Source: Candidatus Heimdallarchaeota archaeon (GTDB taxonomy: Archaea > Asgardarchaeota > Heimdallarchaeia > Heimdallarchaeales > Heimdallarchaeaceae). From it: DNA of 32,000 bases. Positions 1 through 32,000 of this stretch are shown here, in pieces (the stretch's first letter is position 1; each line of letters starts with the position of its first letter). The stretch covers positions 30,001 through 62,000 of the forward strand of contig DAOVER010000004.1 in NCBI GenBank assembly GCA_030668875.1, given 5' to 3'. Below the pieces are notes generated by a model that was not told the origin of the DNA, searched no databases, and saw nothing but the letters and a program-made list of their open reading frames with translations. The translations under genes and the position numbers were made by a program.

Positions 1-951
1 TATCATCCTGAGTCACTAGGTTTAGAAAGTCACATATTTCTCTTGCGTGTAGATTCAATTGATAAATATAGAATCGTAGAAAGAATTGTTGATTATCACC
101 CATATCTAGTAGTTAGACAGCGATGCTATGGTGGTATAACAGGAATATTTCTAAAAGTACATATCCCTATAGGTTCAATAAATAAATTTCTTGAATTTCT
201 CAATTACATTAAAGATAACAACCTTATTGCTGAGGTTGTACATTCAACAACAATAGGAACGGGTATTAAAACTCATAGTGATCTTACATATTGGGAACCC
301 ACCACTGGTAAATGGTTCTTCAATTGGGATATCTGGAAGAAAAATATTGACAGCGTTGATTATATTCCTCAGTTTGACTATTTTCAAAGAATAGCTAGAG
401 AAAAACCTAAGAACGTTCTAAGCCACCTGAAATATCTTGATTTTCTTTTACTGCAGGAGCTTGTTCGTGATCCTACACAGAAATATGCAGATTTATCAAA
501 ACAGCTAGGAACACCGCAATACACAATTTCTCGTCGAAAGAAATTTTTGAACAAATATGTTATCCGAAATTATCTTGTAGACGTTGATAGATCGTTCTTT
601 GGGCTCGAAGATGAGTTAGTTTTCAAAGTTATATGTAGTCAACGTGCGATGACAAAGGTCATTTATCTGATTAAGAATCTTCCCCTTCCTTTTGTATCGG
701 ATTTTCGTCATACTGAAAAGGGCTTTCTCTGGAAAATGCTTCTTCCTCCTAAGGACAAATTGGAACTAATTAACCTTCTTTGGTCACTATTTCCTGATCT
801 ACAAATAATGATGCTTGATCCTCAAACAACTGTTACAAAACCATTTAATCCCAATAATTATTCATTTATTGAACAATCTTGGAAGGATTCAGTTGAATAT
901 ATGATTGAACAATCATTAGATAAAGCTCGTGGTGAATTAATACTTGCATGA
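1..951 (+). CDS. Lrp/AsnC-like winged-helix transcriptional regulator with tandem domains, 5'-truncated by the window edge
   Basis: Frame is open from base 1 (YHPESLGLESHIFLL...) upstream of the TTG at 43. HTH-like segment LQELVRDPTQKYADLSKQLGTPQYTISRRKKFL is followed by DRSFFGLE, echoing the N-terminal HPESLGLE. Confidence 0.6.
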   Translation, partial: YHPESLGLESHIFLLRVDSIDKYRIVERIVDYHPYLVVRQRCYGGITGIFLKVHIPIGSINKFLEFLNYIKDNNLIAEVVHSTTIGTGIKTHSDLTYWEPTTGKWFFNWDIWKKNIDSVDYIPQFDYFQRIAREKPKNVLSHLKYLDFLLLQELVRDPTQKYADLSKQLGTPQYTISRRKKFLNKYVIRNYLVDVDRSFFGLEDELVFKVICSQRAMTKVIYLIKNLPLPFVSDFRHTEKGFLWKMLLPPKDKLELINLLWSLFPDLQIMMLDPQTTVTKPFNPNNYSFIEQSWKDSVEYMIEQSLDKARGELILA

Positions 952-995
952 GTTTGCTCGTTTAGAAAAGAAGTTTAGTGCCATCTGTTTGGCAT

Positions 996-3900
996 TTAGA
1001 CTATTGCTCGAAGCTCATGAACTATGTCATGCTTCATCTGTTTTCTGATTGGACTAATTATTCCTAATACAGCTGCAATTATCAAAGTAACAATCATAAT
1101 AAGTAGAGAGACTACGTCAATGTGTAATGTCATAACCACAACTTCTTGAGATATGAGTAAAGGCTTCAGGAAACTCATTCCCATTAACGTTGTAATAATA
1201 CCTAAGGGTATACCAACTATTATTGTAGCTAAAATGAATATTGATATCTCGTAGATAAGCTGCTTTCTTATATTACTCTGTCTTCCACCTAATGCCATCA
1301 AAACTGCATATTCCCTTCTTCTTTGTTCTAATATGAACTCGGTTGAGATTACAACATACACAATTGCTATGATGTTAACGAAAATTGCTCCAATCAACAA
1401 TACTACAGTAATTGGTGGAATATATCCTGTTATGAAATAGCCAATATAGTCGGGGTTAATTTTCTCTGGATTTACGTTAAACAGAGGATTAAGAACCCTT
1501 ATTTGTTCAGCAATAACTTCAACATCTGCACCATCACTCACATCTGCAAGGAAAAGCGTGCCATTCTCCACACCTAATCCAGTAATAAGTTCCTTGTTTA
1601 CAAGTACCCACTCGTTCGTGATTCTGTTCATTTTAGGATCATGTCCGTGTGCAATCCCTAAACCTGGTGCTGATTCAATAACAGCAGATACATTGAATCG
1701 CATGTAGAATGGCCCTCCTCTAAAATCTGTTACAAACATAGTTTTTCCTACAGAGAAACCAAGTCTTTCGGCTATATATTTACTCAGAATAATCCCTGTT
1801 TGATTCGCTCCTAAATCTGTTAAAGCGTTATCAGCATTAGTTTCTGGGAAACTCTCATCTATCCATCTACCTATATCCAAATAATCTGGTGCATTTATGC
1901 CGAAAACCTCGACATTTTGATAGCCGATTGAGGCTACAATTGAATAGAACCCTAATGTTTTTTCAATTCCAGGGATGCTGCTAATCTTCTCTTCGTATTC
2001 TGAAATATTGACTGGAAGGATGCTTTGGATTCTTATATCCGCTCCTTTTCTATAAACATCTTCTGCTTCGAGATTGTGGATAGTTGTTGATCTTATCATG
2101 ATAGAAGAACTCAACAAACATACCATTAACACTAAAAAGAAAGTCAGATCAGCTAGGCTTTTTCTTGTCCTTTTGATATTTCGAAATATAAAAAAACTTT
2201 TTCCTCTAAATGTTCGATTATAAATTTTTTCGATGCTTTTTAGTATATAATTTACTCCTAAAGATGCAAAGTAACATGCATAGAAAGCAACCATTCTAAT
2301 GAAAAAATCGAAGAAAGCTAATACAAATAACCCTTGTCTTGTCCTTTTGATATCTTGAAGTGCGACGTAACTTTTTCTTGTCTTTTCGATATCTAGAAAT
2401 GTAATGTAACTTTTTCTTGTCCCTTTGATATTTCGAAATGTGACGTAACTTTTTCTTCTAAATATTCGTTTAAAGATACCTTCGATGCTTTTTAGTATAT
2501 AATTTACTCCTAAAGATGCAAAGTAACATCCAAAGAAAACAACTCCAATAAAAACATAGAGTGTCTTGGAACTGGCTGATATTAGATTGAAGCCGAATGT
2601 GTAACTTTCTCCTGCTAAGGATACATAGTCTAAATATAAAAATATAAAACCAGCAATAGTTAAAGCAAATGCAGCTAGTTTCATACTTAAACCAACAATC
2701 TGTTGTCCCTTTCTAGTTATCAAAAATGATTCTTGAATGTCTTTTCTAACATAAGAAATTACATTGATTAGTGTAACCCCTAGGTATACCCCCAATACTA
2801 GAACCGAAAAGATTTCTATCTCATACGGAGAAATCTCCAAGTACTGGAAATATCTCAGAAAGAGTGTTGTGCTAAAGAATCCATCGTGTCCAAATGATGG
2901 AACAAGAGCAGCTATTAATATCCCAAAACCTATGCTTAAAACAAGAGAAACGCTACTTATAAGAATGAATTCACCGAAGAAGAGACCAACAATCTGTCCG
3001 CTTGATGCACCTCTCGATCTTAGAAACGCAATCTCTTCTCTTCTTCTCTTAATTGTAATTTGTGTAGATAAAACTGTTAGAAATATTGCTGATGCAATGG
3101 TAGGTAAGAATAATGAAGTAGCACTAAAAGACCTTCGGTACTCATCTGCCATCGTTTGGATCTCTTGAGAAATAATGTAACAAAATGAATGGAAAAACCT
3201 GATCTCTATTCTCTCTTTTAGAGCAAGGAGATTATCTGGCATCTGAGTGATGCCGCCCTCCCTTAATAACTGTGCATTGGTTTTTATTAGTAATCTAGGT
3301 AGTATTCCGTTACTATCCATTACGAATAAATCTACTCCAGTCATATCTTCAGCTGGAAATAGTATTGAGTCAAGTATAATCCCACCTGCTCCCTCAGATC
3401 CTCCTCCAACTAGTCTTTCAACTATTGAATTATGTCCTACGTAATTATATATTCCTGAAATCGTATAATTTTCATAACTAGTTTCCTCAATATCAAAATA
3501 TTGCATTGTATGTTCTCCCTCATCTGTGTTTGGGATTCTACGGGTGATAGCTACATTGAGAACATATCCTGGAGAAATTGTTTCGTTATACACTTTTTCT
3601 AACTGTTTTGCTTGGGTATAACTAACAAGTATCTCGCCAGAATTTAGTGTCGCATTTCCTTCAATTTCCAGATTGAGTTTTATTCTATCAATTGAACGAG
3701 ATGAAACAACAAATGCTGATGAGAGTGATAATGGATTAGTCATATTATCTTGATTTTCCTCAGGATACCATCTATATGGCGGATCATCATCTTCAGGATC
3801 ATAAACTTTATCTTCATAATTAAACAGAGCTACGGTAGGAAATATCCAATCTGCTTGCTTAACCAATGGGTCATAGAAGACAAATTCGTAAACTTCATCC

Positions 3901-4175
3901 ATACGGTTTATCAAAAATGTTGAAATAAACATTTCATAATCTAAAGTTTCAATATAATCATCTGCTATGATTTTCTGTGATGTGTTTGTCCATATTGATG
4001 AAGTAAAGAGGATAGACATTGAAAAAACTAAACCAATAATAATAATGATGGTGCTTCTTTTTTTGTTCTTAATATTTTTCCAAATTAAGCGAAGATTAAA
4101 TAGAAAACCATAAAACACTCTTGAATAGAACGAACCTCCAGCATCTGAGCTTACAAAATCATCTTTTTCGTTCAT
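996..4175 (-). CDS. ABC transporter permease, MacB/FtsX (LolE-like) family, two fused repeats
   Basis: 1059 aa with a TM / large extracytoplasmic domain / TM-cluster layout present twice. FtsX motifs RRREEIAFLRSRGAS and QRRREYAVLMALGG. ATGA overlap with the ATPase gene. Confidence 0.85.
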   Translation of the reverse strand: MNEKDDFVSSDAGGSFYSRVFYGFLFNLRLIWKNIKNKKRSTIIIIIGLVFSMSILFTSSIWTNTSQKIIADDYIETLDYEMFISTFLINRMDEVYEFVFYDPLVKQADWIFPTVALFNYEDKVYDPEDDDPPYRWYPEENQDNMTNPLSLSSAFVVSSRSIDRIKLNLEIEGNATLNSGEILVSYTQAKQLEKVYNETISPGYVLNVAITRRIPNTDEGEHTMQYFDIEETSYENYTISGIYNYVGHNSIVERLVGGGSEGAGGIILDSILFPAEDMTGVDLFVMDSNGILPRLLIKTNAQLLREGGITQMPDNLLALKERIEIRFFHSFCYIISQEIQTMADEYRRSFSATSLFLPTIASAIFLTVLSTQITIKRRREEIAFLRSRGASSGQIVGLFFGEFILISSVSLVLSIGFGILIAALVPSFGHDGFFSTTLFLRYFQYLEISPYEIEIFSVLVLGVYLGVTLINVISYVRKDIQESFLITRKGQQIVGLSMKLAAFALTIAGFIFLYLDYVSLAGESYTFGFNLISASSKTLYVFIGVVFFGCYFASLGVNYILKSIEGIFKRIFRRKSYVTFRNIKGTRKSYITFLDIEKTRKSYVALQDIKRTRQGLFVLAFFDFFIRMVAFYACYFASLGVNYILKSIEKIYNRTFRGKSFFIFRNIKRTRKSLADLTFFLVLMVCLLSSSIMIRSTTIHNLEAEDVYRKGADIRIQSILPVNISEYEEKISSIPGIEKTLGFYSIVASIGYQNVEVFGINAPDYLDIGRWIDESFPETNADNALTDLGANQTGIILSKYIAERLGFSVGKTMFVTDFRGGPFYMRFNVSAVIESAPGLGIAHGHDPKMNRITNEWVLVNKELITGLGVENGTLFLADVSDGADVEVIAEQIRVLNPLFNVNPEKINPDYIGYFITGYIPPITVVLLIGAIFVNIIAIVYVVISTEFILEQRRREYAVLMALGGRQSNIRKQLIYEISIFILATIIVGIPLGIITTLMGMSFLKPLLISQEVVVMTLHIDVVSLLIMIVTLIIAAVLGIISPIRKQMKHDIVHELRAIV
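2164..2529. repeat. Diverged 114-nt direct repeat (2164-2277 and 2416-2529, offset 252 nt) inside the permease
   Basis: Identical 49-nt core ttcgatgctttttagtatataatttactcctaaagatgcaaagtaacat at 2229-2277 and 2481-2529. The protein repeats CYFASLGVNYILKSIE...FRNIK.TRKS. Confidence 0.95.
2338..2454. repeat. Three tandem 39-nt (13-codon) units; a fourth related unit lies at 2164-2202
   Basis: Units start at 2338, 2377 and 2416 with consensus cttgtcYYttYgatatYtNgaaRtgYRaYgtaacttttt. They encode RKSYVTFRNIKGT / RKSYITFLDIEKT / RKSYVALQDIKRT. Confidence 0.95.
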
Positions 4176-4924
4176 ATTTTATCGCCTTTGAATTTATACT
4201 TGAAGTTCTTCTCATCAAATTCTATATTATCAAAACTTGATTGACCATTTTCGACAACTAAACCATTTTGTATAAGAAAAATGCGTTTTGCTAGTTTAGT
4301 TACATAAGGGTCATGTGTAGTGTAAATAAACGTCATTTGACGTTGTTGAGCAATACCTAGTAGTAAATTTATAATTTCGTCACCAGCTTTACTATCCAAA
4401 GTTCCTGTAGGTTCATCGGCGATTAGAATCGATGGATAGTTTGCTATTGCTCTTGCTATGCATACTCTTTGTTTTTCCCCTGAACTCAATTCTTCTGGGT
4501 GGTTTATCGCTTTTTTACGCAAACCTACTTGCGTTAGTAGTTCCAATGCTCTTTCTTGTGCTTCATCCTCCGTTTTTTCTGCTAATATCATTGGCACCAT
4601 AATATTTTCTAGTGCTGTTAGATGTTCTAGTAAATAGAACTCTTGAAAAATGATACCCATTTCTTGCAATCGAAAATCATACAGCTGATTTAGTGTCCAC
4701 TCACCAATATTTGATCCACCGTACAAAACCCTTCCTGAAGTAGGTTCGTCTAGTCCTGCTATTATATTTAATGTGGTTGTTTTCCCTGATCCTGATATCC
4801 CTAATAGACAAATTACATCTCCCCTATTAATGTTAAAGCTTGTTCCCTGTAGAACTGTTAACTCCTCAGCTTTCGAAACAAATGTTTTTGTTAAATTTTC
4901 TACCGATATGATTTTTTTGCTCAT
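4172..4924 (-). CDS. ABC transporter ATP-binding protein (LolD/MacB-like)
   Basis: Walker A GISGSGKTT, Q-loop IFQEF, signature LSSGEKQR, Walker B ILADEPT, H-loop TTHD. Confidence 0.95.
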   Translation of the reverse strand: MSKKIISVENLTKTFVSKAEELTVLQGTSFNINRGDVICLLGISGSGKTTTLNIIAGLDEPTSGRVLYGGSNIGEWTLNQLYDFRLQEMGIIFQEFYLLEHLTALENIMVPMILAEKTEDEAQERALELLTQVGLRKKAINHPEELSSGEKQRVCIARAIANYPSILIADEPTGTLDSKAGDEIINLLLGIAQQRQMTFIYTTHDPYVTKLAKRIFLIQNGLVVENGQSSFDNIEFDEKNFKYKFKGDKI

Positions 4925-4969
4925 AAGCTTATCGTTCTTTCCGTTTAGATACTTAAATCATTTTGGTTT

Positions 4970-5125
4970 TTAGGAAAGTGCTGTAATTATATAATATCCA
5001 ATTACAATGAGTAGGAAAAACAACATTACCAACCCTACCTTTCCCCAATCACGGGAACCCTCATCATCTTCATATTCTTCTTCTTCTAAAACTTCCTCTT
5101 CTGTTTCGACTGTTTCCTCTGACAT
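4970..5125 (-). CDS. Small (51 aa) acidic protein with a C-terminal TM helix
   Basis: ATG at 5125 is preceded by GGAG. MSEETVETEEEVLEEEEYEDDEG is followed by one hydrophobic helix at the C-terminus. The longer 83-aa call has no obvious RBS. Confidence 0.6.
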   Translation of the reverse strand: MSEETVETEEEVLEEEEYEDDEGSRDWGKVGLVMLFFLLIVIGYYIITALS

Positions 5126-5225
5126 TGTAATTCTTTCTCCAGTATAGGATAATAAATCTTGTTTAATTTGTCTAAAAACAAGCTTATATTTTTTTCTAAT
5201 TCCCAAAAAGCTAAACAACACGTGC

Positions 5226-5705
5226 TTATTCCATATTGTTGAGATGTGTAGAAATTACTGATTTTGAAATATATATCTGTGAACCTGCGACTAAGGAAAG
5301 TAAAGTGGCATGACTTGGTATCATCTGAAATCTCTGAATTTCGTTAAATCCCTCTAAACGAATTTCTATAGAAGCTTGATAAGCTGTAGAATATGGAACG
5401 ATGGAATCAATGATCACTCGTTCTACAACACACAATTCTGGAATCAGTTCAGCAGCAGTCAATCTTGAATCCGCACTTTCAACACCATCTAGTTTCTTTG
5501 CGATTTCTATAGCTATAGAAACTGGTATATTTGTCATAAGAAAATTCTCTCCATTTTCCAATTCAAAATTAAGAAGCGGTATTTCTGCATAATGTTTACC
5601 TGTTGATTCTTCTTCTGATGAAAAGATATCTGGGCTTGCTGTTAACACATCAACGCGAATTACCTTTAGTAGTTCATCATCACTTGAGGAGAGATTATCT
5701 TCCAT
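5226..5705 (-). CDS. Bifunctional nuclease (DUF151/BFN) domain protein
   Basis: RLTAAELI...VERVIIDSI...YQASIEI...IPSHATLLSLVAGSQIYI follows the DUF151 pattern (RP.T.DL / V.I / FYA.L / RPSDA.ALA...PI). Confidence 0.6.
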   Translation of the reverse strand: MEDNLSSSDDELLKVIRVDVLTASPDIFSSEEESTGKHYAEIPLLNFELENGENFLMTNIPVSIAIEIAKKLDGVESADSRLTAAELIPELCVVERVIIDSIVPYSTAYQASIEIRLEGFNEIQRFQMIPSHATLLSLVAGSQIYISKSVISTHLNNME

Positions 5706-5866
5706 ACATTAACGGTTCTTTTTACCTTCAAAAACATTAACATAGTCTCCATGGTCACACTAGACGAGAAAGGATACTTAAGGAAAACAATTTAACGCCA
5801 GCTTCTAGACTGTATTCAAAGATATGATGAGATATTGTTTGTGATCATCTTTGAGCAGTTGATAAA

Positions 5867-6523
5867 ATGAATAAAAGAAAAATATCACCTAAACAACAGG
5901 AGACAGATAGGATTCAATCAATTTTAAAAATGTCTGTTACTGCAGCTCTTGCTAGTTTGGGTATCATTTTGTCTGCAATTGTTATCTTCTTTCCCAACAT
6001 CGAGTTTATCTCTGTTTCAATTTTTCTTATAGCTTTACTATTTGGAATTGAGTATGGTTTTCTAGCAGCAATATCTATAGCTGTAGTTTACGAGTTTTTA
6101 GTGATTCCAATTTATGGTTCTGGAGGATTCCTTATACTCTTCAAACTTCTCTGTTATATTGCCCTCGCCATAGTGGCTGGTTTGGGAAAGAAATTATTCG
6201 TAAAACTTTCTTTTTGGGAATTAGGTGTTTTTGGAGCAACTTTTGCTTTATTCTATGATGTGATTACAACTCTTTTCGGTCAGATTATTGTTCTTCAACA
6301 AAGTGTGACTCCAACTTATCTGATTAGTCTTCTTATTTGGGGTATACCTTTCACTCTATCTCATATGATTGGCAATTTTATTCTGTTTAGTTTGACTAAA
6401 ACTCTAATTAACTGGGTAGTTGCTGCTTTTCGATTTAGAGGGATAAAACTTTTGATGCTTCCACAGTTATCAGATTCAAGTGAGAATGTTAAAACAAATA
6501 ATGTCAAAGGAGACGTTGTATGA
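5867..6523 (+). CDS. ECF transporter S-component, CbrT-like (probably cobalamin)
   Basis: About 6 TM helices. PNIE near the N-terminus, FYD, and GIPFTLSHMIGN resemble CbrT (PN / GLPFD..HA.GN). Adjacent to a DUF4430 gene. Confidence 0.65.
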   Translation: MNKRKISPKQQETDRIQSILKMSVTAALASLGIILSAIVIFFPNIEFISVSIFLIALLFGIEYGFLAAISIAVVYEFLVIPIYGSGGFLILFKLLCYIALAIVAGLGKKLFVKLSFWELGVFGATFALFYDVITTLFGQIIVLQQSVTPTYLISLLIWGIPFTLSHMIGNFILFSLTKTLINWVVAAFRFRGIKLLMLPQLSDSSENVKTNNVKGDVV

Positions 6524-6939
6524 AAAAGTCTAAAACGTTTTTTTTGGTTATTGGTGTTCTTCTTTTAGCTATAATATCTTCTGCATTAACGTATTATATT
6601 ATTTACACTTCAAACCCCTCGTCTAACGGTGATATATCTGTGACAGTTATCATAAACTATGGCACTTTGATTGAAGATAATCAAGAAGAACATAACCTGA
6701 CGTTGACAGAAGGCATAACGGCATTATACGCTTTTTCACAAGTGGCTAATCTTGAGTTAGTCAACTACGCATTTGGAGTGTATGTTGTTGGAGTCAATGG
6801 TTATATGGAACAATTTCCTGACTATTGGTCCTTCTATTATTACGATTCCAGCTCTGAGTTGTGGGTATATTCTGAAGTAGGCGTGGACAATTATTACCTT
6901 GAAGATGGAAATAAGATTAAACTTGAGTACACGGGATAA
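6520..6939 (+). CDS. Membrane-anchored DUF4430 (transcobalamin C-terminal-like) protein
   Basis: N-terminal TM helix, then TALYAF...FGVYVVGVNG...YWSFYY...SEVGVDNYYLEDGNKIKLEY, the DUF4430 pattern. ATGA overlap with the S-component gene. Confidence 0.8.
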   Translation: MKKSKTFFLVIGVLLLAIISSALTYYIIYTSNPSSNGDISVTVIINYGTLIEDNQEEHNLTLTEGITALYAFSQVANLELVNYAFGVYVVGVNGYMEQFPDYWSFYYYDSSSELWVYSEVGVDNYYLEDGNKIKLEYTG

Positions 6940-6974
6940 ATCAAAAAACAATAAAAATTAAGGTGATTGGTCAA

Positions 6975-7883
6975 ATGAGTTTGAATGAAAAAACATCATT
7001 TCGTTTTCTTCTAATGACATATCAAACCAACCGTTCTCTTCTTCTAGTGCTGTTTCCATTTCTGATAATTAGCAATATAGTGGGGTGGATTTACAAATAT
7101 TATGAGATTATAACCATTGACCTATCGTTTTTTGTAGGAGGAGAGGGGGGCGTTTCATTCCAGATCATAGATGGAATAATTTTCGTTTCAGTGGCTGTAA
7201 TAGGTAGTGTACTCATCGTGTTAACGCTAAAATACAATTTAGAACGATTTTTGACAATACTTTTTTCAATAGGATTATTTCTTTCTCCTATCAGCATTCT
7301 GTGGCTTCATGGGTATTTGATTGACTTTTATTTACAAAATGGTCAATATTGGTTTGAAATATCATTTACTTTGGTTGGATTAATAACGGGGATTCTTACT
7401 TTATTGGTATTTGTGTTTAACAAGGGAAATAAATATTCTCGAAATTTCTTGGTTGTTTTTCTGGGCATTGTTCTGGGTTCTGTGTTTGGATTATTACTAT
7501 CCTTGGCTACATTTCTGACATTGATTACACTAATTTCCATATTTGACATTTACTCAGTTTTCAAAGGACCAATAAATAAGATGTTTCAGAAAGCAAATGT
7601 GCCCTATAGACCGATTCGCAATCCTCTTGTGAAAAAGGAAACCGCTATAGGCATTGGTGATTTTATCTTCTACTCTTCACTTGTTACATTTGCTGCAACA
7701 AATTTTGGATTAACAATAGGTTTTGTTTCTATAGCTGGTTTATTACTTGGAGTAGTTTTTACTGAGCGACTTTTGATGAGGTTTGGAAAATTTCCGGGAT
7801 TACCTTTGCCAATTTTTCTATCTCTCGCATTCTTAGGTTTTGGATGGTTGATATCAAATTATATTTCATCTTTTATCACTTGA
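6975..7883 (+). CDS. Presenilin-type GxGD intramembrane aspartyl protease (peptidase A22)
   Basis: Nine hydrophobic segments; ISIFDIYSVFKGP, IGIGDFIFYS and FPGLPLPI. AGGTGA at 6961-6966 is read as the RBS for the ATG at 6975 (the track starts at GTG 6963). Confidence 0.9.
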   Translation: MSLNEKTSFRFLLMTYQTNRSLLLVLFPFLIISNIVGWIYKYYEIITIDLSFFVGGEGGVSFQIIDGIIFVSVAVIGSVLIVLTLKYNLERFLTILFSIGLFLSPISILWLHGYLIDFYLQNGQYWFEISFTLVGLITGILTLLVFVFNKGNKYSRNFLVVFLGIVLGSVFGLLLSLATFLTLITLISIFDIYSVFKGPINKMFQKANVPYRPIRNPLVKKETAIGIGDFIFYSSLVTFAATNFGLTIGFVSIAGLLLGVVFTERLLMRFGKFPGLPLPIFLSLAFLGFGWLISNYISSFIT

Positions 7884-7921
7884 TGTTATTTGAAGTTAAA
7901 TAATTTGTAGTAACAAAAATC

Positions 7922-7934
7922 AAAAGGTTTAAAA
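7922..7934 (+). promoter_or_regulatory. BRE/TATA-like promoter of rps19
   Basis: AAAAGG-TTTAAAA about 35-45 nt upstream of the ATG. Similar AAAAGGTT elements occur near 17010 (tRNA) and 18907 (thiL). Confidence 0.55.
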
Positions 7935-7968
7935 TGAGTACTGAAGGAAATTAGCTCGGTCGAAAAAC

Positions 7969-8382
7969 ATGTCTTCACGCAAGTTTAGATACAGAGGATT
8001 TACTATAGAAGAATTGAAACAGAAAAGTATGGATGAGATACTAGAATTATTACCCGCAAGAAGAAGAAGGAATCTATCTCGTCAAGAATTCTGGACACCA
8101 AGAAGAAAGAAGCTATTAGAAGACATTAGAAGAGCTATGGAAGTTCAAGAAAAAGACGACAAAATTGTTGTAAGAACACATGTAAGAGACATGACTGTCT
8201 TACCAGAGATGGTTGGAGCAACAGTTGCGATTTACAATGGGAAGGAATACATAGAAATTCTAATTCAACCACAAATGATAGGACACGTATTTGGAGAGTT
8301 TAGTCCGACCACAAAAAAAGTAAATCATGGCTCACCTGGAATAGGGGCAACAAGATCATCATTATATGTTCCACTTAAATAA
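7969..8382 (+). CDS. rps19: 30S ribosomal protein uS19 (archaeal/eukaryotic type)
   Basis: FRYRG.T.EEL, RTHVRDMTVLPEMVG, YNGKEY, MIGHVFGEFSPT, HGSPGIGATRSSLYVPLK. Confidence 0.97.
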   Translation: MSSRKFRYRGFTIEELKQKSMDEILELLPARRRRNLSRQEFWTPRRKKLLEDIRRAMEVQEKDDKIVVRTHVRDMTVLPEMVGATVAIYNGKEYIEILIQPQMIGHVFGEFSPTTKKVNHGSPGIGATRSSLYVPLK

Positions 8383-8434
8383 CTTCTTTCTTTTCAACTG
8401 AAATTTTATAATATACCTTGTTTGTTTCTATCTT

Positions 8435-8821
8435 ATGAGTACTCCTCCTGAAGAAAATCATTTTTTAAAACCAGAAGAAACTAAAGCTTTTCAGAGACTA
8501 GAAAAAAATTTCACTATTGATTTACTTTGGATTTGGGTATTAAGGCTGCTGAGGGATGGACCAAAGTATGCTTATGAACTGCGTCAAACAATAGAAACTA
8601 AATTCGGTTTTAGTCCTGCAACAGTAACAAACTATACTATTCTTTACTTACTTGAACGAGAAGGTGTTGTAGAAAAAGTTGAGAAGAGAAATTCTTATGA
8701 ACGGATTGATCGTAAATATTATGCTATAACTGATTTAGGCGAAAAATTAATGGATAATGCGGAAATTTACTTGCGTACAACTGTCGATAAACTCTTTCCA
8801 AAAAGTGCTTCCAAGAAGTAA
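8435..8821 (+). CDS. PadR-family transcriptional regulator
   Basis: LRLLRDGPKYAYEL, YTILYLLEREGVV, RKYYAITDLGEK. Confidence 0.9.
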   Translation: MSTPPEENHFLKPEETKAFQRLEKNFTIDLLWIWVLRLLRDGPKYAYELRQTIETKFGFSPATVTNYTILYLLEREGVVEKVEKRNSYERIDRKYYAITDLGEKLMDNAEIYLRTTVDKLFPKSASKK

Positions 8822-8907
8822 TTCTATACTTGCTCATTTTTCAACATATTTAAAAGTTGATACAAAAAACAGTTCATAGGTTATTATTATGAAGGTGTTG
8901 ATTTAAC

Positions 8908-9180
8908 ATGCCTAAGAAAAGAAAATCAGGGGGAAGGTCTGGAGGTAAAAGAGGACGTGCCTCCACTAAGACTTGTGCTGGTTGTGGTGCTAAAATCCCG
9001 ACTGATAAGGCAAAGAAATATACTGTTTATAGCAGTGCAGTTGACTTTAGGTTAGGTAGAGAACTTCGACAAGAAGGTACTTATATCCCTCGTCAGCAAA
9101 AAATTGTTTACTATTGTGTTTCTTGTGCTGTTCACAAGGGACGAACAAATATCAGAGCAAAAAAAGAGAGACGTGGTTAA
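8908..9180 (+). CDS. rps26e: 30S ribosomal protein eS26
   Basis: MPKKRKSGGR, CAGC..IPTDKAKK, YCVSCAVH zinc site; AGGTG RBS. Confidence 0.95.
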   Translation: MPKKRKSGGRSGGKRGRASTKTCAGCGAKIPTDKAKKYTVYSSAVDFRLGRELRQEGTYIPRQQKIVYYCVSCAVHKGRTNIRAKKERRG

Positions 9181-9224
9181 TCTATATCCACCTCTTCATT
9201 CTTTTCAACTTCAGAGGTATAAAA

Positions 9225-9806
9225 ATGAATTTTTTTTTCTTAATATCTTCCTCAACGATTAGGACATCAATTCCCAAAAAGATTAAATCTGTGGTAGGTG
9301 GGCAAGAAAGAGTTGATGTTTTTTCAAGAATTTTACTCAACCTTTGTCGTTGGAAAAATAGGTATAATGCTAAATTTGTAGTCGTTTTTTACTTATCACA
9401 TCCTGAGGAGAATTTTACTTTCACAATCCCTTTAAATCTTATATCACCTCCTATAGAGAATGAGTTAGAAGCTACTGAATTTATGGTAAACTTGCTAAAC
9501 TCTCCAGATAAACTAGGGATTAATATAGAGAAACAATATTTTTTCTCTTTACTAAGCAGCTTAGCTTCAGATTGTGATTTCTTCTATCTTACTTCTTCTG
9601 GTAAAGATATCTCAAAATTAGATGAGGATTCTATGAAATCAAACAATTTGTGCTTCATTTTAGGTAGCCAAATGGATTTAACTGATACTCAAGAAGAAAA
9701 TCTAAACAAGTTTGATCCCACATTAATTAGTGTAGGAGATAAGGAATACCTAGCATCTCATGTTGTATCTATCATTAATCACTATCTATTCACTAAATTC
9801 CAGTAA
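9225..9806 (+). CDS. trmY: SPOUT methyltransferase, TrmY-like (tRNA pseudouridine-54 N1)
   Basis: ERVDVFSR (cf. GRLDV..R) and a C-terminal SPOUT knot FILGSQMDL...ISVGDKEYLASHVVSIINHYL. GAGGT RBS before ATG 9225; the track's 9114 start overlaps rps26e. Confidence 0.6.
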   Translation: MNFFFLISSSTIRTSIPKKIKSVVGGQERVDVFSRILLNLCRWKNRYNAKFVVVFYLSHPEENFTFTIPLNLISPPIENELEATEFMVNLLNSPDKLGINIEKQYFFSLLSSLASDCDFFYLTSSGKDISKLDEDSMKSNNLCFILGSQMDLTDTQEENLNKFDPTLISVGDKEYLASHVVSIINHYLFTKFQ

Positions 9807-9855
9807 ACATGAAGATTACTAAAACTTTAATTCTTTCAGAGGAGTGATTAATATA

Positions 9856-10107
9856 ATGACTAACAATGATAAGAAACCTAAGAAAAAACTCGATAGTTCA
9901 GTCATTTCTAAGAAGATGTTAGCTGTTGCTTTTACAGCGCCTTTTGTCCTTAGCATAAGTTTTATTGCAATTGCATACTTTGCAACACTAAATGCAACTG
10001 ATATAATACAAACAATCTCTCTCGTTGTAGCAACATTTCTAGGCCTTGGACTTTCAATAGGAATTATCTTTTTTATGCAGAAAAGAATCAATAAAAAAAT
10101 TAATTGA
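9856..10107 (+). CDS. Small two-TM membrane protein of unknown function
   Basis: AGGAGTGA RBS before ATG 9856; basic N- and C-termini flank two hydrophobic helices. Confidence 0.65.
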   Translation: MTNNDKKPKKKLDSSVISKKMLAVAFTAPFVLSISFIAIAYFATLNATDIIQTISLVVATFLGLGLSIGIIFFMQKRINKKIN

Positions 10108-10243
10108 ATCGGAAGAAGAAACAACATAATCCTTCCTGCTTTACAACTTAAATTTTTCCTCTTTCTAGATTCTTTCTGTTAAATCATAAATTTTTTAAAA
10201 CTGGATTGTATAGCTCGAAATAGAAATCTACGAAGGGATTTTA

Positions 10244-11569
10244 ATGAAATTCAAAAAGAGACAAATTTTGATAATGGGAGCCGCTGGTAGAGACTTTCAT
10301 AACTTCAATACATATTATCGTGATAATGAAAATTATGAAGTAGTAGCGTTCACCGCGACTCAAATTCCTGATATAGTAGACAGGAAGTATCCTAAAGAGT
10401 TATCGGGACCACTATACCCGGAAGGAATAAGAATTTTTGATGAATCTGAATTGCCAAGACTCATCAAAGAATTGGAAGTTGATGAAGTAGTTTTTTCCTA
10501 TTCAGATGTACCTCATGAATTTGTTATGCACAAAGCCTCTCTAGTTAATGCTTTAGGCCCAGCTTTTTCATTACTAGGAACAAAGGGGACCATGGTTAAA
10601 AGCACAAAACCACTAATTAGTGTATGTGCAGTAAGAACAGGAAGCGGGAAATCACAAACTTCCAGAAAAATATTACAGCTAATAACCGAGGCTGGTAAGA
10701 AGATAGTCGCTATCAGACATCCTATGCCTTATGGAGATCTAGCAAAACAAGCCGTACAACGATTTGCTGACTATTCTGATTTGGATAAACATGAAACAAC
10801 AATAGAAGAGAGAGAAGAGTATGAACCTTATATCGATAAGGGTTTAGTAATTTACTCAGGTGTTGATTATGAAGCCATTCTTAGAGAAGCAGAGAAAGAA
10901 GCAGATATTATTCTATGGGATGGTGGAAATAACGATTTTCCATTCTATGAATCTGATTTGCAAATTGTAGTTGCTGATCCTCACAGAGTAGGACACGAAC
11001 TTACTTACCATCCTGGTGAAACCAATCTCAATCTAGCTGATGTAATTGTCGTCAATAAAATCACTACAACTGATTACGAAAACGTTCTTGATTTAGAAGA
11101 AAATATTCGTAAAGCTAATCCAAATGCTGTTATTATAGAGGCTGCCTCCCCAATCTTTGTTGACAAACCAGATATGGTTAAAGGCAAAAGAGTGTTAGTG
11201 ATTGAAGATGGACCTACTTTAACTCATGGAGAAATGCAATATGGTGCTGGGGTTGTCGCTGCGCTTAGATATGGTGCTAAGGAATTAGTTGATCCCAGAC
11301 CTTACTTGGTCGGTAGCATGAAAGAAACCTTTGAAAAATATCCAGATATCGGTACTTTACTCCCTGCTATGGGATATTTTGATCAACAACTGAAGGACAT
11401 GGAAGAAACAATCAATAATACTGAATGTGACGTTGTAGTTTCAGCCACCCCAATCGACATTACAAGATTGATTAAAGTTGACAAACCTATGGTTAGAGTG
11501 AAATACGAACTAGAGGAAATCGGTTTTCCAAAACTACAGGACATTCTAGAAGAGAAAGGTTTTCTCTAA
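10244..11569 (+). CDS. COG2403-type P-loop NTPase (cyclic 2,3-diphosphoglycerate synthetase-like)
   Basis: GAAGRDFHNFN, FTATQIP, Walker A GSGKSQT, RHPMPYG, IEEREEYEP, WDGGNNDFPF, EDGPTLTHG are characteristic of this family. Confidence 0.8.
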   Translation: MKFKKRQILIMGAAGRDFHNFNTYYRDNENYEVVAFTATQIPDIVDRKYPKELSGPLYPEGIRIFDESELPRLIKELEVDEVVFSYSDVPHEFVMHKASLVNALGPAFSLLGTKGTMVKSTKPLISVCAVRTGSGKSQTSRKILQLITEAGKKIVAIRHPMPYGDLAKQAVQRFADYSDLDKHETTIEEREEYEPYIDKGLVIYSGVDYEAILREAEKEADIILWDGGNNDFPFYESDLQIVVADPHRVGHELTYHPGETNLNLADVIVVNKITTTDYENVLDLEENIRKANPNAVIIEAASPIFVDKPDMVKGKRVLVIEDGPTLTHGEMQYGAGVVAALRYGAKELVDPRPYLVGSMKETFEKYPDIGTLLPAMGYFDQQLKDMEETINNTECDVVVSATPIDITRLIKVDKPMVRVKYELEEIGFPKLQDILEEKGFL

Positions 11570-11570
11570 A

Positions 11571-11607
11571 TTTTTTTTCTTTTATCTTTTCTTTTCTTTT
11601 CTTTTCT
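11571..11607 (+). terminator. Oligo-T/pyrimidine tract, probable terminator
   Basis: ttttttttctttatcttttcttttcttttcttttct immediately after the stop codon. Confidence 0.6.
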
Positions 11608-11706
11608 AATCATTTAAAATTTCTCCAATAGAGCATTGTATGAATTACCCACTTAAGTAACCTACTTATTCACTATCAAAACAAGTTTTTAATATTTCTT
11701 CCTCTG

Positions 11707-12528
11707 TTGAATCTGGTAGAGATGAAAGATTCAAGTTTTACTGAGGATAATATTATAGTGGAAGGTTCCGATTTATTCATAGTTTTGGATAAAAGAAAAA
11801 GATGGCTCACAAAAGCGATTTCTGGAAAACAGTTCCATTGCCACAAAGGTTTTTTTGACTATGATGAAATAATTGGAAAACCGTATGGTTCGCGTGTTAC
11901 TACAAACAAATCAGCAACTCTTTCAATTTACAAACCCTTACCTAGCGATTACTTAGCAAAACTCACCCATAGCTCGCAAATTATCTATCCTAAAGATGCG
12001 GGGATGATATTGATGAATACTGGAATTGTTCCTGGTTCTAAGGTTATTGAGACAGGCACAGGTAGTGGAGCTTTAACATCAATTTTAGCCAATTATGTTA
12101 GAACTGATGGACATATTTTCACATATGAGATAAGAGAAGAAGCATTTAACACTGCATCCAAAAACATTCAGCGACTAGGACTTGAATCCTATGTGACACT
12201 AAAGAATCAGGATGCTTCATTGGGGTTCGATGAAACTGATGTTGATGCAGTTGTGCTAGATTTGGGTGATCCTTGTGAAGTCATTCCTCATGCTTATACC
12301 TCTCTTAAGTACAGTGGGATTATTGCAGTTTTTCTCCCAACATATAATCAAGTGGAGAAAGTTTATACAAAATTGCGAGAATTTCATTTCGGAGAAATAA
12401 CTGCTCTAGAACTCATTAAAAGAGAAATGCAATTGAAAGTCAATGCTATAAGACCAAATACAAGGATGATAGGTCATACAGGATTTTTGATTTTTGCAAG
12501 AAAATTATATTACGAGGAAGAAGAATGA
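11707..12528 (+). CDS. trmI: tRNA (adenine-57/58-N1) methyltransferase TrmI/Gcd14
   Basis: SQIIYPKDAG, ETGTGSGALT, YEIREE, DAVVLDLGDP, RPNTRMIGHTGFL. The start may be ATG 11722. Confidence 0.93.
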   Translation: MNLVEMKDSSFTEDNIIVEGSDLFIVLDKRKRWLTKAISGKQFHCHKGFFDYDEIIGKPYGSRVTTNKSATLSIYKPLPSDYLAKLTHSSQIIYPKDAGMILMNTGIVPGSKVIETGTGSGALTSILANYVRTDGHIFTYEIREEAFNTASKNIQRLGLESYVTLKNQDASLGFDETDVDAVVLDLGDPCEVIPHAYTSLKYSGIIAVFLPTYNQVEKVYTKLREFHFGEITALELIKREMQLKVNAIRPNTRMIGHTGFLIFARKLYYEEEE

Positions 12529-12995
12529 CAATTATTTTCCGATGTAGTAATTGTGAGACAATTAATGACATTCCAAACAATCATCAGTATAAACTATGTA
12601 AGAAGTGTGGTAAAATAGTTACTTTCGAACCAGGTGAGTCTATTATTCTAGGTGATTCAGAGGCTGAGAGTGATATTTTTTTACAAAGTGGAAAGTTATC
12701 TACTTCAGAAGCGGAAAAATTCTTTAATGTTGCTGATACCCATGTCCAACAGATTTCAGCACTAATCATGGACCTTGAGAAGAAGTCAGGGACTTTACTT
12801 GACATTCAATCAAAATCTTTACCAGATACCATTCTATCTATTTTACGACAAAGTGAAACAAATTCTCTGGATGAACTAATTCGAAAATGTAAAATGTTTG
12901 ACATTTCTTTATTTAAAATAGAACAGATACTGATTCAACTAAAAAAAGAAGGTTTTGTATATCAACCAAAAAGTTGGTTGATATTATTAGCTTAA
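12525..12995 (+). CDS. Zinc-ribbon (DUF1922-like) plus C-terminal winged-helix protein
   Basis: IFRCSNC...LCKKCG; C-terminal IEQILIQLKKEGFVYQPK. ATGA overlap with trmI. Confidence 0.55.
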   Translation: MTIIFRCSNCETINDIPNNHQYKLCKKCGKIVTFEPGESIILGDSEAESDIFLQSGKLSTSEAEKFFNVADTHVQQISALIMDLEKKSGTLLDIQSKSLPDTILSILRQSETNSLDELIRKCKMFDISLFKIEQILIQLKKEGFVYQPKSWLILLA

Positions 12996-12998
12996 ATT

Positions 12999-13646
12999 TT
13001 ACTTATATTTTCGTTTGGCTAACTTTTCTTTCAACCAACCATACAAGATTAACCCAATAAGCGCTAATACAATAATTGTAAATGTTATCCCAATCCCTAT
13101 GATTGTTCCAGAAGAATTACTACCAAGGTCTACAACTGATATAGTAATGTTTTCTACAACGAGAAAATCCATTGCTGCTGCGCCAAATTCGCTAGTTGAC
13201 TCATATACATCTTCAGCTTTGAAGTAAATTGAAAGATTATATTTTGCTTCAATATTTACGACTTCAGCTACTATTGTTCCAGTAAATGTTTCACCGGCTC
13301 CAAGTGTTCTATGATTGTTATCAAAGTATATTGTGTAATTATAATCGAATTTATCATTACCATCTTGGTGCTTGAAATGAGCAGTTAGAGAAATTACATC
13401 AAGAGATAAATCACCAAAATTGGCTAATGTTGCAAAAATGTTTACATTTTCTCCTCTTACAAGATTTTCTTCTGATATTCCTCCACTAATACCTTGAATA
13501 TATCCGCTTTGTTCAATTGTTGAACTATTTTGAATATTATAGTTTATTTCTGCTTTTGTCATGTTTGCAGATGTAACCAAAGTTAACATCACTAATATTG
13601 CTAGAAAACTTATTCTCCTAAGTGGGCTTTTTTGCATTGTGATCAT
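12999..13646 (-). CDS. Type I membrane protein, translocon-associated protein alpha (TRAP-alpha/SSR1)-like
   Basis: Signal peptide, beta-sandwich ectodomain, single C-terminal TM helix and basic tail. Manual alignment to the SSR1 lumenal domain (see findings). Confidence 0.65.
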   Translation of the reverse strand: [215 protein letters not shown]

Positions 13647-14278
13647 CCTTCTTGAGTTAGCATTAAAGATAATTCTCTTTTTATCTTTCCTAATGCTCTA
13701 TCTATCCTTTTTTCATAAGTATTATTAATACTTATTTTTCTATCAGAAGTTTCAGCTATTAGTCCTCCCATACAGTCAATAAATTCGTTGGATAGAGTTA
13801 TCTTTGACTTAATTTTGTTTTCTTTCTCAGCTTTATCAGCTATACTCGAGAGAAACTGACTTGTGAAAATTTTCTTATCTTGTTTTCTACAATAGACGAT
13901 GACTACTGGTTCTTTAAGAGTTAAAACAGCTGTCAACAAAAGATTTTCTAAGCTTTTTTTATACTCCTTGGAGTCTGCCATTGTTTTGATTTTTTCTGTA
14001 GCTTTAGCAATGAATTCATAAACTAATTCATCGCGAAACTTTGTTAATTTCAACCTTAAATCTAATTCTTGTTTAGCTTTTTCTTTTGAAAACTCAGCTT
14101 TAGCCTTAGTTTCAGCTACTTTTACAATTTCCTCTTTTTTTTGCTGAATTATGGTTTCAGAATCTTTGTTAATCTCATGTATCTCTTTCTGCTGACTAGC
14201 CACGATATCTTTGATTAACTTATTCGTGTTTTCACGAATTTTGTCTATGATTTCTGGGTTGAAATATTCATCACTCAT
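13643..14278 (-). CDS. atpE: A/V-type ATP synthase subunit E
   Basis: Long charged N-terminal helix; C-terminal CMGGLIAETSDRKISINNTYEKRI (GG.....DG.I..NT...R motif). Confidence 0.85.
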   Translation of the reverse strand: MSDEYFNPEIIDKIRENTNKLIKDIVASQQKEIHEINKDSETIIQQKKEEIVKVAETKAKAEFSKEKAKQELDLRLKLTKFRDELVYEFIAKATEKIKTMADSKEYKKSLENLLLTAVLTLKEPVVIVYCRKQDKKIFTSQFLSSIADKAEKENKIKSKITLSNEFIDCMGGLIAETSDRKISINNTYEKRIDRALGKIKRELSLMLTQEG

Positions 14279-14384
14279 CTTCTAACTCTCCAAATTAAAG
14301 AGAATTTGAAAAAGTCTTGATAAGTTGAATTATAAAAGTATTGGTTTATAATTAAACCCGAATCAATACCTTATCATTCCATCA

Positions 14385-15407
14385 TTAGAATAGCGTTTCG
14401 TCCTCTGCATATCTGTAAGATATCACGAAAAGAACAAAGAAAATACATGCTGAGAGTGCAACAACCAGTGTTATCATTCCATTCCAATAACTTGCTATGA
14501 AGTTTACTGCTATGAATATAGGAACCATCAACATCCCCCCTCCTCCTCCGCTGTCTTTTGACATTTTCTTTCTCCACCTGATGAGAACTTCTGTTAGGCT
14601 TAGACCTACAGCTATTCCATTTATGATAAACATCGCTAAATGAGCTGAATCCCACTTTGTTACAAATATTAAGATAAGTAAAAATCCTCCAAACAGAAGG
14701 AATTTAATTACTAGCCCAATCCTGCTTTCGTCTGTTTTTGTATAAGATACCTGTGATGCTCCTTCTCGAAAGAACAAAAAGAAATTGGTTACTGCCATTG
14801 CACATGCTAAACACAAAACCACACCATAGAAGTATCCTGAATACAATACCCAAATATCCCAAATAGGACCAATAACGACAGAATAGTCAACATAGAAAGC
14901 TATGGCTACCATTAGAGGAATTGCTGCTAGTAAGAGGCCTGGGATAACAATCAGCATAGCTGGAACATTCTTTTTAACTCCAAATGCATATACTAGTAAT
15001 TTAACAGCAAAAAACGCTCCAAACACAGCTATAATGGGTGATCCGAATGGTAAGACAAAGAAGAACAAACAAAATATGGCATTTACCATATAGAATAACT
15101 TTGTGTCGATTCTGACTTTTCCAAGAGCTCTCCACATTAGTTCATATGAATTCGCAATTCTATCTCTTTTGACTATTGAAGCTAAAGTAAAAGGTAGTGC
15201 AAAAATGAGAGGCGAAATAATTTTCAAGATGACAAAATCCCCACTTCCTGAAGAGAAATATTCACTCTCTGACCAAAATATGAAAGAATCTAAAGACATG
15301 TCTTTCATTGGCCCTAGAAACGCCCACAAATAGAAGAAGGTCGGAAAAATAAAGATTTGAAGCAAGACAATGAATCTGTTAACCATCATTCCTCTCATAT
15401 CTACCAT
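14385..15407 (-). CDS. Polytopic membrane protein (~9 TM) of unknown function
   Basis: 340 aa, mostly hydrophobic helices; AAGGTG RBS at 15415-15420 (minus strand). Confidence 0.8.
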   Translation of the reverse strand: MVDMRGMMVNRFIVLLQIFIFPTFFYLWAFLGPMKDMSLDSFIFWSESEYFSSGSGDFVILKIISPLIFALPFTLASIVKRDRIANSYELMWRALGKVRIDTKLFYMVNAIFCLFFFVLPFGSPIIAVFGAFFAVKLLVYAFGVKKNVPAMLIVIPGLLLAAIPLMVAIAFYVDYSVVIGPIWDIWVLYSGYFYGVVLCLACAMAVTNFFLFFREGASQVSYTKTDESRIGLVIKFLLFGGFLLILIFVTKWDSAHLAMFIINGIAVGLSLTEVLIRWRKKMSKDSGGGGGMLMVPIFIAVNFIASYWNGMITLVVALSACIFFVLFVISYRYAEDETLF

Positions 15408-15461
15408 TTATTAACACCTTGGAAAAAAGTGTAAACGGAAATAAAAAAACATTTCCTTTTA

Positions 15462-15625
15462 ACGTCCCCGCTGGGTCACACGCTCGGGTTGATTTTTATC
15501 CGCCTTTCAATTGGGCGGAGAGCCCCCGGGGCATTACTACACCTTAGTTGTGGACCCTTTTCACCGTGATCTTGGGGGTAGGGATCACACTTTTTGACTA
15601 GGATCCCTACAAATTTGTGGGCGTC
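15462..15625. ncRNA. Candidate structured non-coding RNA or cis-regulatory RNA, family unknown
   Basis: 88/163 G+C by hand count (~54%) in an AT-rich background; several nested helices; lies between divergent genes with no ORF. Strand unresolved. Confidence 0.6.
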
Positions 15626-15665
15626 ACTGAACTAAACTTTATTAAATCTCGCATATTAATATTCA

Positions 15666-16940
15666 ATGAGGTTTATGACAGAAAATCCTGCTTCTTTGGA
15701 AGACATATTGAAAAAATATGCCATCCAACTTCATGACTTAGAATATATCTTAAACTTCATGCAAAAAGAGAGCATTTCTCCTCAATTAGCAATGCGTAGA
15801 ATTAAATTATTTGAGAAATTACAAGAAAAAATGTCTCAAACTCAATCTAATGATAAAGTCAAGGAGCTTACATCAGAACTTGATCACTTGTCAAAACTAG
15901 TAGAAGAACTTCAGACTGAAAAAGCAGAATTAGATAAAGAAATTGAAGATACTAGACTAGAACAGGATCTTTTCAATGCTGAACGAGAAGAGTTAAAACT
16001 GCAAATGCATGCTCTGATGGGTTCTATTGAAACTATTGAATCTGAAGCTGAAGAAGAAGAGGGAAAACTAGAAGAGGAAAATCAGAGTTTAAAGAAGAAA
16101 ATTAGCATGATGACTGCAGGATGTCAAACTGTAAAAGATAGAATTCTTGAACTTGCATCAGAAAATTCCTCACTTCGCACTTTAGCTCAAGGTCTGGAAA
16201 AGAGTCTTGATATCATAATGGAAGGAAATCAAATTCCAAATGAATTAGGCATTTCAGTTCCAAAAGAGATGCTTGCTAAGCCTCCTATCAGAAGAAGTGA
16301 ACCTAAAGATAAATCAGTTCCAAGCTCAGCTCACGCCACTGAGACAATATCGCCCGATCAAGTAAAGTTTGTTGCACAGTCTCCTGTCTCTGAATCAATA
16401 CCTCCATCTCAGTCTGCTGAGTCATCTCCAGCAACAGCTGCTCCTGCTTCAAAGACAATTTCTCAATCATCTATAGAAATCAAGGAAAGTTCCAGTTCTG
16501 TATTAAGAAAACCTGTTATTAAAGAAAAGTTATTTGCAGAACCTGAAGAGATTGAAAAATCTGCATCAACACCCACAAAAGAGTCTCAACTTGCTCCTCA
16601 ACCAGAAACCAAGATAGAATCAAAGCCAGCACCTAAACCAATTGAGGAAGAAAAACCCAAAAAGATTTTAGTAAGTTCCAAACCTGCACCGGAAGGAAAC
16701 CAAGTATCGGCAAAAATTGAAAAGATATTACGTCTCTTCATCTCATATTCAGAACAAGCAGATACTGATGAAAACTGGAAGGCAAGAATTTCAGCAATCT
16801 GTGATATGGATGAAGCTTATATTGAGCTAGGTGGTTTAGCTATGTCGCAGATATATTCTTATCAAACTCAAACCCTAAAGAAGAGAAAAGAGTTCCAAAG
16901 ATTACTTAATTTGTGGATTGAAAACGGTTTACCTCGATAA
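15666..16940 (+). CDS. Coiled-coil protein with long low-complexity linker and small C-terminal helical domain
   Basis: Heptad-rich E/K/L region (aa ~45-185), S/P/E/K/A-rich region (aa ~200-345), ordered ~80-aa C-terminus. The start may be ATG 15675. Confidence 0.8.
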   Translation: MRFMTENPASLEDILKKYAIQLHDLEYILNFMQKESISPQLAMRRIKLFEKLQEKMSQTQSNDKVKELTSELDHLSKLVEELQTEKAELDKEIEDTRLEQDLFNAEREELKLQMHALMGSIETIESEAEEEEGKLEEENQSLKKKISMMTAGCQTVKDRILELASENSSLRTLAQGLEKSLDIIMEGNQIPNELGISVPKEMLAKPPIRRSEPKDKSVPSSAHATETISPDQVKFVAQSPVSESIPPSQSAESSPATAAPASKTISQSSIEIKESSSSVLRKPVIKEKLFAEPEEIEKSASTPTKESQLAPQPETKIESKPAPKPIEEEKPKKILVSSKPAPEGNQVSAKIEKILRLFISYSEQADTDENWKARISAICDMDEAYIELGGLAMSQIYSYQTQTLKKRKEFQRLLNLWIENGLPR

Positions 16941-17040
16941 ACTTAAACTCTCTTTTAATCTCGCTGTTTCTATTTTCTAGCTTAATATGTAAGGTTTAGC
17001 AAAAATTAAAAAAGGTTAGAAAGATTTTGAGTTAGCATAT

Positions 17041-17136
17041 GGGCCAGTAGTCTAGTCCGGATAAGGCACCAGCCTTCGGAAGAAATATTCTGAAGACAGC
17101 TGGGGGTCGCAGGTTCAAGTCCTGCCTGGTCCGCCA
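17041..17136 (+). tRNA. tRNA-Arg(UCG) with intron and encoded CCA
   Basis: Acceptor GGGCCAG/CTGGTCC, D arm GTCT/AGGC, anticodon stem CCAGC/GCTGG with TCG at 17076-17078, T arm GCAGG-TTCAAGT-CCTGC, discriminator G then CCA. Confidence 0.97.
17080..17097 (+). other. 18-nt tRNA intron at position 37/38 with bulge-helix-bulge motif
   Basis: Central helix CTTC/GAAG, 3-nt bulges GG|A and AC|A, intron hairpin AGAA-ATA-TTCT. Confidence 0.92.
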
Positions 17137-17194
17137 CCTTCTATGTTTGTCAATAAGACAAAACTTTATTAAAAAAATTCAATTAGAAATATTA

Positions 17195-17932
17195 ATGAAA
17201 ACAAACGTTAAATTTTCTAAATCCATCACATTTCAAGTGGTTGCTATTCTTTGCATTTTGAATGTGATTTTAACTTCGGTTGTTACAGGAAACCAAAGTC
17301 TAAATCTTAAATCTGGAAATATGGTTGAATATACCATACTCGATTCAAGTGAAACCACAAATCTCTTTTATGGTGCTTGGCCCCCTGGTGATTACTATGG
17401 TAATTGGACTGTCTGTCAAAATGAGAAGATTGTTTATGAGATAACCAATGATACCGCAGATGAAATGGAAGGGATTATAGTCTTAGGTAACTACACTTTC
17501 AACAATATACGTAATATTGATGTGGCGAGCGCTTTGGCAGTTAGTGTCTATCCTTGGAACGGGGGGTTCTTTGCAAATGCTTCAGATTGGACAGGAATAA
17601 CAGAAATGATTGAAAATACGAATACTTCTATGACCCTAATAGAAGACTATAATCAAACCATCAATGATGATGATTATTCACTTGATATCTATGAATTCAA
17701 TGTAGAGGACTATTATGGACAATATTCTCTGTTTCGTTACGATGTTGAAAGTGGGATATTGTTAAACGCATTCACATCTTTTGGGGCTTACTATCTCAAT
17801 ATTTCCTTGTCCTCAACGAATATTGACATACAAGGAATGATAACAAATGCGATATCATATTATTTCTTACCTGCAGTTGTATCCTTCATATTCATTGTGT
17901 ATTTTCTTCAAAAAAGGTTGCGAAAAATTTGA
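17195..17932 (+). CDS. Secreted/surface glycoprotein with C-terminal TM anchor
   Basis: Signal peptide from ATG 17195; seven N-x-S/T sequons (NWT, NDT, NYT, NAS, NTS, NQT, NIS); terminal TM helix followed by KKRLRKI. Confidence 0.75.
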   Translation: MKTNVKFSKSITFQVVAILCILNVILTSVVTGNQSLNLKSGNMVEYTILDSSETTNLFYGAWPPGDYYGNWTVCQNEKIVYEITNDTADEMEGIIVLGNYTFNNIRNIDVASALAVSVYPWNGGFFANASDWTGITEMIENTNTSMTLIEDYNQTINDDDYSLDIYEFNVEDYYGQYSLFRYDVESGILLNAFTSFGAYYLNISLSSTNIDIQGMITNAISYYFLPAVVSFIFIVYFLQKRLRKI

Positions 17933-18038
17933 TAAATCTAGGCATTTAGATAATTTTTCTTATTGAAAATATGTGAAAGCTGCTGAACTAGCCACAAGAA
18001 ATATTAAACCTAACCGAATATAAAGAAATGAGTAACAT

Positions 18039-18854
18039 ATGAGTGAGAGTACACAAAAGTGTCCAAGTTGTTCTGAGACTGTACCATTAGAATATTCTGT
18101 CTGTCCTTTTTGTGGGTTTGGTTTACTAGAATATGAACTTAAGAAATTTTCATTCAAACCTAAACTTAAGGAAGTGTTTATTCGGATTTATTCCTTTTTC
18201 AGAAGACCTATCAAAACAAGTGAGGAATTTGGTGTTGCTACAGAATCAAAAGGAGCGAACATTTTACTGCTAATCTTTTCGTTATTTTTATCCTTACGGT
18301 ATTATTTTACTATGGTGGCATCTGGGTTGGAATTTTCAGGAGTTATTGCAATTGGAAATATTGTTGATCCTGATGTTTTTGGTTTTACAATTAGTATCGG
18401 CCTCATTTTCTTTTTAGTAACATTCCTTCTAATGCCTCTTATCGTTTGGGTTATTTACAAGACATTTTTCTCTCTAGGAACTTGGTTAATGGCAAAATTT
18501 GCAGGAATGCTAGGTTCAGACGCATCGAAAAAACAATATAGAACTATTATAGGTTATTCAATTACTCCAATTGTGGTTGGGGAATTTCTAGGTATATTCT
18601 TTTCATTAATTGCTGGGTTCAGTACTAACTCTTCACCATTAGACATGATGCAATATATGGAAGATGTGTACACTTCTGGAATAATGTTAGTGTTCAAGAT
18701 TTTGATGGTTATACTCTGGATTGTAATGATTGTATATTCAACAATTGGACTCAAAGTTGTGGGTAAAATGTCATGGTTTACTGCAGCAATTTCCACTATT
18801 TTACCCATCGCCGTTTTTGTTTACTTCTTCTATTTCCTCAATCTTTTTGGATAA
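18039..18854 (+). CDS. Zinc-ribbon + Yip1-domain membrane protein
   Basis: CPSC...CPFCG; FFRRP (Yip1 '..P...f'), IIGYSITP, GLKVVGKMSWFTAA; about 5 TM helices. Confidence 0.7.
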   Translation: MSESTQKCPSCSETVPLEYSVCPFCGFGLLEYELKKFSFKPKLKEVFIRIYSFFRRPIKTSEEFGVATESKGANILLLIFSLFLSLRYYFTMVASGLEFSGVIAIGNIVDPDVFGFTISIGLIFFLVTFLLMPLIVWVIYKTFFSLGTWLMAKFAGMLGSDASKKQYRTIIGYSITPIVVGEFLGIFFSLIAGFSTNSSPLDMMQYMEDVYTSGIMLVFKILMVILWIVMIVYSTIGLKVVGKMSWFTAAISTILPIAVFVYFFYFLNLFG

Positions 18855-18950
18855 GGAAATACTTTTTATTCCTTTTGCTTTTCAATAACTGATTTATATA
18901 CTCTAGAAAAGGTTTTGAATGAAAGAGAGGAATATTTTTGAGGACGTTCA

Positions 18951-19952
18951 ATGAAAGAAGGAAGAAAACCTTTCTTGAAAGATATAGGTGAAAAGCAATT
19001 TCTATCAAAAATCTCCCAGTATGTTGACACTCCTCTAATAGACTTTAATGACGATGCTTCTGCAATAGAATTACCATCAGGAGAACTCTTAGTAATTAAT
19101 GTTGATATGTTAGTTCAAGGAACTGATGTGTTGCCTGGGATGTCTTCTCTTCAAGTCGGTAAAAAAGCTGTAACCATGTCAGTTAGCGATATTATAGCAA
19201 AGGGAGTAAAACCAATAGGGTGTTTGGCTAGTGTTAGCTTTCCACCAGAGATAGCTATTGATGAAGCAGAGACAATAATTCAAGGCATTAAAGAACAATG
19301 TTCATTGTATGGATGTTTGTTTTTGGGAGGAGATCTTAATGAAAGCAAAGAAACTATTGTGGACATAGTTGCTTTTGGTACTTGTGGTAAAACCAATTTT
19401 ATTTCACGAAAGGGGGCAGTTTCAGGAGATATACTGTATTCAACAGGCTTGTTTGGGTTTACTGCTTTAGGTTTTGAAATGATACTCAATGAAAAATTTA
19501 TTGTCGAATCTCTAAAAAAACAGATACTTGAATCTGTCTATGAACCAATTGCAAAAATAGAATTTCTTGATATTCTGCAAGAATTACCTATCAAAATCTG
19601 TATGGATAGTTCCGATGGTCTTTTGATTACTCTAAATGATCTTTCCACCTTAAACAATCTCGGAATTAACATAACCACCATTCCTATACAACCTGAAATT
19701 AAAGACTTCGCAGAAAAATATGGGATTAATCCGCTAGATTTAGTCTTTAAAGGTGGAGAAGAGTTTGATCTAATTTTTGCTGTTTCTCCCGATTTAATAG
19801 AGATAGTTGAAAAAAGGGTTGAAGATATGGGTCTGGAAATTTATAAATTAGGGTTTTTCGATGAAAATATTAATGGACTCACTCTGACTGACGATGCTTT
19901 TAGTCGCTATGAAGTTCCAAAAAATGGGTTTGAGCATTTTACAAGTAAGTAG
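18951..19952 (+). CDS. thiL: Thiamine-monophosphate kinase
   Basis: IGEKQFL, NDDASAI, DMLVQGTD, SVSDIIAKG, GGDLN, MDSSDGL, GGEEFDLIF, GFEHF. Confidence 0.93.
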   Translation: MKEGRKPFLKDIGEKQFLSKISQYVDTPLIDFNDDASAIELPSGELLVINVDMLVQGTDVLPGMSSLQVGKKAVTMSVSDIIAKGVKPIGCLASVSFPPEIAIDEAETIIQGIKEQCSLYGCLFLGGDLNESKETIVDIVAFGTCGKTNFISRKGAVSGDILYSTGLFGFTALGFEMILNEKFIVESLKKQILESVYEPIAKIEFLDILQELPIKICMDSSDGLLITLNDLSTLNNLGINITTIPIQPEIKDFAEKYGINPLDLVFKGGEEFDLIFAVSPDLIEIVEKRVEDMGLEIYKLGFFDENINGLTLTDDAFSRYEVPKNGFEHFTSK

Positions 19953-20007
19953 CGATATACTGACAATAAATGTTTAATAACTCAGATAAATTTATCTTTT
20001 GATACTC

Positions 20008-21258
20008 ATGCCAAAAATAACAAAGATTATCGCAAGAGAAATTTTGGATTCAAGAGGGAATCCAACCGTAGAAGTGGATCTTTTTACAACTGAAGGTTTT
20101 GGTAGAGCTCTAGTTCCTTCAGGAGCTTCAACTGGAGAGCACGAAGTTTTAGAATTACGAGATAAGGATGAACGTTTTCTAGGAAAAGGTGTGAAGAAAG
20201 CTGTAAGAAATGTTATGGAACTTATTGCACCAAAACTGATGGGTGAAGAAGTTACAAACCAAGAAAACATAGATAAGATAATGCTTGAATTAGATGGAAC
20301 CGAAAACAAATCCAAACTTGGTGCAAATGCTATGCTTGGTGTTTCCTTAGCGGCTAGTAAAGCAGCTGCGAATGGTTTGAAGTTACCAGTATATGCATAC
20401 TTAAACAGTGACGCTACAACAATTCCGGTTCCAATGTTAAACGTAATAAATGGTGGTAAACATGCTGGAGGTCACCTAAAGATTCAAGAATTTATGCTTA
20501 TACCTCATGGATTTAAAAAATACAGTGAAGCATTGCGCGCTGGTTGTGAAGTTTACCAAGTTTTGAAGAAAAATCTAAAGAAGTTTGGCCCTTCTGCAAT
20601 AAACCTAGGAGATGAAGGAGGATTTGGAAGCCCTGTAGATACTGCACCTGAAGCACTGCAAATGCTAGTTGATGCAATAAAAGATGCAAAGTATATTCCT
20701 GGACAAGAAATCTCAATTGGTTTGGATTCAGCAGCTGCTGAATTCTATTCAGATGGTCTATATGAAGTAGATGGCAAAAAACTAACTGGAGATGAATTGG
20801 TTGATTATTATATTGACCTAGTTGAGAAATTTCCAATTATCTCACTTGAAGATCCTTTCGATGAAAATGATTTTGATTCTTTTGCTAAATTACATGAAAA
20901 ATTACCAGATATTTCAGTAGTAGCCGACGATTTAACTGTAACCAATCCAAAAAGGATTCAAACAGCAATAGACAAAAAAGCAGCCAATTACCTGTTACTC
21001 AAGGTTAATCAAATTGGAACCTTAACTGAATCCTTACAAGCTGCAGAACTTGCTCGAAGTGATGGTTGGGGAATCAATATGTCACATAGGTCAGGGGAAA
21101 CAGAAGATACTTTTATTGCAGACCTAGCCGTTGCGATGGGTACTGAACGAATAAAAACGGGAGCGCCAGCTCGTGGCGAGCGCACAGCAAAATATAATCA
21201 ACTTCTAAGAATTGAGGAAGAATTAGGAGATAGAGCCAAGTATTTAGGTAGTAAATAA
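20008..21258 (+). CDS. eno: Enolase
   Basis: REILDSRGNPTVE, PSGASTG, GDEGG, LKVNQIGTLTE, SHRSGETED, IKTGAPARGER. Confidence 0.98.
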   Translation: MPKITKIIAREILDSRGNPTVEVDLFTTEGFGRALVPSGASTGEHEVLELRDKDERFLGKGVKKAVRNVMELIAPKLMGEEVTNQENIDKIMLELDGTENKSKLGANAMLGVSLAASKAAANGLKLPVYAYLNSDATTIPVPMLNVINGGKHAGGHLKIQEFMLIPHGFKKYSEALRAGCEVYQVLKKNLKKFGPSAINLGDEGGFGSPVDTAPEALQMLVDAIKDAKYIPGQEISIGLDSAAAEFYSDGLYEVDGKKLTGDELVDYYIDLVEKFPIISLEDPFDENDFDSFAKLHEKLPDISVVADDLTVTNPKRIQTAIDKKAANYLLLKVNQIGTLTESLQAAELARSDGWGINMSHRSGETEDTFIADLAVAMGTERIKTGAPARGERTAKYNQLLRIEEELGDRAKYLGSK

Positions 21259-21293
21259 CCTTTCTCCATTCTTCACTTTTCTTTTCCTTTCCT
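21259..21293 (+). terminator. Pyrimidine-rich tract after eno, probable terminator
   Basis: cctttctccattcttcacttttcttttcctttcc directly after the stop codon. Confidence 0.45.
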
Positions 21294-21345
21294 ATGGTTT
21301 TTGAATAATCTTTTTGAAGTTAGATTCTTTTTTCCATATGATAAA

Positions 21346-22863
21346 ATGAAAACTGCCTATGAACAATTATTAAAAATCTATGAAGAAATTCAGCTTTTGG
21401 ATTCTGTTAGTGGTGTGCTTTATTGGGATTTAAATACCTACATGCCCCCTGCAGCAGTTGATTATAGAGCTAAACAATTTCAGTATATCAGTACTAAAAC
21501 ACATCAGCTTTGGGTTGATGAGAAGATATCTCATTTGATTGAATCTTGTCAAAAGGATGGATCGTTGGATTTAGTTCAAAAAAGAAATATTGAACTCATT
21601 AAACGTTCTTACGATAATAAAACTATATTCCCAACAGAACTAGTCGGCAAAATAGCTTCTCAGTCAAATCGCACTTTAGAGATTTGGAAAGGTGCTAAAG
21701 AAAAGAAGGATTTTCAAAAAGTTCTTCCTGATCTCGAAAAATTGTTCCAATTGAATGTAGAAGCTGCAGAATTGTTGGCAAAAGCAAAAGGAATGAATGA
21801 TCCTTACAATGCTCTAATAGATAGAAATGATAAAGGCTTTACTGTGGATTTGTTAAGTAGATTGTTCAACGATACTAAATCTTTCTTAATTCCGTTTGTG
21901 AAAAAATGCAAGGATTCTGATGTAAAGATAGACCGTTCTTTTGTATCTAGAACTGTCCCTAGATCTGTACAGGTAAAGATGGTTGAGGAACTCGCTGACT
22001 TTCTCAAATATGATTTCGGTTCAAATAAAGCAAATGGTAGAATAGATGAAGTAGAACACCCCTTAACAATAGGTTGTGGTAAAGGTGATGTACGAGTAAC
22101 CGTAAAGTATCATGAAGATCATGTATTATCAGCTTTTCTCGCAGGAGCTCATGAGTGTGGTCATGCTATCCATGGTCTCCAAGGAAAGGAAGAATGGTTC
22201 AATCAACCAGTTTATCGTGTTTCATCACCAAGTTTTGGAGAATCACAGTCACGTATACTAGAAAACATTGTTGCCAGCTCAGAAGAGTTTTGGAATTATT
22301 ATTATCCAAAGTTTCAGAGAGTAACTCAAGGAACATTCGATGATATTGACATGCATACATTTTATTCTGCTTTAAATGCAGTGACTCCCGGCTTTATAAG
22401 AATACAAGCTGACGAAGTAACTTATATTTTACACATTATTATTAGATTTGAAATTGAAAGAGATTGGTTCGCTGGAAAAATTTCTACGAAAGAATTACCT
22501 CAAGTTTGGAATGAGAAATACAAGAATTACTTGGGTGTTGATGTTCCAGATGATTCATTAGGATTAATGCAAGATTTGCATTGGTATTCACAATATTATG
22601 CATATTTCCATGGTTATGGCGTAGGTGACCTGATCTCTGCACAAATTACTAATACGATGAGTAAGAAACTTCCTGGTTGGAGAGATGACTTATTGGAAGG
22701 TAATTTTACAAATATCAAACAGTGGTTAGCTGAAAATGTTCATGAAAAGGGTGGAATGCATGATGGTCTTGAACTAGTTGAACAGATTACTAATGAACCT
22801 CTTTCAACTAAATATTTCATTGAATATATAGAGAAAAAATTCTCGAATATATATAGTTTATAA
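21346..22863 (+). CDS. Carboxypeptidase, peptidase family M32 (Taq/Pfu type)
   Basis: EHPLT, HECGH (HExxH), GESQS, IRIQADEVTY, MQDLHW. ATG 21346 is preferred over TTG 21301. Confidence 0.93.
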   Translation: MKTAYEQLLKIYEEIQLLDSVSGVLYWDLNTYMPPAAVDYRAKQFQYISTKTHQLWVDEKISHLIESCQKDGSLDLVQKRNIELIKRSYDNKTIFPTELVGKIASQSNRTLEIWKGAKEKKDFQKVLPDLEKLFQLNVEAAELLAKAKGMNDPYNALIDRNDKGFTVDLLSRLFNDTKSFLIPFVKKCKDSDVKIDRSFVSRTVPRSVQVKMVEELADFLKYDFGSNKANGRIDEVEHPLTIGCGKGDVRVTVKYHEDHVLSAFLAGAHECGHAIHGLQGKEEWFNQPVYRVSSPSFGESQSRILENIVASSEEFWNYYYPKFQRVTQGTFDDIDMHTFYSALNAVTPGFIRIQADEVTYILHIIIRFEIERDWFAGKISTKELPQVWNEKYKNYLGVDVPDDSLGLMQDLHWYSQYYAYFHGYGVGDLISAQITNTMSKKLPGWRDDLLEGNFTNIKQWLAENVHEKGGMHDGLELVEQITNEPLSTKYFIEYIEKKFSNIYSL

Positions 22864-22890
22864 AGAAGAAAAAACTCCCCCTTCCTTTTT

Positions 22891-24732
22891 TTAATCTTCA
22901 ATTCTTATTGTGGCTTGTTGTTGTCTCAATGGTCCATCCGCTTTTATGTTAAGGTTAATTACTATTGTTTCACCTGAATTTATTCGTTTTATCACGCATT
23001 TGATATTGGACAATTCAACAGATACATCAACAGTTGGAGGAGTATGATCTACAAATTCAGCAGAGAAAATTGGTTGAATGAGAGTAACATTATCTAATGG
23101 AACGTCTCCAGTATTTGTTATTGGTATCTCAATATTGTAGCTATCGTCTGATTGTTTTGTGAATATTGATGTTACTCTGTAGGATCTTTGCTTAAATTGT
23201 ACAACTATTGTAGGAACTTTCCCATCAGATCTAGCATCTGTTACAAAAGGTCTAGCCGGATGTTCAGCATATGCTTTGATTGTAGCTGGTGCTGAATGAC
23301 TGCCTTCAATTCTAGGTTTATCAGCAACACACATAGCTTTAATTTTCACTGTTTGACCTAGATCTAATTTGAGATTTTCAATAATATAATTGTAAACTCT
23401 TTCCTTCTCAATACCCTCTGAAATGCTCTCTAAGTAGTTTTTAACATCTTCATCTTCGACTACTTCTTCAACATAATCATCTTCTTTCTCGATTTCTTCG
23501 AACGTTGCAGTTTCTCTGTCTTCGATTACTGGTTTGAGCTCTTCTTTAGACTCTTCTACGAAAATAATTTCAATATCTTTACCAGATGATTCTGCTGTTA
23601 CTCTTTTAACATCAAAGTAACCTGGTATTGAGTCCTCAATTTCTATTTTACCAATTGTAGCGGATCCAGTGTTTGTGACATCAATTGTTGTTATTATATC
23701 TGAAAAAGCATAAGTAGTTACTTCAATTGGGTCAAATAGTTTGGACGCTCCAACTTTTACAACGAATATTTGTTCACTCGCTTTTTCATAAGCTATGGTT
23801 GAATGTTCAGTTATTTCGAAAAGCGCTGTATAATCAAACTTCTTAGTGATTTCAGGAAATGTTGAGGATTCAATAGTAATTTGCTCTTTCCAGATTGGTT
23901 CATTGAGATTTCCTTCTAATTCAATCATAGGTTCTTTGAAATATTTTTCTTCACCATTAACTTCTATTTTAACCTCTTTTAGTAATATCTCAAACTCACT
24001 TGCGTTTCTTAATCCCATGCTAAGTTTCCATTGATTGGGTTCAGCTGTCTCAATAACTTCTACACTTAAATCTACATTATCACAATCGCCATCTAACACA
24101 GGTTTCAATGAACTCATTTTGATTTCTGTTTCACATCTTGCTGTAATGATTCCATTTCTATATGGCTGTACATTTGTTGGATTTATTGTACAAGCAATTG
24201 TAACAATTGCGATACCTCCAGCTTCTAATTCTGGAATTACCCAATTTGCAACTCTTTCACCTTCTACAATAGTTATGTCACCTGGGTATGGTTCTATTGC
24301 TCTTATTTCTCTTGTATCCAAAGGTAAGTGCTTTTCAACTGCCAAGTTCTTGATTTTTGTATCATAATTATTTTTAACAGTAAGCTGAAGAGCTAGAGTT
24401 TGATCTACATTAAAAATCAGGTCTTTATTCAAGGAATCTATTTCGTCTCCTTTGTAATTAGTGTCAAAAATCTCTGTTATTTTGATTGATGGTTCATTCT
24501 TTGTTGTATATTCAACAATATGTTCCTTACCTGCTTCTACGTGAGGGATGTTTGTAATTGGTATTTCATCAACATCTTCACTGAAATCAGCTTCCAGTTC
24601 AATCCCCCATAATGTTGTAGATTTGCTTGGGTTAATAACCTTCAAAACACCTTTTGATTCTGTTGTAATAACCTCATCTTTAGGTCCTACTTTTATTTCC
24701 ACATGTTCTTCTAAATGTATCGTAGCTTTCAT
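22891..24732 (-). CDS. Cytoplasmic multi-beta-sandwich protein with N-terminal mu-homology (adaptin mu / delta-COP)-like domain
   Basis: No signal peptide or TM helix; repeated Ig-like motifs (TVKN, [19 protein letters not shown]). aa 1-215 align by eye with AP-2 mu2 (see findings). Confidence 0.55.
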   Translation of the reverse strand: [613 protein letters not shown]

Positions 24733-24900
24733 TATGAAACCCTCTTTGTTTATATATTAAGAATCAGTTTCTAGCAATTAATACTTACTGTTGTTGCAAC
24801 AGCACAAAATCCCTCAAACATTCTCGTTAAACTCCCTCTTTCGCTAGAATAACTAGCAACCGACAATAATTTAAAGAACCAAGGTAATAAAGAATTGATT

Positions 24901-25332
24901 ATGACTAAAGATGAGAAAGATTCTCAGATAATAAATCAGATCTATTCTATTTTTAGAGATAGTACGAGAAGAAAAATACTTACTCTACTTAGCAATATGA
25001 AACTAACTGCAGACGATTTAACAGAGGAATTAGCTATATCGCGTCCAGCGGTTGAGAAACATTTGAAACAAATGCTGGATATTGGATTGATTGAGAGAAT
25101 AGCTGACACTTATCCCACATTGAAATATCTTTATACAATCCCTGAACCAAGCGTTGACTTAATGTCAAATATACACGATTCTATTGAAGAGTTTGTTACT
25201 TCTATAATAGATGACTATTCAAGAAGATTAGAAAATGAAGAACAACTTTACCTCTTAGGCATGTCATCTAAGGAAAGATATGAAGCTATTAGAGAAAAAT
25301 ACGACTCCATTTTAAAGAAATTAAGATCATAA
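24901..25332 (+). CDS. ArsR/SmtB-family winged-helix regulator
   Basis: IFRDSTRRKILTLL, LTADDLTEELAISRPAVEKHLKQMLDIGLIER. Confidence 0.85.
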   Translation: MTKDEKDSQIINQIYSIFRDSTRRKILTLLSNMKLTADDLTEELAISRPAVEKHLKQMLDIGLIERIADTYPTLKYLYTIPEPSVDLMSNIHDSIEEFVTSIIDDYSRRLENEEQLYLLGMSSKERYEAIREKYDSILKKLRS

Positions 25333-25354
25333 AAAGCAATAAGTTTGTGATATT

Positions 25355-25846
25355 ATGCACATGAGGTCAAAGAAAACTCTATCTAATAAAGAAAAACGAG
25401 ATTTACAAACTAAAGTGATAGAATTATATGGCAAAAAAGTATTATCCTCCTTTCAAAAATCATTGATACTTCAAAGTATAAAAACTGAAGAAGGAACGTT
25501 TATTGTCAAAGACAAAAAGATTTGGTGGTTCCTTCATGATGGAAAATACATTCCTTCGATACACTTCCTTAGAGAGTTAAATCCTGGTCTACACAAAATA
25601 GTGGTCGATGTAGGCGCTATCAGATTTATCACAAACGGTGCAGATGTTATGGCTCCAGGTATAGTGTCCTTTGATGATAACATAACAAAAGGGGCCTACG
25701 TTATAATACATGAAGAGCGAGCCAATGCAATTCTTGGCGTGGGTATCTCTCTTATAGATGCAGAAGAATTTAGTAAAAATAAAAAGGGTAAAGTAGTAAA
25801 ATTAATCCATCATTTGAAAGATAAAATATGGTCTGCTCAGTTCTAA
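25355..25846 (+). CDS. DUF1947 + PUA RNA-binding protein (MCT-1/Tma20-like)
   Basis: LSNKEKR, PSIHFL, VVDVGAIRFITNGADVMAPGIV, HHLKDKIW. Confidence 0.9.
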   Translation: MHMRSKKTLSNKEKRDLQTKVIELYGKKVLSSFQKSLILQSIKTEEGTFIVKDKKIWWFLHDGKYIPSIHFLRELNPGLHKIVVDVGAIRFITNGADVMAPGIVSFDDNITKGAYVIIHEERANAILGVGISLIDAEEFSKNKKGKVVKLIHHLKDKIWSAQF

Positions 25847-25849
25847 ATC

Positions 25850-27793
25850 TTACCTTAACCTTATAGTTGTACCATTTGTAGGTGCCATACTCTCTCTTTT
25901 AGTTGCTTTGTATACCCACGAAGCAAATTTATTTGCTTTTGATTCTTCACCATGAAAAACTATAACTCTTTCTGGTTTTGGAGTAACTTTGCGAATGTAG
26001 TTTTCTAATTCTCTTCTGTCACTATGTCCTGTAAATCCTGAAATACTATGAACCGGCATTTCTATATGATACATGACTGTTTTGCGGTTTTCCATAAGTT
26101 GGATCTCTGTTATGCCTTTCTGAACCTTACTTCCCATGGTTCCTTTTCCTTGGTAACTTACAAACACCATTGCGTTATTTGGATCAGAACATAGTGCTTT
26201 GAAGTATTGAACGCTTGGACCTCCACTTAACATACCACTTGTAGCTACAATTATTGCAGAATCTCCTTTTACAATTAGTTCTCGTTCTTCATTTGAAGCT
26301 ACATGTTTCATTTGTTCTGATAGGAAAGGATTTTGACCTGCATGGAATATCCTTTCTCTAAGACTCTTTGATAAAAATTCAGGGTGGGCAGTTGTTATTG
26401 CAGATGCTTCTCGAATCATACCATCTGTGTAAATTGGAATTGTAGGTATTTCCTTTGTTTTCATTAAATTCTCTAGAACAACAAGAATCTCTTGGGCTCT
26501 GCCAACAGCTAGAACTGGAATAAGAATCTTTCCATTTTTCTTTATGGTGTCATTAACAATGTTTCTCAACATTTTTTCACACTCTGCTCTTGGAGGAAGA
26601 ATATCTTGGGGTTTTCCATAAGTAGATTCAATGAAGAGCGTTTCCAATCTAGGGAATCTGCAGTTTGCTGGATCTAAAAGGTTTGATCTAGCAAATTTAA
26701 TGTCTTGTGCAAATGCGATGTTATAAACACCTTCACCAATGTGAAGATGAGGGATTGTACTTCCTACAATATGTCCTGCATTGTGGAAAGTTAAACGAAT
26801 GTCAGGTGAGATATCTGTTACTTCTCCATAGTTTAAAACTATAGTGTGAAGTACTGACTCCCTTATGTCCTTCTGTTCATATGGTATGGTTTTTCCTTCT
26901 TTTGCGGCTACATCAAGATAATCTATTTGAAGCATTGTCATTAAATCTCTTGTTGGTTTTGTAGCATATACAGCGCCCTTATACCCATATTTGAAAAGAT
27001 AAGGCACAAAACCAGAATGATCAAGATGAGCATGCGATATTACAACAGCATCCAACTGATCAACATCAAATTCAGGAAGGTCAAAGCGAGGAAAAGTATT
27101 ATTTGGTGAATTGCTCCCAACATTGATTCCGCAATCTACTAATACTCTACTTTCACCAGTTTGAATTAGAGAACTACTTCTACCAACTTCTGAGTAACCA
27201 CCTAAAGCAGTTACTCGAATTGTATCATCTCTATAAATAATGGGTCGATGAATACGCTTACCAATATTCTTCATAATTTCCTGTCTTTTCTTTGAATGTT
27301 CTTGATAGAGATGTCTAATAGTTTTTATTACCCTGGATTCAATTGGGGGTGTTCGCATAACATTTGGTCGCCACAAAGTTTTAGCGATAATTGTTCGTAG
27401 CATTTCGCCAGATTTTCCAATAATTACTCCCGGTTTCAGAGCTTCTATAATTACCTCTCCAACAAGCTCGTCAAAATCTATTGAAGTAATTTCTCCTTCT
27501 TTTCCTACCAACTCTGTAATCAAGTAAGTGGTTTCATCTTTGGGCAATCTTACACTAGGATCAGATCTAATAACAATCCTTTTTCGTAACTTCTTTGCTA
27601 ATCCCTTAACAATGGTTTCGTCGTCTACCAGTACTCTTGGATTGCGAGAATAAACTGCGACCTCTGGCCCTTCAAACTCTATTCGTGTAATTTCTGAGTT
27701 GCTAGGTAGTTCTACATGTATGTCTTTGGACGTTTGTTCTAGTACTTCTTTATAACTCAAGATATCCGACCCTTCTAATTGATCTAAATACAA
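25850..27793 (-). CDS. fttA: Beta-CASP ribonuclease aCPSF1 / transcription termination factor FttA
   Basis: KH-domain N-terminus (EFEGPEVAVY, GVIIGKSG), LGGYSEVGRS, SHAHLDHSG, AGHIVGS, ESTYG, SGFTGHSDR, HGE. Confidence 0.96.
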   Translation of the reverse strand: MYLDQLEGSDILSYKEVLEQTSKDIHVELPSNSEITRIEFEGPEVAVYSRNPRVLVDDETIVKGLAKKLRKRIVIRSDPSVRLPKDETTYLITELVGKEGEITSIDFDELVGEVIIEALKPGVIIGKSGEMLRTIIAKTLWRPNVMRTPPIESRVIKTIRHLYQEHSKKRQEIMKNIGKRIHRPIIYRDDTIRVTALGGYSEVGRSSSLIQTGESRVLVDCGINVGSNSPNNTFPRFDLPEFDVDQLDAVVISHAHLDHSGFVPYLFKYGYKGAVYATKPTRDLMTMLQIDYLDVAAKEGKTIPYEQKDIRESVLHTIVLNYGEVTDISPDIRLTFHNAGHIVGSTIPHLHIGEGVYNIAFAQDIKFARSNLLDPANCRFPRLETLFIESTYGKPQDILPPRAECEKMLRNIVNDTIKKNGKILIPVLAVGRAQEILVVLENLMKTKEIPTIPIYTDGMIREASAITTAHPEFLSKSLRERIFHAGQNPFLSEQMKHVASNEERELIVKGDSAIIVATSGMLSGGPSVQYFKALCSDPNNAMVFVSYQGKGTMGSKVQKGITEIQLMENRKTVMYHIEMPVHSISGFTGHSDRRELENYIRKVTPKPERVIVFHGEESKANKFASWVYKATKRESMAPTNGTTIRLR

Positions 27794-27935
27794 GTGCTTT
27801 TTAGAATAGGCTTACCTATTTGTTTAAACAAAAATATTAAACTAATGTAAATCGCTAAACAGTCTTTAAATACTTTGTGTTTATTGAATTTAGGTGTTAG
27901 ATTGGTTGTTAGCAAAGAAACTGACAAAATTACCT

Positions 27936-28484
27936 TTAGTTCCCCTTCCTCAAATACCAACCTCTATCCTTCGGAGTGTTTTTGCTCCCCTTTATTATTA
28001 CTGTGTTTGAGGGTGAATTTTGAAGCTCTTCTGAACTTATAATTGTTTCTCCAACTCCATAATGGATGTTGTTTCTCCCCTCAATTATGATTAAATCTCC
28101 CTTCTTAAAAACCTCATCAAACCTAAGAACATTGTCTGTGAAGATAGATTTTCCATAAAGAAACTGATCAGTTTTTATGTGTATTACCTTCTTTGATTTT
28201 AATCTGATTAGCGCGCTCCCCTCAATTTCTAAATGAAACTTATCATTCTTTATTGAACCAATGGGTATTCCAGCAAAATACAGATTGTGGGAGATAGTTT
28301 TTGCGATTTTTGCAATATTTGGACGTAAAGCGCAAATCTCTTTGATTTTTCCATCTCTCATCCATAAAAGACGATTTTGCAATGAATCCAATCCCTTCTT
28401 CCCAAATTGTTCTTCAATCTCTCTTCGAACAATTTCCTCTTCCGTTTTGGTTGTTTTTCGGAAGTTCACTGTTTTATTACTCAT
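27936..28484 (-). CDS. nip7: Nip7-like ribosome biogenesis protein (PUA domain)
   Basis: FRKTTKTE, LYFAGIPIG, FHLEIEG, FLYGKSIF, PKDRGWYLRKG. ATGA overlap with the Nop2-like gene. Confidence 0.75.
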   Translation of the reverse strand: MSNKTVNFRKTTKTEEEIVRREIEEQFGKKGLDSLQNRLLWMRDGKIKEICALRPNIAKIAKTISHNLYFAGIPIGSIKNDKFHLEIEGSALIRLKSKKVIHIKTDQFLYGKSIFTDNVLRFDEVFKKGDLIIIEGRNNIHYGVGETIISSEELQNSPSNTVIIKGSKNTPKDRGWYLRKGN

Positions 28485-29446
28485 TGTTCTTTCACCATTT
28501 TAATTATAAAGAAACCTTCTCCTTTTGATGTATGTGGATATATTCTCTTGGCCTTTGTTACATCTGGATGAAAATTATATTGTTGAAATTTTTCTAAACC
28601 TGCTTTTCCTTGAATTTTTAACTCCTCTATTTTACAATCAAATTTCTCAAGAACTTGAGTTATTACAAGCTCGTTTTCCTCGGGCTCCAAAGAGCATGTA
28701 CAATAAACTAGCTCTCCTCCTGGTTTAAGTACCTGTATGGATTCTGTTAATAACTCAGTCTGATATTTTTGATAATTTAAAATATCAGATAATGTTTTGG
28801 ATTGTTTCCTTGAATGGTCAGAGATAATTATTCCTGATCCTGAACAAGGGGCATCTAATAGAATTTTATCAAACCTTAAATCCAGCTCATTTATTTTTCT
28901 GGTGTCATATTGTAATATAATTGTGTTTTCAACACCCATTCGAGCTAAATTCGATTTCAAACTTCTACATCTATTAGAACTTATTTCGAGGGCAATTATT
29001 GTACCCTCATTGTTCATTAATTGGGCTAGATGAGATGTTTTACCACCAGGAGCTGCAGCAAAGTCTCCTATCAGTTCATCTGTTTTTGGAGCAAGTATTC
29101 TGCTTGGGAGCATAGAATTTTTTCCCTGTAACATATAATATCCTCCTAAGTACTCTGGAGTTGCTCCTATTGGTACAGGAGAACCAATGATTTCTTTTCC
29201 CTCAGGTATCCCTACAATATCTTCAAGTTTAATCCTTTTTCTTTCTAATAGTTTTACTGTGTGCTCAAAACTAGATCTTATTGTGTTCAATCTAATTGTT
29301 TTGTTTAACTCAGTTTCGTTAAACTTGAGTAGGTTTGATGTTTCCTCCTCACCCATCATTTCTACAAACCTTTCAATCATATAAACATCATAATTATATT
29401 CTTCGCTTAATTTGTAGGGATTAATATAATTATCTTCCTTATGCAT
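28481..29446 (-). CDS. NOL1/NOP2/Sun-family RNA m5C methyltransferase
   Basis: TIRLNT, GATPEYLGGYY, DFAAAPGGKTSH, DAPCSGSG, YCTCSLEPEENE, YPH...EGFFI. Confidence 0.95.
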   Translation of the reverse strand: MHKEDNYINPYKLSEEYNYDVYMIERFVEMMGEEETSNLLKFNETELNKTIRLNTIRSSFEHTVKLLERKRIKLEDIVGIPEGKEIIGSPVPIGATPEYLGGYYMLQGKNSMLPSRILAPKTDELIGDFAAAPGGKTSHLAQLMNNEGTIIALEISSNRCRSLKSNLARMGVENTIILQYDTRKINELDLRFDKILLDAPCSGSGIIISDHSRKQSKTLSDILNYQKYQTELLTESIQVLKPGGELVYCTCSLEPEENELVITQVLEKFDCKIEELKIQGKAGLEKFQQYNFHPDVTKAKRIYPHTSKGEGFFIIKMVKEQ

Positions 29447-29528
29447 GATAATACATCTGCTGTTTAAATCTAGACTAAAAGACGTATTTCTTAATCTTAA
29501 AAAAGCTATTCTATAATTACCTCAAGAA

Positions 29529-29969
29529 ATGGTTATAACTCTAGTTGAAAAGGAAGTTGCGAAACTCAATTATTCATTCATACATGTAGGTGTATCGAAA
29601 ATCTGCAACAATTGTCCGTTGAAGAAGGTATGTGTTGATGTTCTGAAGGAAAATCATTCATACAAAGTAGTTGAAGTAAGGAAAAAAGAACATACTTGCT
29701 TAATTGAGAATCAACCTATGCTAGTGTGCGTTGTAGAGGAAGCTGATTATACTATCAGTGTAGAAAATCAAAAATATTTGGAAAACATGATTCTCACAAG
29801 AAATTCTTTGAACTGTAAAGAAATCTTATGTGAGAATTACGATTATTGCATGCCACCTCTTTTTGACAGAACCAGTAAGATAAAAGTCCAAAACATTTTG
29901 AGAAAACTGAATTGTCCTCTAGATTTTGACCTAATTTTAATAGATGCAAGGAAAGTAGATAAAGAATAG
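29529..29969 (+). CDS. UPF0179-family Cys-rich protein
   Basis: ITLV...AK, C.NCPLKKVC, YKVVEVR...HTC, CKEILCENYDYC, NCP. Confidence 0.75.
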   Translation: MVITLVEKEVAKLNYSFIHVGVSKICNNCPLKKVCVDVLKENHSYKVVEVRKKEHTCLIENQPMLVCVVEEADYTISVENQKYLENMILTRNSLNCKEILCENYDYCMPPLFDRTSKIKVQNILRKLNCPLDFDLILIDARKVDKE

Positions 29970-29972
29970 TGA

Positions 29973-30668
29973 CTATTTCTTTTCTATTTCATAGTGTTCA
30001 ATAAAAGTTACTTTATCATATTTTTTAGTTATTTCTCCCAAATCTCTTGTTACCCCATTTCGGGTAAACTGAATATATTCCATGAACCGAGTATCTTTTG
30101 GAAGTTCTATAACTATTACCTTGTCTTGTATCACAATCTTTGTCTCAGAAAAATCTATGCCAGGTAATCGTTTTTCAAGGAGACAGATGCACTGTTCCTT
30201 AATATCCATAACTTTTTTGATTATTTCTATGTCATATATTAAATCAAATCCGGCTAAATCATGATTAAAGTCAACTTTTACTCTGCTACTTGATACTTTG
30301 AGAATTCTACCTCTTTGACCACCAATTTCTACTTTTGCGTCTTCTTTTGGTTTTATTTGATGTTTCTGAAATTCTCTCCTTTGAATTAATCGGATTTTTG
30401 AACGATCTCTTAAGCCAAATCCTCTTTTAGCATCAATGTTGATTGTCTTAGAGTCACCTTCTTTTAAACCAATAAGTCCTTCTTCTAATCCAACAGGCAA
30501 TTTATGGTTTCCAACAATAAGAGTAAATGGTTGGTATATAAATTTCTCATCAAAGATATCATGTTCTTTTGCAATTTTTTCAAAAGTTGTATCGAAGACC
30601 TTTTCGTCCTCAGCAGTTTTGCATGTATAGTTTAATTTTACCATGTCACCAATCTTTATATTTGACAT
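29973..30668 (-). CDS. FKBP-type peptidyl-prolyl isomerase (archaeal long type, SlyD-like)
   Basis: GDMVKLNYT...VFDTT, GLEEGL, GFGLRD, VDFNHDLAG. Confidence 0.9.
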   Translation of the reverse strand: MSNIKIGDMVKLNYTCKTAEDEKVFDTTFEKIAKEHDIFDEKFIYQPFTLIVGNHKLPVGLEEGLIGLKEGDSKTINIDAKRGFGLRDRSKIRLIQRREFQKHQIKPKEDAKVEIGGQRGRILKVSSSRVKVDFNHDLAGFDLIYDIEIIKKVMDIKEQCICLLEKRLPGIDFSETKIVIQDKVIVIELPKDTRFMEYIQFTRNGVTRDLGEITKKYDKVTFIEHYEIEKK

Positions 30669-30718
30669 AATTTCACCGGATTTTTGTTGTCAACTAAATC
30701 TTTATGCGTTTGTCCTAT

Positions 30719-31411
30719 TTAAAATTCTGGTTTTGGAGTAATTCCTTTTTTTAATCGGATAAGTAGTTTTTCAAAGTCAGATAGATATATGATTTCTTCT
30801 AATCCTTTAGAAAATGTACTTAGAATTTTGCACTTCCTTTTAGCAAGTTTCTTACTGTATTTAAAGTGCATTAGTGATGGTAGAATGAGTAATTTTTCAT
30901 GAAAATGTATGTTAGTTTTTCCCATATCAACATTTCTTTCTGCAGAATAGCTAATGACCCTGTATAATCCAATTATTCCAAGAGCATCTAAAGCATCTGC
31001 ATCCTTAAGGATCTTTCCCTCTTTGAATTTTGGTAATATTTTCGTGCTAAATCTATGAGATTTAATAGCATCACAAACTTCTGGAATCATATCGTATTTC
31101 TCTTGCTTTTCTAGGTATTCTTTTGCTAATTCAGCACTAATATCCGCATGATTCCTTCCTGTTTTTTCTTCTTCTGCTCTACCTACATCATGAAAAAGAG
31201 CTGCCGTTAATAGGATATCAATTGATGCTCCAAGGCGTTTAGCAATATCCATACACGTATTAGCTACTCTTATTGTATGTTCAAGTGAATGAGATTGACT
31301 CTGGTTATTTCCTGTAAATATATCATCCACATAGTGATATGTTTTGGTTATAAACTTCTGAAACTCCTGATCTGAATCGAAGAAGTTAAGTTTTATTTTA
31401 GCTTTTTGCAT
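30719..31411 (-). CDS. HD-domain phosphohydrolase
   Basis: HSLEHTIRV, LFHDVGR, AIKSHRFS, DADALDALG. Confidence 0.9.
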   Translation of the reverse strand: MQKAKIKLNFFDSDQEFQKFITKTYHYVDDIFTGNNQSQSHSLEHTIRVANTCMDIAKRLGASIDILLTAALFHDVGRAEEEKTGRNHADISAELAKEYLEKQEKYDMIPEVCDAIKSHRFSTKILPKFKEGKILKDADALDALGIIGLYRVISYSAERNVDMGKTNIHFHEKLLILPSLMHFKYSKKLAKRKCKILSTFSKGLEEIIYLSDFEKLLIRLKKGITPKPEF

Positions 31412-31413
31412 TT

Positions 31414-32000
31414 TTATTTCATCTCATGAATATTGTAAATTTTTCCTTGAACTGCACAATTTTCGTCTATTTCGATAACAGCGAAATTTCCTTGTGTAAC
31501 TGGTCCTGGGTTGATTATACAACAATCTCCTAAAAAAGAAATCGTTGGTGATTCATGTATGTGACCAGATACAGAGAGAAATATGTTTGGGTGTGTCTCT
31601 ATAGCCTTTCTTATTTCCCTTGATCCAACATGTCTGTTTAATGAAGCCAAATCTGCACCTGTTCCATAAGGAGGAACATGAGTTAACAAACACACATTCT
31701 CTGCATTTTTTTCTAGTTTCCTTAGTATTTTTTTGTTAATTTTAGGTTGTGCTGAACCAAAGCCTACAAATGTAATTCCTTCCAAACGTTGAGGGTTAGA
31801 TTCAACGTGGAAAAATGATGTTTGAAGTTTCTCCAAGTCATAAATCGGATCACAGTTCCCAAATACAAAGTAAATCTGTGAACTATATATAGAAACGAGT
31901 TCAAGCAGTGAAGACATATTTTCGATAGAACCAAAATTCGTTATATCACCGGCAATTAAGACTGTAAATGGTTTTTTTATGACTTCCTTTGCTTTTGCTA
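31414..32000 (-). CDS. Metallophosphoesterase (Icc/calcineurin-like), 5'-truncated by the window edge
   Basis: Frame stays open to base 32000 (...LIAGDITNFGSIENM...). Motifs GD, GNCD, THVPP, SGHIHE, NPG. Confidence 0.9.
   Translation of the reverse strand, partial: AKAKEVIKKPFTVLIAGDITNFGSIENMSSLLELVSIYSSQIYFVFGNCDPIYDLEKLQTSFFHVESNPQRLEGITFVGFGSAQPKINKKILRKLEKNAENVCLLTHVPPYGTGADLASLNRHVGSREIRKAIETHPNIFLSVSGHIHESPTISFLGDCCIINPGPVTQGNFAVIEIDENCAVQGKIYNIHEMK

Follow-up and report, generated by a model that had tools for sequence, protein, structure and literature searches.

The gene at positions 12999-13646 on the minus strand of the analysed window (the whole stretch of 32,000 nucleotides, taken from a contig of a Candidatus Heimdallarchaeota archaeon) raises the question of whether its product is an archaeal counterpart of subunit alpha of TRAP, the translocon-associated protein complex. 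TRAP is an accessory complex that assists the Sec61 protein-export channel of eukaryotes and adds complexity to the translocon of the eukaryotic endoplasmic reticulum (ER) when compared with the prokaryotic Sec channel. In an initial annotation, made from the letters of the sequence, the product had been described as a TRAP-alpha (SSR1)-like protein that an automated pipeline would likely label hypothetical. The closest homologues, which are labelled Candidatus Heimdallarchaeota, are named 'hypothetical protein' in public records; the same family-level group includes Ca. Heimdallarchaeum aukensis and Ca. H. endolithica.

That TRAP-like subunits occur in Asgard archaea, as the initial annotation had noted, is borne out by candidates in print. 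In Lewis & Hegde (eLife 2024, PMC11186639), Heimdallarchaeota TRAP-alpha candidates were obtained by structure search (E ~1e-7 for alpha), reciprocal HHpred returned human TRAP-alpha as the top match (E 0.031), and a contact between Heimdallarchaeota TRAP-alpha and SecY was predicted confidently by AF2. The same paper treats TRAP-alpha and TRAP-beta as paralogues that arose from an archaeal proto-TRAP. Heimdallarchaeial TRAP-alpha candidates, including a second divergent copy, are also given by Eme et al. (Nature 2023, PMC10307638, supplement), and Carilo et al. (JBC 2024, PMC11417166) deal with the alpha, beta and gamma subunits of TRAP from Ca. Prometheoarchaeum syntrophicum MK-D1.

The open reading frame in the window is real and encodes a protein of 215 aa, as judged by the reading of the frame and comparison with homologues; the coordinates and the residue numbering of the initial annotation (N103 in NYT, N166 in NIT) fit its translation. 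In most homologues, the start corresponds to the second ATG (13637); it lies three codons further on and has AAGGA 8 nt upstream. A type I topology, with a signal peptide, a domain and a single transmembrane (TM) helix directly after it, was apparent from the sequence and from both of two AlphaFold2 models, which were based on 14 sequences (pLDDT 77.8) and 41 sequences (pLDDT 83.5). The predicted signal peptide (residues 1-32; 13551-13646, minus strand) contains a basic RR followed by a hydrophobic core and the residues T-K-A, after which cleavage is likely to occur, the site being predicted by eye from the sequence; both models place a helix here (residues 9-26/32), followed by a low-confidence linker. 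After this short linker comes a predicted extracytoplasmic beta-sandwich of ~125 aa (residues 49-172; 13131-13502, minus strand), modelled with a pLDDT of >90 in the second model. In both models it leads into a long TM helix (~residues 181-203; 13038-13106, minus strand), after which sequence and homologues indicate a short basic cytoplasmic tail of ~10 residues (13002-13037, minus strand).

Searches with Pfam and related sequence resources did not place the protein in the TRAP-alpha family. A single-sequence Pfam scan yielded no match to TRAP_alpha (PF03896; gathering score 24.7 bits) at E up to 10 and none to TRAP_beta (PF05753), an NCBIfam scan returned nothing, and profile searches of the PDB sequences with the 14-sequence alignments gave chance matches only, with no TRAP chain among them. 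When the whole genome was searched with hmmsearch and a vertebrate TRAP-alpha HMM, the protein ranked 158th (full HMM) and 117th (luminal part only), both ranks lying at noise level and therefore being uninformative. The best single-sequence Pfam match was instead DUF4352 (PF11611), which remained below threshold (E 0.079, 13.7 bits versus a cut-off of 25.9). Among 41 family members, DUF4352 matched five (best E 9.4e-5) and TRAP_alpha four (best E 0.1), whereas Wzt_C and TRAP_beta matched one each, TRAP_beta with an E-value of 0.0038. The neighbours in a language-model atlas were unnamed TACK-archaeal or CARDB proteins. These DUF4352, Wzt_C and TRAP_beta matches and the atlas neighbours are what would be expected of a generic archaeal surface glycoprotein, composed of an Ig domain of the CARDB/E-set type and a membrane anchor, whose likeness to TRAP-alpha would concern fold and architecture and not function. 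The many sequons of the protein, as often found in archaeal surface proteins, fit this explanation as well, and so does the shared beta-sandwich fold class of the E-set/CARDB-like domains (DUF4352 PF11611, the Wzt C-terminal domain and Bacillus subtilis Spo0M, 5CL2), many of which reach Z-scores of 9-11 in structure comparisons. We nevertheless consider it unlikely, because TRAP-alpha came first in four independent structure searches, with the E-set/CARDB-like domains below it every time and none of them showing the signal peptide-domain-TM layout.

In Foldseek searches against the PDB, TRAP-alpha chains occupied ranks 1-4 and 7 for the first model (E 2.3e-6 to 6.6e-5) and ranks 1-4 and 6 for the second (E 8.3e-7 to 3.2e-5). 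The identity of these chains was verified: 8b5l_q, 8b6l_E and others are deposited as 'Translocon-associated protein subunit alpha'. In the second search, ranks 5 and 8-10 (E 1.9e-5 to 8.3e-5) were held by chains labelled 6, F and TB in TRAP entries, which we take to be TRAP-beta, while a Wzt domain was matched at 4.4e-5 and a CARDB domain at 5e-4. VIA-align, which was run independently of Foldseek and exhaustively over 48,161 representative chains, likewise ranked TRAP-alpha first for the two models (Z 11.9 and 12.5). The runner-up was Spo0M (Z 10.5 and 11.0), so that TRAP-alpha led the next fold by 1.4-1.5 Z units, and the bulk of the E-set domains scored 8-9.8. Since the luminal domain alone aligned with 9n9j chain 5 at Z 11.5 (rmsd 2.8 Å over 119 residues), the structural match of the predicted models is independent of the TM helix. 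The E-value lead of TRAP-alpha over TRAP-beta in Foldseek was about tenfold; judged from the models, the preference for alpha over beta is consistent and modest in size. The ends of the structure alignment (residues 44..174 on 77..199) correspond to offsets of 33 and 25.

Profile-profile comparison was conducted against an alignment of 16 vertebrate TRAP-alpha sequences, retrieved with a 44-residue SSR1 fragment that the initial annotation had cited and that turned out to be exact, being identical to residues 95-138 of 8b5l_q and 8b6l_E. The ungapped alignment proposed for this fragment (offset 33) has 10 of 44 residues identical, and hhalign with the 14-sequence profile arrived at the same pairing by itself (Q64-106 on T97-139, P 0.009). 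With the 41-sequence profile, the match rose to Prob 87.9 and E 3.3e-6 over 134 columns, the reference comprising vertebrates only (Neff 1.5). The alignment spans residues 64 to 208 and places N103 on N136, N166 on N191 and the TM helices on each other, which also reproduces the second block that had been aligned by eye around N166. About half of the hhalign score is owed to the TM helix: it drops from 41 to 19.3 (P 0.007) when helix and tail are removed. As 30 column-shuffled templates scored up to 17.5 (<=17.5) and reversed templates 12-15, the profile score of the luminal domain barely exceeds that of the shuffles, and its sequence support appears thin. The register obtained from the profiles is, however, the register of the structure alignment (offsets 33 and 25), which constitutes independent support and argues against a generic surface protein. 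In a reverse test, 148 single-pass-like ORFs of this genome were ranked by their hhalign score against TRAP-alpha; the protein came 4th, and among the top 15 it alone was matched in the structure-alignment register.

The comparison with structures and profiles that the initial annotation had proposed, using TRAP-alpha and the TRAP cryo-EM models, came out in favour of TRAP-alpha. The generic CARDB Ig assignment, which it had named as the competing outcome, was borne out in one respect (a sub-threshold DUF4352 match and CARDB neighbours in the atlas) and contradicted in another, as the structure and profile methods, which are more sensitive, prefer TRAP-alpha.

Six sequons are present in the protein. 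Two of them had been claimed to lie in register with those of SSR1, and this holds in the 41-sequence profile alignment (Prob 87.9), with which the ends of the structure alignment agree: N103-Y-T (residues 103-105; 13332-13340, minus strand) is aligned with N136-F-T of TRAP-alpha, and N166-I-T in the last strand (residues 166-168; 13143-13151, minus strand) with N191-Q-T. Among 39 non-redundant family members, six sequon columns recur. The best conserved is column 137, found in 85% of the members, which in this protein is N137-L-S (13230-13238, minus strand) within a Y-N-V/L-S-I motif (Y-N-V-S-I in the family) and has no counterpart sequon in TRAP-alpha. Column 166 follows with 56%, the column beside N76 with 46%, column 88 with 44%, and columns 103 and 118 with 36% each. 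The two columns that coincide with TRAP-alpha are therefore recurrent, though others are better conserved. A double coincidence by chance is unlikely, its probability being well under 1% by a rough estimate that assumes six hot spots in ~125 columns. Because glycosylation sites cluster on exposed loops, the coincidence is supporting evidence, short of decisive.

When 1.84 billion representative proteins were searched with HMMER, no more than 12 relatives came up; ten of these 12 were retrieved, and all ten have the signal peptide, domain and TM layout. With genome searches added, the family was assembled to 70 distinct sequences. A profile built from 41 sequences detected it in 25/25 genomes of family-level group f1, 8/9 of f2, 1/1 of f3, 3/3 of f4, 19/19 of f5, 9/9 of f6 and 1/2 of f7, these seven groups being the ones placed in the class of the window, and also in f9 (2/2), f21 (3/3), f22 (1/1) and f24 (4/4). 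Matches in f11 and f14, the two largest groups of the phylum, were short, weak and located inside large proteins, and were left uncounted. The family is single-copy, with a fixed architecture of 180-250 aa, in all or nearly all sampled Heimdallarchaeia, unlike variable surface proteins, which again speaks against a generic glycoprotein. Searching this genome with the family profile (E up to 5) revealed no second, more divergent copy. An apparent second copy in f5 (G189:C112) proved to be a TRAP-beta gene.

TRAP-beta itself is accounted for by a separate gene. The genome of the window encodes a TRAP-beta homologue at G000:C34:19075-19836 (254 aa, type I; L006:1378-2142, minus strand) that exceeds the Pfam TRAP_beta cut-off with 38.7 bits. 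Directly downstream of it lies a gene for a Get3/ArsA-like P-loop ATPase (L006:335-1309, minus strand), named on the basis of its P-loop motif only. When the family of the TRAP-alpha-like protein was compared with the Asgard TRAP-beta family, hhalign gave 96.4% and E 1.2e-9 over 82 luminal columns, so that the two families are clearly homologous at the level of their profiles, in a paralogous relation. Such homology is to be expected if TRAP-alpha and TRAP-beta are paralogues, as concluded by Lewis & Hegde (2024), and it is a further argument against a generic surface protein. It also means that the assignment to alpha rests partly on elimination, the beta orthologue being accounted for. Both TRAP-beta (SSR2, PF05753) and the TRAP-alpha-like protein have a homologous luminal domain, type I topology and a short basic tail. 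They differ in being distinct genes, of which only the TRAP-beta gene of this genome passes the Pfam cut-off, and in the TRAP-alpha-like protein the TM helix comes right after the domain, as it does in alpha. In structure, last strand and domain-to-TM spacing, the protein resembles alpha more than beta.

Searches of the genome with the Pfam models for TRAP_alpha, TRAP-gamma and TRAP-delta gave chance-level matches only. One of these, a 214-aa frame on contig C86 (204-aa ORF), was rejected as a TRAP_alpha candidate; it has four TM helices and a lysine-rich tail, and the match was confined to TM and tail segments. The lysine-rich tail of this 204-aa protein is long, its gene (L001:1435-2049, minus strand, on G000:C86) sits beside that of ribosomal protein S6e, and in size and topology the protein recalls TRAP-gamma, with no profile supporting TRAP-gamma. 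Downstream of the TRAP-alpha-like gene and convergent with it, group f6 has a gene for a 331-aa protein (L054:3090-4085, minus strand) that combines a JAB/MPN domain at its N-terminus with a TRAP_beta-type domain at its C-terminus (29.7 bits); a Ras-family GTPase gene comes next (L054:4109-4792, minus strand).

Compared with eukaryotic TRAP-alpha/SSR1 (PF03896; reference chains 8B5L chain q, 8B6L chain E, 8BTK chain TA and 8RJC chain 5), the archaeal protein has the same order and spacing of signal peptide, beta-sandwich and single TM helix, sequons where TRAP-alpha has N136 and N191, a similar motif in the last strand (N-x-T-[VI]-x-[VI]), and a basic stretch after the TM helix. The initial annotation had placed the TM helix and basic tail at a spacing similar to that in SSR1, and the alignment of the two TM helices, each followed by a basic stretch, agrees with this. 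It differs in lacking a Pfam-level match and the acidic N-terminal tail, and in its location in the cell membrane as opposed to the ER. Also missing from the archaeal family are the ~57-aa cytosolic tail and its Trp ribosome anchor, the tail here measuring ~10 residues; the initial annotation had already pointed out that SSR1's acidic N-terminal region and its long cytosolic tail are missing, and both are absent from the ORF. In eukaryotes, the C-terminal anchor of TRAP-alpha inserts a Trp residue into uL29 and places basic residues on the 5.8S rRNA (PMC10279528). Animals, plants and algae all have this anchor in conserved form, and in C. elegans it is needed for function (PMC10279528). Because no such anchor exists in the archaeal protein, any link to the ribosome would be indirect. 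Since the Pfam threshold is missed and both anchor and acidic tail are absent, the protein is filed as an archaeal TRAP-alpha-like counterpart, and full membership in the eukaryotic family is not claimed for it.

With the published Asgard TRAP-alpha candidates, the protein shares its type I topology, its one Ig-like domain, the separate TRAP-beta gene in the genome and the fact that it is detectable only by structure or profile-profile comparison (here 8.3e-7 and an hhalign P of 0.007 to 3e-6). The Heimdallarchaeota candidates were compared by description, the main text giving no accession. As Heimdallarchaeial candidates with similar statistics are already in print, the kind of protein is known and this one is a new member.

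Taken with the register of the alignments and the distribution of the family, the structure searches lead us to conclude that the gene probably encodes the Heimdallarchaeial homologue or counterpart of TRAP-alpha, a 'proto-TRAP-alpha'. A function at the translocon is proposed with less confidence than this homology, by analogy with the eukaryotic protein. The product is predicted to be secreted and then anchored as a putative type I glycoprotein, a single TM helix holding one Ig-like beta-sandwich at the outside of the cytoplasmic membrane. On the eukaryotic analogy, this domain would bind beneath the exit of the SecY channel, where it could offer emerging N-glycosylated chains a platform or act as their chaperone; the TRAP-beta homologue encoded elsewhere in the genome would be its probable partner. 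Contact with SecY, glycosylation and function are all inferred. Archaeal homologues of TRAP-alpha and TRAP-beta support the notion that translocon complexity started in the Asgard ancestor. To this, the protein adds a well-supported member from the Heimdallarchaeaceae and a family of 70 sequences that covers the class. An archaeal form that has the luminal domain and the TM helix and lacks the anchor fits with the anchor being a eukaryotic addition. The published picture is unchanged by these data, whose value is therefore confirmatory.

What the locus adds beyond this picture is its genomic context. The TRAP-alpha-like gene is preceded on the same strand by a full-length gene for the peripheral-stalk subunit E of an A/V-ATPase (13643-14278, minus strand; PF01991, 85 bits), whose TGA stop codon shares nucleotides with the TRAP-alpha-like gene's first ATG (ATGA). 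The place directly upstream, on the same strand, is taken by subunit E in 22 of 33 diverse loci, covering f1, f2, f4, f6 and f9, and it is so in f5 and f22 as well, which makes seven family-level groups (loci L042-L060, L083-L085 and L101). Between the two genes there is an overlap of 4 nt or no gap at all in f1, f2 and f4, and the remaining neighbours vary. The order in f4 (L047-L049) is E, the TRAP-alpha-like gene and subunit I (713 aa, PF01496). The paired E is the sole PF01991 match of the genome in G111, G054, G123 and G014, and the sampled complete Heimdallarchaeum genomes, which belong to the same family, have one E each. Being the sole copy in the genomes checked, the paired E is a regular E subunit and not a spare paralogue. 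Elsewhere the arrangement differs: in f21 and f24, the family is located away from E, which there resides in an ordinary E-A-B operon, and in f11, other genes come after E.

The ATPase genes of these genomes are dispersed. The genome of the window carries two sets of rotary ATPase genes; sister genera have one E. One set forms a compact operon (G000:C40:48385-56995, L082) with the order A (containing an intein and a LAGLIDADG domain), B, D, Usp, E, I and c. The other is scattered, with A and B at G000:C12:51675-53900, a 1065-aa subunit I and subunit C/d at G000:C91:29909-34100 (L081), and E in the window.

In the parts of Eme et al. (2023), Lewis & Hegde (2024) and Carilo et al. (2024) covered here, neither the pairing with subunit E nor the register of the sequons was found. 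The pairing, which is new here, may come from co-expression and nothing more, or from a connection with the ATPase's membrane sector. In the latter case, the protein would serve the Heimdallarchaeial A/V-type ATPase as a partner in its membrane sector or as an assembly factor; it would have only the Ig-like fold and its ancestry in common with TRAP-alpha and TRAP-beta, and its TM helix would bind to subunit I or the c-ring, much like Ac45/Voa1, the type I accessory proteins of the eukaryotic V-ATPase. The persistence of E upstream on the same strand in f1, f2, f4, f5, f6, f9 and f22 while other neighbours change, the position between E and I in f4, and the single PF01991 match in the four genomes named above and in the complete genomes of the same family all fit such a role. 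We still regard it as improbable. Subunit E is cytoplasmic and the protein, with only ~10 cytoplasmic residues, is almost wholly extracytoplasmic, so that direct contact with E is unlikely; in f21 and f24, the family and E lie apart; and unrelated housekeeping genes are frequently found together in archaeal operons. Moreover, no ATPase accessory chain is among the structure matches listed, and similarity to Ac45/ATP6AP1 or Voa1 is likewise absent among the Pfam families and structure matches listed, the luminal parts of these proteins being poorly resolved in deposited structures. A variant is that the archaeal ancestor of TRAP-alpha was functionally tied to the rotary A/V-ATPase, as an accessory or assembly subunit of its membrane sector analogous to Ac45/Voa1, and that the translocon role of eukaryotes was a later recruitment. 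Its basis may lie in co-translation with E, the sole E of the genomes checked, and in the position between E and I in f4; we rate this more speculative scenario as less probable still. That the conserved neighbour belongs to an ATPase and not to the translocon counts against the TRAP-alpha assignment. The conserved operon with subunit E is an oddity open to test, and an unexpected partner could lie behind it.

Upstream of subunit E and on the same strand, a multi-pass membrane protein of 340 aa is encoded (14385-15407, minus strand), which occurs at this place in groups f1 and f5 only and yielded no match in Pfam, NCBIfam, the PDB sequences or the atlas. On the opposite strand, the gene at 12525-12995 (plus strand) codes for a 156-aa protein whose N-terminal part is a zinc ribbon (CxxC...CxxC) and whose C-terminal region resembles a winged helix (weak MCM_WH_arc match); it overlaps a TrmI/GCD14 methyltransferase gene by 4 nt and is kept beside it in f1.

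Follow-up and report, generated by a model that had tools for sequence, protein, structure and literature searches.

The window, by which we mean the whole stretch of 32,000 nucleotides that was analysed, carries on its reverse strand an unbroken open reading frame of 613 amino acids, present as a single copy in its own genome. The gene (product P0001), the block upstream of it and the parts of the encoded protein are listed below by position.

22891 to 24732, reverse strand: whole gene, from the open reading frame list and translation; a 613-aa soluble, very acidic multi-beta-sandwich protein
24776 to 24801, reverse strand: conserved promoter-proximal block 44-69 nt before the ATG, with the palindrome TGTTGCAACA at 24792-24801, then the TATA-like box TATTAATT at 24776-24786
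24433 to 24732, reverse strand: predicted N-terminal strands of subdomain A of a mu-homology domain (MHD), aa 1-100, from VIA, the PF00928 alignments of orthologues and HMMER block 1
24082 to 24426, reverse strand: predicted MHD subdomain B, aa 103-217, made of a DUF11/CLIPPER-like sandwich and the counterpart of mu2 strand beta16, from Pfam, hhalign and 9ifr_A
23851 to 24081, reverse strand: extra beta-sandwich of six predicted strands, aa 218-294, from the secondary structure of the pLDDT-96 model and the conservation table
23773 to 23850, reverse strand: predicted closing strands returning to subdomain A, aa 295-320 (about mu2 418-435), from model strands 295-303 and 305-317
23218 to 23745, reverse strand: first C-terminal CLIPPER_2/DUF7507-like Ig domain, aa ~330-505, from Pfam and NCBIfam, boundaries approximate
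23383 to 23580, reverse strand: acidic insertion in the first C-terminal Ig domain, aa ~385-450, net charge -17, from charge by segment
22894 to 23205, reverse strand: second C-terminal DUF11/CLIPPER Ig domain with a conserved tail, aa ~510-613, from orthologue matches

The gene, its product and the upstream block

P0001 has a net charge of -51 and contains 5 Cys residues. It begins MKATIHLEE, with a start Met shared by all orthologues, and the frame stays open for only 8 codons ahead of the ATG. Fifteen full-length Heimdallarchaeaceae orthologues displayed identities of 52-93%, and the dN/dS values of 0.08-0.15 obtained against four orthologues, along with the wide presence of the family in Asgard archaea, argue for functional constraint. 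A hydrophobicity scan revealed no signal peptide or TM helix, as the earlier note had claimed, because the best 19-residue hydrophobic window (aa 165-183) falls in a predicted beta-strand. Nearly all relatives bearing the full module are likewise free of such segments, which argues for a cytoplasmic location; a hydrophobic N-terminal segment was present in 2 of the 107 aligned family members, and P0001 has none. A cell-surface or adhesin-like role, reached through non-classical export, appears extremely unlikely for P0001. In bacteria and archaea, CLIPPER/DUF11 and CLIPPER_2 domains have been described from extracellular stalks, and CLIPPER domains often bear isopeptide bonds (bioRxiv 10.1101/2025.04.25.650565); the giant DUF11-repeat surface proteins among the same homologue matches do carry TM or signal segments; however, the lack of these segments in P0001 and nearly all full-module members, the high acidity, the low Cys count and the cytosolic nature of the MHDs that are its best structural relatives all speak against export.

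Immediately upstream of the TATA-like box TATTAATT sits the palindrome TGTTGCAACA. The core TTGCAAC...TATTAATT was unchanged and equally spaced in five orthologous loci, including two with 55-58% protein identity and diverged flanks, and the block occurred once in the window versus 0.04 occurrences expected. We consider it a putative operator. A regulon marked by TGTTGCAACA was also examined and rejected: the genome contains 18 sites versus 1 for the reversed control, but 16 of the 18 lie inside long open reading frames, read as codons GTT-GCA-ACA, and the extended motif (palindrome plus TATA box) is unique in the genome except for one site with 3 mismatches, leaving no evidence for a regulon.

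Predicted fold of the N-terminal module and its sequence signal

Our AlphaFold2 model of the N-terminal module, built from a 107-sequence alignment, reached a pLDDT of 96.3 and a pTM of 0.85. In a Foldseek search against the PDB, the best 50 matches were all MHDs (E 2.5e-12 to 1e-9), and VIA aligned model residues 1-319 with mu2 residues 171-435 (Z 17.1, rmsd 2.6 Å, 220 of 250 mu2 residues aligned). A Foldseek-independent search of 48,161 PDB representatives placed mu1-4, delta-COP, SGIP1 and Syp1 at ranks 1-10 (Z 16.6-12.9), below which the scores fell to single sandwiches with Z ≤11.1. Eukaryotic MHD clusters of the ESM Atlas matched at a TM of 0.59 with 225 residues aligned, and bacterial DUF11 arrays at ≤0.43. 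The check proposed in the earlier note, a structural comparison with the MHDs of mu2, delta-COP and Syp1, was carried out with AlphaFold2, Foldseek and VIA and returned whole-MHD matches. The outcome named beforehand as contrary, independent DUF11/CARDB domains devoid of the two-subdomain MHD topology, was looked for as well; the model shows the MHD topology instead, with subdomain B inserted in subdomain A and the chain passing back to A with closing strands. Based on these predictions, the first ~320 residues of P0001 very probably adopt the MHD fold.

The domain order proposed earlier, with no longin N-terminus, an extra sandwich (aa ~218-300) nested before the closing strand and two further Ig-like domains at the C-terminus, was borne out at each of these points. 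In the VIA alignment, residue 1 of P0001 corresponds to mu2 residue 171, leaving no longin domain or linker ahead of the MHD; the VIA register, the 8 upstream codons and the shared start Met consistently indicated the absence of a fused N-terminal longin (Clat_adaptor_s, PF01217). Subdomain B is covered by a Pfam DUF11 match at aa 108-186 and is matched by the CLIPPER structure 9ifr_A, which aligned with this one sandwich of P0001 (Z 10.8). The extra sandwich appears, from the model and the alignment ranges, to be nested between the beta16- and beta17-equivalents of the MHD, carries the family-signature residues E228, P232, W235, N243 and S245, and ends beside the invariant P293. Approximately 99 of the 319 model residues were unaligned in VIA, although the match runs to the mu2 C-terminus, its ranges stopping at model residue 319 and mu2 residue 435; the exact boundaries and position of the insert derive from alignment ranges and secondary structure rather than from coordinates. 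In the first C-terminal Ig domain, DUF7507 (Pfam) matched aa 349-378 and TIGR01451 (NCBIfam) aa 349-370. The second was recognized through orthologues, which showed DUF11 and DUF7507 matches at about 523-595 and a conserved C-terminal tail with near-invariant alignment columns 601-611.

At the sequence level, the earlier note had matched the protein to mu2 by eye in five collinear blocks. P0001 alone did not match PF00928 even at E≤10 in the Pfam search, so that for this sequence taken singly the by-eye match lacks significance; a PDB search with P0001 alone or with a 16-orthologue profile likewise returned only noise. The proposed register, on the other hand, was reproduced residue by residue when HMMER aligned the family profile with solved mu2 chains, with block 1 placing a mu2 segment on profile positions 5-27 (about aa 8-30; -3.1 bits, not significant alone) and blocks 3-5 placing mu2 299-401, and likewise mu3 291-396, on about aa 111-212. 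The mu match becomes significant through the orthologues, the 107-member family and the structure. Seven of the 16 orthologues matched PF00928 (best E 2e-6, protein 4-184 on profile 16-199), their alignments beginning at protein residue 4 and profile position 16. Among the 107 family members, 45 matched PF00928 at E<0.01 (best 2.9e-10), two matched muHD (PF10291), and one, at 34.9 bits, exceeded the curated PF00928 cut-off of 31.6 bits that P0001 does not reach. The family profile retrieved only mu3 and mu2 from the PDB at E <0.05 (E 0.0016-0.035).

The warning that one block also fits DUF11 Ig repeats proved right: in a profile comparison by hhalign, subdomain B came out as homologous to the C-terminal DUF11 domain of P0001 itself (97%, E 1e-10). 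The strongest sequence signal lies in this DUF11-like subdomain, and PF00928 also has a precomputed match in P0213, a giant protein of DUF11 repeats. Some of the likeness in sequence to MHDs may therefore come from generic DUF11 features. These observations raise the alternative that P0001 is a generic intracellular DUF11/CLIPPER Ig array, whose likeness to MHDs would stem from common sandwich descent or convergent nested packing and would be silent on adaptor-like function. In P0001, DUF11 (PF01345) alone among Pfam families passes its cut-off (38.2 bits over three stretches, cut-off 24.6), the CLIPPER structure matches one of the sandwiches, DUF11 proteins of Thorarchaeota and Thermoplasmatota make up the clusters closest to P0001 in protein-language-model features, and a Thermoplasmatota-labelled Atlas cluster holds the full module. 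We nevertheless regard this alternative as rather unlikely, because the entire two-subdomain arrangement, including the return of the chain, superposes on MHDs (Z 15-17, ~220 residues), because the best non-MHD structures cover one sandwich only, and because several Pfam alignments span both subdomains, running through subdomain A, which is not DUF11-like. The family is probably homologous to the eukaryotic MHDs, with P0001 as its Heimdallarchaeaceae orthologue.

Family distribution, cargo pocket and candidate partners

Our profile search recovered the family in 165 of 200 Asgard genomes and 54 of 59 genera. P0001 itself aligned with profile positions 1-334 (E 1e-91) and possesses the near-invariant residues G28, N34, Y75, E87, N121, W164, G194, E228, P232, W235, N243, S245 and P293, in a ~330-aa three-sandwich module with the signature motifs, followed by DUF11 domains and free of an export signal. 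The remark that Asgard mu-like domains had been noted is correct: Loki, Hel, Hermod and Jord members are listed as Adap_comp_sub (PF00928) candidates in Eme et al. 2023 (Nature 618:992, PMC10307638, Supplementary section 4.3.1, Table S3). These entries resemble P0001 in having the N-terminal module, DUF11 domains after it, and the motifs G-x-L-x-V-x-N-x-S...W, W-x-I-x-x-L-x-P and P-x-x-W-x-C-x-x-x-F-x-N-x-S-E-F. No orthologue of P0001 was found in Table S3, where the sole Heimdallarchaeaceae entry is an unrelated protein; the candidates reported in that section are Pfam matches only, and P0001 lies below every PF00928 threshold. P0001 is thus a new Heimdallarchaeaceae member, sub-threshold for PF00928, of an already known candidate family. 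In the parts of Eme et al. 2023 available to us and in the literature searched, we found no mention of a test of the fold, and none that a third sandwich is nested in the domain, that subdomain B is of the DUF11 type or that the pocket residues vary.

Within the genus, the distribution is patchy. Our search did not recover the gene from 12 of 15 same-genus genomes, and in three of these 12 the gap between the M32 and ArsR genes measures only about 116-279 bp; the gene is not indispensable and has apparently been lost within the genus. An ESM Atlas cluster labelled Thermoplasmatota, which to our knowledge is a lineage with no known vesicle coats, holds look-alikes of the full module, an occurrence that rests on the taxon labels of the Atlas. 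A locus search from the proline-repeat member P0075 retrieved only an Asgard paralogue. The names on related clusters were Thor, Hod, Loki and Promethearchaeota, with one 'Bathyarchaeota' label.

The pocket that recognizes YxxPhi motifs in mu2 is not conserved. Its positions F174, D176, W421 and R423 correspond to T4, H6, K298 and D300 of P0001, in a register taken from the HMMER block and the VIA range; since mu2 E179 falls on E9, D176 falls on His6, confirming the earlier placement of this residue and the altered site. Across the 107 members, F174 is replaced by I/V/T, D176 column residues are H/D/E/K/R, W421 gives way to K/E/N/D and R423 to D/E/K, so that all four columns are variable. Every segment of P0001 is net negative, leaving no basic lipid-binding patch in bulk terms, and such a strongly acidic protein would be unlikely to bind acidic lipids directly.

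Searches for partner subunits yielded no clear candidate. In its own 92%-complete genome, PF01217 (sigma/longin) gave no match at E≤0.1 and PF00928 no match, although the control genomes were silent with both models too, which makes this weak evidence of absence, and PF01602 gave only short generic HEAT-type matches, which also appeared in the bacterial and methanogen controls. The 120-165-aa N-terminal extension of Loki paralogues, inspected for a longin-like domain, yielded no Pfam match and no Atlas lead (best score 0.77). The neighbours of the gene are housekeeping genes that differ between Asgard classes, and no conserved trafficking neighbours emerged from the comparison of orthologous loci. 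Separately, ArsR was considered as a dedicated regulator of the MHD gene and rejected, as other genes intervene between the two in more distant orthologous loci and ArsR-PUA keeps its place beside the M32 gene where a genome has no MHD gene.

The label 'proto-coat/adaptor' given in the earlier note is consequently not supported, with no PF01217 or PF00928 match in the genome, only generic HEAT matches and variable housekeeping neighbours, and it is further weakened by the failure to find the gene in most of the same-genus genomes searched and by the Thermoplasmatota-labelled cluster. In its full form, this reading would make P0001 a true proto-coat or cargo adaptor linking membrane proteins or small-GTPase-marked membranes to remodelling machinery, a forerunner of the mu, delta-COP and muniscin subunits. 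Its MHD fold, its presence in most Asgard genomes searched, a Promethearchaeota orthologue located two genes away from an Arf/RagA-like GTPase and the other AP building blocks reported elsewhere in Asgards (Eme et al. 2023, PMC10307638) are in line with it. Considering the missing sigma/longin match and specific adaptin solenoid, the non-conserved pocket, the negative charge of all segments, the unconserved neighbours, the patchiness within the genus and the occurrence of the module outside Asgards per the Atlas labels, we judge it very unlikely.

Interpretation and comparison with known systems

Taken together, P0001 is best explained as a soluble, cytoplasmic, MHD-containing beta-sandwich scaffold, a reading to which we assign a probability of roughly 60%. 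The protein would consist wholly of beta-sandwiches: residues 1-320 would form a genuine MHD, with the DUF11/CLIPPER-like subdomain B nested in subdomain A and a third sandwich in the loop before the closing strands, and two CLIPPER-type Ig domains would follow, the first with the acidic insertion. Tentatively, by analogy with delta-COP, muniscins and stonins, such a scaffold may serve as a protein-protein interaction platform whose sandwich edges dock partner proteins or short peptide motifs, and the conserved inserted sandwich would be the likeliest family-specific binding site. P0001 would be neither a YxxPhi cargo receptor nor the medium subunit of an AP/COPI-like tetramer. An adaptor role would be an extrapolation from the fold, and any link to membrane trafficking appears doubtful.

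How vesicle-coat adaptors originated is one of the unsettled questions of eukaryogenesis. A far-reaching possibility is that the eukaryotic MHD descends directly from this family of cytosolic archaeal proteins, having arisen by the nesting of a DUF11/CLIPPER-type sandwich in another sandwich within a soluble archaeal scaffold before the Asgard-eukaryote split, perhaps before the Asgard phylum, and that the archaeal proteins already acted as adaptors docking membrane-protein tails or GTPase-marked membranes to remodelling machinery via the third sandwich; we consider this scenario improbable. In the parts of the record available to us, the Asgard 'mu C-terminal domain' candidates have so far been based on weak Pfam matches in a supplementary table. 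Our analysis adds a complete nested MHD topology, predicted with high confidence and including a Heimdallarchaeaceae orthogroup missed by Pfam, a conserved extra sandwich not present in eukaryotic MHDs, and a subdomain B of the DUF11/CLIPPER type. The trafficking reading is tempered by the missing pocket, the lack of partner subunits in our searches, the patchy presence in the genus and the Atlas look-alikes outside Asgards. For now, the Asgard MHD family is a predicted structural homologue, and it gives pull-down experiments and structural studies in cultivated Asgards a clearly delimited target.

Three known systems bear comparison. Subdomain B and the C-terminal domains of P0001 are of the same type as DUF11/CLIPPER (PF01345; 9IFR); unlike the extracellular CLIPPER stalks, P0001 lacks an export signal and has one of these sandwiches integrated in its MHD. 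With the C-terminal MHD of mu2 (PDB 6bnt, 1bxx, 2bp5; paralogues mu1, mu3 and mu4), the P0001 model shares the nested two-subdomain fold and the collinear blocks. It differs from mu2 in having no longin or linker and no conserved YxxPhi pocket, in carrying a ~77-aa extra sandwich before the closing strands, in its acidity, whereas mu2 carries basic PIP2 patches, and in its two additional CLIPPER domains, with no sigma/longin match or specific adaptin solenoid found in its genome. The MHD fold of the model is also shared by delta-COP (4o8q, 5fjw) and the muniscins SGIP1 and Syp1 (5awr, 3g9h), at Z 15.5-12.9. These MHDs, like that of P0001, have no tyrosine-motif pocket, and those of muniscins are likewise not preceded by a longin domain. 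In delta-COP and muniscins, the MHD is C-terminal, following other domains or long linkers, and binds partners such as Dsl1 (WxW) and Eps15 (DPF), whereas the MHD of P0001 is N-terminal and contains an insert domain. Such non-AP MHDs offer the best functional analogy, by which P0001 might dock short motifs of partner proteins.

The gene and its protein

P0001, the 613-aa protein under study, is encoded in a window with a GC content of about 0.33 by a reading frame evident from the ORF list and its translation:

22891-24732, minus strand: intact open reading frame of P0001, 613 codons

Upstream of the ATG, the frame stays open for only eight codons, and the start methionine is common to P0001 and every orthologue, so no unannotated N-terminal domain is hidden in the protein. 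P0001 is very acidic (net charge -51) and contains five cysteines. Its most hydrophobic 19-residue window lies inside a predicted beta-strand, so the protein has neither a signal peptide nor a TM helix, as the earlier note said. The nearest homologues (82-93% identity) carry the source names Heimdallarchaeota or Heimdallarchaeaceae, the gene is single-copy in its own genome (92%-complete), and a dN/dS of 0.08-0.15 points to purifying selection where the gene is present. The C-terminal tail (aa 603-613, window 22894-22926) is nearly invariant among orthologues with just 52-58% overall identity.

Sequence and structural evidence for a mu-homology domain

Taken as a single sequence, P0001 appears no more similar to the mu-homology domain (MHD) of vesicle-coat adaptors than expected by chance. 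Pfam returned DUF11 (38.2 bits, aa 108-186) and a weak DUF7507 match; Adap_comp_sub (PF00928) was absent even at E<=10, and phmmer against the PDB found nothing relevant. The MHD signal emerges once relatives are included. Sub-threshold PF00928 matches occurred in 7 of 16 orthologues (best E 2e-6, 27.8 bits), the best placing protein residues 4-184 on profile positions 16-199 of 259 and thus covering both subdomains. When 1.84 billion representatives were searched with a profile, 363 proteins came up at E<=0.001; over 90 of these cover most of the N-terminal 335-aa module in one stretch. Among 107 aligned modules, PF00928 matched 45 at E<0.01 (best 2.9e-10), muHD 2, and DUF11 72; one family member reached 34.9 bits against PF00928, above the curated 31.6, and another aligned to profile positions 18-233. 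In the PDB sequence set, the 107-sequence profile retrieved only AP-3 mu and AP-2 mu (mu2) at E<0.05 (E 0.0016-0.035), and its alignments reproduced the collinear mu2 blocks of the earlier note, together with the mu2 sequence given there. A PF00928 match is also precomputed for P0213, a giant DUF11-repeat protein of 1601 aa, suggesting that DUF11-type sandwiches alone can give weak PF00928 matches, so catalogues of eukaryotic signature proteins that rely on Pfam call for care.

AlphaFold2 gave a pLDDT of 33 for P0001 as a single sequence; for aa 1-335 with the 107-sequence alignment, it predicted an all-beta fold of 22 strands (pLDDT 96.3, pTM 0.85). The best 50 Foldseek matches in the PDB were all MHDs (mu2, mu1, mu3, mu4, delta-COP; E 2.5e-12 to 1e-9), and VIA-align superposed model residues 1-319 on mu2 171-435, reaching the last residue of mu2 (Z 17.1, rmsd 2.6 A, 220 residues aligned). 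A Foldseek-independent scan of 48,161 PDB representatives likewise placed MHDs at ranks 1-10 (mu2, mu4, delta-COP, mu3, mu1, SGIP1, Syp1, and yeast delta-COP; Z 16.6-12.9), followed by single sandwiches at Z <=11.1, including the CLIPPER domain 9ifr (Z 10.8). In the ESM Atlas, eukaryotic MHD clusters matched the model at TM 0.59 over 225 residues, and bacterial DUF11/CARDB arrays at only 0.36-0.43. The rival reading, a row of independent DUF11/CARDB domains without the two-subdomain MHD topology, is disfavoured by these searches, in which the model matches whole MHDs, and the structural half of the original interpretation is supported with high confidence.

DUF11 nonetheless enters the module itself. 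With hhalign, subdomain B was homologous to the C-terminal DUF11 domain of P0001 (97%, E 1e-10) and subdomain A was not, suggesting that one of the two MHD sandwiches is a DUF11/CLIPPER-type domain; the earlier caveat about DUF11 repeats was therefore correct, and the resemblance is more specific than stated. HMMER aligned aa ~111-212 to mu2 299-401, which covers subdomain B and the beginning of beta16, and its alignment to mu3 ran on through the beta16 equivalent. Past aa 217, the model has six further strands (220-288), followed by strands 295-303 and 305-317, and VIA-align reaches the mu2 C-terminal end at model residue 319, yet leaves ~99 model residues unaligned. These alignment ranges and the secondary structure of the model argue for an extra sandwich at aa 218-294, probably nested between the equivalents of beta16 and beta17, in line with the earlier proposal. 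Within the insert and at its edge lie E228, P232, W235, N243, S245, and P293, among the most conserved residues of the family. The two further Ig-like domains anticipated after the MHD correspond to two CLIPPER-type domains in the C-terminal half (Pfam/NCBIfam matches, orthologues), with an acidic insertion of net charge -17 interrupting the first. DUF11, renamed CLIPPER, is characterised in a preprint as an extracellular isopeptide-bonded stalk domain (bioRxiv 10.1101/2025.04.25.650565).

Distribution, loss, and genomic context

The family profile matched 165 of 200 sampled Asgard genomes (71/84 high-quality genomes; 54/59 genera), with several paralogues in some Asgard families; a profile built from Heimdall sequences only also picks up proline-repeat proteins with a Zn-ribbon. 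A 52-member ESM Atlas cluster, most commonly labelled Thermoplasmatota, matched the whole module (TM 0.84 over 326 residues). Two paralogues (583 and 803 aa) stand in tandem on one strand of an uncharacterised metagenomic contig (L012:4232-8412). Eme et al. (2023, PMC10307638) report a sparse occurrence of Adap_comp_sub across most Asgard phyla and no case of its fusion to Clat_adaptor_s (PF01217). Their Table S3, as available, lists Loki-, Hel-, Hermod-, and Jordarchaeial entries that clearly belong to the P0001 family; no P0001 orthologue was found there, and the sole Heimdallarchaeaceae entry is an unrelated sequence. Our literature search found no paper testing the family's fold, describing the insert, or assigning a function. 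P0001 adds to the MHD-like family already listed for Asgards a new Heimdallarchaeaceae protein that Pfam does not see as a member.

Within its own genus, the gene occurs in only 3 of 15 other genomes and was not found in 12. Five genomes without it, re-searched at E 0.01, gave a generic DUF11 match only, or nothing. In many such genomes, M32 carboxypeptidase and ArsR lie on one contig, separated by ~1.1-1.4 kb or, in three, by ~116-279 bp, versus ~2.1 kb:

G192:C54:11173-13140: M32 carboxypeptidase-ArsR, short gap
G142:C6:7510-9522: M32 carboxypeptidase-ArsR, short gap
G150:C30:27692-30262: M32 carboxypeptidase-ArsR, short gap

The gene has evidently been lost in part of the genus, and the gaps of only ~116-279 bp indicate that these three genomes lost it cleanly from the syntenic position.

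The neighbours of P0001 are housekeeping genes (AIR-synthase-like, enolase, M32 carboxypeptidase, a divergent ArsR-type HTH, PUA, FttA/aCPSF1, NIP7-like, RsmB). Enolase-M32 and ArsR-PUA-FttA synteny is kept in Heimdallarchaeaceae, where other genes may intervene between ArsR and the MHD gene; the gene stands among unrelated neighbours at loci from Loki, Thor, Hod, and further Promethearchaeota. The window copy of FttA/aCPSF1 (25850-27793, 647 aa) is without the intein-splicing domain (PF14890) carried by the 937-aa orthologue at the Heimdallarchaeaceae locus of P0013 (L013:421-3234). A tRNA at window 17041-17133 (plus strand; Rfam 50.8 bits), not reported by ARAGORN, is 93 nt long, which suggests an intron-containing archaeal tRNA.

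Upstream of the P0001 gene lies a conserved block:

24776-24801, minus strand: palindrome TGTTGCAACA directly upstream of a TATTAATT box, intergenic, 44-69 nt before the ATG

Its spacing is kept in five orthologous loci, including two with 55-58% protein identity and diverged flanks, and it travels with the MHD-like gene, not with the ArsR gene. The palindrome is a candidate operator beside a TATA box; a genome-wide search found no regulon for the block.

Partner genes and proposed role

Searches of the 92%-complete genome with PF00928 and PF01217 gave no match, and control genomes were silent too; Adaptin_N gave generic HEAT matches only, as in bacterial and methanogen controls. At one Promethearchaeota locus (L011:8142-10188), an AbrB/MazE-domain protein and an Arf/RagA-like GTPase of 353 aa lie after the orthologue in convergent orientation, an arrangement seen only once and hence not evidence of linkage. 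The earlier observation as a whole is confirmed (intact reading frame, collinear blocks, MHD-like predicted fold). As for the candidate proto-coat or adaptor, the MHD fold stands in the model, and the gathered evidence lowers, rather than raises, the odds of a proto-coat function.

With E9 of P0001 set on mu2 E179, the mu2 pocket residues F174, D176, W421, and R423 fall on T4, H6, K298, and D300, in keeping with the suggestion of an altered YxxPhi site with His6 at D176. Family members differ at all four positions (H/D/E/K/R at position 6; K/E/N/D at position 298), so the YxxPhi pocket is not a family feature. The lipid-binding surfaces of mu2 are basic, whereas every segment of P0001 has a net negative charge. 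Judged from the predicted fold alone, P0001 would most likely serve as a soluble scaffold on which partners dock, much like the non-AP MHDs found in delta-COP and muniscins.
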